35,689 nt of DNA, from positions 1-35,689 of the forward strand of contig CAYXYC010000002.1 of the NCBI GenBank assembly GCA_964469225.1, given 5' to 3'. The notes beneath the pieces were generated by a model. The model did not search any database. It saw nothing but the letters and a program-made list of their open reading frames with translations, and had not been told where the DNA came from. This stretch comes from an uncultured Candidatus Saccharibacteria bacterium. Its GTDB lineage: Bacteria > Patescibacteriota > Minisyncoccia > Phycocordibacterales > UBA9973. Made by a program: the position numbers and the translations under genes. Below are positions 1-35,689 of the stretch, piece after piece; positions within the stretch are counted from its first letter, which is position 1, and each line of letters opens with the position of its first letter.

Positions 1-178
1 AGCCAGACTTGTTACGAGGTCATCATACTATAAAAGGGGATTTGGGTCAATTTTTATTTTAATATTAAAATAGCTATTTGGGGTAATAAAAAAGCACCTT
101 GTTTAAAAGATGCTTTTTGAATAAACTCCTGGTTCTTTCTTTAATTTTTTTTGTATTAAAGTAATATTTTTGTAAAAA

Positions 179-688
179 TTAAGAAACCCTAAAGGATTCA
201 AACTGTAAATCATGGATAGTATTTTCCCATTCCTTAATCCCACCTGGAATAGGTTTTTTGTTTAGGGGATCAAGAAGATTCCAAGCTTCGTCTACTAATG
301 ACACTAAATGCGATAACGATGACGGGCTATATGTTCGTGTTATAAATGAAACAAAGTACATAAGTTCATAACTCAAATTTGGCTCATGAAGACATTTTAT
401 TGTTTCTAACCATGCTGTAAAAAAGAAATTACGGTTTCTAAAACCAAACCCTTTTTTGTGTCTTTGAATCATATTAAGTAAGACTTCTTGTCTTGCCGGT
501 TCTGATATGTGACTTGCAGCACGCCTCGCACCTTTGAATAGCTCACATTCTGCTGACGTGTACGCAATTTCTGTAAGAAGCTCATCATGACATTCAGGTT
601 TATGTTCTGATAGAACATTGTTTACCGCTTGCTCTACTTGCCCAGATTCTTCTATCCAAGCAATTAGCTGATTTTTATTAAGATACAT
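179..688 (-). CDS. hypothetical protein (169 aa)
   Basis: Longest ORF in this region, ATG start, divergent from the 874 gene. I recognise no family motif. Confidence 0.5.
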   Translation of the reverse strand: MYLNKNQLIAWIEESGQVEQAVNNVLSEHKPECHDELLTEIAYTSAECELFKGARRAASHISEPARQEVLLNMIQRHKKGFGFRNRNFFFTAWLETIKCLHEPNLSYELMYFVSFITRTYSPSSLSHLVSLVDEAWNLLDPLNKKPIPGGIKEWENTIHDLQFESFRVS

Positions 689-873
689 ATTTTATATTTG
701 ATTGGTTATCAAAAACCCCTAAAAGGGTCTCTGAAAACCAATCAAATACCATTGGAAAGAGCGATATTGTTTATACAGTATAATAATATATAAATTTGTC
801 AATCAGATTTCAGTTTAACGTTCCCACTTATACACCCCAATTCCGCACAAATACATATATATGTGTTAGAATA

Positions 874-2151
874 ATGGAATATATGCGGACGAAACTAATT
901 TTTGTCATAGCCTTATTGTCTATTTGTGTTTTTTTTGTATTTAACGAAAAATCTGCCTTTGCGGATTCAACAGATAAAACAAATGATCTTTTGGGCTACG
1001 CTTGGTCAAGCAATATTGGCTGGATTTCATTCAATAATTGTACTTCAACGACCGCTTGTACGGGGCAAAACTATGGCGTAACAATGAATCCTAACAATGG
1101 CAACCTCTCTGGTCATGCTTGGAGTAGCAATATTGGCTGGATTTCATTTGACGAAACAACAGGATGTCCTGTTTCTGGTTGTACGACACAGCCAAAGGTA
1201 AATCCTGGAAATGGCACATTTTCTGGCTGGGCGCGGGCACTTTCTCATGGCGGAGGATGGGATGGCTGGATTAATCTTTCAGGAGCGACAATGGGAGCAA
1301 ACACTAATGGCATTCGCCCTGTTTCGGGCTTCATTTGGGGTGCCGATGTCGTTGGCTGGGTTGATATGTCAGGGGTTTCGTATGGTGGAGCGCCAACAAC
1401 CGTTAATTTGACGGCTTCGGCTTGGGATAATGGTAGTTCAACGCTAACTTGGACAAGTACTGGCGCTGACCGTTGTTCAGCAGTAACTCCAACTGGCTGG
1501 ACTGCCAAAACGACAACAAGTGACACGCAGCTGGTAAATAACATTGAATCATCAACTACAATTACGATTTCGTGCCAAATGGGCACAAGTGGTGCACCGG
1601 TTCAAAAATCTGTAACAGTAACCCCAACAGGTGTTTCAGTCTCTCTTTCAGCAAGCGCTTGGAATGCTGGAAATTCAACCCTCACTTGGACAAGTACTGG
1701 CGCTGACCGTTGTTCAGCAGTAACTCCAACTGGCTGGACTGCCAAAACGACAGCCAATGATTCGCAAGCAGTTTCAGGCATAAATTCAACTACTGTTTAT
1801 ACAATTTCATGTAAATATGGAACAAATGGTACACCAGCACAGGCGTCTGTAAGCGTTTCGCCTGCAACGCAAAGCGTTACATTTAATGCGTATCAGCTTG
1901 GCGCGACACAATATATGCTTGTATGGACAAGTACTGGTATGGATAGATGTTCGGCAGTTAGTCCAAGTGGATGGACAACAAAAACATCTGTCGGTGGTCA
2001 AGAATTGAAAACAGACATAACAACACAAACAACATTTACTATCGGATGTCAGTACGGTGCAAACGGAACACCAATAGAAAAGTCTGTGACTGTTGGTAGC
2101 TCAAGCACTACCGGACCGAAAAAAATTAAACCAATTTATATTCCGCGATAA
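874..2151 (+). CDS. secreted repeat protein: signal peptide, two 'AWSSNIGWISF' motifs plus related W-rich motifs, then three tandem ~79-aa Ig-like repeats
   Basis: The ORF-track start 796 is a TTG. The in-frame ATG at 874 gives MEYMRTKLIFVIALLSICVFFVF..AFA, a classical signal peptide, so I trimmed the start. The repeats 'TLTWTSTGADRCSAVTPTGWTAKT' are visible in the translation. Confidence 0.7.
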   Translation: MEYMRTKLIFVIALLSICVFFVFNEKSAFADSTDKTNDLLGYAWSSNIGWISFNNCTSTTACTGQNYGVTMNPNNGNLSGHAWSSNIGWISFDETTGCPVSGCTTQPKVNPGNGTFSGWARALSHGGGWDGWINLSGATMGANTNGIRPVSGFIWGADVVGWVDMSGVSYGGAPTTVNLTASAWDNGSSTLTWTSTGADRCSAVTPTGWTAKTTTSDTQLVNNIESSTTITISCQMGTSGAPVQKSVTVTPTGVSVSLSASAWNAGNSTLTWTSTGADRCSAVTPTGWTAKTTANDSQAVSGINSTTVYTISCKYGTNGTPAQASVSVSPATQSVTFNAYQLGATQYMLVWTSTGMDRCSAVSPSGWTTKTSVGGQELKTDITTQTTFTIGCQYGANGTPIEKSVTVGSSSTTGPKKIKPIYIPR

Positions 2152-2203
2152 TATTTTAATCTAATGTTATGTGGTATAATTTAATACAATAATTATTTCA
2201 TTT

Positions 2204-2779
2204 ATGGATACTATTCAATCACCAGTCTTACAACCAAAACCAAAGAAACAATACGCATTGTTCAGTTTTATTTTTATTATTGTGTTTGCCGTTGGTGTAT
2301 TTGTTGGTTATGAGATTCCAGTATTTAGACATACAACATATCGTGATGGATGGAATGCAGCTCGAGCAAGACTTGCTTCATCACCACAGTTTGGTTTTCT
2401 TGAAACAGCGCGTGGAGAAGTAAAAACACTTGATGGTGTTGTTGATTCAGTAAACGGAAACACCGTTACTATAAGTATCACTCCTTTATCACCGCTTGCT
2501 GATCCGATGCTCGATGCTCGTTTGGTTTCTTTTTCTGATATTACTCGTGTAACAAAAATAACAGAACGCAATCAGGCAGAATTCCAAAAAGAATTTGATG
2601 AATATATGAAAAATCTTCTTTCTGGAAAATCAAACAAAGACACAACACCACCTATTTCTTACTCTGTTGCGCAAGCGCAGGCAACTGATATTAAGGTTGG
2701 TGATAAAATTACAGTTACAACCAGTGAAGATATAAAAGATGCGAAATCATTTGTTGCATTAGAAGTTCAAATTCAATAA
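2204..2779 (+). CDS. membrane-anchored hypothetical protein (191 aa)
   Basis: Single N-terminal hydrophobic helix (YALFSFIFIIVFAVGVFVGY). Tightly packed between the 874 and 2784 genes on the same strand. Confidence 0.6.
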   Translation: MDTIQSPVLQPKPKKQYALFSFIFIIVFAVGVFVGYEIPVFRHTTYRDGWNAARARLASSPQFGFLETARGEVKTLDGVVDSVNGNTVTISITPLSPLADPMLDARLVSFSDITRVTKITERNQAEFQKEFDEYMKNLLSGKSNKDTTPPISYSVAQAQATDIKVGDKITVTTSEDIKDAKSFVALEVQIQ

Positions 2780-2783
2780 TTAT

Positions 2784-4442
2784 ATGAAAAAAATTACTTC
2801 GTCACTAAAAATAGGAATTCTTGCAATCGTGCTTTCTTTTGGTGTTTCGTATGTGTTTGCTGATTGGAGTGCACCAACAGCAACAGCTCCAAATAACAAT
2901 GCTCCAACACCATTAAACGGCACAGCAACAGATCAAACAAAAGCAGGTAAATTAACAGCAGGAGGATTAGATGTTTCGACAGGAAAGACTTATCAGTACG
3001 AAGGTTCTGATATTATAAAAGGAAAAATATCAACAGGTAGTTTATTTTTTGGAAAAGATGCTGGAAATGTATCAGTTTCAGGAAGTAGCAATGTTGGTCT
3101 TGGACAAGAATCATTAAAATTCATTTCTTCTGGTAGTACAAATAGTGCTATTGGATACAGAAGTTTATATGCGAACACAACAGGTTCAGAAAATACCGCA
3201 CTTGGTGGATATGCACTTTATTTCAACACTTCTGGAGCTACGAATGTTGGTGTCGGCTCCGGATCTTTGTATACAAATACAGTAGGTTCAAACAATACTG
3301 CAATCGGAGTTTCTTCACTTCATAAAAATACTTCGGGAGTAGACAGTACGGCTGTTGGTCGTGAAGCGCTTTATTCAAATACAATCGGGGAAGAAAATGT
3401 CGGAGTAGGTTCATTTGCGTTGCGAGCGAACACAACAGGTTTTGCAAATACGGCTTTGGGTGTACACGCACTTCGATCAAACACAACAGCAACTGGTAAT
3501 ACTGCGGTTGGAAATGGGGCGTTGTATTGGAACACAACAGGCGCAGCAAACACGGCACTCGGTGTTTCTTCTTTAGGTCAAAACACGACAGGTACAAATA
3601 ATGTGGCAATTGGAATAAGTTCACTTGGACAAAATACATGGGGTTCAAACAATACAGCAATTGGTTATACTGCCCTGTTAAATAATATGGGCGGGTCAAA
3701 CAATGTTGCTGTGGGTCAAGACGCACTTCGTCAGAGTAAAACATCAAACAATACTGCTGTTGGTGTTGGTGCTTTGTCCCAGAATTCTGTGGGTGCAACA
3801 TCAATCACACAATCAGGAAATACTGCTGTTGGATATAATGCTCTTTCATCTGTTACAACTGGTTCAAATAATACTGCAATCGGTACTGGAGCAGATACTG
3901 GTGGAGGTAACGCAAGTACACTTACCAATGCAACGGCAATTGGATATAATGCCAAGGTTTTACTCAGTGACAGTATTAAACTTGGAAATAATAATGTAAC
4001 TTCTGTTATTACAACTGGCGCAATTACAAGTTCTCGTAACATTACTGGTTCACAAGGTTTTGATTGTCCGGGACAACTTTCGGGTTGTTATCGCGCATCA
4101 TCTGACTTTCGTTTGAAAAAAGATATTAAAGAAGACAATCTCGGTCTTGATTTCATTTTGAAATTGCGTCCAGTAACATTTAAATATAAGAAAGGCGCAG
4201 GTAACATTCTCAACGGTTTGATTGCGCAGGAGGTAGAGCAGGCACTCAAAGATCTCGGTACAAATTTCAGTGGACTCATTCGACCATCTCCAATCAATGA
4301 ATATTACAGTTTGGATTATAGTAACTTCGTTGTTCCTCTTATTAATGCAGTTCAAGATCAACAGAAAGAAATCAATGAATTAAAGGCAAAAAATGCTGAT
4401 TTTGAAGCACGATTGAAAGCCCTCGAGGCGAAATTAAGGTAA
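2784..4442 (+). CDS. secreted tail-fibre-like protein with 'NTA(I/V)G..AL..NT.G..N' repeats and a C-terminal peptidase S74 intramolecular-chaperone domain
   Basis: Signal peptide MKKITSSLKIGILAIVLSFGVSYVFA. More than 15 degenerate 'NTAxG' repeats. The C-terminus from nt 4098 reads 'SSDFRLKKDIKE..LRPVTFKYK..GLIAQEVEQ', matching the S74 'SD.R.K.NI ... F.Y ... G..AQE' pattern, followed by a short coiled-coil tail. Confidence 0.75.
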   Translation: MKKITSSLKIGILAIVLSFGVSYVFADWSAPTATAPNNNAPTPLNGTATDQTKAGKLTAGGLDVSTGKTYQYEGSDIIKGKISTGSLFFGKDAGNVSVSGSSNVGLGQESLKFISSGSTNSAIGYRSLYANTTGSENTALGGYALYFNTSGATNVGVGSGSLYTNTVGSNNTAIGVSSLHKNTSGVDSTAVGREALYSNTIGEENVGVGSFALRANTTGFANTALGVHALRSNTTATGNTAVGNGALYWNTTGAANTALGVSSLGQNTTGTNNVAIGISSLGQNTWGSNNTAIGYTALLNNMGGSNNVAVGQDALRQSKTSNNTAVGVGALSQNSVGATSITQSGNTAVGYNALSSVTTGSNNTAIGTGADTGGGNASTLTNATAIGYNAKVLLSDSIKLGNNNVTSVITTGAITSSRNITGSQGFDCPGQLSGCYRASSDFRLKKDIKEDNLGLDFILKLRPVTFKYKKGAGNILNGLIAQEVEQALKDLGTNFSGLIRPSPINEYYSLDYSNFVVPLINAVQDQQKEINELKAKNADFEARLKALEAKLR

Positions 4443-4472
4443 AACACATTAATATTGAATCTCTGTTTATTT

Positions 4473-4514
4473 AAAACACTTCTTTATCTTTTGGATATTG
4501 AAGTGTTTTGTTTT
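4473..4514 (+). terminator. intrinsic terminator after the 2784 gene
   Basis: 10-bp stem aaaacacttc/gaagtgtttt (4473-4482 / 4500-4509) followed by a T-run. Confidence 0.7.
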
Positions 4515-4535
4515 ATAATCTAAAAAAAGTTTCTT

Positions 4536-4736
4536 ATGAAAAATATTGATGAAGAGACCGCAAGGCGTCTCACCTTTCTTGAAAAAAATTTAAAAAATAA
4601 GCCATTCTATGCCTCACTCCTTTTATGGGGAAACAAAATAAAGGTTTCCATCAAGGATAGAGTTACTGGTGCTATCCAATGGATTGATACGGATAAGCCA
4701 GATTTAACAGAAAAAATACTGGAACAGGAACAGTAA
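4536..4736 (+). CDS. small hypothetical protein (66 aa)
   Basis: Only ORF between two terminators. No recognisable motif. Confidence 0.35.
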   Translation: MKNIDEETARRLTFLEKNLKNKPFYASLLLWGNKIKVSIKDRVTGAIQWIDTDKPDLTEKILEQEQ

Positions 4737-4806
4737 TAATAAGTATTTTTTTTGTAAAAAGGAGGCCTTGTAAATCTTTGACTACCCAAGTTAGACTTGG
4801 ACAGTC

Positions 4807-4838
4807 AAAAAAAACACCCATTTTAGGGTGTTTTTTTT
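4807..4838 (+). terminator. intrinsic terminator
   Basis: A-run, stem acaccc/gggtgt (4814-4819 / 4826-4831), then T8. Preceded by a second imperfect hairpin at about 4776-4808. Confidence 0.7.
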
Positions 4839-4865
4839 GACAAGTAATCACTTTTGTGATACAAT
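4837..4865 (+). promoter_or_regulatory. sigma70-like promoter of the 4885 lipoprotein gene
   Basis: TTGACA (4837-4842), 17-nt spacer, TACAAT (4860-4865). Confidence 0.55.
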
Positions 4866-4884
4866 AAAGAAAAATAAGTAAATT

Positions 4885-5457
4885 ATGAAAAGTAAAATTT
4901 TTCTTTTGTTATCAGTTCTTTTTATTGGTTGTGATAAGTCGATTGACGATTTGTTCAGCCCCAAAAATGATGGTTATAAGACCTATACCATCAAAAAGGG
5001 TGAACATTATTCGTACTCGATTTCTAGTGAGTTCAAGGAAACGACCTTGAAATTTAAGGTTATTTTCGATTCATCTGCCATTTATACAACTATTGATCCA
5101 AGTAATCAGCATGATATCAATAAGTTGTATGGATTTTCTGATTGTGGTGTTCCGCACCATGTGGAAAGTGCAAGGTTTGGCTGGCGCTGGTCAGAGGATT
5201 CACTCCGCCTATTTGCCTACTGCTATAAAGATTCAGTAATGAGCTTTAAAGAATTGGGAACTATTCCAATTGGGCAAGAGCAATCTTGCAGTATTGCTAT
5301 TAGTGGAAATACCTATATTTTCACTTTAAATGGCAAAACTGAAACCATGGACCGAGGATGCACAGAAACTAATGGCAGACGACTTCGTTTATTTCCATAT
5401 TTCGGTGGTAACGAAACAACCCCTCACGAAATTATAATTAAAATTAAAGAAGAATGA
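4885..5457 (+). CDS. lipoprotein, function unknown (190 aa)
   Basis: Lipobox LLLSVLFIGC|DKS. Monocistronic, with its own promoter and terminator. Confidence 0.6.
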   Translation: MKSKIFLLLSVLFIGCDKSIDDLFSPKNDGYKTYTIKKGEHYSYSISSEFKETTLKFKVIFDSSAIYTTIDPSNQHDINKLYGFSDCGVPHHVESARFGWRWSEDSLRLFAYCYKDSVMSFKELGTIPIGQEQSCSIAISGNTYIFTLNGKTETMDRGCTETNGRRLRLFPYFGGNETTPHEIIIKIKEE

Positions 5458-5475
5458 TTTTTTGTTAAACTTTTT

Positions 5476-5507
5476 AAAGCCCTGTGAATGCAGGGCTTTA
5501 TTTTTTA
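5476..5507 (+). terminator. intrinsic terminator
   Basis: Stem aaagccctg/cagggcttt (5476-5484 / 5491-5499) followed by a T-run. Confidence 0.75.
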
Positions 5508-5556
5508 TTTAACAATCTCTACTTACTACTTTCTACTGACTACTTACTGTATTTAT

Positions 5557-5584
5557 TTGACATTATTTTTTAATTTGCTAGTAT
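5557..5584 (+). promoter_or_regulatory. promoter of tuf/S10 operon
   Basis: TTGACA (5557-5562), 16 nt, TGC-TAGTAT (5579-5584). Nearly identical 30-nt module to the rpsS promoter at 11294. Confidence 0.6.
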
Positions 5585-5725
5585 GGAGCAATCGCATATT
5601 TTGTCCCTCTCTGAGGGATCTTCCATTATAGGAAGACGAACTATTATTATAATTTTATGTTGGTCTGTGTAATAGAGTAAGGTTTCTCGTATATTCTGTT
5701 ATTCATATCAACCAATAATTCATAT

Positions 5726-6925
5726 ATGGCAGAAGAATTTAATCGAGATAAGCCACACGTAAATGTGGGTACTATTGGTCACGTTGACCACGGTAAGACA
5801 ACGCTTACAGCGGCTATTCTCCAAGTCCTCTCACGACAAGGTGGTGGATATGGTGCTAAAATTAAAGGTGTTGATCAAATTGACTCTGCGCCTGAAGAAA
5901 AAGCTCGTGGTATCACGATCGCTCTTTCTCACAACGAGTACTGGACTCCAGCTCGTCACTACGCTCACATTGATGCTCCAGGTCACGCGGACTACATCAA
6001 GAACATGATTACAGGTGCTGCCCAAATGGACGGTGCGGTTATTGTTGTTGCTGCTACTGATGGTGTTATGCCACAGACACGCGAACACGTTCTCCTTGCA
6101 AAACAAGTTGGTGTTCCAAAAATCATCGTGTTCTTGAACAAGTGCGACATGGTTGACGACAAAGACATGCTTGATCTCGTTGAAGAAGAAGTTCGTGAAC
6201 TCCTTACAAAACAAGGTTTTGATGGTGCTGCAACTCCAGTTATTCGTGGTTCAGGTCTTAAGGCTCTCGAATCAGCAAATAACGATGACGAATGGGCAAA
6301 GAAAGTTCTTGAGCTTACAAATGCTCTTGATACATACATCCCAACACCAGAACGTGATACAACAAAGCCATTCCTTATGCCTATCGAAGACATCTTCTCT
6401 ATTGAAGGTCGCGGTACGGTTGTTACTGGTAAAATCGAACGAGGTATCGTGAAAGTTGGTGAAGATGTTGAAATTGTTGGTATTAAAGATACTGCAAAGA
6501 CAACAGTTACTGGTATTGAAATGTTCAACAAAAACTTGAAAGAAGGAATGGCTGGTGACAACGCTGGTATTCTTATCCGCGGTATCAAAAAAGAAGATAT
6601 CACTCGCGGTCAGGTTCTCTGCAAGCCAGGCACAGTGACTCCTCACTCAGAATTCGAATGTGAAGTTTACATCTTGAAGAAGGAAGAAGGTGGTCGCCAC
6701 ACTCCATTCTTTACTGGATACAAGCCACAGTTCTACATCCGTACAACAGATGTAACTGGTGAATCAACACTTCCAACAGGGGTTGAAATGGTTATGCCAG
6801 GAGACACAGTGAAGCTCTCAGTGAAACTCGTTACTCCAGTTGCACTCGAAGAACAACAGCGTTTCGCTATCCGTGAAGGAGGCAAAACAGTCGGTGCGGG
6901 TGTTGTAACAAAGATCAACAAATAA
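5726..6925 (+). CDS. tuf: elongation factor Tu
   Basis: [18 protein letters not shown] and NKCD GTPase motifs. Full-length 399 aa. Confidence 0.98.
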
Positions 6926-7003
6926 TAGCCATTAGCAGTTAGTAATTAGCGACTAGCATTTAATGCTAGAAGCTAGATGCTATCGGCTAAAAGCTGTCCT
7001 ATC

Positions 7004-7369
7004 ATGGCAACAGAATTAAAAACAAAAAAATCAACAACAAAGAAGGTGAAGGAAGATCAAGCAACGGTTCAACTTCGCATCCGCGTACGAGCATACGAGA
7101 ACAAGATTCTTGACGCATCTGTCAAGCAAATCATTGATACAGCTCTTCGTTACGATGCGAAAATTGTTGGCCCGATTCCACTTCCGACCGAAGTAAAGAA
7201 ATACACGGTCAATCGCGCCTCCTTTGTGTTTAAGAACGCTCGCGAACAGTTTGAAATTCGCATTCACAAGCGTGTTATTGACATCTTGAATCCTAATCAA
7301 AAAACGATTGAAGCACTGACAAGTTTGTCATTGCCATCAGGAGTTGATATTGATGTAAAGATGATGTAA
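7004..7369 (+). CDS. rpsJ: 30S ribosomal protein S10
   Basis: '[29 protein letters not shown]' matches S10. Start moved to the in-frame ATG at 7004 (MATELKTKK), which leaves a short K-rich N-terminal extension. Confidence 0.93.
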
Positions 7370-7474
7370 GTGAAAATAACGAGCGGTAGGGAGATTATTT
7401 TCCTTATCCCTCACTAAGAAATAGTGGGGTGTGGATTTTTAAAAATCTCACTTCATTCAATTAAGAAAAACAAC

Positions 7475-8098
7475 ATGAAATTCATTCTCGGTAAAAAACA
7501 GAATATGATGCAATGCTTCAACGATGACGGAACAGTTGTTCCAGCAACGGTGATTTCTGCGGGTCCGCTTGTTGTTACACAGGTAAAATCTCCTGATACT
7601 GATGGATACACAGCAGTACAGGTTGCATTTGAAGATCAGAAACCAGAGCGTGCAACAAAAGCACATCGTGGTCATGTTAAGCAGGCACTTGGTGAAGGAA
7701 AAGAAGATGGCGCATTCAAGCATCTTCGTGAATTCCGTGATATAGAAGAAATCGCTATGGGTGATCGCATTACCGTTGATGTATTCGCAAAGGGCGATAT
7801 CGTTACTGTTTCAGGTCTTTCAAAAGGAAAGGGATTTCAGGGCGTTGTGAAGCGTCATGGATTCGCTGGAGGTCCACGATCTCACGGTCAGAAACACTCA
7901 GAACGCGAACCAGGTTCTATTGGTGGAGGTCTTCGCAATAAAGTACCGAAAGGTATGCGCATGGCTGGACGTACTGGTGGAGACAGAATCACAATCAAGA
8001 ATTTGGAGGTGATTGGTGTTGACCACGAAAACAATCAGATTCTTATTAAGGGTGCGATTCCGGGAAGACGCGGAACGCTTGTTGAAATCGTTGGCTAA
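7475..8098 (+). CDS. rplC: 50S ribosomal protein L3
   Basis: 'GKGFQGVVKRHGFAGGPRSHG' L3 signature. Start trimmed to MKFILGKK at 7475. Confidence 0.95.
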   Translation: MKFILGKKQNMMQCFNDDGTVVPATVISAGPLVVTQVKSPDTDGYTAVQVAFEDQKPERATKAHRGHVKQALGEGKEDGAFKHLREFRDIEEIAMGDRITVDVFAKGDIVTVSGLSKGKGFQGVVKRHGFAGGPRSHGQKHSEREPGSIGGGLRNKVPKGMRMAGRTGGDRITIKNLEVIGVDHENNQILIKGAIPGRRGTLVEIVG

Positions 8099-8128
8099 TA
8101 CTTCGATTACACTCAGTATATAATTCTT

Positions 8129-8797
8129 ATGGAAACACAGATTTACAATCAAAAGGCGAAAGCAATCGGTACACTCAAACTCCCGGAATCAATTTTCGGC
8201 TTGAAGTGGAACGCCGACCTCGTTCATCAGGTCGTAACTGCGATGCAGGCAAATGCCCGCACTCCTGTTGCTCATACCAAGACTCGCGGAGAAGTTCGCG
8301 GTGGAGGTAAGAAGCCATGGAAGCAGAAGGGTACTGGTCGTGCTCGACACGGATCAACTCGTTCTCCAATTTGGGTTGGTGGTGGTATTACGCACGGACC
8401 TCGCAATGATAAGAGTTATGAACAGAAAATTAACAAGAAGATGCGCGTAAAGGCACTCTTCACTGTTCTCTCTGAAAAATTCCGCAAAGGACAGATTCTT
8501 TTTGTTGAAGAACTTGCACTTAAAGCAATCAAGACAAAAGATGCATCAGAGGTAGTAAAATCACTTGCGACAATCAAGGGCTTTGAAAAGATGTATGGTG
8601 GCAAGAAGCAAAATACATTTATCACTGTGCCGGCAAAGGGTGACATTGTGAAGAAAAGTTTCGCAAATATCCCAACAGTTGATGTTGATGAAGTTCGCAA
8701 CTTGAACCCAGTCGATGTGCTTGCATACAAGTATCTTATTATTGCTCAGCCAACAGAAAGCATCGCATTTCTTGGCGGTAAGATAGAGAAGAAGTAA
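8129..8797 (+). CDS. rplD: 50S ribosomal protein L4
   Basis: 'GGGKKPWKQKGTGRARHGS.RSPIW.GGG..HGP' L4 signature. Confidence 0.96.
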   Translation: METQIYNQKAKAIGTLKLPESIFGLKWNADLVHQVVTAMQANARTPVAHTKTRGEVRGGGKKPWKQKGTGRARHGSTRSPIWVGGGITHGPRNDKSYEQKINKKMRVKALFTVLSEKFRKGQILFVEELALKAIKTKDASEVVKSLATIKGFEKMYGGKKQNTFITVPAKGDIVKKSFANIPTVDVDEVRNLNPVDVLAYKYLIIAQPTESIAFLGGKIEKK

Positions 8798-8903
8798 TTT
8801 TTAATTTCACATTTTTAATTTTTAAATAATGGACAAAATGATTTAAAAATTAGAACATTAAAACATTATTTAGAAATTACAAAATTAAGAATTATAAAAT
8901 TTT

Positions 8904-9224
8904 ATGAAGTCGAAAGAAAAAACAAAAACTAAAGAAGTGAAAAAAGATACGAAGAGTCATCCTTTGATTAAGGGTTTGCGCATGACTGAAAAGTCAGCAC
9001 TTGGTGCTGATCGTGGTGTCTATACATTTAATGTTGCTGAGAATGCAACAAAGAATGAAATCAAGAAAGCAATTAAGACTCTATATAGTGTCTTACCGGT
9101 TAAAGTTGCAATTACTCAGATACAGAAGAAGCCAGTTTTCCGCCGTGGTATTCGTGGAACAAAAAGTGGTGGCAAAAAGGCTGTTGTGTATCTAAAGAAG
9201 GGCGATAAAATAACATTTGCATAG
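8904..9224 (+). CDS. rplW: 50S ribosomal protein L23
   Basis: 'TEKS......YTFNV...ATKNEIKKAI' pattern and its position between L4 and L2. Has a K-rich N-terminal extension. Confidence 0.92.
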   Translation: MKSKEKTKTKEVKKDTKSHPLIKGLRMTEKSALGADRGVYTFNVAENATKNEIKKAIKTLYSVLPVKVAITQIQKKPVFRRGIRGTKSGGKKAVVYLKKGDKITFA

Positions 9225-9251
9225 TTCGACTACACTCACTATAAATAATTT

Positions 9252-10103
9252 ATGAAAAAATACAGACCAACAACTCCATCAAAACGACATCAGACAACGG
9301 TTACTTACCGTGGTGTGCTTTCAAAGACCAAACCAGAGAAATCTCTAACTTATGGTTTCAAGCGCTCTGTTGGTCGAAATAACCAAGGACGCATTACTAC
9401 TCGCCACAAAGGTGGTGGACATAAGCGTCTCTATCGTGATGTTGATTTCCATTACAATAAGATTGATATTCCAGCGAAGATTACTTCTATTGAATATGAT
9501 CCAAACCGCAATGCCTTTATTGGTCTTGCTGTATACCGCGATGGTGAAAAGCGTTATGTAATCGTTCCAAAAACAGTTAAAGTTGGCGATACATTTATGG
9601 TTGGTGAAAAAGCTCCGCTTACTGTTGGAAATCGTCTCCCACTTCGTCTCATTCCTGTTGGTACATTTGTATATAATATTGAAATCAAGCCAGGGAATGG
9701 TGGAAAACTCGTTCGTTCAGCTGGGACATTTGGTCAGGTTGTTGCGAATGACCTCGGATTTACAAACATCAAGATGCCATCAACAGAAGTTCGCAAAGTT
9801 CCTGAAAACTGTTATGCATCTATTGGTGAAGTTTCAAACTCTGAATATCATCTTCAAAACTTTGGTAAAGCAGGACGCTCTCGTTGGAAGGGTATCCGCC
9901 CAACAGTTCGTGGTTCTGCCATGAACCCAGTTGATCACCCATACGGTGGAGGTGAAGGTGCACAGGGACGAGGTCTCCGTCGTGCGAAGACTATGTGGGG
10001 TAAGCCATCAGGAAAAGGTCAGAAGACACGCACTCCAAAGAAATACTCAAATCGATTTGTCGTTTCCCGCCGTCGTGTTGGAAAAGCAAAGAATTCAAAA
10101 TAA
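9252..10103 (+). CDS. rplB: 50S ribosomal protein L2
   Basis: 'RHKGGGHKRLYR' and 'MNPVDHPYGGGEG' signatures. Confidence 0.97.
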   Translation: MKKYRPTTPSKRHQTTVTYRGVLSKTKPEKSLTYGFKRSVGRNNQGRITTRHKGGGHKRLYRDVDFHYNKIDIPAKITSIEYDPNRNAFIGLAVYRDGEKRYVIVPKTVKVGDTFMVGEKAPLTVGNRLPLRLIPVGTFVYNIEIKPGNGGKLVRSAGTFGQVVANDLGFTNIKMPSTEVRKVPENCYASIGEVSNSEYHLQNFGKAGRSRWKGIRPTVRGSAMNPVDHPYGGGEGAQGRGLRRAKTMWGKPSGKGQKTRTPKKYSNRFVVSRRRVGKAKNSK

Positions 10104-10112
10104 TCTATCAAT

Positions 10113-10140
10113 CAAAAAATGCCCTACGGGGCATTTTTTG
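10113..10140. terminator. intrinsic terminator directly after rplB
   Basis: A-run, stem atgccc/gggcat (10119-10124 / 10029+100 i.e. 10129-10134), loop tacg, then T6. Confidence 0.7.
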
Positions 10141-10157
10141 ATGTATACTATTGCTAT

Positions 10158-10550
10158 ATGCAAAAACTATCAGAAAAAAAGCGGTTTTCAGTTGTAGCCC
10201 GAATTCAAAGCACGAATAATGCTTTGCGTGGAGTTGGTATTTTTATTCGTGCAACACATAATGCATGGCTCCATTTTTTCTTTGCCGGATGTGCTATTTT
10301 TCTCGGATTTCTCCTTTCTATTTCAACTTTTGAATGGCTAGTAGTCGTTATTGCTATTGCACTTGTTGTTATAACTGAAGCAATAAATACTGCCATTGAA
10401 ATTGATATTGATCTGACAAGTCCTAATTACCATCCGTATGCTCGTGATACCAAAGATGTCGCTGCTGGCGCAGCCCTTCTCGCTGTTGCCATGTCCGGGG
10501 TCATAGGACTTATTATTTTTTTGCCGAAAATACTTTTGATTTTGAAATAA
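10158..10550 (+). CDS. dgkA: diacylglycerol/undecaprenol kinase family membrane protein
   Basis: Three TM segments and the 'ITEAINTAIE..ID' DgkA motif. The ORF-track start 10119 lies inside the rplB terminator hairpin, so I use the ATG at 10158 (MQKLSEKK). Confidence 0.8.
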   Translation: MQKLSEKKRFSVVARIQSTNNALRGVGIFIRATHNAWLHFFFAGCAIFLGFLLSISTFEWLVVVIAIALVVITEAINTAIEIDIDLTSPNYHPYARDTKDVAAGAALLAVAMSGVIGLIIFLPKILLILK

Positions 10551-10582
10551 AAAAAAGAGGAACAATGTTGTTCCTCTTTTTA
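10549..10582. terminator. bidirectional terminator between convergent dgkA and PRTase genes
   Basis: 10-bp stem agaggaacaa/ttgttcctct (10556-10565 / 10568-10577), flanked by an A-run and a T-run. Confidence 0.75.
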
Positions 10583-10586
10583 CTCC

Positions 10587-11225
10587 CTATTTTAAAGGAA
10601 GATACCATTCTTCAAGTTTTTTTCTGTCTGATCGCTTAATTAAGTTTTTTGTTTTACCTACATAAAACATTTCAGGATAGGTAAACAAGGAAAAGATTTC
10701 GCACTTCTGGATGATATTATTCGAATCACTACCATAGTGGGTTTTTCCCGCAAATACTTTTTTTGTTTTTGAAAATTCATAATCAAAGATTGAAAAACAA
10801 AGAGAAACATATCCATTTGCCCTGCGAATTGTATTGATTGCTCGGGCTAGGCTTTCGCCTGTTGAAATAGTGCCCTCAACGATAAGCACTTTTTTCCTCT
10901 TAAAATACGACATTGTTTCATCGCTGATTTCCTGATAGGGAAGCCCAAGGGCATCAGCGAGCAATGACGCATAGGGAATGCCTGCCGTTGCTACTCCCGT
11001 AATAATTTCAGGCATCATATCGCGTTTAATTCCAAGGAAGGTACAAAAGCCATGTGTAATAAGTTTTCGGTGATCTGGGCTTCTAAGGAAAAGACGATCG
11101 TTAGTGTAAATGGGCGCTACGTCACCATTTTTCCAGTGGAATTTTTTTACGGGGTCAATCTCTATGATTCCTTCTGTCAGGGCGATTTCTGTCAGTTGTA
11201 CAGCAATTTCCTTTAAATTTTCCAT
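10587..11225 (-). CDS. type I phosphoribosyltransferase, orotate-PRTase-like (diverged)
   Basis: 'ITGVATAGIPYASLLA' followed by the PRPP loop 'KKVLIVEGTISTGESL'. Overall layout resembles PyrE, but the PRPP-loop acidic pair is E-G rather than D/E-D. Confidence 0.7.
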   Translation of the reverse strand: MENLKEIAVQLTEIALTEGIIEIDPVKKFHWKNGDVAPIYTNDRLFLRSPDHRKLITHGFCTFLGIKRDMMPEIITGVATAGIPYASLLADALGLPYQEISDETMSYFKRKKVLIVEGTISTGESLARAINTIRRANGYVSLCFSIFDYEFSKTKKVFAGKTHYGSDSNNIIQKCEIFSLFTYPEMFYVGKTKNLIKRSDRKKLEEWYLPLK

Positions 11226-11293
11226 ATATTTGTTTTTATTTTTACCTATTCTATTCCATTTGAATTCTTTGTCAATTTATATATCCGCCTTAT

Positions 11294-11321
11294 TTGACTT
11301 TATTTTTAGATTTGCTAGTAT
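11294..11321 (+). promoter_or_regulatory. internal promoter restarting the S10 operon at rpsS
   Basis: TTGACT (11294-11299), 16 nt, TGC-TAGTAT (11316-11321). Same module as the tuf promoter. Confidence 0.6.
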
Positions 11322-11359
11322 AGAACCCACGAGCTCTTGGTGAGCTTATTTATATTGAT

Positions 11360-11707
11360 ATGACACGGTCGCTTAAAAAAGGTCCATATGTTGATGAACG
11401 GGTCCTTAGAAAGGTTCTCGGCAAAAACCCTCTCGAAACAGGGGTTATTAAGACATGGTCTCGCGCTTGTGTTATCTCTCCTGAAATGGTTGGTTTCGTA
11501 TTTGGCGTTCATAACGGCAAAAATCACATCGAAGTCCTCGTTAGCGAAGACATGGTTGGTCACCGTTTAGGCGAATTCTCACCAACACGCAAGTTTACTC
11601 GTCATGGAGGTAAGATGCAGAAAGAACTTGAAGCCAAGGCAAAAGAAGCTGAAATCTCCGCTGCAAAGGCCGCAAAAGCTTCCCCTTCTGATACTAAGAA
11701 AAAATAA
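11360..11707 (+). CDS. rpsS: 30S ribosomal protein S19
   Basis: '[10 protein letters not shown]' and 'VHNGK..I.V.V.EDMVGH.LGEF.PTR.F..HG'. Has a K/A-rich C-terminal tail. Confidence 0.96.
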
Positions 11708-11716
11708 CATTATATT

Positions 11717-12124
11717 ATGAAAGCGTTTCTAAAAAACTACAGACAGTCTCCTCGCAAGGTTCGCCTTGTAGCAGACTTACTCAAAGGCAAAAGGATTGCT
11801 GATGCTTTTGTTGAATTGTCAGCCCTCCCAAAACGAGCATCAGGCCCTATTAGTAAGCTCCTCGCTTCAGCGGTATCAAATGCAAAAGCGCTTGGAATTT
11901 CAACAGAAAATCTTACTGTTTCTAATATTACTGTTAATAAGGGTATTGTTATGAAGCGTTTTATGCCTCGTGCTCGTGGTAGTGCATCACGCATTAACAA
12001 GCGTACAAGTCATGTTATGCTTACTCTTGTTGAAAAAGAGCCAAAAACAAAGGCAAAAAAACAAGTAACAGCAAAGAAAGCAGTCGCAAAAAAGACAGTA
12101 AAAACTAAAAAAGAAGATAAATAA
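11717..12124 (+). CDS. rplV: 50S ribosomal protein L22
   Basis: 'SPRKVRLVADLLKGK' L22 signature. Has a K-rich C-terminal extension. Confidence 0.95.
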   Translation: MKAFLKNYRQSPRKVRLVADLLKGKRIADAFVELSALPKRASGPISKLLASAVSNAKALGISTENLTVSNITVNKGIVMKRFMPRARGSASRINKRTSHVMLTLVEKEPKTKAKKQVTAKKAVAKKTVKTKKEDK

Positions 12125-12127
12125 TAT

Positions 12128-12790
12128 ATGTCAAAAGTTGTCCATCCATACGCTCATAGACTAGTTGTCCTCCGTGATTGGAAATCACGCTGGTTTGCTG
12201 ATAAAAAATACAAGAACCTTTTGAAAGGTGATGTTGTTATCCGTGAATTTCTCGCAAAGAAACTCCGTGGATTCTATGTTTCTCGCGTTGAAATTGAGAG
12301 AAATGTAAAATCAACAAAGGTTATTGTTCATACTGCTCGTCCAGGTATGATTATTGGTCGTTCAGGTGAGGGCGCAACAAAACTCAAGAATGACCTCTTG
12401 AAAGAAATGAATAAGCGCGGTGTTGCAACGCCTGAAGATTTCAAGCTTGATATAGTTGAAGTCCCAAATGCTGACGCTGATGCTGCGGTAGTTGCATGTA
12501 TGATTGCTGAGGGTCTCGAAAAACGCCTTCCATTCCGCCGTGTTCTTAAACAAACAATCGAAAAAGTCATGTCTGCTCGTGGCGTAAAAGGCGCGCGTAT
12601 TTATCTCGGTGGTCGTCTTGGTGGCGCTGAAATCGCTCGTAGCGAACAGATCAAGCGTGGTTCTATTCCTCTTCAGACATTCCGCGCTGATGTTGATTAT
12701 GCTCGTGAAAAGGCGCACATGACATACGGAGATATCGGTATCAAGGTCTGGATTTACCGTGGTGAAGTATTTAATGACTCTAAAAAATAA
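12128..12790 (+). CDS. rpsC: 30S ribosomal protein S3
   Basis: KH-domain region 'ARPGMIIGRSGEG', 'GGRLGGAEIAR', and operon position. Confidence 0.96.
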   Translation: MSKVVHPYAHRLVVLRDWKSRWFADKKYKNLLKGDVVIREFLAKKLRGFYVSRVEIERNVKSTKVIVHTARPGMIIGRSGEGATKLKNDLLKEMNKRGVATPEDFKLDIVEVPNADADAAVVACMIAEGLEKRLPFRRVLKQTIEKVMSARGVKGARIYLGGRLGGAEIARSEQIKRGSIPLQTFRADVDYAREKAHMTYGDIGIKVWIYRGEVFNDSKK

Positions 12791-12793
12791 TCT

Positions 12794-13210
12794 ATGCTTA
12801 TTCCAAAGAAAGTAAAACATAGAAAATGGCAGACAGGTCGCAAAGACATGTCAAAAGTAACGCCTGATACGCGCGGTATTACTGTTGCGTTTGGATCATT
12901 CGGATTGAAAGCAACTGCTGGTGGCCGTATTCGCTCAAACCAAATCGAATCTGCTCGTAAGGCAGCATCTCGTGCTATGGGTAAGACTGGCCGTATGTGG
13001 ATTCGTATTTTCCCTGACCGACCATTTACACAAAAGCCAGCCGAAGTAGGTATGGGTAAGGGTAAAGGAAATCCAGAAGGATACTGTCTTGATATTCGCC
13101 CGGGTCGCGTATTATTCGAAATTGACGGCGTGCCAGAAGCAACTGCAAAGGAAGCTCTTCGTAAGGCAGGTACAAAATTGCCAGTCACAACTCGTGTTAT
13201 TGCGCGATAA
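12794..13210 (+). CDS. rplP: 50S ribosomal protein L16
   Basis: '[11 protein letters not shown]' N-terminus and 'MGKGKGNPE' motif. Confidence 0.97.
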
Positions 13211-13223
13211 TATATATACGATT

Positions 13224-13466
13224 ATGAAAAAAGAAACTGTAAAAACAAATAAGACATTGAAAGGCGTTGTTGTAAGCGACAAGATGGATAAGACCGTTGT
13301 TGTTAAAGTAAATCGCTTCGTTGAGCACTCAAAATACGGTAAGCGCATCAAGAAGACGAAGAATTACAAGGCGCACGATGAGAACAATGAAAAGAAGGTT
13401 GGCGATACGGTCGAAATCGAAGAAACAAAGCCAATATCAAAAGATAAACACTTTAAAGTTATTTAG
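13224..13466 (+). CDS. rpsQ: 30S ribosomal protein S17
   Basis: '[19 protein letters not shown]...H.KY.K' S17 signature. The ORF-track start 13089 overlaps rplP, so I use the ATG at 13224 (MKKETVK). Confidence 0.94.
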
Positions 13467-13553
13467 TTATCAGATGGTCGTGAGCAGAAAGTAATAAGAA
13501 CAAAAAATTAATTGTACTTACTACTAACTACTTACTACTAACTATTAAAATAT

Positions 13554-13925
13554 ATGATTCAAGACGGAACAGTAGTAAAGATTACAGATAATGCCGGCGG
13601 TAAAGTCGGTAAAGTCTTCAAAGTGCTTGGCTCTTCAAGACGCCGATACGCATCACTTGGCGACAAGGTTGTTATTTCTGTCAAAATTGCTGAACCACGC
13701 AAGTCTGTTAAGAAAAAGGATGTGCATCAGGCAGTTGTCGTTCGTACTACGCAAGCATTTCGTCGAAAAGACGGTTCATATATTCGTTTTGATGATAACG
13801 CAGTTGTTATCCTTGAAAAGGATAAAATGGATCCTAAGGGTGGTCGTGTTTTTGGTCCAATCCCTCGCGAGCTCGCAGAGCGTGGATACCAGAAAATTAT
13901 TTCTCTTGCACAGGAAGTTATTTAA
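13554..13925 (+). CDS. rplN: 50S ribosomal protein L14
   Basis: 'MIQ..T...TDN.G' N-terminus and 'RFDDNAVV' motif. Confidence 0.97.
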   Translation: MIQDGTVVKITDNAGGKVGKVFKVLGSSRRRYASLGDKVVISVKIAEPRKSVKKKDVHQAVVVRTTQAFRRKDGSYIRFDDNAVVILEKDKMDPKGGRVFGPIPRELAERGYQKIISLAQEVI

Positions 13926-13930
13926 TTTAT

Positions 13931-14149
13931 ATGCATATTAAAAAAGGAGACAATGTAATAGTTATTACTGGAGCAGATAAGGGCAAGAAAGGCGCAGTAT
14001 TGAAATCATTTCCGACTATCGGCAAGGTTATTGTTGATGGCGTAAATATGAAAAAGAAAGCAGTGAAAGCTCGTGGAAAGAAAACACAAGGCGGAATCGT
14101 TTCAATCGCAATGCCTATTGATGCTTCTAATGTTAAAAAGAATAAATAA
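13931..14149 (+). CDS. rplX: 50S ribosomal protein L24 (short, 72 aa)
   Basis: KOW motif 'IKKGDNVIVITGADKGKKG' and its position between L14 and L5. Confidence 0.9.
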   Translation: MHIKKGDNVIVITGADKGKKGAVLKSFPTIGKVIVDGVNMKKKAVKARGKKTQGGIVSIAMPIDASNVKKNK

Positions 14150-14154
14150 ACTAT

Positions 14155-14694
14155 ATGGAAACAGTAAAGCAAAAAGAAAATAAGGCATTCAAAACACTTG
14201 GCGCAAAATATGGCTACAAGAATGTTATGGCTGCACCTCATCTTGTGAAGGTTGTTGTTTCTGTTGGTACTGGGTCAGCAATCAAGCGCGACAAGAATCG
14301 CAACACATTCATTATGGACCGTTTGGCGAAAATAACTGGACAGAAGCCGGCTACTCGTAAAGCAAAGAAATCAATTGCAAGTTTCAAGGTTCGTCAGGGT
14401 GATCAGATTGGTGTTATGGTCACACTTCGTGGTGCTCGTATGTACGGATTCCTCGAAAAGCTTATCAATGTTGCAATCCCTCGAACAAAGGACTTCCGTG
14501 GTATTGATCGCAAGATTGTTGATAATATCGGTAATATGACACTCTCAATCAAAGAACACACTATTTTCCCTGAAACAGGTGACGAAGAATTGAAAGATGT
14601 GTTTGGTCTCGGAGTAACAGTGGTTACAACAGCAAAGACTAAAGCAGAAGCTCTCGATTTTTTTGAACTCATTGGTGTTCCATTTAAAAAGTAA
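14155..14694 (+). CDS. rplE: 50S ribosomal protein L5
   Basis: 'F.VR.G..IG..VTLRG..MY.FL.KLI..A.PR..DFRG' L5 signature. Confidence 0.96.
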   Translation: METVKQKENKAFKTLGAKYGYKNVMAAPHLVKVVVSVGTGSAIKRDKNRNTFIMDRLAKITGQKPATRKAKKSIASFKVRQGDQIGVMVTLRGARMYGFLEKLINVAIPRTKDFRGIDRKIVDNIGNMTLSIKEHTIFPETGDEELKDVFGLGVTVVTTAKTKAEALDFFELIGVPFKK

Positions 14695-14703
14695 AATTAA
14701 TAT

Positions 14704-14729
14704 AAAAAATCCCCGAAAGGGGATTTTTT
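14704..14729. terminator. intrinsic terminator directly after rplE
   Basis: aaaaaatcccc / gaaa loop / ggggatttttt, a perfect 11-bp stem including the A and T tracts. Confidence 0.8.
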
Positions 14730-14755
14730 ATATTAGAAAATGATATACTTTTAAT

Positions 14756-15187
14756 ATGACAATATTAAGAGGTTTTGTATATTTACTCCTTGCTTCCCTT
14801 ATTTGTTTTGCAATCTATAAGTATTTTGCACTGGATACAAATCAGGATATTCAAGATTCGTTCAAGGAGGGGAATCTTACCAAGGCAGAACTGGCTATCC
14901 GTACAGTGATTTCAGAAAAACTGGCAAATGAGGCCAAGCAGTATCTCCATGATCACAATAATTACTTTGTTTCAAAATCTAATAACCTTTGTTTAAGCAC
15001 CAAGTCGCTTTTTACTGGGCTTGAGCAATTTACCTCAAATCCTGTCGAATGCGTAGCACAAGCTCACTCATTTACCGCTCGTATCAAGCGAGTCGGTTCT
15101 GACAGCTATTTCTGCGCTGATGCAAAAGGGTTTAATACTATTTCTGCAACAGAAGAGGGGTATGTGGCAGGGGTGAAGTGCAAATAA
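14756..15187 (+). CDS. membrane-anchored hypothetical protein (143 aa, Cys-containing ectodomain)
   Basis: N-terminal TM helix (GFVYLLLASLICFAIYKYF). First gene of the island inserted in the spc operon. Confidence 0.55.
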   Translation: MTILRGFVYLLLASLICFAIYKYFALDTNQDIQDSFKEGNLTKAELAIRTVISEKLANEAKQYLHDHNNYFVSKSNNLCLSTKSLFTGLEQFTSNPVECVAQAHSFTARIKRVGSDSYFCADAKGFNTISATEEGYVAGVKCK

Positions 15188-15195
15188 TCCTTCCG

Positions 15196-15222
15196 TTTCC
15201 CCTAGGTCCAACCTAGGGGAAA
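15196..15222 (+). repeat. REP-like palindrome, copy 1 (TTTCCCCTAGGTCCAACCTAGGGGAAA)
   Basis: 9-bp core stem cccctaggt/acctagggg with loop cca (core 15199-15219), flanked by TTT/AAA and then a T-run. Lies between the 14756 gene and the RAYT gene. Confidence 0.9.
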
Positions 15223-15248
15223 GTTTTTTATCTTGATATAATATTCAA

Positions 15249-15935
15249 ATGAGTTTGCGAGATAAAAATCTTGTGCCAGGTGAGTATTATCATATATATA
15301 ATCGTGGTAATGGAAAGAATATAATTTTTCATGATGATGAAGATTATCGACGTTTTACAAAACTCCTGTATCTTTGTAATTCAGAAAAGAAAATTAATTT
15401 TCGTGATTTAATTACAGACAACAAAATAGACACTTTTGATTTTGAAAGAGGTACCACTATTGTGTCTATTCTTGCGTGGGTTCTAATGCCTAATCATTTT
15501 CATCTAGTTCTTATTTCCCCTAGGTTGGACCTAGGGGAAGAAAAGGGTCAGAAATATAATTCAATTACTGAATTTATGAGAAAGATATCTACTTCTTATG
15601 CAATGTATTTTAATAAGAAATATAAAAGAACAGGGTCACTTTTTGAAGGTAATTTTAAGTCAAAACATATAGGCGAAGAAGGTTATTTTAATTATATTTT
15701 TTCTTATGTTCATTTGAATCCAATAAAACTAATTCAATCTGACTGGAAAGAACGTGGAATTATAAATGAACAAAAAGCATTGGATTATATAAACCATTTT
15801 CAGTATTCAAGTTTTATTGATTATTTTGGTGATTACCGGAAAGAATCAAAAATCCTTAATAAAGAATTTGTACCAGATTATTTAAAGATAAATCACGCAA
15901 AAGATATTTTTAATTGGATTAAAATATCTCATTAG
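15249..15935 (+). CDS. IS200/IS605-family Y1 (HUH) transposase, REP-associated tyrosine transposase (RAYT)-like
   Basis: 'YYHIYNRGN....IF.DD.DY..F' N-terminus, HUH motif 'MPNHFHLVL', 'GSLFEGNFKSKHI', and the catalytic Tyr region 'YVHLNPIK'. Flanked on both sides by the same palindrome. Confidence 0.8.
   Translation: MSLRDKNLVPGEYYHIYNRGNGKNIIFHDDEDYRRFTKLLYLCNSEKKINFRDLITDNKIDTFDFERGTTIVSILAWVLMPNHFHLVLISPRLDLGEEKGQKYNSITEFMRKISTSYAMYFNKKYKRTGSLFEGNFKSKHIGEEGYFNYIFSYVHLNPIKLIQSDWKERGIINEQKALDYINHFQYSSFIDYFGDYRKESKILNKEFVPDYLKINHAKDIFNWIKISH
15514..15539 (-). repeat. REP-like palindrome, copy 2 (inverted loop tgg), in-frame inside the RAYT CDS
   Basis: tttcccctaggttggacctaggggaa, core 15517-15537. 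Encodes S90-P-R-L-D-L-G-E97, five residues after the HUH histidines. Confidence 0.9.
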
Positions 15936-15962
15936 TTTCCCCTAGGTCCAACCTAGGGGAAA
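15936..15962 (+). repeat. REP-like palindrome, copy 3
   Basis: Identical 27-mer TTTCCCCTAGGTCCAACCTAGGGGAAA, starting 1 nt after the RAYT stop codon. Confidence 0.9.
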
Positions 15963-16015
15963 TATCCTGTATTGTATGACAGGTGATGCGAAGGTATTGG
16001 GATATTATGCGGTGC

Positions 16016-16043
16016 TTGACTTTTATTTTTAAAATGCTATAAT
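16016..16043 (+). promoter_or_regulatory. consensus promoter of the DGR target gene
   Basis: TTGACT (16016-16021), 16 nt, TGC-TATAAT (16038-16043). Confidence 0.65.
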
Positions 16044-16072
16044 ATAGCAAAATTTAAAAACAAAAGTCAGTT

Positions 16073-16585
16073 ATGAAAAAAGTTATGTTTCTTGTGCCAA
16101 TTATGGCATTCTTCCTTGCTTCCTGTGGAGGCGGTTCGTCTAACACAGTAGAAGATCTAGTGCTTCCTGTAACGGTTGATTATTCAAAATCAATCGAAAA
16201 AGCATTAGAAACTGGTCATTATGATTTCATTAATAAAGATATTTCATCAACCTCTTTCGCTAATGACAATAAAGACACAGTCATCACACTTGAGGCGACA
16301 TTGATCACTTTTAACAGGAGTATGGCTTCAGAAGATGTTGTGGCTCAATTAAAATCTCGTGGATTTCGTCCTGGTACAGCACGAGAACTTTATGCTCTTG
16401 GTGCACGCTATCCTCGACTTCAGAGAGAAATTTCTATTATTGCTCTTGGTTCAGTATCAGCGGCTTCCCACGTTCCCGGATTGTTTGAGGGTGTGGATGG
16501 TGATCGGGATGCGTATCTTTGGTTTTGGTCTGATGTTTGGAGTTCTGAGTACTGGTTTCTGGCTTTCCGCGACAGCACTTTGTAA
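16073..16585 (+). CDS. surface lipoprotein, putative DGR variable (target) protein with C-terminal variable region
   Basis: Lipobox FFLASC|GGGSS. The last ~40 aa (AASHVPGLFEGVDGDRDAYLWFWSDVWSSEYWFLAFR) are encoded by the VR. W/Y/G/D-rich C-terminus as in C-type-lectin-fold DGR targets (fold is inference). Confidence 0.8.
   Translation: MKKVMFLVPIMAFFLASCGGGSSNTVEDLVLPVTVDYSKSIEKALETGHYDFINKDISSTSFANDNKDTVITLEATLITFNRSMASEDVVAQLKSRGFRPGTARELYALGARYPRLQREISIIALGSVSAASHVPGLFEGVDGDRDAYLWFWSDVWSSEYWFLAFRDSTL
16460..16570 (+). repeat. DGR variable repeat (VR), codons 130-166 of the lipoprotein gene
   Basis: 111 nt aligning without gaps to 16904-17014. 97 identities and 14 mismatches, all at positions where the other copy has A. 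Confidence 0.85.
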
Positions 16586-16903
16586 CTTTGTATTTGTCTT
16601 AACAAAGATCCTTTGATTCTTTTGCACTTTGCACTTGGATTAAAGGGTTTTTTCTTTTATACTTACTATGAGAGTAGGAAAGTTGTGTACGGTTACGGCT
16701 TTACACCCCGAAATCAGAATCTCACTATCGAGAGCGTGGTCGGATATGTCTTACTGCGGAGTGATTTTGATGTATTCTTAATAAAAAAATAATATGTCGG
16801 TGTATATATCTGGTTGATTTTGAAATCACAAATAAAATACAGCATGATTCTTGAGATATATAATTCTTGAATCGGCAGTGTCACAGATGGGTATATACAC
16901 AAA

Positions 16904-17014
16904 GCGGATTCCCACGTTCCCGAATTGTATGAGAATGTGAATGGTAATCGGAATGCGAATCTTTGGAATTGGTCTGATGATTGGAATTCTGAGTACTGGT
17001 TTCTGGCTTTCCGA
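16904..17014 (+). repeat. DGR template repeat (TR), non-coding
   Basis: Same orientation as the VR. The reading frame matching the VR has a TGA at 16868-16870 and no start codon after it. Carries 6 AAT codons plus GAT/GAA/TAT codons whose A residues are the only variable positions. Confidence 0.85.
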
Positions 17015-17032
17015 TACACACTATTTTCTTCC

Positions 17033-17077
17033 CCCACCTTTCCCCTAGGTCCAACCTAGGGGAAAGGTGGGTTTTTT
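17033..17077 (+). repeat. REP-like palindrome, copy 4, extended to an 18-bp stem plus T-run (terminator-like), 18 nt downstream of the TR
   Basis: cccacctttcccctaggt / cca / acctaggggaaaggtggg, followed by tttttt. Confidence 0.9.
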
Positions 17078-17098
17078 ATCTTTAATGACAATTTATAG

Positions 17099-17127
17099 TT
17101 GACATCCAAACTCCTATCTGATAGGAT
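17099..17127 (+). promoter_or_regulatory. promoter restarting the spc operon at rpsN
   Basis: TTGACA (17099-17104), 17 nt, TAGGAT (17122-17127). Leaves a leader of about 160 nt before rpsN. Confidence 0.5.
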
Positions 17128-17294
17128 AGTGGAACGTAAGTTGTAGATCCGTTCTCCTCCTTAAGTATCTGAAAAATAAAGGTATTTAAGAAAAAGAACG
17201 AGATATCCTTCTTATGAAATTAGTGGGGTTATTTTTATGGCTCCCCGCCTTTGGCGGGATGCTCATAAATTATAGTCGCTCTGCTCCTTAATTT

Positions 17295-17480
17295 ATGGCA
17301 AAAACATCAGTAATTGCAAGACATTTAAAGAAGTCAAAGTTTAGCACACGAGAAACAAATCGTTGTTTTCGTTGTGGTCGTGGACATGCCTACATGCGTG
17401 ATTTCGGGCTTTGTCGTATCTGTTTCCGTGAACTCGCTAACGAGGGTATGCTCCCAGGAGTTCGCAAGTCATCTTGGTAA
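17295..17480 (+). CDS. rpsN: 30S ribosomal protein S14, zinc-binding type Z (61 aa)
   Basis: 'CFRCGR...[12 protein letters not shown]' with CxxC..CxxC, and 'GV.K.SW' C-terminus. Confidence 0.96.
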
Positions 17481-17523
17481 TCCTTTCTACTAACTACTAT
17501 CTACTTACTACTAACTATTTCAT

Positions 17524-17910
17524 ATGGATCAAATCGCAAACATGATAAATATGGTCAAGAACGCAGGTCTTCGTGAACACGAGACGGTTGTTGTTCCATT
17601 TTCAAAAATCAAGGAATCTATCGCATCATGCCTAGTTAAAGAAGGGTACTTGAAGGGTTTCTCAAAAAAGACAAAGAAAGGCGCTCCTGTGCTTGAAATC
17701 GAGCTTGCTTATGCTGAGGGAAATCCAAAAGTACAGGGTGTAGAACGCGTTTCAAAATCATCTCGTCGTGTATACCGTGGTGTTAAAGAAATTCGTCCAA
17801 CACGAAATGGTTTTGGTCTTACTGTTCTCTCAACACCAAAAGGTATTTTAACTGACAAGCAAGCTCGCAAAGAAATGGTCGGCGGGGAAGTTCTCTTTAA
17901 GATTTGGTAA
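17524..17910 (+). CDS. rpsH: 30S ribosomal protein S8
   Basis: 'D.IANMI..VKNA' N-terminus, 'GG..LF.IW' C-terminus, operon position. Confidence 0.95.
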   Translation: MDQIANMINMVKNAGLREHETVVVPFSKIKESIASCLVKEGYLKGFSKKTKKGAPVLEIELAYAEGNPKVQGVERVSKSSRRVYRGVKEIRPTRNGFGLTVLSTPKGILTDKQARKEMVGGEVLFKIW

Positions 17911-17919
17911 TTATATTTT

Positions 17920-18456
17920 ATGTCACGAATCGGAAAACAAATTATCACTGCTCCTAATGGTACCGAGATTTCACTCTCTGGCACAGTTTTTACTGTGAAA
18001 GGCCCAAAAGGGACACTTACTCGCGATTTCCCGGGTGATATTACTATTGCTATTAATGGTAGCGAAGTAACATGCACACCGACTCGTGAAGGTGATCGTA
18101 CATTGAACGCTCTCTGGGGTACATACGCATCACATATCAAAAACATGGTTACTGGTGTGAATGAAGGATTTTCAAAGAAACTTATTCTTGAAGGAGTTGG
18201 TTTCAAATCAGATGTTGCAGGTAGTACACTAAATCTAGCACTCGGATTTTCACATCCAGTAAAGGTTGAAATCCCAGCTGGACTTACTGTTACTGCTGAA
18301 AAGAACAATATTACCGTTACAGGAATTGATAAGGAGCTCGTTGGTTCATTTACTGCATCTGTTCGTGCTCTCAAAAAACCAGAACCATACAAAGGTAAAG
18401 GTTTCCGATATTCTGATGAAGTTATCCGTCGTAAGCAGGGTAAGAAGGCAGCATAA
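17920..18456 (+). CDS. rplF: 50S ribosomal protein L6
   Basis: 'MSRIGK..I..P.G' N-terminus and 'PEPYKGKG.RY..E...RK.GK' C-terminus. Confidence 0.96.
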   Translation: MSRIGKQIITAPNGTEISLSGTVFTVKGPKGTLTRDFPGDITIAINGSEVTCTPTREGDRTLNALWGTYASHIKNMVTGVNEGFSKKLILEGVGFKSDVAGSTLNLALGFSHPVKVEIPAGLTVTAEKNNITVTGIDKELVGSFTASVRALKKPEPYKGKGFRYSDEVIRRKQGKKAA

Positions 18457-18501
18457 TATAGCCCTTAGCTACTAGCAGTTAGCCATTAGCAAAAAACATA
18501 T

Positions 18502-18843
18502 ATGAACAAGAAAAAAGAAAAACGAATACGATTAAAGAAAAAGATTCGCGCAAAGGTGAATGGTACTTCAGAATGTCCTCGTCTTTCAGTCTTTCGTTCA
18601 AACCAATTTATCTATGCCCAGATTATTGATGATATAAAAGGTGTTACACTCGTATCAGCATCTGATATGAATATTAAAAAAGGCGCAAAGACAGAACGCG
18701 CAATTGCTGTTGGTACTGAAATAGCAAAACTTGCAAGTACAAAAGGTGTAACAAAAGTTGTTTTTGATCGCAATGGTTTCAAATACACTGGTCGCGTAAA
18801 ATCTCTCGCTGATGGTGCACGCGCTGGCGGATTACAATTTTAA
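18502..18843 (+). CDS. rplR: 50S ribosomal protein L18
   Basis: '[17 protein letters not shown]' and 'FDR.G..Y.GR.K.LAD.AR..GL.F'. Confidence 0.95.
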
Positions 18844-18867
18844 CCTGACTGCCGTTACCAAGATATT

Positions 18868-19476
18868 ATGGATACAACAAAACCAAAACAAAATACAAAT
18901 TCATCATCTCGCTCATTCGGTGGCAAGCGTGATTCTGGCGATCGCCGACCTCGTTCAAACTTCGAACGACCAAAGCCAGAATTTGACCAGAAAATGGTTT
19001 CTATTCGCCGTGTGACTCGTGTGACTTCTGGTGGTCGCCGTATGACATTTGCCGTTGCTCTCGCTATTGGTGACAAGAAGGGTTCAATCGGTCTCGGTAC
19101 TGGTAAAGGTGCTGACACCGCCGTTGCTATTGCCAAGGCACTTCGTCAGGCAAAGAAAAATATGTTTAAGATTAAAGTAACAAAAGAAATGTCTATTCCC
19201 CATGAAGTATCTGGTAAATTTGGTAGTTCACGAGTTTCAATAATGCCAAACCGTGGAAAAGGTCTCGTGGCGGGTAGTACAGTTCGTGATATGCTCACTC
19301 TTGCTGGTATCAAAAATGTTACAGCAAAAATAAATTCTGGAAGTAAGAACAAATTGAACAATTCTCGCGCGACATATGTTACACTTCTTGCTCTTCGAGC
19401 AAAGGGTGGTGTTGTGCCAGCAGTTACATCATTTGTTGCAGAACAGGTCGCAGAAGAAAAGAAAGAAGATAAATAA
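18868..19476 (+). CDS. rpsE: 30S ribosomal protein S5 (R/S-rich N-terminal extension)
   Basis: 'V.IRRV.RVT.GGRR..F.A....GD..G..G.G.GKA' S5 signature. Confidence 0.95.
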   Translation: MDTTKPKQNTNSSSRSFGGKRDSGDRRPRSNFERPKPEFDQKMVSIRRVTRVTSGGRRMTFAVALAIGDKKGSIGLGTGKGADTAVAIAKALRQAKKNMFKIKVTKEMSIPHEVSGKFGSSRVSIMPNRGKGLVAGSTVRDMLTLAGIKNVTAKINSGSKNKLNNSRATYVTLLALRAKGGVVPAVTSFVAEQVAEEKKEDK

Positions 19477-19479
19477 TTT

Positions 19480-19908
19480 ATGCAACTTCATACACTAAAA
19501 CGAAAAAATCCAAACAAAAAATCACGACTCGTCGGTCGTGGTGGTACTCGTGGTAAACAGTCAGGCCGTGGAGGTAAAGGTCAGACAGCTCGCGCAGGTA
19601 ACAAGCGTCGCCCACAGCTTCGCGACATTATCAAAAAGCTTCCAAAGCTTCGCGGATATCGCTTTAATTCACCTTCAATGAAGCCAGCACCTGTTAATGT
19701 TGGCGCCCTAAATGTATTTACATCGGGTGCGACAGTAACACCAGCAACACTTTTTGAAAAGAAACTCATCCGTAAAGTCGGTGGTGTTCTTCCTTCTGTA
19801 AAAATATTGGCAACTGGGGAGCTTTCTGTGAAAGTTGAGGTTTCAAATTGTCTGGTTTCAGCAACCGCAAAATCAAAGATTGAAAAAGCGGGCGGTAGTG
19901 TAAACTAA
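19480..19908 (+). CDS. rplO: 50S ribosomal protein L15
   Basis: 'VGRG...GK.SGRG.KGQ.AR.G' and its position before secY. Starts 3 nt after the rpsE stop, so there is no room for rpmD. Confidence 0.95.
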   Translation: MQLHTLKRKNPNKKSRLVGRGGTRGKQSGRGGKGQTARAGNKRRPQLRDIIKKLPKLRGYRFNSPSMKPAPVNVGALNVFTSGATVTPATLFEKKLIRKVGGVLPSVKILATGELSVKVEVSNCLVSATAKSKIEKAGGSVN

Positions 19909-19961
19909 ATTCAGTCTGTTCCTGTTTTTTCTGTTATCGTTTTTTATACTAAAATCATTAT

Positions 19962-21233
19962 ATGGATCTCGTATGGAGTAAAATAAAAACAGTTTTTACT
20001 GACAAAGCGCTTCGCTCTCGCGTTCTCTTTGTTCTTGGCGCCCTTATTGTTTTTCGTTTACTTTCAACAATTCCAATTCCAGGGATTGATCAATTCAAAC
20101 TTCAAGCATTCATAAATAACAGCCAGTTAATTGGCGTGCTTAATATTTTCTCTGGTGGTGGCTTGTCACACCTTTCTATTTTGATGCTTGGTGTTGGACC
20201 GTATATTACGAGTTCTATTATCATGCAACTTTTGACTATTATGTCACCACGATTGAAGGCGATGTATCAGGAAGACGGTGAAATTGGCCGAAAGAAATTC
20301 AACAGTCGTAGTCGGTTGCTTACTGTACCACTCGCAGTTATTCAAGGTGTATCGCTAATCATCGTTCTTTCTCGTCAGGGAGTTCTTGGTGACATTACAA
20401 TGTTCGGTATTATTGCCAATGTTGCAGTTGTTGTTGCTGGTTCACTTCTCGTAATGTGGATTGGTGAATTGATTTCTGAATTTGGTATTGGTAATGGAGT
20501 TTCACTAATAATCTTTGCTGGTATCGTCGCAAATATTCCAAAAGAAGTATCACAATTCCTATTTACTTTTGATGTTGCCCACTTGCCGACATATATTCTT
20601 TTTCTTGCTGCTGGGTTGCTGATTGTAGCTGCGGTTGTTTTGGTGACTGAAGCAGAAAGACCAATTCCTGTTACTTATGCAAAACAAGTTCGTGGTGAAC
20701 ATGTTGCTCTAGGCACACAAACATACCTACCACTTCGTCTAAATCAGGCGGGTGTGATTCCGATTATCTTTGCGCTTTCAATCTTGCTCTTCCCACAGCT
20801 TGTCGGTAATTTCTTGGCGACAATGTCGAGTGGTACATTGCAATCAATTTCTCGTGGACTTCTCTGGTTCGTGAACAATACATGGGTATACTCACTTGTG
20901 TATTTTATTCTCGTGTTTCTATTTACATATTTCTATACAGCAGTTACATTTGACCCAGATCAGCTTGCAACAAACCTCCAAAAGAATGGCGCATTTATTC
21001 CGGGAGTACGACCAGGTCCAGCAACACGGGAATATATTGCTCGTGTCCTCAATCGTATTACAATGATGGGCGCTGTCTTTCTTGGTTTGATTGCGGTTAT
21101 ACCGCTTGTTATCAAAGCTGTTACTGGTATCACAGCATTTGCGATTGGTGGTACTGCTCTCCTCATTGTCGTTTCTGTTGTTCTTGATTTGATCAAGAAA
21201 ATGGATGCCCAGCTCGCAATGCGAGAATACTAA
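19962..21233 (+). CDS. secY: preprotein translocase subunit SecY
   Basis: 10-TM protein, 'LGVGPYITSSIIMQLL' and 'GNG.SLIIFAGI' motifs, operon position. Confidence 0.97.
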   Translation: MDLVWSKIKTVFTDKALRSRVLFVLGALIVFRLLSTIPIPGIDQFKLQAFINNSQLIGVLNIFSGGGLSHLSILMLGVGPYITSSIIMQLLTIMSPRLKAMYQEDGEIGRKKFNSRSRLLTVPLAVIQGVSLIIVLSRQGVLGDITMFGIIANVAVVVAGSLLVMWIGELISEFGIGNGVSLIIFAGIVANIPKEVSQFLFTFDVAHLPTYILFLAAGLLIVAAVVLVTEAERPIPVTYAKQVRGEHVALGTQTYLPLRLNQAGVIPIIFALSILLFPQLVGNFLATMSSGTLQSISRGLLWFVNNTWVYSLVYFILVFLFTYFYTAVTFDPDQLATNLQKNGAFIPGVRPGPATREYIARVLNRITMMGAVFLGLIAVIPLVIKAVTGITAFAIGGTALLIVVSVVLDLIKKMDAQLAMREY

Positions 21234-21234
21234 A

Positions 21235-21267
21235 ATCCTCTGATGTGTCTGTCAGGGGATTTTTATT
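21235..21267 (+). terminator. intrinsic terminator after secY
   Basis: 9-bp stem atcctctga/tcaggggat (one G-U pair) followed by a T-run. Confidence 0.6.
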
Positions 21268-21297
21268 TATCAGAGATTCTTCGTGTATAATGAATGT

Positions 21298-21894
21298 ATG
21301 AATAATGATTTACGAACTTTCGTTTTCTTCGGTATTGTCGGCTCTGGTAAGGGGACCCAGATTCAATTACTTGAAAAACATATTAAAGAAAAAGACCCAA
21401 ATGCTGATGTGCTCTGGTCTTATGTTGGTGGAGAATTTAGAAAATTAGTCGCAGAAAATAATTACACCGGATTACTAGTCAAAGAACGCCTTGATCAAGG
21501 ATATCTTCAGCCAAACTTTTTGAGTGTTAGCATGTTTGCTAATACGCTCATTACACACTTGAAAAAAGACACATATCTTTTGACTGACGGCTTTCCTCGT
21601 TCACCATCTCAGACGCATTTGTTTGAGCAAATTATTGATTTTTATGGACGCAAAAATATCGCGCTTATTCATATAAAGGTGAGTCGTGATGAATCAATAA
21701 GAAGAATGAAATTACGCGGACGAGCAGATGATACTGATGTTGGTATGAAAAATCGTCTTGATGAATATACAAACGAAGTTTTGCCAGCGCTTTTGCACTT
21801 ACAAATGCATGATGGATACACACTTTATGAAATCAATGGAGAGCAATCAATTGATGATGTATTTAAAGAGCTTCTCCAGAAAGTTGGAATATAG
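21298..21894 (+). CDS. adk: adenylate kinase (short-lid type)
   Basis: P-loop 'GIVGSGKGTQ' and 'DGFPRS..Q'. Short LID region 'RGRADDTD' without Cys. The ORF-track start is a GTG at 21283, so I use the ATG at 21298. Confidence 0.9.
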   Translation: MNNDLRTFVFFGIVGSGKGTQIQLLEKHIKEKDPNADVLWSYVGGEFRKLVAENNYTGLLVKERLDQGYLQPNFLSVSMFANTLITHLKKDTYLLTDGFPRSPSQTHLFEQIIDFYGRKNIALIHIKVSRDESIRRMKLRGRADDTDVGMKNRLDEYTNEVLPALLHLQMHDGYTLYEINGEQSIDDVFKELLQKVGI

Positions 21895-21936
21895 TCTCAT
21901 TGCATTTCAATCTTTTTTCGCATAGTATGCGGATGT

Positions 21937-22185
21937 ATGGCAATTATAATTAAAACCCCAAAGGAAAATATCTCGCCTAAATACGCTCGATATTTCCTAC
22001 GGGGCGAGAAGTAATGTTACCGATTACTGAGTAACTGTGCCTTGTTGTGAAGTATATAAATATGGCAATAATAATTAAAACCCCAAAGGAAAATATCTCG
22101 CCTAAATACGCTCGATATTTCCTACGGGGCGAGAAGTAGTATTGCCGATTACTAAGTATTTGTGCTTTTTGTGTAGTATATAGAT
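21937..22185 (+). repeat. two tandem ~125-nt copies of the map 5' end plus upstream region, each carrying an identical 25-codon micro-ORF
   Basis: Units 21937-22061 and 22062-22185 each begin ATGGCAAT(T/A)ATAATTAAAACCCCAAAGGAAAA, as the real map start at 22186 does. Micro-ORFs 21937-22014 and 22062-22139 both encode MAIIIKTPKENISPKYARYFLRGEK. Confidence 0.85.
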
Positions 22186-22953
22186 ATGGCGATTATAATT
22201 AAAACCCCAGAAGAAATAACAATTTTGCGTGAAGGCGGTAAACGCCTCGCGACTATTTTAGCGAAAGTGGCAGAGATGGTTAAGCCAGGTGTTTCAACAC
22301 TTGAACTCGACCAATATGCTTATAAACTTATTATTGATGGTGGTGATGAGCCGGCCTTTCTTGGTTATAAACCAGAGGGTCATCGAAAAGGATTTCCAGC
22401 ATCGCTCTGCACTTCGGTAAACAATGAAGTTGTTCATGGTATTCCTCACAAGGATAAAATTCTCAAGGAGGGTGATATTATCTGTATTGACCTCGGATTG
22501 AAACACAAGGGTCTTTTTACTGATCATGCAATCACCGTTCCAGTTGGGTCAGTTTCAAAAGAATCTATTTCGCTAATTAACATAACCCGCACAGCACTTG
22601 CCGAAGGTATTGCTGTTGCGTGCGCTGGTAATACAACCGGTGATATTGGGCATGCCATAGAATCATTTGTGAGTAAACGATATGGTATCGTGCGTGAACT
22701 CTCAGGGCACGGTGTCGGGAAATATATTCACGAAGATCCTTATGTGCCCAATTATGGTAAGCCAGGGAAAGGCGTGCGACTTGTCCCAGGGATGGTTATC
22801 GCGATTGAGCCAATGCTAAACATCGGAAGAGAAGACATTGTAAGCGATAAAGATGGTTATACGATAAAAACAGCCGATGGCTCACGAAGTTCACACTTTG
22901 AACATACCGTGCTAATCACCGAGAACGGGCCAGAAATTTTAACTCTTAAATAA
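22186..22953 (+). CDS. map: type I methionine aminopeptidase
   Basis: 'VVHGIP', 'D..ICIDLG', 'GHG.G' and 'IEPM' metal-ligand motifs. Full-length 255 aa. Confidence 0.96.
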   Translation: MAIIIKTPEEITILREGGKRLATILAKVAEMVKPGVSTLELDQYAYKLIIDGGDEPAFLGYKPEGHRKGFPASLCTSVNNEVVHGIPHKDKILKEGDIICIDLGLKHKGLFTDHAITVPVGSVSKESISLINITRTALAEGIAVACAGNTTGDIGHAIESFVSKRYGIVRELSGHGVGKYIHEDPYVPNYGKPGKGVRLVPGMVIAIEPMLNIGREDIVSDKDGYTIKTADGSRSSHFEHTVLITENGPEILTLK

Positions 22954-22958
22954 AACAA

Positions 22959-22996
22959 GCACAAAAAGACCCCTTTGATATGGGGTCTTTTTGTGC
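22959..22996. terminator. terminator hairpin after map
   Basis: 15-bp stem gcacaaaaagacccc/ggggtctttttgtgc. Confidence 0.65.
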
Positions 22997-23026
22997 TATA
23001 ACGAAGGCAAATAAAAGCAAATAAAT

Positions 23027-23644
23027 ATGAGCAACAGCACATTCCATGAATATGTAGAAGCTTTTGAAGTTATCAGAAAACAGGCCGAAAACGAGAATCC
23101 TGAACTTCAGAAACAGCTTAACCGGATCCTTGATGTATTAAAGGGAAACCCAAACATCCTTGGCCAGCTTATGAATCTTCAAAAATTCAGATTTTGCGGA
23201 ACAGTAACTCTTGATGAAGCAAGTTTCCCACTATCAAAAAATTTTTTTTGTACTGACAACAAAAATATTTCAATGAGCGAATCATTCATTTTGGATATTC
23301 TTAGTCAGGCAGGAAATGAGTTTCATTTTGTTGGTGATACATTAATTAAACTTGAATCAATCGAGCCAATGGTACGAATGGAAATCAACAAAGAACTTGA
23401 TAATCCAAAATTATTTTCTGTTGATGAATGCCTCGCTTCTATTAGGTCATTTATTCGTTATCAATATGATGGCAGAAGAGGTCACCTTTTAACCAACGGA
23501 ATGGATAACATTTTCCCCGTTGAGGATTCATTTGTTAAAGTAAGTTGGAGCGGTTCACCAAGTAAAAAGTGGGTTATTTGGAACGACAAACAAATGTCGG
23601 GGCTCAATGATGGGAGATTCCTCTTTATCCCAATGAAAAAGTAA
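23027..23644 (+). CDS. hypothetical protein (205 aa)
   Basis: Clean ORF bounded by terminators. No family recognised. Confidence 0.55.
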   Translation: MSNSTFHEYVEAFEVIRKQAENENPELQKQLNRILDVLKGNPNILGQLMNLQKFRFCGTVTLDEASFPLSKNFFCTDNKNISMSESFILDILSQAGNEFHFVGDTLIKLESIEPMVRMEINKELDNPKLFSVDECLASIRSFIRYQYDGRRGHLLTNGMDNIFPVEDSFVKVSWSGSPSKKWVIWNDKQMSGLNDGRFLFIPMKK

Positions 23645-23652
23645 CTTATTAG

Positions 23653-23690
23653 AAAAACAGTCGAGAATAATCGGCTGTTTTTTGTTTTTC
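23653..23690 (+). terminator. intrinsic terminator
   Basis: Stem acagtcga/tcggctgt (one G-U pair) followed by a long T-run. Confidence 0.6.
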
Positions 23691-23728
23691 AGCATTTGTT
23701 TTCGAAAGAAATGATATAATAATTTGAG

Positions 23729-26455
23729 ATGGAAAACTTGAATCCGAGCACAATGCCAAAATTCAAAACTCCTGAAGAGGAGCTCGCTTTTTTGCGTGCA
23801 CATATTGCTGAGAGGGAAAGAGCGTTTGCTGAGACGGGAGCGAATCGTTCACGAGAAGAAATTGCCCACGAAGTTATTTCCGAATACAAACAACATTCAC
23901 CAGAAACAGTGCTCCACAAAGAAGCAGTCATAAAAAATGCTGATACCGAGAATCTAGTCCTTCGTCTTCACCCAGAACCGCACGATAATAAAATGGAAGA
24001 AATGCTCGCAATCTTATTAGACAAAGGTATTTCAAATGCACTGTCTATTGTTGCCAAAATGAACAATCCACATCTTGATGATGACTTTCATCGTTTTCTT
24101 GTTCAGTACCTTGCAAGTACTCATGGTATTCCAGGATTAAAGGAGGGGATGCCACTTTGGAAAACACTTGATATGAAATTGTTTGAAATTACACTTCCTG
24201 ATGCATCAGATAATGAAAATACAAAAAAGAACTTGAAAGAGTTACTATCTGCTATGGAGCAGTTTTATGCTGGTATGCATTCTGTTGGCGAAAGTCGTCA
24301 AAATTATAATCGAAGTCATTTCACTCTTGAAATTGCACTCGCTGAAGGAACTGATCATTTTGTTTTTTATGTATCAGTACCGTCTCATAAATCTGATTTG
24401 TTTGAAAAGCAATTACTTGGTGTTCATCCTGATGCAAAAATCATTGAAGTGCCAGATGATTATAATATTTTTTCTGATTCTGGGGTTGTCGTCGGTTCAT
24501 ACGCAAAACTTGCTGACCAGCAGGTTTTCCCGATTAAACTCTATGATGCACTTGATCACGACCCAATGAATATCATTCTTAATAATTTCACAAAGTTGAA
24601 AAAGACAGGTGAGGGTGCATCTATTCAGTTTACGATTTGCCCGGAAGATGATGAAATTATTAAAAAATTTCATACAATTCTTTCTGATGTAAAAGAAGGC
24701 ATGTCTGTGAAAACTGCATCTAGCGTAAGTCGGCAAGTTACCAAGGAATTTACGTCGATTGCCAAAGAACTGATTTTTGGACCGAAGAAAGAAAAAGAAA
24801 AGAAAATAAACGAGTCTCATGTTGAATATATAACCGAGAAAATGAAAAGTACTATTCAGGCATCTACGATTCGCATTGTTGCGTCGGCTGAATCAAGTAT
24901 TCGTGCTAAACAAATTCTCGGTGAAATTGAATCATCCTTCAATCAATTTACTGAGGCGAATCGTAATGGTTTTAACTTTGTTCATCCAGAAGGAGCAGAT
25001 TTACAGAAACTTATCCATGATTTTTCATTCCGTACTTTTTCTGATGAATATGCCATGCCACTTAATCTGAAAGAATTGGCAACAATTTTCCACTTCCCAT
25101 ACGGTATTGTTTCTCCTCAACTAAAACAAGCAAAAGCAGGTATTGCGCCAGCGCCTATGGAGATAGGCACCGAGGGTGTTGTACTTGGAGTAAATGATTA
25201 TCGCGGTAAAGAAACAAAGATTCATTTTGCGAATGAAGACCGCATGCGCCATCTCTATGTGATTGGTCAGACAGGTACTGGCAAGACGACAATTATGAAA
25301 AATATGATTGCGCAAGACATCATTGCTGGGCATGGTGTTTGCTATATTGACCCACACGGTACGGATATTCAGGATATTTTGAGTTATATTCCTCGGGAGC
25401 GTCTTGATGATGTTATTTATTTTGATCCAGCATATACAGCACGACCAATGGGACTCAACATGCTCGAATATGATGCGCGTTATCCTGAACAAAAGACATT
25501 CGTCGTAAACGAATTGATGAATATCTTTAATAAATTGTTTGACATGAAGACCTCCGGCGGTCCGATGTTTGAACAATACTTTAAAAACTCGGCATTTCTC
25601 GTTATGGAACATCCAGAATCCGGCTCGACATTGCTTGAAATCGGTCGCGTTCTTTCCGATAAAGCGTTTCGTGAGATGAAATTGTCTCATTGTAAGAATC
25701 CAATCATTACGCAATTTTGGAGAAATGCCGAGCAAACGACTGGTGATCAATCTCTTGCGAACTTCGTACCATATATCACATCAAAGTTTGATAACTTTAT
25801 TTCAAACGATATTATGCGCCCTGTTGTCTTGCAAGAGAAATCAATTTTCAATTTCCGCGAGATTATGGATAACAAGAAAATCTTGCTTGTGAATTTGTCG
25901 AAAGGCCGTCTCGGTGATATTAATGCGAACCTTATCGGACTTTTGATTGTGAATAAGATTCAAATGGCGGCTTTGTCGCGCGTTGATATGTACGGCAAGC
26001 AAATGGAGGATTTCTTCTTGTATATTGATGAGTTCCAAAATGTGACGACAGATTCAATTGAATCAATTCTTTCTGAGGCGCGTAAGTACCGATTATCACT
26101 TACCGTTGCTCACCAATACATTTCGCAACTCGAAGACAATATTAAAAATGCTGTGTTCGGTAATGTGGGTTCAATGGCAGTGTTCCGTGTCGGTGCTGAA
26201 GATGCGCAATTTCTCGAAAGTAAATTCAAGCCAACATTTACAGCATCAGATATTATGAAAATTGAAAATCGCAATGCTTATATGTCAATGCTAGTGCATG
26301 GTCAGCCAACGAAGCCGTTTAATATGGCTACATTTCCTCCACCAGAAGGTAATCGTGACGCCGTGGAGTCAATCAAAGAACTTTCATATCTCAAATATGG
26401 TCGCGATCGCGCCGAAGTCGAAGAGGAAATACTGGGGAAGTATAAGCCGAATTAG
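23729..26455 (+). CDS. TraD/VirD4/TrwB-like (FtsK-HerA superfamily) P-loop ATPase with a ~480-aa unassigned N-terminal region
   Basis: Walker A 'GQTGTGKTT' (nt 25265-25291) followed by 'YIDPHG'. Walker B 'FFLYIDEFQN'. 'EARKYRLSLTVAHQY' resembles the TraG/TraD C-terminal module. No obvious TM helices. Confidence 0.75.
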   Translation: MENLNPSTMPKFKTPEEELAFLRAHIAERERAFAETGANRSREEIAHEVISEYKQHSPETVLHKEAVIKNADTENLVLRLHPEPHDNKMEEMLAILLDKGISNALSIVAKMNNPHLDDDFHRFLVQYLASTHGIPGLKEGMPLWKTLDMKLFEITLPDASDNENTKKNLKELLSAMEQFYAGMHSVGESRQNYNRSHFTLEIALAEGTDHFVFYVSVPSHKSDLFEKQLLGVHPDAKIIEVPDDYNIFSDSGVVVGSYAKLADQQVFPIKLYDALDHDPMNIILNNFTKLKKTGEGASIQFTICPEDDEIIKKFHTILSDVKEGMSVKTASSVSRQVTKEFTSIAKELIFGPKKEKEKKINESHVEYITEKMKSTIQASTIRIVASAESSIRAKQILGEIESSFNQFTEANRNGFNFVHPEGADLQKLIHDFSFRTFSDEYAMPLNLKELATIFHFPYGIVSPQLKQAKAGIAPAPMEIGTEGVVLGVNDYRGKETKIHFANEDRMRHLYVIGQTGTGKTTIMKNMIAQDIIAGHGVCYIDPHGTDIQDILSYIPRERLDDVIYFDPAYTARPMGLNMLEYDARYPEQKTFVVNELMNIFNKLFDMKTSGGPMFEQYFKNSAFLVMEHPESGSTLLEIGRVLSDKAFREMKLSHCKNPIITQFWRNAEQTTGDQSLANFVPYITSKFDNFISNDIMRPVVLQEKSIFNFREIMDNKKILLVNLSKGRLGDINANLIGLLIVNKIQMAALSRVDMYGKQMEDFFLYIDEFQNVTTDSIESILSEARKYRLSLTVAHQYISQLEDNIKNAVFGNVGSMAVFRVGAEDAQFLESKFKPTFTASDIMKIENRNAYMSMLVHGQPTKPFNMATFPPPEGNRDAVESIKELSYLKYGRDRAEVEEEILGKYKPN

Positions 26456-26456
26456 G

Positions 26457-26500
26457 AAATGCCCCGTTCCAACCAGTCGGAACGGGGCATTTGTTTTCGG
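26457..26500 (+). terminator. intrinsic terminator
   Basis: 14-bp stem aaatgccccgttcc/ggaacggggcattt followed by a T-rich tail. Confidence 0.75.
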
Positions 26501-26553
26501 TATCTTTTTCTGTTATGATTCCCCTATTATTCGCTCATTTTTATGTTTATTCT

Positions 26554-27027
26554 ATGAATCCTATACAAGAAAAATCACTTATTATTATAAAGCCAGATGC
26601 TGTTCAACGAAATCTTATCGGTGAAATTACAAGTCGTATTGAACGAAAAGGCCTTAAAATCATCGGTCTCAAAATGATGAGTATCAAGGATGCTGTACTC
26701 GAAGAACACTATGCTCACATTGTGGACAAGCCATTCTTCCCAGGCATTCGCGATTTTATGAAATCATCTCCTGTTGTTGTCATGGCAGTTGAGGGCATCA
26801 ATGCGGTCTCTGCTCTTAGACTTCTTGTTGGCCCAACAAAAGCATGGGAAGCAAATGCAGGTACTATTCGCGGAGACTTCTCTCTTTCAACACAATCAAA
26901 CATTGTTCATGCGTCTGATTCAGTAGAAAATGGTGAAATTGAAGTAAAACGCTTCTTTGCATCAGAAGAAATTTTCTCATATCAGAAAATTGATACTGAT
27001 TTTATTTACGCAGAGCATAAAAAATAA
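26554..27027 (+). CDS. ndk: nucleoside diphosphate kinase
   Basis: 'EKSLIIIKPDAVQR' and active-site 'NIVHASDS'. Start trimmed from 26491, which overlaps the upstream terminator, to the ATG at 26554. Confidence 0.93.
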   Translation: MNPIQEKSLIIIKPDAVQRNLIGEITSRIERKGLKIIGLKMMSIKDAVLEEHYAHIVDKPFFPGIRDFMKSSPVVVMAVEGINAVSALRLLVGPTKAWEANAGTIRGDFSLSTQSNIVHASDSVENGEIEVKRFFASEEIFSYQKIDTDFIYAEHKK

Positions 27028-27089
27028 TATTTTTAGCAAATTATATTTGAAACTCTGTCAAAATTGTGTTTTTGTGAATAAAAAACTTG

Positions 27090-27310
27090 CGTGCCGTATT
27101 GAGAAGAGTATAGTGAAAGTAGGGTTATCGACGATGCATTATCTAGAACACTTTTTGTAGGGGATATCGTGTTGTCGTTCGGTGCTGTACGCATTATTAT
27201 AGTGAACAAATCCGTACGATTCATAATCCCACCTAGCATTTCGCTACGGTAATCGTCTGTTGATAGTCCTAATAAAGAATTCTCTACCTTTTGGTCGAGG
27301 ATTTTTTATT
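27090..27310 (+). ncRNA. candidate structured small RNA, class unknown
   Basis: About 345 nt of non-coding DNA between ndk and the next gene. Possible promoter TGTCAA-17-TAAAAA (27056-27084). Long-range complementarity (27124-27136 with 27251-27268, 27158-27165 with 27226-27236, gtacg/cgtac 27187/27213). Terminator-like hairpin tctctacc/ggtcgagg plus a T-run at 27281-27312. The downstream gene has its own TGTATAAT at 27336-27343. Confidence 0.3.
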
Positions 27311-27374
27311 TTATTTCGGTTATTTCGTTCTTTCCGTGTATAATAAAGACATATTCATAAACTTTATTACTCTG

Positions 27375-28757
27375 ATGACGAATGATAAAAATCTAAAAGT
27401 AACATTTTGCGCAGGCGCAGGTACTGTAACAGGTGCTAATTTTCTCATTGAGGGTAATGGCAAGAAATTTCTCGTTGATTGCGGACTCGTTCAAGATACA
27501 AAAATTGCTGATGAAGTAAACTGGGAACCATTTCCATATAATCCTGCTGAAATAGACATTCTTTTTATTACTCATGCTCATATTGACCATATTGGTCGTA
27601 TTCCAAAGCTTGTGAATGATGGTTTTAAAGGTAAAATTGTTTCTACTATTCCAACAAAAGACATTTCTGGGGAAATGTTGATTGATACAATTCAGATACT
27701 TTCTCATGATAAGGATCATAATCTTGAGGAAATGTACAATCTCGATATGCTTAAAAAGGTATTTGATATGTGGGAGGCGATTGATTACCATCAAGTTTTG
27801 AATGTTGATCACGGATTTCAGTTCTCATACAAAGATTCTGGACATATCTTGGGTTCAGGAATGCTTAAAATTGTTTATAACGATACAGAAATTATTTTCA
27901 CAGGCGACCTCGGAAATTCGCCATCACCGATTATTCGCGATACCGAAGAGCTTAATCAAGCTAACTATCTAATTATGGAATCTGTCTATGGTGATCGTAA
28001 TCACGAAGACCGAGAAGTTCGTAAAGAGAAATTCAAGAAAATAATAATGGATAATTATCATCGCAAGGGGACACTAATTATCCCGACGTTTTCTCTTGAA
28101 CGCGCGCAAGAACTTCTTTTTGAAATTGATTTATTGATTGAAAAAAAAGAAATTCCTGTAATGCCTATATTTCTCGATTCACCACTTGCGATTAAATTGA
28201 CAAAAGTTTACAAGAAACATGAGCGATATTTTAACGATATGGCAAAAAAGATTATTGACGGTGGTGATGACATTTTCAATTTCCCTGGACTCAAACAAAC
28301 CGAACAAACTCAAGATTCAAAGGATATTTTACATATTCCGAACCCGAAAATTATTATGGCAGGTAGTGGAATGTCCAACGGTGGACGCATTATTCATCAT
28401 GAGAAAAACTATCTTCCCGATCCAAACAACACGATACTTCTCGTTGGGTATCAGTCGGCGGGAACACTGGGACGACTTATTCAAAATGGTCAAAAAACAC
28501 TTCATATTCAAGGAGAAGATATTCCTCTTCGTGCTCATGTTGAAATGATTAGTGGATATTCTGGACACAAAGATTCAGATCACTTACTTGAATTTGTTTC
28601 TAAAACTGCGCACACGCTCAAAAAAGTATTTGTTGTTATGGGTGAACCAAAATCAGCAATGTTTCTCGCGCAAAAACTTCATGACAATCTTGGTGTTGAT
28701 GTTGTAACGCCTGACGCCGGTGATACTGCCATTCTTGAGTGTATTCCCAAAAAATAG
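27375..28757 (+). CDS. metallo-beta-lactamase / beta-CASP family ribonuclease
   Basis: 'HAHIDHIGRIP' (HxHxDH), 'DSGHILGS', 'ESVYGDR' and 'SGYSGHKD' beta-CASP motifs. Start trimmed to the ATG at 27375 (MTNDKNLKVTF). Confidence 0.85.
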   Translation: MTNDKNLKVTFCAGAGTVTGANFLIEGNGKKFLVDCGLVQDTKIADEVNWEPFPYNPAEIDILFITHAHIDHIGRIPKLVNDGFKGKIVSTIPTKDISGEMLIDTIQILSHDKDHNLEEMYNLDMLKKVFDMWEAIDYHQVLNVDHGFQFSYKDSGHILGSGMLKIVYNDTEIIFTGDLGNSPSPIIRDTEELNQANYLIMESVYGDRNHEDREVRKEKFKKIIMDNYHRKGTLIIPTFSLERAQELLFEIDLLIEKKEIPVMPIFLDSPLAIKLTKVYKKHERYFNDMAKKIIDGGDDIFNFPGLKQTEQTQDSKDILHIPNPKIIMAGSGMSNGGRIIHHEKNYLPDPNNTILLVGYQSAGTLGRLIQNGQKTLHIQGEDIPLRAHVEMISGYSGHKDSDHLLEFVSKTAHTLKKVFVVMGEPKSAMFLAQKLHDNLGVDVVTPDAGDTAILECIPKK

Positions 28758-28772
28758 TTTTTAAATATTTTA

Positions 28773-29396
28773 ATGATTAAAAATAGAAAAACAGAATATC
28801 TTTGTTATAACGGTCCTATTGGTAACGGCGATGCTCATAATCACCTCAAGATTAAAATTGGTATTTCTGGCGCAGCAGAAACAGGAACATGTGGGATTCA
28901 TGCTCTTGATCAATCAAAAGAACTCGGCAGAGAGGTTGTCAGGCAAGGAGGTGTCTTGGTTACGGGCGCATCAACAGGATTTCCATTATGGAGTGCAATG
29001 GGTGCAAAAGAAGAACATGGAATTGCGATTGGTCTTTCTCCTGCGTCAAACGAACGAGAACATGTAGAGACATATCGGCTTCCACTTGATTATCTTGACC
29101 TCATTATTTATACCGGATTTGGTTTTCCAGGCAGGGATTTACTTTTTACTCGTAGCGTTGATGCGGTGATTATTGGTTGTGGACGAATAGGCACAGTGCA
29201 TGAATTTACTATTGCATTTGAGGATGGTAAGCCGATTGGTGTGCTTGAGGGTGAATGGACAATGGCACAAACAATTCGTGATATTATTACTCGCGCCAAT
29301 CGTCCTAATGATAAAATTGTTTTTGATTCCGACCCGAAAAAGCTTGTAGAGAAAGTGATTGGACTCATAGAAAAAGACAAAAAAATTCGCGAATAA
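28773..29396 (+). CDS. LOG/TIGR00725-like Rossmann-fold nucleotide-binding protein
   Basis: 'IGISGAA..G' and 'GGVLVTGASTG' glycine-rich loops, plus 'AVIIGCGRIGTVHEF' (PGGxGTxxE-like). Confidence 0.6.
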   Translation: MIKNRKTEYLCYNGPIGNGDAHNHLKIKIGISGAAETGTCGIHALDQSKELGREVVRQGGVLVTGASTGFPLWSAMGAKEEHGIAIGLSPASNEREHVETYRLPLDYLDLIIYTGFGFPGRDLLFTRSVDAVIIGCGRIGTVHEFTIAFEDGKPIGVLEGEWTMAQTIRDIITRANRPNDKIVFDSDPKKLVEKVIGLIEKDKKIRE

Positions 29397-29492
29397 CCCG
29401 CGAATTTTTTTTGTCTTTATGCACATTTCTTTCTTGCTTGAATTGTATTATAATAAAAGGGTAATATCTCATTCCGTATTCTATGTTGTCGT

Positions 29493-30401
29493 ATGAAAAA
29501 TTCATTTTTTACATTTATTAAAACTCATTGGTCACGAATACTTTCAGTTGCATTTTTTGTCTTCTTAAGTGGTGTCTACATGTATATTTTTGCTGTTGGT
29601 CCGTTTGCACCAGGAGAAAAACTTGATCCAGAATGTCGCCCAACAGATAGTGGTTGTACGGTTGATCTTGGTTTAACCTATACAAATTCAACTCCAACTC
29701 TTTCTGCTATTGGTGGTGTTTCAGCTGGTTCAACATTTAGTGGAAAAACTCTCCAAGAAATGTTTGATGATTTACTGTACCCATACACTGTTCCTACTAT
29801 TACTCTTTCCGTTTCTCCTTCCGCTGGTCTTCGTGAATTTGGTAATGATGTGACAAGTGTTGACTTAACAGCAACAACAACAAAACAATCCGATACGCTT
29901 ACCTCAGTAGTTTTCAAACGCGACGGAGTTGCTATTGATACAAATACGCCTCCAGCATCACCAGCAGGTGGAACAGAGACATATACCGAACCAACAGATG
30001 TTACAACTACAACAACATTCACGGCAACAGTAAATGACGGTACAACAGTTGTTACTTCAAATAGTCAGACATATACATTTGTATATGCTTATTACTACGG
30101 TGTCGGGGCACAAGGTCTTACCGGTGCGCAAATTGCAGGATTAACAAAGTCCGTTATTGGAAATACTTCTTCGGTGGCATTTACTTCATCTCCAAGTAGT
30201 CAGGTATTTTATTTCGCTTACCCCGCATCATACCCAGCTCTCACTTCTATTCTTGATAATAGTGGGTTCCAAACAATAGCTGATTACACAGTAAGTACGA
30301 CATCAATTACAAATGCTTATGGACAATCAACAACATACAGAGTGTATGAATATAACAATGTAACAACACAAACATCATTTACTAATACATTCATTCAATA
30401 A
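29493..30401 (+). CDS. membrane-anchored Thr-rich extracellular protein (302 aa)
   Basis: N-terminal TM helix (ILSVAFFVFLSGVYMYIFAV). Its stop overlaps the start of the next gene by 1 nt (TAATG), implying co-translation with the fibre protein. Confidence 0.6.
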   Translation: MKNSFFTFIKTHWSRILSVAFFVFLSGVYMYIFAVGPFAPGEKLDPECRPTDSGCTVDLGLTYTNSTPTLSAIGGVSAGSTFSGKTLQEMFDDLLYPYTVPTITLSVSPSAGLREFGNDVTSVDLTATTTKQSDTLTSVVFKRDGVAIDTNTPPASPAGGTETYTEPTDVTTTTTFTATVNDGTTVVTSNSQTYTFVYAYYYGVGAQGLTGAQIAGLTKSVIGNTSSVAFTSSPSSQVFYFAYPASYPALTSILDNSGFQTIADYTVSTTSITNAYGQSTTYRVYEYNNVTTQTSFTNTFIQ

Positions 30402-33322
30402 TGCGTAAATCAATTATCGTCACTAGAATATTCACTATTTTTGCAATCATAGGATTGCTCGGTGGATTTGCGTATCAAGTTTTTGCTGCGATCCCACTCG
30501 GTTCGAATTTTCAATTAAACTCTCAACTTCCTCTTGATGCACGAAGTGTTGCAACAACAATCACAACTAGAAATGCAATTTCTTCAGGTTCTCGGTATGA
30601 AGGTATGGTTGTTTATGTTATTGATTCTGATGGCGCTGGTAATCCAGCAACCTATCAATTACAAAATGGTATTACCAACAGCGACTGGGTAGAATTTGGA
30701 AGTGGTGCTGGGTCGGGGACAGTGACATCAGTTTCAGTGAGTACAGCCAATGGTGTTTCTGGTTCGGTTGCGAACAATACCACAACTCCTGCAATTACAC
30801 TTACGCTTGGTGCTATTACTCCTTCAAGTGTAAATGGTCTAACTCTAACTGCAGGCGGAACTGGGTTTTCAATAGCAGGAGGAACAACATCAAAGACACT
30901 TACTGTTTCTAATACTCTCACACTTGCGGGGACTGATAGCTCAACACTTAACATTGGTGCTGGGGGAACACTTGGTACAGGAGCGTTTGCTGCGCTTGGT
31001 GCAACGCGTGCTCTCGATAACCTTGCATCTGTTGCTATAAACACTTCTCTTATTTCAGATACTGACAATACAGATGCTCTAGGTTCTGCTACAATCGGTT
31101 GGTCAGATCTCTTTTTAGGTAACGGGTCAGTGATTACATGGTCAACAGCACCTTCGACTTCTGATCTTACACTTACTCATTCATCAAATGCCCTTACTCT
31201 TGCTGGTGGTTCACTTGTTCTTCCGAATGCTGGTCTTACTGTTGGTGCATCAGTTCCATTTAGTGATTCATCAGGAACACTTACACTTCAAAATGTTGAT
31301 GTACTTGATACAACAACAGAGGGAACTATTGAAGGGGCTATTGATACACTTGATAACTTGAATCGGATTCAGACACGCACTGTCTTGTTTGGCGGAGATT
31401 TCTCTACTGCCGGTGCGTTTACTACCGCTGGTGCATTTGCTCTTACTCTTACATCAACAGCCACAACAAATGTCACCTTGCCGACATCAGGAACACTTTA
31501 TGGCACGGCAACCGGCTCAATAACTTCATCCCAGCTTGCTACATCTCTCACAGACGAGACAGGTTCTGGGCTCGCAGTTTTTGACACTACTCCAACATTC
31601 ACTACAAACATAACTGCACCACTTGTTATTGGTGGTACAGGAACTACTTCGACGCTTACTTTCAAAACGACTTCAGGTGTAGGTACAACAAATGCCGACA
31701 TGATTTTCCAAGTTGGGAATGATGGTGCGACCGAAGCCATGCGTATTTTAAATAGTGGAAGTATCGGTATCGGCACCGCAAGCCCTTCATCGAAGTTAGA
31801 TATTACGACGAATACTTTAAACCAAACACAAACAACATCTTCTGGGTTAGCGCTTGTAAACACAACTGCGGCAGTAACTAATACACAACAAGTTTCCCCA
31901 GCAATAAGATGGCATGGAAGTGGATGGAGAGGTGCAACCTCTGCTGCTGTTGATTTTGATTTTCGTTCTTATGTTACTCCAGTTAAAACAACAGGAATTA
32001 GTTCAACCGCTTATCTTGGCTTTGGTTCATCAGTTGCAGGAGGAACATATAATGATGGTCAATTCATAATTAACTCTCTTGGAAATGTTGCAGTTGGAAC
32101 AGTAACACCAGTTGGATTATTCCAAGTAACACAACCAGGTATTGGTCCTGGTGTTGCTTCAACAACAGCTTCAAGTACAACAGTAAGTGGCATACATACT
32201 AATTTTCTAAATTCATTTAGAATCGGAGACACAATTACTATCAATGGAGAAACACGAACTATTTCAGCAATTGCTGGCAATGAATCAATGACAACAGATG
32301 CATGGACAGCTACAAACACTGACGCTAGTTATTCTGTTGGTAATACTGGTAGCCGTTTTATTATTAAGGGAAATGGATTTATGGGTACCAACTCAACTGA
32401 TATTACCGCCCGTCTGGATATCCAAGAGAATTATGGTTCTGGTAATGGTGCAGGATTGGGTTATGTGGCGAAATTCTTTAATGACGGTAATAATGCTGAT
32501 AGATTAGGTTTACAGGTACAAGCAGGAGAGGATTCCGGTACTGGAACACTCATACAATTCAGAGACGGAGATGGTACTGATGTTGGTGAGATTACTTTCT
32601 CTGGTACAACTGCTACATACGGTACAAGTTCAGATCGTCGTATGAAGGATAATATTATAGATACAAGGTACACCTTACAAGATCTTCTAAACATACAAGT
32701 TCGAGATTATACTTTCAATACGGAAAATTCTGGTCGTGTATATACTGGTTTCATTGCGCAGGATTTGAAAAATATTTATCCTGATGCTGTGTTTGCTCCT
32801 GATGATGGTATTACTGCAAACAATCCAAAGATGTGGTCTGTTGATTATGGAAAGATTACTCCTTTGATTGTTAAATCAATTCAGGATTTAAATCTTAAAA
32901 TCGAAGGGTTTAAATCTCTCAACCCTGATGAACCAGAATCACTCGGTTCACTTATCAAACAATTCCTCGCTGATAATATTCTTGCTATTAAAGAACTTAC
33001 CGCTTCCGTTCTCCGTATTAATGGCGAAGTTTGTGTAGACGATGTCTGTGTAACCAAAGACCAATTCAAAGCACTCTTGCAGAGTGCCGGTGGAACATCA
33101 AATCTCGTAAGTCCTCCAGCAGATTCTGGAACGGGCGGAGGTATCGATGTGGGAACTGGAGGAGATGTAACTACTGGCGAAGACCAATCTTCTGGCAGTA
33201 CAGAAACTCCTCCCTCTGATGTTTCTGGCGGAAGTGGTACCGATATACCTCCAGCAGATGGAGGGTCAAGCACAACAGATACTCCACCAGCCGATATTCC
33301 TCAAGCAGAACCTCAAATATAA
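30401..33322 (+). CDS. large secreted tail-fibre-like protein (973 aa) with a peptidase S74 intramolecular-chaperone domain and a P/G/T/S-rich C-terminal tail
   Basis: Signal/anchor IFTIFAIIGLLGGFAYQVFA. 'GSIGIGTASPSSKLDI' fibre motif. From nt 32627 'SSDRRMKDNIID..VRDYTF..GFIAQDL', an S74 pattern. Low-complexity tail from about 33100 to 33322. Confidence 0.75.
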   Translation: MRKSIIVTRIFTIFAIIGLLGGFAYQVFAAIPLGSNFQLNSQLPLDARSVATTITTRNAISSGSRYEGMVVYVIDSDGAGNPATYQLQNGITNSDWVEFGSGAGSGTVTSVSVSTANGVSGSVANNTTTPAITLTLGAITPSSVNGLTLTAGGTGFSIAGGTTSKTLTVSNTLTLAGTDSSTLNIGAGGTLGTGAFAALGATRALDNLASVAINTSLISDTDNTDALGSATIGWSDLFLGNGSVITWSTAPSTSDLTLTHSSNALTLAGGSLVLPNAGLTVGASVPFSDSSGTLTLQNVDVLDTTTEGTIEGAIDTLDNLNRIQTRTVLFGGDFSTAGAFTTAGAFALTLTSTATTNVTLPTSGTLYGTATGSITSSQLATSLTDETGSGLAVFDTTPTFTTNITAPLVIGGTGTTSTLTFKTTSGVGTTNADMIFQVGNDGATEAMRILNSGSIGIGTASPSSKLDITTNTLNQTQTTSSGLALVNTTAAVTNTQQVSPAIRWHGSGWRGATSAAVDFDFRSYVTPVKTTGISSTAYLGFGSSVAGGTYNDGQFIINSLGNVAVGTVTPVGLFQVTQPGIGPGVASTTASSTTVSGIHTNFLNSFRIGDTITINGETRTISAIAGNESMTTDAWTATNTDASYSVGNTGSRFIIKGNGFMGTNSTDITARLDIQENYGSGNGAGLGYVAKFFNDGNNADRLGLQVQAGEDSGTGTLIQFRDGDGTDVGEITFSGTTATYGTSSDRRMKDNIIDTRYTLQDLLNIQVRDYTFNTENSGRVYTGFIAQDLKNIYPDAVFAPDDGITANNPKMWSVDYGKITPLIVKSIQDLNLKIEGFKSLNPDEPESLGSLIKQFLADNILAIKELTASVLRINGEVCVDDVCVTKDQFKALLQSAGGTSNLVSPPADSGTGGGIDVGTGGDVTTGEDQSSGSTETPPSDVSGGSGTDIPPADGGSSTTDTPPADIPQAEPQI

Positions 33323-33355
33323 AAATTCCCCTAGGTTGGACCTAGGGGAATTTTT
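33321..33355 (-). repeat. REP-like palindrome, copy 5 (loop tgg), acting as bidirectional terminator between the fibre gene and rplT
   Basis: aaaaattcccctaggttggacctaggggaattttt. Core 33328-33348 is identical to copy 2, and the A5/T5 flanks extend the stem. Confidence 0.9.
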
Positions 33356-33379
33356 ATTCTACTTACCACTAACTACTTT

Positions 33380-33724
33380 CTACTTACTAGCATTAGCAAT
33401 ACGAGCGAATGTTTCAGGATTGTGTTCTGCGATATCAGCTAGTATCTTTCGGTCAAGACCGATGTTTTTCTTTTTGAGTGAATCCATAAATCGGCTGTAT
33501 GATATTTCAAATGGACGAATTGCTGCGTTAATACGAAGTGTCCATACTTTTCGTGCATCTGCTTTCTTGTCTCTGCGGTGAGCAAATGCGTATGCTCCTG
33601 CGTGATGGATTGCTTCTTTTGCGGCTGCTTCTTTGTTCTTGCGTCCAAAACGGAAACCTTTTGTTTGAGCAAGGGTATTCTTGCGTCTCTTGTTTTTGAT
33701 AACTCCTCGTTTTACTCGTGTCAT
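33380..33724 (-). CDS. rplT: 50S ribosomal protein L20
   Basis: 'MTRVKRGV...RRK..L...KGF.G' and 'A..YA..HRR.KK...R..W..RINAA'. Confidence 0.96.
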   Translation of the reverse strand: MTRVKRGVIKNKRRKNTLAQTKGFRFGRKNKEAAAKEAIHHAGAYAFAHRRDKKADARKVWTLRINAAIRPFEISYSRFMDSLKKKNIGLDRKILADIAEHNPETFARIANASK

Positions 33725-33760
33725 AAAATTAGTTTATAGGAAAGTCCAACTGATAATTGT

Positions 33761-33952
33761 TTATGCGTTTGGCAAATAAGTGCGGGTGATTTTGTTCGAC
33801 AAATTTAAGCTCTGCATCTTCTTGCCATTCAATTGCTTGGTTCGTGACTGCTTTGAATTGAAGTGGTTGAATCCTGGTGTTCGTGCCAAGATTTTACCCT
33901 TTTTAGTGATCTTCAATCTCTTAGTCAATGATTTGTTTGTTTTGATACTCAT
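33761..33952 (-). CDS. rpmI: 50S ribosomal protein L35
   Basis: K-rich 63 aa, 'K.RLKITKKGKI' motif, position between infC and rplT. Confidence 0.9.
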   Translation of the reverse strand: MSIKTNKSLTKRLKITKKGKILARTPGFNHFNSKQSRTKQLNGKKMQSLNLSNKITRTYLPNA

Positions 33953-34069
33953 CCCGTTTAGAAGCAGGTCGCGGTCGTAATCTGAATTCTGCTTGTTAAT
34001 TAATTGTATAATTCGACTTTTTAATACGATTTTCCCTGATTAGTAACTGCGATCGCGGCTTCTAACGGG
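33953..34069 (-). promoter_or_regulatory. structured infC-rpmI spacer: long-range helix whose 3' arm abuts the rpmI start codon
   Basis: On the mRNA strand, cccgttagaagccgcgatcg (34069-34050) pairs with cgaccgcgacctgcttctaaacggg (33977-33953), enclosing about 70 nt. The ATG of rpmI follows immediately. Confidence 0.5.
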
Positions 34070-34092
34070 ACTCATATAATTTGGTGGATAAA

Positions 34093-34599
34093 TTATTTTT
34101 CGCGTTCGATAGTAATTGTCGGACCCTTTGGACCCTTTTTGTATGCTTCAGCAATTTTGAAGTTCTCGGTAATCAAGTGAAGTACTCGATCAAGGCGTTC
34201 TCTCAAAAATGCTTCAGGCATAAACTTTGAGCGACCAGAGAGGAAAAGTTCAACCTTTATGCGATGACCTTCGGCAAGCCATTCGGATGCCTTTCGGGCT
34301 TTCATTGCGAGGTCGTTATCTCCGGTTCCAATTTTGATCTGAATTGCTTTTGTTTCAGTTTTCTTGGCACCTGCTTTAGACTTCTTTTCTTTCTTGTTCT
34401 GCTCGTATTTATATTTTCCGTAGTCTGCAATTTTTGCAATTGGCGGATTTGTCGTACTTGTAACTTCAATCAAATCAAGTCCGAGTTCTTGCGCCCTTGA
34501 AAGGGCTTCTTTTAAGCTTAAAACACCAAGGTTTTCGCCTGTGGGCAAAATCACGCGGACTTCGCTTGCTCGTATTTGATTATTGATGCGTTCTCTCAA
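34093..34599 (-). CDS. infC: translation initiation factor IF-3
   Basis: 'IN..IRA.EVR.I...GE.LGV.S..EAL..A.E.GLDL.EV' and the C-domain. The ORF opens with TTG (34599-34597); no in-frame ATG is near the conserved N-terminus. Confidence 0.93.
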   Translation of the reverse strand: MRERINNQIRASEVRVILPTGENLGVLSLKEALSRAQELGLDLIEVTSTTNPPIAKIADYGKYKYEQNKKEKKSKAGAKKTETKAIQIKIGTGDNDLAMKARKASEWLAEGHRIKVELFLSGRSKFMPEAFLRERLDRVLHLITENFKIAEAYKKGPKGPTITIEREK

Positions 34600-34678
34600 G
34601 TGAGTTATGTCAGCCGATAGAAAATAAATAGACTACCTACTGAGGTGAATAATAGCATATTCGTGCTAGTATGGCAAT

Positions 34679-35437
34679 ATGTCCGATACTATTCTTGTTG
34701 TATATAAAAAACCAGGGCAAACACCCCTTGAAGCAATAAATAAAGCCAAAGAGGAAAGGCCAAAATGGAAACATCTTCCGGTTACCTATGCTGGCCGGCT
34801 TGACCCGCTCGCAGAAGGAGCACTCCTTTTGCTTGCAGGGGAAGAATGTTTGAAAAAAGATGAATATTTGGCACTTCCCAAAGAGTATGAAGCCACCATC
34901 CTTTTTGGCTTTACTACTGATACCTATGATCTTATGGGTCTAATAACCGATAGTACTTTATTACCCGAAGATACTTCATTTGTTTCTAATATTGAAAAAA
35001 TTATTCCACGATTTACTGGTCGGATTCGCCAATCATATCCGCCATATTCGTCACGAACCGTGAATGGTAAACCGCTTTATCAATGGGCGCGCGAGGGTAA
35101 ACTTGATGAGATTACAATTCCATCACATGATGTCTTTGTTGAATCAATTGATGTTTTAGATGTGGGTGAAATCTCAAAAGATAAATTACATAAAAAAATA
35201 CGCGAAGATATTGCTCGCGTGAATGGTGATTTTCGTCAAGATGAGATTTTGAAACTGTGGGGTGATACATTTTCTCGGTTGGAAACACCGGAGGTGTTTC
35301 CAACCCTAACAATTCGTATCAAATGTGGAAGTGGGGTGTATGTCCGAGCGTTGGCTCATGAATTAGGTCAGAAGATTGGTGTACCTGCACTTGCACTTAA
35401 AATTGTACGAACTAAAGTGGGGGAATATAGTATTTAA
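34679..35437 (+). CDS. truB: tRNA pseudouridine synthase, TruB family
   Basis: Catalytic motif 'YAGRLDPLAEGALLLLAGE' (G.LDP.A.G.L). A TGCTAGTAT -10 element ends 6 nt before the ATG, so the transcript may be leaderless. Confidence 0.85.
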   Translation: MSDTILVVYKKPGQTPLEAINKAKEERPKWKHLPVTYAGRLDPLAEGALLLLAGEECLKKDEYLALPKEYEATILFGFTTDTYDLMGLITDSTLLPEDTSFVSNIEKIIPRFTGRIRQSYPPYSSRTVNGKPLYQWAREGKLDEITIPSHDVFVESIDVLDVGEISKDKLHKKIREDIARVNGDFRQDEILKLWGDTFSRLETPEVFPTLTIRIKCGSGVYVRALAHELGQKIGVPALALKIVRTKVGEYSI

Positions 35438-35480
35438 AAAACAAAAACACCCCGAAGGGTGTAATGTTTTTACGAGTGGA
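35436..35480 (+). repeat. direct repeat A: terminator hairpin + AATGTTTTTACGAGTGG
   Basis: aaaaaacaaaaacaccccgaagggtgtaatgtttttacgagtgga. The hairpin acaccc/gggtgt also serves as the truB terminator. Confidence 0.8.
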
Positions 35481-35595
35481 ACTGGCGAGAGTTTCGCCCT
35501 ACGGTCGCGGGTACTTTTCCGTCTCGCTTTGCTCGTATGGAAAAGTCTTTCAACTCCCAGACGCAGGCAAAGCAGTTTGCCTGCTCATCTCCACT

Positions 35596-35642
35596 CAAAA
35601 AACAAAAGCACCCCTAAGGGGCGCAATGTTTTTACGAGTGGG
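35596..35642 (+). repeat. direct repeat B: terminator-like hairpin + AATGTTTTTACGAGTGG
   Basis: caaaaaacaaaagcacccctaaggggcgcaatgtttttacgagtggg. Same architecture as repeat A, 160 nt downstream. Confidence 0.8.
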
Positions 35643-35689
35643 CTCTGTAAATCTTAATTTGAACAACTCCTTTCTAGCAAATCATATAT

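Follow-up and report, generated by a model that had tools for sequence, protein, structure and literature searches.

The stretch of DNA analysed here (the window, 35,689 nt) holds an incomplete diversity-generating retroelement (DGR) of an already reported kind, in a genome of the Paceibacteria (candidate phyla radiation, CPR). A small surface-lipoprotein gene that ends in a variable repeat (VR) is followed by its template repeat (TR), and neither a reverse transcriptase (RT) nor Avd is encoded in the ~47 kb around them. We consider with high confidence that the locus is anatomically a real partial DGR and that the adjoining RAYT gene (REP-associated HUH tyrosine transposase) is incidental to it. 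On the further point, that the locus is an orphan left without its RT and now dormant, as opposed to one served in trans, our confidence is about evenly divided. RT-less partial DGRs, loci served in trans and IS200/IS605 transposases near variable proteins have all been published (PMC4372165, PMC10907252, PMC7517822). The present locus departs from the DUSEL4 precedent in that its template has become separated from the RT along with the target.

A TR/VR pair with an adenine-specific signature

The target gene, the repeats and the elements around them are as follows.

16016..16043, + strand: TTGACT-16-TATAAT preceded by a TG, a promoter-like site for the target gene; 11/12 matches; kept at homologous loci in other contexts
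16073..16585, + strand: DGR target gene, encoding a 170-aa lipoprotein with lipobox LASC and a C-type-lectin-like predicted fold
16459..16569, + strand: VR
16609..16657, + strand: stem-loop and T-run past the target gene; terminator and/or DGR cis element; kept in homologues in other contexts
16658..16902, + strand: non-coding stretch ahead of the TR, peculiar to this organism; matches neither a protein family nor Rfam; weak promoter-like hexamers
16903..17013, + strand: TR, non-coding; contains 25 adenines and, read in the frame of the VR, 7 AAT codons

The two repeats differ at 13 of 111 aligned nucleotides, and each of the 13 is an adenine in the TR (hypergeometric P 1.7e-10 for restriction to the 25 TR adenines), while all 86 non-adenine positions are the same in the VR. 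The mismatches are confined to codon positions 1 and 2; the seven AAT codons, intact in the TR, are altered without exception in the VR. When the 3' ends were inspected for IMH and IMH*, the homology stopped at ...GGCTTTCCG, followed by CGAC in the VR and ATAC in the TR. The VR constitutes the 3' end of the lipoprotein gene and ends 16 nt ahead of its stop codon; the TR is non-coding, with an in-frame stop read from the sequence ~35 nt upstream of it.

The lipoprotein has no Pfam match. Its AF2 model (pLDDT 82, pTM 0.78) retrieved mostly C-type lectin domains from the PDB with Foldseek, as weak matches (E 0.35-2, TM 0.33-0.48). The target family comprises eight clusters, whose members vary at the same VR positions, and homologues occur in four other genomic contexts: GrpE (P0004, P0006), ValRS/tsaD, RRF and RelA/TopA. 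At these homologous loci the fetched DNA contained no TR, the gene lists showed no RT family within 10 kb, and no RAYT gene lay nearby. On its 509-kb JGI contig (sample 3300072015), homologue P0005 is followed by a gap of 532 nt, a size that could accommodate a TR. A stem-loop 25-70 nt 3' of the VR is conserved, and it resembles a plain terminator too.

Ahead of the TR, promoter-like hexamers are weak at 16820-16848, and a TTGAAT-18-TATATA arrangement was seen by eye at 16868-16897. A terminator hairpin begins 20 nt past the TR. Taken together, the TR segment and this REP hairpin are predicted to form a compact and strongly structured RNA (z = -5.2).

Search for an RT, Avd and further copies of the TR

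The preliminary description had reported a TR/VR cassette in a window that encodes no RT or Avd, and both the adenine-only mismatches and our ORF and motif searches bear this out. No ORF of at least 110 aa in the window matched an RT or Avd family of Pfam or NCBIfam; these ORFs encode housekeeping proteins recognized by Pfam or NCBIfam, or have no match. The [YF]xDD box was absent from all six-frame stop-to-stop segments of at least 60 aa in the window. Independent contigs of the same organism add 2.3 kb to the left, with NusA and a pyrophosphatase, and ~9 kb to the right, with SmpB, FtsH, RecG and others; neither extension encodes an RT or Avd. The absence covers ~47 kb, made up of the window and both extensions.

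Neither 16586-16902 nor 17072-17294 showed a remnant of an RT or avd gene. Pfam, searched at E up to 1, gave no match for the short ORFs that lie in the VR-TR spacer and across the TR, and a Rfam scan of 14600-17400 returned sub-threshold chance matches only. We also scanned sequence collections, which do not contain this organism's own genome, for the 3' pattern common to the TR and VR. Among GTDB genomes it recovered only the VR of a related MAG (JBAYUP010000015); in JGI metagenomes it found that contig again, with five chance matches in GC-rich DNA, and in IMG/VR nothing. The closest relatives are the genomes that carry target homologues P0002 and P0003; the GTDB representative MAG with P0003 had no second match to the pattern. 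A search of viral contigs with the target alignment found no relative. An RT acting in trans and a relic left by RT loss had both been put forward for this locus; each is still compatible with these results, and the scans found neither the RT nor a second TR copy.

REP palindromes, terminators and the RAYT gene

A 27-nt REP palindrome occurs five times in the window, where no copy is expected by chance. The copies and their neighbours are listed below.

14698..14735, strand not assigned: hairpin with a 17-bp stem after rplE (14155-14694), flanked on either side by A/T runs; terminates the ribosomal-protein transcript that comes from upstream
14756..15187, + strand: 143-aa ORF with a hydrophobic N-terminus, between rplE and the first REP; no Pfam or NCBIfam match; called as a gene on independent contigs
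15196..15222, + strand: REP copy 1, hairpin followed by GTTTTTTATCTT; terminator-like
15249..15935, + strand: RAYT-like Y1/HUH transposase gene, 228 aa; HUH motif H83-F-H85; invariant Y149, Y153, H155, L156, N157
15514..15540, - strand: REP copy inside the RAYT ORF, in frame, encoding ISPRLDLGE just past the HUH motif
15936..15962, + strand: REP copy 2, beginning at the base after the RAYT stop codon
17033..17071, + strand: extended REP hairpin with an 18-bp stem (REP copy 3 = 17039-17065), followed by TTTTTTATCTT; strong intrinsic terminator
17099..17127, + strand: promoter-like site TTGACA-17-TAGGAT, from which rpsN (17295-17480) and the remaining spc operon genes could be transcribed anew
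33325..33351, - strand: fifth REP copy, core of a perfect 39-nt hairpin; bidirectional terminator

The palindrome described earlier is real, and the same-orientation copies at 15196 and 15936 were placed correctly; the third 27-mer lies at 17039, since 17033 is the start of the extended hairpin, and the inverted copies at 15514-15540 and 33325-33351 had been overlooked. The fifth copy sits between two convergent genes, one of 973 aa and rplT. The 5' flanks of the three + strand copies are unlike (CCTTCCG, CATTAG and CCCACC). A MAFFT alignment hinted at a decayed REP in the interval from the target terminator to the TR; this candidate was discarded, because its local alignment score was below 498 of 500 shuffles.

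The assignment of the RAYT gene relies on its motifs (HFH and the invariant Y...YxHLNP) and on profile matches that lie below the family cut-offs: Pfam Y1_Tnp with E 1.9e-4 (22 bits, cut-off 23) and NCBIfam REP_Tyr_transpos with E 1.9e-10 (40.8 bits, cut-off 80). An hhalign comparison with E. coli RayT gave E 9e-5 and a probability of 59%, over the HUH region only, and some homologues are named RayT by JGI. A profile search of PDB sequences returned no meaningful match, and the AF2 model (pLDDT 46) was too poor for a fold search. For the homologues examined in L030 and L032, the 6 kb around the gene are free of extragenic REPs. ORFs of 143, 145 and 145 aa stand upstream of three RAYT genes, but are not homologous to each other.

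The RAYT gene looks incidental to the partial DGR

It had been speculated that the HUH enzyme and the REP hairpins take part in the cassette. The adjacency of RAYT and target is, however, absent in every relative examined, of either gene, and this leaves a role of HUH/REP in the DGR unsupported; such a lack of conservation had been named beforehand, with the proposal itself, as an argument against a link. RAYT homologues occur in unrelated contexts with no target nearby, and the RAYT family has >7800 members across Paceibacteria as against the eight target clusters. The neighbouring RAYT looks incidental to the partial DGR.

In one form the proposal holds that the HUH enzyme and REP hairpins act in diversification itself: they might, for instance, process single-stranded DNA derived from the TR or install it, either as substitutes for the canonical DGR factors or together with them. 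This we regard as extremely improbable. Single-stranded DNA and hairpins are common to both systems, and beyond that only proximity speaks for it, whereas the adjacency is unique to this genome among relatives of both genes and the two families are very different in size. Adenine-specific mutagenesis is a property of DGR RTs, and no HUH enzyme is known to produce it.

Another form concerns the origin of the locus and fits either state of the DGR: the RAYT/REP system would have moved or assembled the 1.84-kb RAYT-REP-target-TR segment into the rplE-rpsN spacer, through single-strand transposition between same-orientation REP hairpins (IS200/IS605-like peel-and-paste) or through REP-REP recombination. 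The RAYT gene and the target-TR unit are indeed bracketed by three same-orientation REPs, and the REP plus GTTTTTTATCTT (39 nt) stands as a direct repeat at both ends (15196-15234 and 17039-17083). The target module is found in five different genomic contexts among relatives, the sole REP of the GrpE-context relatives (in the fetched locus, ~20 kb in L006) lies directly past the target terminator in either orientation, and in cyanobacteria the transposases met most often near DGR variable proteins are of the IS200/IS605 type (PMC7517822). Nevertheless, we consider this route improbable. Neither a second copy of the unit nor an empty site could be compared with it; in relatives the target is accompanied by a single REP at most and by no RAYT, and L004/L009 and L021 lack any REP near it; the decayed REP, as noted, was not significant. 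RAYTs are seen as domesticated, single-copy genes that do not move cargo (PMC5581495). Finally, REPs normally cluster round their RAYT, so that a third copy 1.1 kb off is unsurprising.

Present state of the locus

Several observations concern whether the VR still diversifies. Between the window and an ENA strain of this organism there are 9 SNPs per 10.4 kb, none of which lies in the VR or TR. Target homologue P0004 is a cluster of one, represented by one identical sequence on 10 contigs from at least six samples, and within P0007/P0129/P0130 and P0005/P0131 the differences affect only ordinary, non-hypervariable residues. These static VRs are those of consensus assemblies at ~3.5x coverage, in which minority variants are invisible. 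A Logan contig (L002) that ends inside the VR was rejected as a sign of population heterogeneity: given this coverage and the mere 27 exact nucleotides shared by TR and VR, such an end is uninformative. In rplV, L001 and the window disagree over 35 nt, but there the scaffold merely has a gap filled with Ns.

In the reading that we favour, the lipoprotein gene would be self-contained, with its own promoter, lipobox, C-type-lectin-like body and terminator, and its C-terminal VR would have been rewritten via mutagenic retrohoming from the TR 318 nt downstream. Such retrohoming would have required a DGR reverse transcriptase, which the ~47 kb do not encode. We infer that an RT gene formerly adjoined the TR, that this side of an earlier target-TR-RT cassette went missing or was split off, with the break at or near the REP hairpin past the TR, and that the locus is now inactive, the VR being fixed and the lipoprotein presumably expressed as a single allele. 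The former adjacency of the RT is suggested by analogy with the common CPR architecture target-TR-RT (PMC5758913) and not by any remnant. Precedents exist for RT-less partial DGRs, which were read as fossils or remote targets (PMC4372165), and for incomplete DGR loci reshaped by transposons (PMC10907252). The REP hairpins would belong to a resident Paceibacteria RAYT/REP system and act as intrinsic terminators that shield the inserted genes from the spc operon, which the terminator-like REPs elsewhere in the window (15196 and 33325) support; transcription of rpsN could be restarted from the site at 17099-17127. The hairpins may mark rearrangement junctions, but would stay outside the diversification chemistry.

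The canonical DGR RNA, that of Bordetella phage BPP-1, needs a spacer of ~140 nt 3' of the TR for priming. With only 20 nt between the TR and the terminator, there is no room here for such a spacer RNA. Since, in addition, the VRs are static in the relatives and between the two strains, the evidence leans to dormancy. The identity of TR and VR at all non-adenine positions and the intact AAT codons indicate that homing was recent, and hence that the RT loss, if real, was recent as well. Against dormancy, a streamlined CPR genome might be expected to drop a useless template of 116 nt, and an RT may be encoded elsewhere in the genome, beyond the ~47 kb seen. If the locus is a fossil, it represents an intermediate in DGR decay, in which the RT is gone and the TR and VR still match at every non-adenine position; other members of the lipoprotein family would have lost the TR as well, and the locus would help to date and model the turnover of DGRs in CPR genomes.

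A split but active DGR is somewhat less probable than dormancy. The TR would be a small stand-alone template gene with a weak promoter and a REP terminator, retained beside its target and served in trans by an RT from another part of the genome or from a plasmid or phage in the same cell; the resulting cDNA would home to the VR. The lack of any non-adenine mismatch over 111 nt and the intact AAT codons of the TR speak for this reading, and the compact predicted fold of the TR segment with the REP hairpin, the promoter-like hexamers ahead of the TR and the candidate cis-element stem-loop kept past the VR across relatives are likewise in its favour. Experiments with plasmids have demonstrated that DGR components can act in trans (cited in PMC5758913), and the same was inferred for incomplete Thiohalocapsa loci (PMC10907252). 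Detection pipelines demand a repeat within 1 kb of the RT (PMC8144416), and therefore systematically miss TRs that are detached from it. What weighs against an active split DGR is that no RT lies within the ~47 kb and that the GTDB, JGI and IMG/VR scans, which exclude the organism's own genome, gave no second TR or RT-linked copy; the static VRs and the short TR-to-terminator distance count against it too. If the TR is still used, DGR template and enzyme can be unlinked, which bears on DGR RNA recognition and on the number of DGRs overlooked by RT-anchored surveys.

A more specific version, which we find rather unlikely, is that the TR constitutes a portable, stand-alone template gene, which moves together with the target and not with the RT, ends at the REP hairpin and is copied by a far-off RT. 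Were this true, CPR DGR RTs could recognise template RNA that has no usual RT-proximal spacer, and RT-anchored surveys would miss a class of split DGRs. An assembly artefact, namely a chimeric join at the REP or TR/VR repeats with the TR really beside an RT elsewhere, might be suggested by the repeats of 27-39 nt at the junctions and by the low coverage. It is, however, scarcely credible, as the independent SPAdes assembly of the ENA strain has the same order from rplW to rplR with every junction, and Logan contigs confirm the segment from rplX through the VR. Whichever state applies, a functional tie of the DGR to the HUH transposase is unsupported and should not be carried forward.

Comparison with known systems

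The partial DGRs of DUSEL4 Nanoarchaeota (Paul et al. 2015, PMC4372165) also have a target gene with an adenine-mutagenised VR at an RT-less site in an ultra-small, symbiont-type genome, and the same two readings, fossil or remote DGR, were considered for them. Those fragments are described as target, VR and cis elements only, whereas here the cognate TR is kept beside the target. Thiohalocapsa PB-PSB1 (Dore et al. 2024, PMC10907252) likewise has loci without the RT and/or TR, which transposons have reshaped and for which service in trans was proposed; one incomplete locus, DGR 1, showed no current diversification, and for DGR 3 and DGR 7 structural variants with an RT were found. However, complete DGRs with matching TRs exist in that same genome and population diversification was measured, while here the RT and a second TR were not found and no variation was seen.

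The locus resembles the CPR Architecture A (target/TR/RT; Wu et al. 2018, PMC5758913) in its small target with a C-terminal VR, the lack of avd, the same-strand TR a few hundred nucleotides downstream and A-to-N changes at codon positions 1/2 of AAY codons. An accessory gene (avd, HRDC or others) is optional, 29% of DGR cassettes having none (PMC5758913). The defining RT gene of that architecture is missing here, and the TR is followed by the REP terminator and then by rpsN. As with the cyanobacterial IS200/IS605 transposases (Vallota-Eastman et al. 2020, PMC7517822), which were suggested to disperse DGR components, a Y1/HUH gene adjoins the DGR target. In contrast to them, it is a RAYT-type, probably domesticated gene with REP hairpins, and not an IS, and the association does not recur among relatives.

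Known REP/RAYT systems (Nunvar 2010, PMC2817692; Ton-Hoang 2012, PMC3333891; Bertels 2017, PMC5581495) share with this one a palindrome-flanked HUH/Y1 protein and the recurrence of the flanking palindrome in intergenic, terminator-like positions. The present system differs from them in its only distant sequence relation to E. coli RayT, in its low REP density (5 copies in ~45 kb, 4 of them at the RAYT) and in an extra REP-like hairpin kept inside the coding sequence. Such a hairpin is found inside RAYT coding sequences, where it is kept through compensatory changes, and it may be more novel than the DGR locus.

The cassette and its genomic setting

The genome is low in GC and of Paceibacteria type (CPR), and the cassette lies in its S10/spc ribosomal-protein cluster, where ∼2.6 kb of extra DNA separates rplE (14155-14694) from rpsN (17295-17480). 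The elements of this region are listed below; REP denotes a 27-nt palindrome and RAYT a REP-associated HUH tyrosine transposase.

Features of the inserted region (window positions)
14698-14735: hairpin 3' of rplE
14756-15187: 143-aa ORF, function unknown
from 15196: REP copy 1
15249-15935: RAYT-like gene, 228 aa
from 15936: REP copy 2
16016-16043: strong promoter-like site 5' of the target gene
16073-16585: lipoprotein target gene, 170 aa; the VR is its last 111 nt ahead of the final codons
3' of the target gene: stem-loop with a T-run
between this stem-loop and the TR: unique non-coding DNA, ∼245 nt
16903-17013: TR
17033-17071: 18-bp-stem hairpin around REP copy 3, then a T-run
17099-17127: second promoter-like site, upstream of rpsN

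A slightly different strain, 9 SNPs per 10.4 kb away, was assembled independently (ENA) and shows an identical gene order across all junctions, which rules out a chimeric assembly as the source of this layout. The S10 operon is interrupted a second time, between rplB and rpsS (10119-11225), by a gene for diacylglycerol kinase (10119-10550) and, on the opposite strand, a 212-aa gene (10587-11225) with a weak phosphoribosyltransferase match.

A DGR signature with no reverse transcriptase nearby

Over 111 nt, the gap-free alignment of TR and VR has 13 mismatches; at each of them an A of the TR is replaced by G, T or C in the VR, and only codon positions 1 and 2 are affected. The TR contains 25 adenines, and the probability of all 13 mismatches falling on these is 1.7e-10. 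Every one of the seven TR AAT codons is altered in the VR, and the 86 non-A positions are all identical between the two. The pair is a genuine DGR signature of unambiguous direction. None of the sizeable ORFs of the window matches an RT or Avd family, each being an identifiable housekeeping protein or a protein without such a match, and no [YF]xDD box occurs in any six-frame segment of at least 60 aa. Independent contigs of the same organism extend the region beyond the window, and no RT was found in 2.3 kb more on the left (NusA, pyrophosphatase) or in ∼9 kb more on the right (SmpB, FtsH, Zip, RecG, a two-component pair, MscL). Both the TR/VR cassette and the lack of RT and Avd reported in the preliminary description are thus borne out.

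RT-less partial DGRs have been described in Nanoarchaeota, with the same alternatives of fossil or remote elements (PMC4372165), and remote DGR targets are well documented (PMC5758913). In Thiohalocapsa, incomplete DGR loci have been reshaped by transposons; some are apparently served in trans and one is not diversifying (PMC10907252). Near the DGR variable proteins of cyanobacteria, the most frequent transposases are of the IS200/IS605 type, and a role in dispersing components has been suggested (PMC7517822). In contrast to these systems, the TR here remains with the target while the RT is absent, a configuration that would escape a large DGR survey demanding a repeat within 1 kb of the RT (PMC8144416).

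The target gene in other genomic contexts

The target protein has an LASC lipobox and a confident AF2 model (pLDDT 82), whose neighbours in the PDB are weak and dominated by C-type lectin domains. DGR variable proteins are usually of the C-type-lectin-like kind. The family is small (8 clusters, 42-78% identity), its members vary at the same VR residues, and homologues occupy four other contexts.

Genomic contexts of target-protein homologues
P0004, P0006: PaaX-like/102-123-aa genes on one side, GrpE on the other
P0003: ValRS on one side, small ORF/tsaD on the other
P0005: holB on one side, RRF on the other
P0007: RelA/SpoT on one side, TopA on the other

No RT family was detected within 10 kb of the homologues and no RAYT at their loci in any of these contexts, nor was a TR found in the loci with DNA sequence. 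What is kept is a compact module consisting of a promoter (TTGAC...TATAAT), the gene and a terminator stem-loop. Five different neighbourhoods were counted at 42-78% identity (loci L004/L009, L006-L008, L021-L023, L024-L029 and that of P0005), which argues that the gene is either mobile or housed in very fluid genomes. At the GrpE-context loci, one REP stands directly 3' of the target terminator, the sole REP of the fetched locus (about 20 kb in L006), and it occurs in either orientation, with the loop reversed between L006 and L024. In the P0005 locus (JGI 3300072015, 509-kb contig), the homologue is followed by a 532-nt gene-free gap; since this resembles the stop-to-REP interval of the window (486 nt), that relative may also retain a TR.

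RAYT gene and REP hairpins

The RAYT-like protein has an HUH motif (H83-F-H85) and an invariant Y...YxHLNP block. Its scores against Pfam Y1_Tnp and NCBIfam REP_Tyr_transpos are slightly under the cut-offs, and it is alignable with E. coli RayT around the HUH motif only. Its family is very large (more than 7800 matches, chiefly Paceibacteria and Parcubacteria), and some homologues are named RayT by JGI. Homologues at 73-76% identity adjoin SpoU/SUKH genes or rpoB; none has a target gene in its vicinity or an extragenic REP within 6 kb. As target relatives lack the RAYT and RAYT relatives lack the target, the RAYT-target-TR synteny is specific to this organism. This is the outcome that was named beforehand as counting against the RAYT/REP-target link proposed earlier. 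Nothing supports participation of the HUH enzyme in mutagenic homing itself.

The REP 27-mer occurs in five copies in the window against none expected. The three same-orientation copies reported previously are present, the third starting at 17039 rather than 17033, and two inverted copies, at 15514 (within the RAYT ORF) and 33325, had been overlooked. Directly after the REPs at 15196 and 17039 stands the same GTTTTTTATCTT, and both score as intrinsic terminators. A perfect 39-nt hairpin (33319-33357) has the REP at 33325 as its core and lies between the convergent 973-aa gene and rplT, suggesting that REPs serve as bidirectional terminators. Their simplest role here would be transcriptional insulation of foreign genes inside a ribosomal operon, with the promoter-like site allowing rpsN to be expressed again. 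Together with GTTTTTTATCTT, the REP makes up a 39-nt direct repeat (15196-15234 and 17039-17083, the second copy with an extra GTGGG and a longer stem) that brackets the 1.84-kb RAYT-target-TR segment; this is compatible with insertion or duplication of the segment through the REPs, which we nevertheless consider improbable. A decayed REP suspected upstream of the TR failed a shuffle test.

The inverted copy in the RAYT ORF (15514-15540), right after the HUH motif, is not an insertion; it encodes a conserved peptide, IS(P/H)RSDL(G/W/C)E. In 121 homologues, residues 91 and 96 covary (H+W 57, P+G 41, H+C 15, other 8). At the codon level, P(CCT)/G(GGN) becomes H(CAT)/W or C(TGN), a compensatory exchange of C:G for A:T in a DNA/RNA stem (CCCCTAGG/CCTAGGGG to CCCATAGG/CCTATGGG). 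The palindrome was observed directly in three genes with different loops (window 15514-15540; RAYT-relative loci L030 and L032, both 6269-6289), and that of the window matches the reverse complement of the extragenic REP exactly at 26 of 27 nt, loop included. Given the covariation and the three palindromes, a nucleic-acid hairpin inside the coding sequence appears to be under selection, and may act in autoregulation or be the origin of the REPs. Literature searches on RAYT/REP systems in CPR bacteria gave no description of such a hairpin.

Active or dormant cassette

The perfect TR/VR identity at non-A positions counts against a dormant cassette and means that homing was recent on the scale of neutral divergence. 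It speaks for a split DGR, in which the TR is served by a distant RT. Against continued service, the VRs of relatives are static, as far as consensus assemblies at ∼3.5x coverage, where minority variants are invisible, can reveal: within the 90%-identity clusters, 10 contigs from at least 6 samples give one and the same P0004 protein, and P0007/P0129/P0130 and P0005/P0131 show ordinary substitutions only, all outside the hypervariable residues; one of these substitutions falls in the invariant part of the VR. None of the 9 sites differing from the ENA strain in 10.4 kb falls in the TR or VR, and in the GTDB representative MAG with P0003 the single match to the TR/VR 3' pattern is its own VR. 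Together, these data suggest a lineage whose target gene persists longer than its diversification machinery; this organism may stand partway along that course. For priming, the best-studied DGR RNA, that of the BPP-1 system, depends on a long spacer downstream of the TR; here, a very stable terminator hairpin starts only 20 nt after the TR, and the template RNA therefore seems to lack its RT-proximal part. Weighing static VRs and the short TR-terminator distance with recent homing, we give about even odds to a dormant, recently orphaned cassette, and put service by a distant RT at roughly one chance in three.

Across the whole target-TR interval, the window and the ENA strain differ by a single SNP, at 16898, 5 nt upstream of the TR and in the candidate -10/start region of a TR transcript.

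Elsewhere in the window, a gene directly after map, where the ribosomal cluster ends, encodes a 908-aa protein (23729-26455) that weakly matches type IV secretion coupling proteins (VirD4/TraG/TrwB) as well as a HerA/FtsK-like ATPase. Two large proteins of 552 and 973 aa (2784-4442 and 30401-33322) carry a Peptidase_S74 domain, known from phage tail fibres as the intramolecular chaperone of endosialidase; these proteins may be fibres on the CPR cell surface or remnants of a prophage.

What the first reader, a model, noticed from the sequence alone, without database searches (positions are those of the whole stretch)
15196..15962. RAYT-type transposase with a cognate 27-nt REP family (5 copies in the window)
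The palindrome TTTCCCCTAGGT-CCA-ACCTAGGGGAAA occurs at 15196, 15936 and 17033 with loop CCA, and at 15514 and 33321 with loop TGG (the opposite orientation). The 21-nt core is identical in all copies. Two copies flank the Y1/HUH transposase gene directly, the arrangement known for REP-associated tyrosine transposases in proteobacteria. The other copies sit at gene ends where they double as terminators. To my knowledge a REP/RAYT system in a CPR-like, SD-less streamlined genome would be unusual. The core also contains CTAG/CCTAGG, tetranucleotides that are normally avoided.
Basis: partly seen in the sequence, partly recalled or inferred. Interest (0 to 1): 0.65.

Follow-up and report, generated by a model that had tools for sequence, protein, structure and literature searches.

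The report
RAYT nuclease gene carrying its own palindrome
A small CPR bacterium carries a RAYT-type DNA-hairpin nuclease gene with the same perfect palindrome before it, after it and in frame inside it, a layout kept in most of 75 related loci while the palindrome sequence changes, so enzyme and repeat evolve together.

Summary
The 21-nt core CCCCTAGGT-NNN-ACCTAGGGG occurs 5 times in the window, against 0 expected. The ORF 15249-15935 is an intact Y1 HUH protein of RAYT/TnpA_REP type, with NHFH and YVHLNP motifs and E. coli TnpA_REP (4ER8) as best fold match.

It is in frame, just after the HUH strand, and is read as SPRLDLGE.

In 80 homologous CPR loci the same module recurs: a palindrome about 22 nt before a leaderless start, one about 269 nt into the CDS, and one at the stop codon. 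The palindrome sequence differs between loci but matches within a locus, with compensatory changes. That is concerted evolution.

Copies at 17033-17071 and 33319-33357 have extended stems; the first is followed by a T run, the second has its A and T runs inside the stem. Both look like terminators.

In other CPR genomes the same palindrome sits in frame inside intact housekeeping genes (xerD, mnmA, cysS, atpG, miaA), much like Rickettsia palindromic elements.

In-frame REPs inside RAYT genes are already published for subclass 2.4. I therefore rate this a new variant of a known kind: perfect palindromes without a GT[AG]G foot, low copy number, and a protein with subclass-2.1-like motifs. No paper found links RAYT or REP to CPR. 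Catalysis and mobility are inferred, not shown.

The parts
15196..15222 (.). Upstream palindrome copy TTTCCCCTAGGT-CCA-ACCTAGGGGAAA. It starts 8 nt after the stop of ORF 14756-15187 and is followed by GTTTTTT. It ends 11 nt before the extended -10 box of the RAYT gene, so it sits where a -35 element would be.
   Evidence: flagged as terminator-like; homologous loci have a matched hairpin a median 22 nt before the start
15234..15242 (+). Extended -10 promoter box TGATATAAT, ending 6 nt before the ATG. This implies a leaderless or near-leaderless mRNA.
   Evidence: a TAnn[AT]T box ending 4-9 nt before the start codon occurs in 67 of 75 homologous loci, 33 of them with a TG extension
15249..15935 (+). 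Intact 228-aa class-2 Y1 HUH (RAYT/TnpA_REP-type) gene. HUH codons are at 15495-15503 (H83-F84-H85), the YVHLNP motif at 15705-15722 (Tyr153), and the tail motif YSSF at residues 186-189.
15515..15539 (.). In-frame internal palindrome copy TTCCCCTAGGT-TGG-ACCTAGGGGAA, translated as (I)SPRLDLGE, residues 89-98. It lies in the loop between the HUH strand (83-89) and the next long helix (105-124).
15936..15962 (.). Downstream palindrome copy (loop CCA), starting at the base after the TAG stop codon.
   Evidence: homologous loci have a matched hairpin a median +1 nt from the stop
17033..17071 (.). Solitary copy whose flanks extend the stem to 18 bp (CCCACC...GGTGGG), followed by TTTTTT. It looks like an intrinsic terminator and lies after a gene fragment, upstream of rpsN.
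33319..33357 (.). Solitary copy (loop TGG) with 18-nt arms ATAAAAATTCCCCTAGGT / ACCTAGGGGAATTTTTAT. It overlaps the stop codon of ORF 30401-33322 and lies between convergent ORFs. The A and T runs lie within the stem ends, a terminator-like shape in both directions.

Best explanation
ORF 15249-15935 encodes an intact HUH/tyrosine single-strand-DNA nuclease-ligase of the RAYT (TnpA_REP) kind. It belongs to a very large clade; all named relatives come from CPR (Patescibacteria). The gene sits in a conserved three-hairpin module.

1. One perfect palindrome lies just upstream of an extended -10 promoter that starts a leaderless mRNA.
2. The same palindrome lies in frame inside the gene, in the surface loop after the HUH strand.
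3. The same palindrome lies at the stop codon.

Further copies lie at gene ends. There the flanking bases lengthen the stem and carry A or T runs, so these copies look like transcription terminators.

The most likely mechanism is as follows. When DNA is single-stranded, for example during replication, the palindrome folds into a hairpin. The protein binds that hairpin and cuts and rejoins the strand beside it through Tyr153 and the HUH-bound metal. This copies, replaces and homogenises hairpins at permissive sites.

Only one reading frame of the palindrome is open, and it is the same frame in either orientation. Insertions in that frame therefore survive in loops of proteins, including the enzyme's own.

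Shown here: the anatomy, the fold and motifs, the conservation of the module, compensatory changes, and concerted evolution of the three copies. Inferred: hairpin binding, cleavage, mobility, and terminator or promoter effects.
For: Repeat:
- Five exact copies against 0 expected.
- It is the only repeated hairpin in the window.

Protein:
- NHFH and YVHLNP motifs, REP_Tyr_transpos E 1.9e-10, Y1_Tnp E 1.9e-4.
- The AF2 model (pLDDT 70.8) has 4ER8 TnpA_REP as its top PDB match, E 1.4e-6, followed by the IS608 and ISDra2 transposases.
- More than 7,800 homologous clusters; the named ones are from CPR.

Module:
- A perfect stem of at least 8 bp follows the HUH codons in 53 of 81 homologous loci. 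The same test gives 6 of 537 for other CDS segments and 15 of 1620 for shuffles.
- The palindrome sequence differs between loci, yet recurs upstream, inside and at the stop within each locus.
- A strict count over 75 loci finds 54 sharing the hairpin at 2 or more sites and 31 at all 3.
- On an ungapped alignment, 95.6% of cells are paired, against 27-53% when the partner is slid. Four of 12 pairs change on both sides, and the covariation score is 0.253 against 0.115, reached by 0 of 500 shuffles.
- Homologues without the internal insert still have matched flanking hairpins.
- Loops of the copies are identical or exact reverse complements.

Turnover:
- An orthologous locus at 82% amino-acid identity, with the same upstream gene, has a different flanking hairpin and no internal one.

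Several families per genome:
- RAAC4_OD1_1 holds two paralogues, each with its own hairpin family.

In-frame copies elsewhere:
- The same palindrome is in frame in xerD, mnmA, an alkD-like gene, atpG, cysS, miaA and dapF of other CPR genomes.
- XerD orthologues carry different palindrome families at one linker.

Promoter and terminators.

Precedent: in-frame REPs inside tnpA_REP between the HuH strand and helix C, in subclass 2.4 (PMC6006769).
Against: - Both curated profile scores fall below their cut-offs: Pfam 22 against 23 bits, NCBIfam 40.8 against 80. A profile search of PDB sequences found nothing.
- The palindromes lack the GT[AG]G foot and the stem bulge that E. coli TnpA_REP needs for binding and cleavage (PMC3479197). 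Recognition must therefore differ.
- Copy number is low: 5 in this window and 6 exact copies in a related 693-kb genome.
- No insertion or excision polymorphism appeared in the two metagenomes that hold the locus, though only assembled contigs were available.
- Hairpin similarity barely tracks protein similarity.
- Saccharibacteria MAGs carry the palindrome with no RAYT gene within the 8-kb stretches fetched.
- There is no biochemical evidence.
Confidence: 0.75

Rival explanations
1. The unit hairpin-gene-hairpin is itself an autonomous IS200/IS605-like insertion sequence. The flanking palindromes are its left and right ends, and the whole gene transposes. The solitary palindromes are footprints or solo ends.
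For: - The fold also matches IS608, ISDra2 and IS200 transposases, and hairpins lie at both ends of the gene.
- The gene occupies different positions in related genomes. Here it interrupts the ribosomal operon between rplE and rpsN. In L090 it lies between secY-side genes and the homologue of the 908-aa ORF. In L149 it lies next to the secE-nusG region.
- In L149 a 48-nt direct repeat (hairpin plus 25 nt) brackets the gene.
Against: - The tyrosine motif is Y...NP (class 2), not the Y...Q of IS200 transposases (PMC6006769 Table 1).
- There is one copy in the window, and the two paralogues traced to one genome carry different hairpin families.
- The left and right hairpins are the same perfect palindrome, not distinct imperfect ends.
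- Synteny with the upstream gene is kept at 82% identity.
- No tnpB partner was seen.
- The palindrome occurs alone inside housekeeping genes.
Confidence: 0.12
2. The palindromes are ordinary regulatory DNA or RNA elements: terminators, an operator at the promoter, or an mRNA hairpin. They are kept by selection at each site and are not mobile. The HUH protein merely binds them, or is unrelated to them.
For: - The copies at 15196 and 17033 score as terminators. The copy at 33319 carries A and T runs inside its extended stem.
- Among the fetched CPR loci, 28 of 44 copies that are not in frame have A or T runs.
- The upstream copy sits at the -35 position of a conserved promoter.
Against: - A terminator-strength hairpin inside the enzyme's own CDS, and inside xerD, mnmA, cysS and atpG, is hard to explain by regulation.
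- The three copies in a locus change together while the protein changes little.
- Loops occur in both exact orientations.
- Different palindrome families occupy one linker in XerD orthologues, and a basic form has no insert.
- The stems are strictly Watson-Crick on both strands, which is not needed for an RNA element.
Confidence: 0.1
3. The five copies are a chance or assembly artefact.
For: None found.
Against: - None of 100 shuffles gave a match.
- The same sequence is assembled independently in three other contigs from different samples.
- Two metagenomes cover it at even depth.
Confidence: 0.01

Closest known systems
REP/BIME elements with RAYT (TnpA_REP), the 'REPtron' of E. coli and Pseudomonas (TnpA_Y1 subclasses 2.2 and 2.5; PMC3479197, PMC3116915, PMC6006769)
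   Same: - A single-copy Y1 HUH gene with a Y...NP tyrosine motif.
- The gene is flanked by its own hairpin family, and further copies lie at gene ends.
- Each paralogue has its own hairpin family.
- The best fold match is 4ER8.
   Different: - The hairpins here are perfect palindromes with no bulge and no 5' GT[AG]G foot. E. coli TnpA_REP needs both of those features.
- Copy number is a handful per genome, not hundreds.
- A large share of copies lie in frame inside genes.
- The host lineage is CPR.
TnpA_Y1 subclass 2.4 (Bertels group 4; Cyanobacteria, Bacteroidetes), with REPs inserted in frame inside tnpA_REP (Quentin et al. 2018, PMC6006769)
   Same: A cognate REP lies inside the RAYT gene without breaking the frame, in the variable region between the HuH strand (beta3) and helix alphaC.
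   Different: - Subclass 2.4 has WQ and YIxNNP motifs and no C-terminal tail. Its REPs carry GT[AG]G feet ('double foot').
- The window protein has FE and YVHLNP motifs and an SS-containing tail.
- Here the module of three matched hairpins is conserved across most of 75 homologous loci.
TnpA_Y1 subclass 2.1 (Bertels group 1, 'TIRYT')
   Same: - Key motifs NH[YF]H and Y[IV]HLNP.
- FQ-type in place of WQ (here FE).
- A proximal tail with conserved SS.
- Length about 238 aa (here 228).
   Different: - Subclass 2.1 was reported without REP-like hairpins. It has terminal inverted repeats instead, and usually a distal helix-turn-helix or DnaA_C-like domain, which Pfam does not find here.
- Placement rests on motifs only, not on a tree.
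IS200/IS605 insertion sequences (IS608, ISDra2)
   Same: The HUH/Tyr fold, hairpins next to both gene ends, and single-strand DNA chemistry.
   Different: - IS200 transposases have a Y...Q motif.
- These elements occur as many near-identical copies per genome.
- Their left and right hairpins are distinct and imperfect, with guide tetranucleotides.
- They have no hairpin inside the gene.
Rickettsia palindromic elements (RPE) (from my own knowledge, not checked in a paper here)
   Same: Palindromic repeats inserted in frame in intact housekeeping genes, adding a short peptide at permissive sites.
   Different: RPEs are about 100-150 bp and have no known dedicated enzyme. Here the element is 23-27 nt, and a cognate RAYT gene carries it as well.
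HUH replication initiators whose nick site lies inside their own gene (phiX174 gene A, pT181 repC) (from my own knowledge)
   Same: The recognition hairpin or site of an HUH enzyme is embedded in the enzyme's own coding sequence.
   Different: Those are replication origins of phages and plasmids. Nothing here suggests a replicon.

Membership tests
Y1 HUH superfamily (TnpA_Y1) | HUH metal-binding motif on a beta strand | tested here: met
   NHFH at residues 82-85 is invariant in 18 homologues and lies on predicted strand 83-89.
Y1 HUH superfamily (TnpA_Y1) | A single catalytic tyrosine on a helix C-terminal to HUH | tested here: met
   Y153, H155, L156 and N157 are invariant and P158 nearly so (YVHLNP). 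They lie on helix 144-161.
Y1 HUH superfamily (TnpA_Y1) | Match to Pfam PF01797 Y1_Tnp at the gathering score | tested here: inconclusive
   The score is 22.0 bits against a cut-off of 23, E 1.9e-4. Several close homologues carry a precomputed PF01797 hit. Quentin et al. note that PF01797 aligns only partly with class 2 proteins.
Y1 HUH superfamily (TnpA_Y1) | Fold like solved TnpA structures | tested here: met
   Foldseek top hit is 4ER8_A, E 1.4e-6, probability 1.00, followed by IS608, ISDra2 and IS200 transposases at E about 2e-3 to 6e-2, interleaved with Thg1-type chains. The model is of moderate quality, pLDDT 70.8.
RAYT / TnpA_REP (class 2) | Y...NP tyrosine motif, as opposed to the Y...Q of IS200 | tested here: met
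   YVHLNP; criterion from PMC6006769.
RAYT / TnpA_REP (class 2) | NCBIfam NF047646 REP_Tyr_transpos at its equivalog cut-off | tested here: not met
   The score is 40.8 bits against a cut-off of 80, E 1.9e-10, covering profile positions 35-133 of 146. This shows a relative, not an equivalog of the proteobacterial RAYT.
RAYT / TnpA_REP (class 2) | Gene flanked by copies of a hairpin family specific to that gene | tested here: met
   In the window, copies lie at 15196 and 15936. Matched upstream and downstream hairpins occur in 42 of 75 loci on a strict count, and in more when mismatches are allowed.
RAYT / TnpA_REP (class 2) | Low gene copy number and divergent paralogues, not IS-like identical copies | tested here: inconclusive
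   There is one copy in 35.7 kb. RAAC4_OD1_1 has two paralogues with different hairpin families. No whole-genome count was possible.
REP (repetitive extragenic palindrome), canonical | 5' GT[AG]G guide tetranucleotide at the foot of the hairpin | tested here: not met
   The flanks are TTT/AAA, ATT/AAT or CCCACCTTT, with no GT[AG]G; criterion.
REP (repetitive extragenic palindrome), canonical | Imperfect palindrome, with a bulge needed for binding in E. coli | tested here: not met
   The stems are perfect, 11-18 bp. Perfect stems of 8-15 bp occur in homologous loci.
REP (repetitive extragenic palindrome), canonical | High copy number, dispersed and extragenic | tested here: not met
   The related complete genome RAAC4_OD1_1 has 6 exact core copies in 693 kb, and 4 of those 6 are in frame inside genes. 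The source genome of the window could not be counted.
TnpA_Y1 subclass 2.4 | REP inserted in frame between the HuH strand and helix alphaC | tested here: met
   Residues 89-98 are encoded by the palindrome, between strand 83-89 and helix 105-124.
TnpA_Y1 subclass 2.4 | Motifs WQ and YIxNNP, with no C-terminal extension | tested here: not met
   The protein has FE, YVHLNP and a 70-residue tail with invariant SS, against Table 1 of PMC6006769.
TnpA_Y1 subclass 2.1 | Motifs NH[YF]H, FQ or W[EQ], Y[IV]HLNP, and a tail with SS | tested here: met
   The protein has NHFH, FE, YVHLNP and YSSF, against Table 1. This is a motif comparison only. The subclass profiles and a tree were not available.
TnpA_Y1 subclass 2.1 | No associated REP hairpins; a distal HTH or DnaA_C-like domain | tested here: not met
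   Hairpins are present, and Pfam finds no second domain.
IS200/IS605 | Y...Q motif, multiple near-identical copies, distinct left and right imperfect hairpins | tested here: not met
   The motif is Y...NP. There is a single copy. The same perfect palindrome lies at both ends.

The most novel reading that the evidence does not exclude
The in-frame palindrome is not a tolerated passenger but a working part of the system.

- Because the enzyme's own gene carries its target, the gene itself is a substrate. This could give self-limitation or switching, by cutting or exchanging between the upstream and internal copies. It could also act as a master copy that keeps enzyme and repeat matched when the hairpin sequence turns over.
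- More broadly, RAYT-driven palindromes would be a general source of the short peptide insertions seen in housekeeping proteins of CPR bacteria. Several co-resident enzyme-hairpin pairs would rewrite permissive linkers in situ.
Probability: 0.2. Interest if true: 0.8.

Novelty: new variant of a known kind. Interest (0 to 1): 0.62.

Why it matters
RAYT/REP systems are the best-known case of a domesticated transposase living with its own repeats. They have been described mainly in Proteobacteria, Cyanobacteria and Bacteroidetes.

This locus shows a very large CPR clade of the same enzyme type with a minimal, highly regular layout of three matched perfect hairpins. Enzyme-linked and dispersed copies visibly evolve in concert, and the repeat can be read as protein.

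Two features make it a convenient natural system for asking how an HUH enzyme and its hairpin co-evolve:
- The genomes are tiny and carry only a few copies.
- The target sequence differs from locus to locus.

It also offers a concrete, testable origin for short lineage-specific insertions in CPR housekeeping proteins.

For annotation, the peptide SPR(S/L)DLGE and its variants in CPR proteins should be recognised as translated palindromes.

Tried and rejected
- **Rfam.** A scan of the whole window found no family at gathering score.
- **PDB sequences.** A profile search found no hit. Only the fold search found 4ER8.
- **Reads.** I laid two metagenomes and two metatranscriptomes on 14700-17300 to look for hairpin gain or loss, or for transcripts. 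Only contigs were available. They showed no polymorphism and almost no RNA over the gene.
- **Loop orientation.** Upstream against internal copies are inverted 30 times and the same 17 times (p = 0.08). The other two comparisons are random. No orientation rule is claimed.
- **Hairpin against protein similarity.** Spearman correlation is about 0, and mean identity is 0.65 against 0.59. Hairpins turn over too fast, or the register is too crude, for this test.
- **Empty-site comparison with L045.** The homologue of the 170-aa gene there is followed by the same TGG-loop palindrome, at a place where the window has unrelated or degenerate sequence. At 77% identity this cannot be called an empty site.
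- **Degenerate copies in the window.** A search for degenerate copies or translated-palindrome peptides in other window genes found none.
- **Saccharibacteria loci.** A search for a RAYT gene near the palindromes found none within the 8-kb stretches fetched.
- **Literature.** Searches for RAYT, REP or palindromic elements together with CPR or Patescibacteria found no relevant paper.
Full report
**1. Observation**

The core CCCCTAGGT-NNN-ACCTAGGGG occurs five times in the 35.7-kb window, at 15199, 15517, 15939, 17042 and 33328. Allowing two mismatches adds nothing, and 100 dinucleotide-preserving shuffles gave no match. No degenerate copies appear at up to five mismatches.

Three copies have loop CCA and two have loop TGG, which is the exact reverse complement. 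The window has 39% G+C. CTAG is about three-fold under-represented, and all ten CCTAGG sites lie in these palindromes. Other hairpins in the window have unrelated sequences and are not repeated.

- The fifth copy is at 33326-33350, inside a longer perfect palindrome at 33319-33357.
- '17033' is the start of an 18-nt-arm palindrome at 17033-17071.
- Most importantly, the copy 'at 15514' lies inside ORF 15249-15935, not at a gene end.

**2. The gene**

ORF 15249-15935 (228 aa) has the following features:
- an HUH motif, NHFH at residues 82-85;
- a tyrosine motif, YVHLNP at residues 153-158;
- a C-terminal tail with an invariant SS.

Curated profiles see it only weakly. Pfam Y1_Tnp scores 22 bits against a cut-off of 23. 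NCBIfam REP_Tyr_transpos scores 40.8 bits against 80, with E 1.9e-10. A profile search of PDB sequences found nothing.

An AlphaFold model (pLDDT 70.8, pTM 0.75) has the E. coli REP-associated tyrosine transposase bound to a REP hairpin (4ER8) as its best PDB match, E 1.4e-6. The IS608, ISDra2 and IS200 transposases follow.

More than 7,800 protein clusters match the ORF at E <= 0.001. Every source name in the top 120 is a CPR (Patescibacteria) lineage: Paceibacteria, Nomurabacteria, Moranbacteria or Parcubacteria. JGI already labels some of them 'REP element-mobilizing transposase RayT'. The gene family is therefore common in CPR, not unusual.

**3. The internal copy is translated**

The palindrome at 15515-15539 is read in frame as (I)SPRLDLGE, residues 89-98, directly after the HUH strand. 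In the model this is the loop between strand 83-89 and helix 105-124, which includes a low-confidence stretch.

Homologues have SPRSDLGE, SHRSDLWE or CHRSDLCT at the same place. The paired changes P/G to H/W are what compensatory changes in a DNA palindrome would produce. Of the three frames of the palindrome, two contain TAG. Because the sequence is a palindrome, the open frame gives the same peptide in either orientation.

**4. A conserved three-hairpin module**

I fetched 80 homologous loci from metagenomes (47-73% amino-acid identity) and three from genomes.

*Internal hairpin.* A perfect stem of at least 8 bp follows the HUH codons in 53 of 81 complete genes. The same test gives 6 of 537 for other segments of the same genes and 15 of 1620 for shuffles.

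*Sequence differs between loci.* Examples are CCCCTAGGTC, CCCACAGGTC, CCCATAGGC, CGCATAGGTC, CCCACCAGTC, CCCAAAGGCC, CCCCTGAACC, GACGGAAGC and GCGGAAGAC.

*Sequence matches within a locus.* The locus-specific palindrome recurs shortly before the start codon and at the stop codon. A strict count over 75 distinct loci with both flanks gives the figures below.

| Measure | Value |
|---|---|
| Loci sharing the hairpin at 2 or more of the 3 sites | 54 of 75 |
| Loci sharing it at all 3 sites | 31 of 75 |
| Median gap from upstream hairpin to start | about 22 nt |
| Median offset of internal hairpin in the CDS | 269 nt |
| Median start of downstream hairpin after the stop | +1 nt |

*Formal covariation.* On an ungapped, codon-anchored alignment of 15 homologues:
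- 95.6% of cells are paired, against 27-53% when the partner is slid;
- 4 of 12 pairs change on both sides;
- the covariation score is 0.253 against 0.115, reached by 0 of 500 shuffles.

*The internal copy is optional.* The most distant homologues have a shorter loop and no internal palindrome, yet still have matched flanking hairpins. In some loci the internal copy has decayed while the flanks stay perfect. The flanking arrangement is therefore general, and the internal copy is frequent but not obligatory.

*Loops.* Loops of the copies in a locus are almost always identical or exact reverse complements. No significant orientation rule emerged.

**5. Turnover**

The closest homologue (82% identity) sits behind the same 143-aa upstream gene. 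It has a different flanking hairpin (CCCTAGGC-tgt-GCCTAGGG) and no internal palindrome. Hairpin similarity barely tracks protein similarity. The hairpins therefore change faster than the protein, and when they change, all copies in the module change. This calls for an active homogenising or replacing process rather than independent mutation.

**6. Promoter and terminators**

An extended -10 box (TGATATAAT, 15234-15242) ends 6 nt before the ATG. A TATAAT-like box in that position occurs in 67 of 75 homologous loci. The mRNA is therefore probably leaderless. The upstream palindrome lies outside the transcript, where a -35 element would be. This favours a DNA-level role for the hairpins.

The copies at 15196 and 17033 score as intrinsic terminators. 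The solitary copies have flanks that extend the stem to 18 bp. The copy at 17033 is followed by a T run; the copy at 33319 has its A and T runs within the stem ends.

**7. Dispersal, and in-frame copies in other genes**

The source genome is not available beyond contigs of 10 kb or less. A scan of one genome per species found the exact core in 64 stretches, mostly from CPR genomes:
- 6 copies in the complete 693-kb genome RAAC4_OD1_1;
- 3 copies in a Nomurabacteria genome;
- 4-6 copies in several Saccharibacteria MAGs.

Many of these copies lie in frame in intact housekeeping genes, always read as SPRSDLG(E/A). The hosts are XerD-type recombinase, MnmA, an AlkD-like protein, ATP synthase gamma, CysRS, MiaA and DapF.

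Among 120 XerD orthologues, the basic 311-aa form has no insert. Longer forms carry translations of different palindrome families at the same linker. Many also carry a second insert, (I/L)G(P/L)TYG, which is the CCATAGGTC family read in another frame.

RAAC4_OD1_1 has two RAYT paralogues whose hairpins are exactly these two families.

**8. Mechanism**

The best-supported reading is a RAYT-type enzyme that recognises its palindrome as a hairpin in single-stranded DNA. It cuts and rejoins beside the hairpin, and so spreads, replaces and homogenises copies. Copies persist where they are harmless or useful: at gene ends as terminators, upstream of its own promoter, and in the one open frame in protein loops, including its own.

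Shown here: the anatomy, motifs, fold, conservation, covariation and concerted evolution. Inferred: binding, catalysis, mobility and regulatory effects.

Rivals:
- An autonomous IS200-like element. It is disfavoured by the Y...NP motif, the single copy, identical perfect ends, and solitary palindromes inside genes.
- Purely regulatory hairpins. This is disfavoured by copies inside coding sequences and by concerted change.

**9. Comparison with what is known**

Quentin, Siguier, Chandler and Fichant (2018, PMC6006769) describe TnpA_Y1 subclass 2.4, in which REPs are inserted in frame inside tnpA_REP between the HuH strand and helix C. The central peculiarity here therefore has a published precedent.

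The window protein does not fit subclass 2.4. Its motifs are FE and YVHLNP rather than WQ and YIxNNP, and it has a tail with SS. By motifs it is closest to subclass 2.1 (Bertels group 1), which was reported without REPs.

The hairpins lack the GT[AG]G foot and the bulge that E. coli TnpA_REP requires.

That study does not mention Parcubacteria, and no paper I could search links RAYT or REP to CPR. In-frame palindromes in housekeeping genes resemble Rickettsia palindromic elements (my own knowledge).

**10. Verdict**

The finding is richer than stated: the enzyme gene carries its own target in frame, within a conserved three-hairpin module that evolves in concert. I rate it a new variant of a known kind, of moderate to good interest.

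Noticed in passing
L016:4346-5335(-), L028, L011 (xerD); L026, L040, L056 (mnmA); L053, L031, L055 (alkD-like); L022 (atpG); L024 (cysS); L035 (miaA); L059 (dapF): In other CPR genomes the palindrome TTCCCCTAGGTC-N-GACCTAGGGGAA sits in frame inside intact housekeeping genes and is read as SPRSDLG(E/A). In the complete genome RAAC4_OD1_1, 4 of the 6 exact copies are in frame inside genes.
   Followed up: partly
P0121-P0240 (XerD orthologues); DNA in L016:4830-4960, L028:4900-5030: The linker of XerD is a hot spot. The basic 311-aa form has no insert. Other forms carry SPRSDLG, SHRSDLC, SPKQGLG, SHRQGLWE or decayed versions. They often carry a second palindrome family read in another frame, as (I/L)G(P/L)TYG.
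   Followed up: partly
window 14695-17290 and 10119-11225: The ribosomal protein operon is interrupted twice. Between rplE (L5) and rpsN (S14) lie three ORFs and a gene fragment that include the RAYT module. Between rplB (L2) and rpsS (S19) lie a DAGK_prokar gene and a 212-aa ORF on the minus strand.
   Followed up: no
window 16459-16574 and 16903-17018: A 116-nt direct repeat at 87% identity. The 3' end of the 170-aa lipoprotein-like gene (16073-16585) is duplicated 444 nt downstream as a fragment, and is followed directly by the palindrome at 17033.
   Followed up: partly
L045:165-840 against window 16016-16700: A Paceibacterota MAG has a homologue of the 170-aa gene (77% nt identity) followed by the same TGG-loop palindrome. 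At that place the window has an unrelated, weakly palindromic sequence. This may be a filled against decayed site, but the loci are too diverged to say.
   Followed up: partly
L149:9888-9935 and 10681-10730: Around the RAYT paralogue P0116, a 48-nt direct repeat occurs on both sides of the gene. It consists of the hairpin TTGCATAGGTCtGACCTATGCAA plus AAGGGTT[GA]TTTTATAAGGGTATTTTT. A second hairpin lies at 9949, and the internal copy is partly decayed.
   Followed up: no
L098, L105, L120 (upstream or downstream of the RAYT gene): Two copies of the locus-specific hairpin occur back to back. They form a larger palindrome, a REPIN-like doublet.
   Followed up: no
L005, L006, L012, L020, L025, L032, L036-L038, L041, L042, L050, L051, L061, L065-L067: Saccharibacteria MAGs carry 4-6 copies each of the same palindrome core, although no RAYT-like gene lies within the 8-kb stretches fetched. 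The same 18-nt core is shared across CPR classes, which is unusual for species-specific REPs.
   Followed up: partly
window 15948-16124 (RNA run X4): A metatranscriptome contig starts in the loop of the downstream palindrome and has a 'goes back 177' joint. It is probably an assembly or snap-back artefact at the hairpin.
   Followed up: no
window 6927-6995: A 34-nt-arm imperfect inverted repeat (74% complementary), rich in TAGC motifs, lies between ORFs 5726-6925 and 6977-7369.
   Followed up: no

Follow-up and report, generated by a model that had tools for sequence, protein, structure and literature searches.

A 35,689-nucleotide stretch of DNA (the window) from an ultra-small bacterium of the Patescibacteria holds a locus whose features support its assignment as the target gene and template-RNA gene of a Patescibacteria-type diversity-generating retroelement (DGR). 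An earlier note had paired the 3'-terminal part of a lipoprotein gene (variable repeat, VR) with a downstream non-coding template repeat (TR) as a DGR. That reading is borne out by mismatches found only at template A, the 3'-terminal position of the VR, the non-coding nature of the TR, the occurrence of the target family in canonical cassettes, and a structured RNA associated with the TR that is shared with those cassettes; the i,i+2 spacing of the variable residues points the same way. Since neither RT nor Avd is encoded in the about 48 kb covered, the enzyme is most likely supplied in trans from another place in the genome (a split DGR), a proposal in which our confidence stands at about even. 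The features of the locus are as follows.

14695-17294, no strand assigned: variable island of 2.6 kb between rplE (14155-14694) and rpsN (17295-17480), given as context only
16016-16043, + strand: sigma-70-type promoter, TTGACT-16-TATAAT with extended TG, 11/12 match
16073-16585, + strand: target (variable protein) gene, 170 aa, with a lipoprotein signal peptide
16459-16569, + strand: VR, with 13 A-to-N differences from the TR and one ambiguous difference at 16570
16608-16648, + strand: hairpin followed by a T-run, intrinsic-terminator-like (predicted fold), 23 nt past the stop codon
16662-16795, + strand: 5' half of the pre-TR RNA, weakly conserved, RNAalifold helices 1-5, including a hairpin at 16685-16706
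16794-16903, + strand: 3' domain of the pre-TR RNA, defined by covariation and covariance model R1, ending at the TR
16903-17013, + strand: TR, non-coding, with 24 A and seven AAT codons in the VR frame
17033-17071, + strand: 18-bp hairpin and T-run with the REP-like palindrome core CCCCTAGGTCCAACCTAGGGG, 19 nt past the TR

Mismatches confined to template adenines

The computed ungapped alignment of 16460-16570 with 16904-17014 spans 111 columns and gives 14 mismatches at exactly the positions that the earlier note had listed by eye. The downstream copy has A at 14/14 of these, where the gene copy has G (seven), T (five) or C (two); A accounts for 25/111 positions of the downstream copy, and 11 A are identical in the gene, all as previously counted. 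A check for mismatches at template C, G or T returned 0, and 0/86 non-A template positions differ between TR and VR. The chance of such a distribution, earlier put at about 1e-9, is indeed negligible, but the computed value is smaller still (hypergeometric P = 2.1e-11 for 14/14). The interval first proposed proves nearly right but shifted by one, the true homology extending without gaps over 16459-16569 and 16903-17013 with an extra matching A at the 5' end. Column 111 (C versus A; gene-side position 16570) is directly followed by a G/T mismatch and marks the edge of the homology, so it cannot be counted with confidence as an A-to-N event. Leaving it out, 13/13 mismatches lie at TR-A (hypergeometric P = 9.4e-11).

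The VR corresponds to codons 130-166 of the 170-codon ORF 16073-16585, that is, to 37 codons at the 3' end of the gene. In its frame the template contains seven AAT codons, not the six claimed earlier alongside a residue list that itself had seven N changes, and 7/7 are altered in the gene. Mismatch sites fall at codon positions 1 and 2 only, in AAT, GAT, GAA and TAT codons, and the template is AAY-rich, so constituted that stop codons cannot arise from it. VR start and TR start are 444 nt apart. The TR lies outside any ORF context: its frame is interrupted by a stop 12 codons upstream, and no similarity to the target gene was found upstream of 16903. At the 3' end the homology breaks off abruptly (CGC GAC versus CGA TAC). 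This loss, together with a conserved downstream hairpin, recalls the IMH/IMH*-type boundary suggested earlier, but no GC-rich IMH is evident and the likeness is one of resemblance only. The locus recurs, with VR and TR unchanged, in an independent assembly (L001; ENA ERZ4216102 NODE_7087), so an assembly artefact can be set aside.

The target is a predicted lipoprotein of a large family

Both the lipobox and the promoter previously ascribed to the target gene are present. The promoter block (16016-16043, 11/12) is also conserved upstream of the orthologues in L025 and L004, and the lipobox LASC comprises L15-A16-S17-C18, with the Cys18 codon at 16124-16126, consistent with the proposed surface display. 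The target family comprises 4120 clusters at 50% identity, from Patescibacteria and unannotated, and the 90% cluster of the target protein has a single member. Searches of Pfam, NCBIfam and PDB sequences gave no match to the protein, nor was an FGE-sulfatase or CLec Pfam match found in it.

In the AF2 model of the target (pLDDT 87.6), variable residues 136, 138, 140, 142, 144, 146 and 148 alternate along a predicted β-hairpin (E133-139/E145-151), and their i,i+2 spacing fits placement on a single face of the modelled hairpin. A C-type-lectin-like or FGE-like fold had been anticipated. C-type lectin domains do recur in, and indeed dominate, the Foldseek top lists, but none of the matches is significant (PDB E>=0.4, TM <=0.50; BFVD E 0.05-0.35), so that a C-type-lectin-like fold is weakly supported by the model.

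Canonical cassettes of the same family

A profile of the orthologues retrieves the targets of two canonical cassettes, L023 and L041, which show the same pattern of VR scaffold and variable positions as the window. L023 carries bAvd and RVT_1, with 17/17 mismatches at TR-A in its VR2 and 15/18 in its VR1; in L041 the figure is 22/22. The distance from VR start to TR start, 488 nt and 491 nt in these cassettes, is conserved in the window. Family members also occur as tandem paralogues with similar VRs (L022 and L023).

The closest known systems are DGRs of Patescibacteria (CPR) with the B3 architecture, target-TR-(avd)-RT (DGR clade 2 of Roux et al. 2021, PMC8144416). Among the CPR DGRs of Wu et al. 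2018 (PMC5758913), 90% have (avd)-RT directly 3' of the TR, and five are interleaved with ribosomal protein genes. The locus resembles the B3 cassettes L023 and L041 in target family, C-terminal VR segment, AAY-rich TR, A-only mismatches, the placement of the TR about 320-370 nt downstream of the target, and a covarying RNA that abuts the 5' end of the TR. It differs from them in that a REP-like palindrome/terminator replaces (avd)-RT and no avd or RT is found in about 48 kb.

A structured RNA abuts the template repeat

The 3' domain of the pre-TR RNA is delimited by a 12-bp closing helix (16800-16811 with 16889-16900) that encloses two hairpins and ends 3 nt from the TR, a gap of 3-4 nt across the window, L023 and L041. 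In the window the outer helices (this closing helix and the 5-bp hairpin next to it) are preserved. Local alignment of this domain with the L041 spacer gives z = 6.0 (0/300 shuffles). Similarity between the window and the L023 spacer is by itself marginal (29/500 and 3/300 shuffles), and the homology becomes convincing through the addition of L041 to the comparison. Over these three sequences only, 92.8% of cells are paired against 31-46% when the alignment is slid, and 28 pairs are changed on both sides against 0-8 when slid (0/500 shuffles). Model R1, built from L023 and L041 with the window excluded, recovers 16794-16904 at 35.6 bits (E 2.7e-7), the runner-up in the window scoring 17.5 bits. 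At E<=0.01, R1 has no match beyond its training cassettes in 337 kb of other loci, and an Rfam scan of the window, L023 and L041 at gathering and relaxed thresholds returned nothing relevant.

For the 5' half, a second model (R2), trained on L041 and L023 alone, has its best match in the window at 16662-16795, with a non-significant score (11.3 bits, E 1.2). Only the 3' domain is therefore firmly claimed, and the full element measures roughly 100-240 nt. A minimum-free-energy duplex of 16677-16692 with the 3' flank of the TR, reminiscent of BPP-1, was rejected: helix 3, which covaries, competes with it, and neither L023 nor L041 supports it.

The hairpin at 16608-16648 is a plausible terminator and possibly also a candidate DGR target-site hairpin. 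A near-identical sequence stands behind the orthologues in L002, L004 and L025, and L007 has another hairpin at the matching place. The hairpin at 17033-17071 is followed by a promoter and then rpsN. The search for a promoter of the template RNA yielded no convincing candidate.

No reverse transcriptase or Avd in about 48 kb

Neither the ORF list of the window nor a Pfam scan of its unassigned ORFs (RVT_1, bAvd) yields an RT or Avd ORF or fragment. The flanks were extended through exact-protein look-ups by 9.3 kb on the right (L010) and 2.4 kb on the left (L012), 11.7 kb in all, which brings the sequence covered to about 48 kb; tblastn with the L023 RT and the L023 Avd against the window, L010 and L012 gave no match at E<=0.01. 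Genes flanking the window also occur, from the same strain, in SRR12487046 and SRR12487035. An RT lies within about 10 kb of the TR in all described DGR architectures, and Avd is present in about 74% of DGRs and most CPR DGRs; the window and its flanks contain neither an RT alongside the TR nor an Avd. Pattern scans with the A-free 3' end of the TR/VR pair, run over GTDB genomes, JGI metagenomes and IMG/VR, collections without this organism, found no TR adjoining an RT. Their sole yield was the VRs of two orthologues and a chance match, an IMG/VR record (L042) dismissed on account of its position inside a helicase gene. In a search for a phage origin, none of 50,697 phage records matched by tblastn.

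The rplE-rpsN island

The island contains a 143-aa ORF, a RAYT-like gene (15249-15935), four REP-like palindromes and the target and TR cassette. In relatives whose S14 protein is identical, the rplE-rpsN gap, a hot spot of gene turnover, holds unrelated cargo. A 21-nt perfect palindrome has 5 copies in the window against 0 expected; four cluster around the RAYT-like gene and one copy lies inside this ORF. The gene matches Y1_Tnp at 22 bits (cut-off 23) and REP_Tyr_transpos at 40.8 bits (cut-off 80), both below threshold, and the likeness to REP/RAYT systems accordingly consists of palindromes clustered around a gene weakly similar to these families. The REP-like palindrome beside the RAYT-like gene looks like a rearrangement scar; REP/RAYT is treated as context for how the cassette may have moved and is not counted here among the parts of the DGR mechanism. 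REP palindromes also follow orthologous cassettes, so the RT-less module might be ancestral; independent insertion is equally likely, because the orientation of the REP differs between the syntenic loci L004 and L025. A 7-nt direct repeat, TTTTCTT, stands on both sides of the segment that comprises the RNA and the TR.

Orthologues in other lineages

Repeat searches and a diagonal scan found no TR in the orthologue loci, and the pre-TR RNA was not found at orthologues in four other lineages. The VR of P0004 is identical across 10 contigs from at least six samples, and the variants of P0007 differ only outside the hypervariable codons. In pattern scans, two species-representative MAGs with orthologues gave a VR only and no TR. 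Orthologue VRs thus look frozen, as judged from their sequences, and the lack of TR and RNA together with VR invariance across samples suggests that loss of DGR activity is common in the clade. The closest DNA orthologue differs from the TR of the window at 9 non-A positions. Within the window, 0/86 non-A differences, seven AAT codons and intact outer RNA helices suggest that homing last took place recently on the time scale of species divergence.

Alternative explanations

Two readings would remove the DGR template altogether. That the pair is an ordinary segmental duplication, diverged by chance or under compositional bias, or else an assembly artefact, is barely credible: drift towards A or T is to be expected in the non-coding DNA of an AT-rich genome (39% GC), but the one-sided pattern (P about 1e-10) includes T-to-A and C-to-A equivalents and none towards T, its mismatches keep to codon positions 1 and 2, two assemblies agree, and the same design recurs in canonical DGRs. 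Mismatch alignment, P value and second assembly together contradict it. That the downstream copy is instead a second, decayed VR or a gene fragment, with the true TR elsewhere, is very improbable, even though the tandem paralogues of L022 and L023 show that similar VRs can lie side by side in this family. Two VRs would each carry random bases, whereas here one copy has A at all 13-14 sites and at 11 more; the copy lacks an ORF or gene similarity upstream of 16903, has the in-frame stop 12 codons upstream, and is preceded by an RNA domain that in canonical cassettes belongs to TRs and not to VRs. The one-sided A pattern, missing gene context and TR-type RNA contradict this reading.

The two leading readings differ over the enzyme. 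Were it supplied in trans, an RNA of ~16650-17075 (structured domain, TR and 3' hairpin) would be bound by a DGR reverse transcriptase-Avd complex, and the TR would serve as template for a cDNA in which positions opposite A receive random bases. The outcome would be the recoding of seven Asn codons and of three or four more, with their residues predicted to lie on one face of the C-terminal β-hairpin of a surface-anchored binding protein. Such an arrangement has precedents: avd, TR and brt function in trans from a plasmid, TR and RT may occupy different strands, and the distance to remote targets can reach the Mb range (PMC5758913). The process also depends on RNA that flanks the TR, and the RT is halted by a duplex immediately 5' of it (bioRxiv 10.1101/2023.10.23.563531). 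Supply in trans is favoured by the A-only mismatches at a locus seen in two assemblies, by the family's role as targets in L023 and L041 with conserved spacing and homologous, covarying RNA, and by the intact state of all 86 non-A sites, the seven AAT codons and the outer RNA helices. Against it stand the lack of any RT or Avd ORF or fragment in about 48 kb, the REP-like palindrome beside a RAYT-like gene where relatives have (avd)-RT, the four orthologue lineages without TR or RNA whose VRs are invariant across samples, the single-membered 90% cluster and the failure to find a convincing template-RNA promoter. The first three of these observations also speak for a recently orphaned DGR, a serious contender that we place a little below an even chance, in which a canonical cassette lost avd and RT and the VR is now a frozen allele. 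The loss could have come about, for example, by REP/RAYT-associated rearrangement or by copying into the rplE-rpsN island without avd and RT, and VR, TR and RNA domain would be intact solely because too little time has elapsed. The palindrome 19 nt past the TR sits exactly where (avd)-RT starts in L023 and L041, the island is a gene-turnover hot spot, and the orthologues are further gone, with two MAGs retaining the VR only. The unblemished template and outer helices count against orphaning but bound the loss as recent only, since 0/86 non-A differences gives a 95% bound of <~3.5% divergence. In addition, typical Patescibacteria genomes measure 0.6-1 Mb, and ~92-95% of such a genome lies beyond the ~48 kb searched.

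A broader form of supply in trans is doubtful, though conceivable: Patescibacteria might harbour portable RT-less cassettes (promoter, lipoprotein gene, hairpin, structured RNA and TR) serviced by RT-Avd from elsewhere in the genome or from a co-resident element. The one in the window would be such a cassette, set in the rplE-rpsN island between REP-like palindromes and beside the RAYT-like gene. The covarying RNA of ~100-240 nt would then be a docking and stop element that recruits the enzyme, built unlike the avd:Sp duplex of Bordetella phage.

Relation to known systems

Abundant DGRs in Patescibacteria are already known, and a TR/VR pair alone would be unsurprising. A template-RNA gene and target without RT or Avd is absent from the 48 catalogued cassette architectures. 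Pipelines anchored on the RT cover about 10 kb on either side or around it (PMC6602519), and remote targets are missed, as Roux et al. themselves state (PMC8144416); finders that start from the RT could not detect such a locus. Should the RT act in trans, existing counts of DGRs and hypervariable genes for these lineages would be too low, and portable cassettes, if they exist, would be a class systematically missed by RT-first surveys. The orthologues, which lack TR and RNA and have apparently frozen VRs, offer a natural series for studying DGR decay. The target family numbers >4000 clusters at 50% identity, and neither Pfam nor NCBIfam has a model for it. It represents a major group of unannotated surface or binding proteins, potentially hypervariable, from organisms that probably live attached to other cells.

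Legionella LdtA and Treponema TvpA are cellular DGR lipoprotein targets with a lipobox and a C-terminal VR. The locus shares both features with them, and in those systems too DGR components are able to reach far sites, but there the TR stays beside the RT and extra VRs alone are remote; here the TR and its RNA scaffold lie beside the target and away from any RT, and the C-type lectin match is weak. Seven remote DGR targets are reported in Treponema (cited in PMC5758913).

With the Bordetella phage BPP-1 DGR (mtd-avd-TR-brt; Handa et al., PMC6182149; bioRxiv 10.1101/2023.10.23.563531), the locus has in common the pattern of A-specific retrohoming to a 3'-terminal VR, a template within flanking structured RNA, a hairpin downstream of the VR and a stable duplex a few nt 5' of the TR, the site at which cDNA synthesis stops in BPP-1. 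It differs in having a bacterial lipoprotein as target in place of a phage tail fibre, no evident GC-rich IMH, and no RT or Avd in cis. The BPP-1 stop duplex is formed by upstream avd sequence with the downstream spacer, whereas the 12-bp helix of the window has its two strands upstream of the TR, around a domain of 80-90 nt with two hairpins. The covarying pre-TR RNA, with a closing helix that ends 3-4 nt from the TR, provides a testable Patescibacteria counterpart of the RNA elements recently found to govern priming and termination in the Bordetella phage DGR.

Adenine-specific divergence between gene and template

Computed alignment of 16460-16570, at the 3' end of a lipoprotein gene, with 16904-17014 gives 111 columns without gaps and 14 mismatches, at exactly the positions listed by eye in the earlier note. 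The downstream copy (template repeat, TR) carries A at all 14/14 mismatch columns, where the gene copy (variable repeat, VR) has G (7), T (5) or C (2); 11 of the 25 A residues of the TR are the same in the VR, and none of its C, G or T residues differs, so that the adenine-only pattern described earlier is borne out. The hypergeometric probability of 14/14 mismatches on A is 2e-11, even smaller than the order of 1e-9 first estimated. The homology of the two intervals stands, but their exact ends do not: the true limits are 16459-16569 and 16903-17013. Because the mismatch in column 111 directly precedes a G/T mismatch, that column is the edge of homology, which leaves 13/13 as the safe count (P 9e-11). 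TR and VR agree at 86/86 non-A sites. The template contains seven AAT codons, one more than previously counted, and 7/7 are altered in the gene copy. An independent assembly (L001) of this strain shows the identical locus, so the pattern is no assembly artefact. Mutagenic retrohoming of the diversity-generating retroelement (DGR) type almost certainly wrote the VR from this TR, a reading upheld by the adenine-only mismatches and by the presence of the target family in canonical DGR cassettes.

A lipoprotein target from a large protein family

The target of diversification is the following gene, whose promoter and lipobox had been correctly recognized from the sequence:

16073-16585, lipoprotein ORF with near-consensus promoter and lipobox LASC (Cys18)

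The ORF has no sequence match in Pfam, NCBIfam or PDB. Seven orthologues occur in other Paceibacteria (identity 42-78%), and their profile retrieves 4120 clusters at 50% identity. The family is thus large and unannotated; its proteins are 140-220 aa long and in some cases encoded in tandem. Aligned across the family, the C-terminal ~37 residues show a conserved scaffold (G, R, VP, L, W, W, RFLAVRK) alternating with fully variable positions. AlphaFold2 modelling on 116 family members gives a confident structure (pLDDT 87.6); the VR forms its last three strands, and variable residues 136-148 lie at i,i+2 positions of a β-hairpin, that is, on one face. Foldseek searches of PDB and BFVD returned nothing significant. 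C-type lectin domains nevertheless dominate both top lists (TM up to 0.50 normalized to the target), and a C-type-lectin-like fold is plausible for the modelled protein.

Two canonical cassettes carry members of this family. In L023, a JGI metagenome contig, a tandem pair of family genes is accompanied by a TR, by bAvd on the reverse strand and by an RVT_1 gene, and 17/17 and 15/18 mismatches fall at template A; L041, an IMG/VR contig, comprises target, TR, (avd) and reverse transcriptase (RT), with 22/22. Both display the TR-(avd)-RT 'B3' architecture of Wu et al., which accounts for 90% of CPR DGRs (PMC5758913). VR start and TR start lie 444 nt apart in the window versus 488 and 491 nt in these cassettes.

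A structured RNA 5' of the template repeat

L041 and L023 share a conserved ~250-nt spacer between target terminator and TR (local alignment z = 10.9) despite their very different GC content, and the window spacer matches that of L041 (z = 6.0; 0/300 shuffles). RNAalifold on the three spacers yields 8 helices with 56 pairs. On this structure 92.8% of cells are paired, versus 31-46% after a slide of the 3' partners by 1-3 columns, and 28 pairs are changed on both sides, versus 0-8 when slid; 0/500 column shuffles reach the observed values. The clearest element is:

16800-16811 paired with 16889-16900, 12-bp helix (RNAalifold, three loci)

In 3/3 loci this helix is perfectly paired, its sequence differing largely from one to the next; it closes off two hairpins and stops 3-4 nt short of the TR each time. 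Since the structure was derived from the same three sequences used to score it, a blind test was added with a covariance model (R1) built only from L041 and L023, leaving the window out. Its best match in the window is 16794-16904 on the + strand (35.6 bits, E 2.7e-7; runner-up 17.5 bits), and at E<=0.01 it finds nothing beyond the training cassettes in 337 kb of other loci. The top match of a model of the 5' half (R2) is correctly placed (16662-16795) but not significant. No Rfam family matches the window, L023 or L041.

In the Bordetella phage DGR, RT-Avd is wrapped in RNA that flanks the TR, and cDNA synthesis is physically stopped by a duplex located a few nucleotides 5' of the TR (bioRxiv 10.1101/2023.10.23.563531). 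By its position, the 12-bp helix is a candidate equivalent whose function would be analogous; unlike the phage duplex, it has both strands upstream of the TR. The analysis of Handa et al. covered only 40 nt upstream of TRs.

A cassette detached from RT and Avd

Neither RT nor the accessory protein Avd was found in the window (ORFs, Pfam, and tblastn with the L023 RT and Avd), in 9.3 kb past its right end (L010) or in 2.4 kb past its left end (L012). At the place of the (avd)-RT start in canonical cassettes, the window carries an 18-bp hairpin on a REP-like palindrome, 19 nt past the TR; next come a T-run, a promoter and rpsN. In GTDB genomes, JGI metagenomes and IMG/VR, pattern scans turned up neither this organism nor a second TR. 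RT-anchored pipelines cover about 10 kb around an RT (PMC6602519), and remote components are explicitly missed (PMC8144416). That Patescibacteria harbour DGRs is well documented (PMC5758913; PMC8144416). Three points are new relative to the literature examined: target and template-RNA gene stand apart from RT/Avd, the target family is large and anonymous, and a covarying RNA domain abuts the TR.

The window is chromosomal, with tuf, the S10-spc ribosomal protein cluster, secY, adk and map among its genes; the source names of the orthologues point to a Patescibacteria (Paceibacteria-like) genome. The cassette lies in an island, listed here with its RAYT-like gene and with all copies of the palindrome, inside the island and elsewhere:

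14695-17294, variable island of 2.6 kb between rplE (14155-14694) and rpsN (17295-17480), holding the lipoprotein gene and template
15249-15935, RAYT-like (IS200/Y1 transposase-like) ORF, score just below curated cut-offs
15199-15219, 15517-15537 (reverse strand), 15939-15959, 17042-17062 and 33328-33348 (reverse strand), copies of the 21-nt palindrome; also L004 10596-10616 and L025 about 4626-4648, at loci with orthologous targets

The normally adjacent rplE and rpsN are thus apart here. Relatives with an identical S14 protein (L031-L040) carry quite different cargo in this gap (HicA and a phosphatase; a cyclodipeptide synthase and a SIS protein; unrelated hypothetical genes), which marks it as a hot spot of gene turnover. 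The island further contains a 143-aa ORF, the weakly RAYT-similar gene and 4/5 window copies of the perfect palindrome CCCCTAGGTCCAACCTAGGGG (5 copies versus 0 expected). The same palindrome follows the terminator of an orthologous target in another species, and its loop is inverted between syntenic loci; its behaviour is REP-like. One copy lies in frame within the RAYT-like ORF (about aa 89-97, SPRLDLGEE), directly after an HUH-like motif, HFHLV.

The promoter-gene-hairpin unit of the target occurs in five lineages in five different genomic neighbourhoods, with no RT within 10 kb in any of them; neither TR nor pre-TR RNA was found at the orthologous loci of the four lineages with DNA (the fifth, P0005, is protein only). 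The orthologue VRs differ from the window TR mainly at template-A and synonymous third positions; a similar template must therefore have served to write them in the past, and today they look frozen. Indeed, the orthologue P0004 shows no difference across 10 contigs (six samples or more), and variants of P0007 differ only outside hypervariable codons. Family members at L020 and L022 are likewise at VR-only loci, with no TR or RT within 4-10 kb, and such loci seem common for the family. There (L022 10001-11681, L020 10001-10639) they stand single or as tandem pairs amid housekeeping and defence genes (type I R-M, CBASS-like).

Chance duplication, a second VR and an assembly artefact are contradicted by the adenine-only mismatches, the independent assembly and the RNA model match at the TR. 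We give about an even chance to the locus being a split DGR served in trans. This is favoured because TR and VR match at every one of the 86 non-A sites, both the AAT design and the outer RNA helices (12-bp closing helix and adjacent hairpin) are intact, trans action of avd/TR/brt is established by experiment, and natural TR and RT may be on different strands (PMC5758913). That the locus lately lost its RT/Avd neighbours and is a recent orphan is a serious possibility, if somewhat short of even: a REP-like element in a high-turnover island replaces the canonical neighbours, and the system is demonstrably lost in sister lineages.

Other features

A 7-nt direct repeat, TTTTCTT (16650-16656 and 17024-17030), exactly flanks the structured RNA and TR, a segment missing from the orthologous cassettes in L004 and L025; it may, tentatively, be a deletion or insertion footprint. 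Pyrimidine-rich CTACTnACTAC-type repeats (5503-5551, 13512-13546, 17485-17519, 33357-33391) and related TAGC-rich repeats (6926-6962, 18445-18502) fill short intergenic spacers, with no obvious Shine-Dalgarno sequence, directly 5' of several ribosomal-protein start codons. At 21916-22216 are three tandem ~125-nt copies, each with the first ~30 nt of the map (methionine aminopeptidase) CDS and a hairpin-containing leader, the third alone running on into map. Large repeat-rich secreted or surface proteins with 79-aa and NTAxG-type repeats are encoded at 796-2151, 2784-4442 and 29493-33322; two of them have a C-terminal Peptidase_S74-like intramolecular chaperone domain, in common with phage tail fibres.
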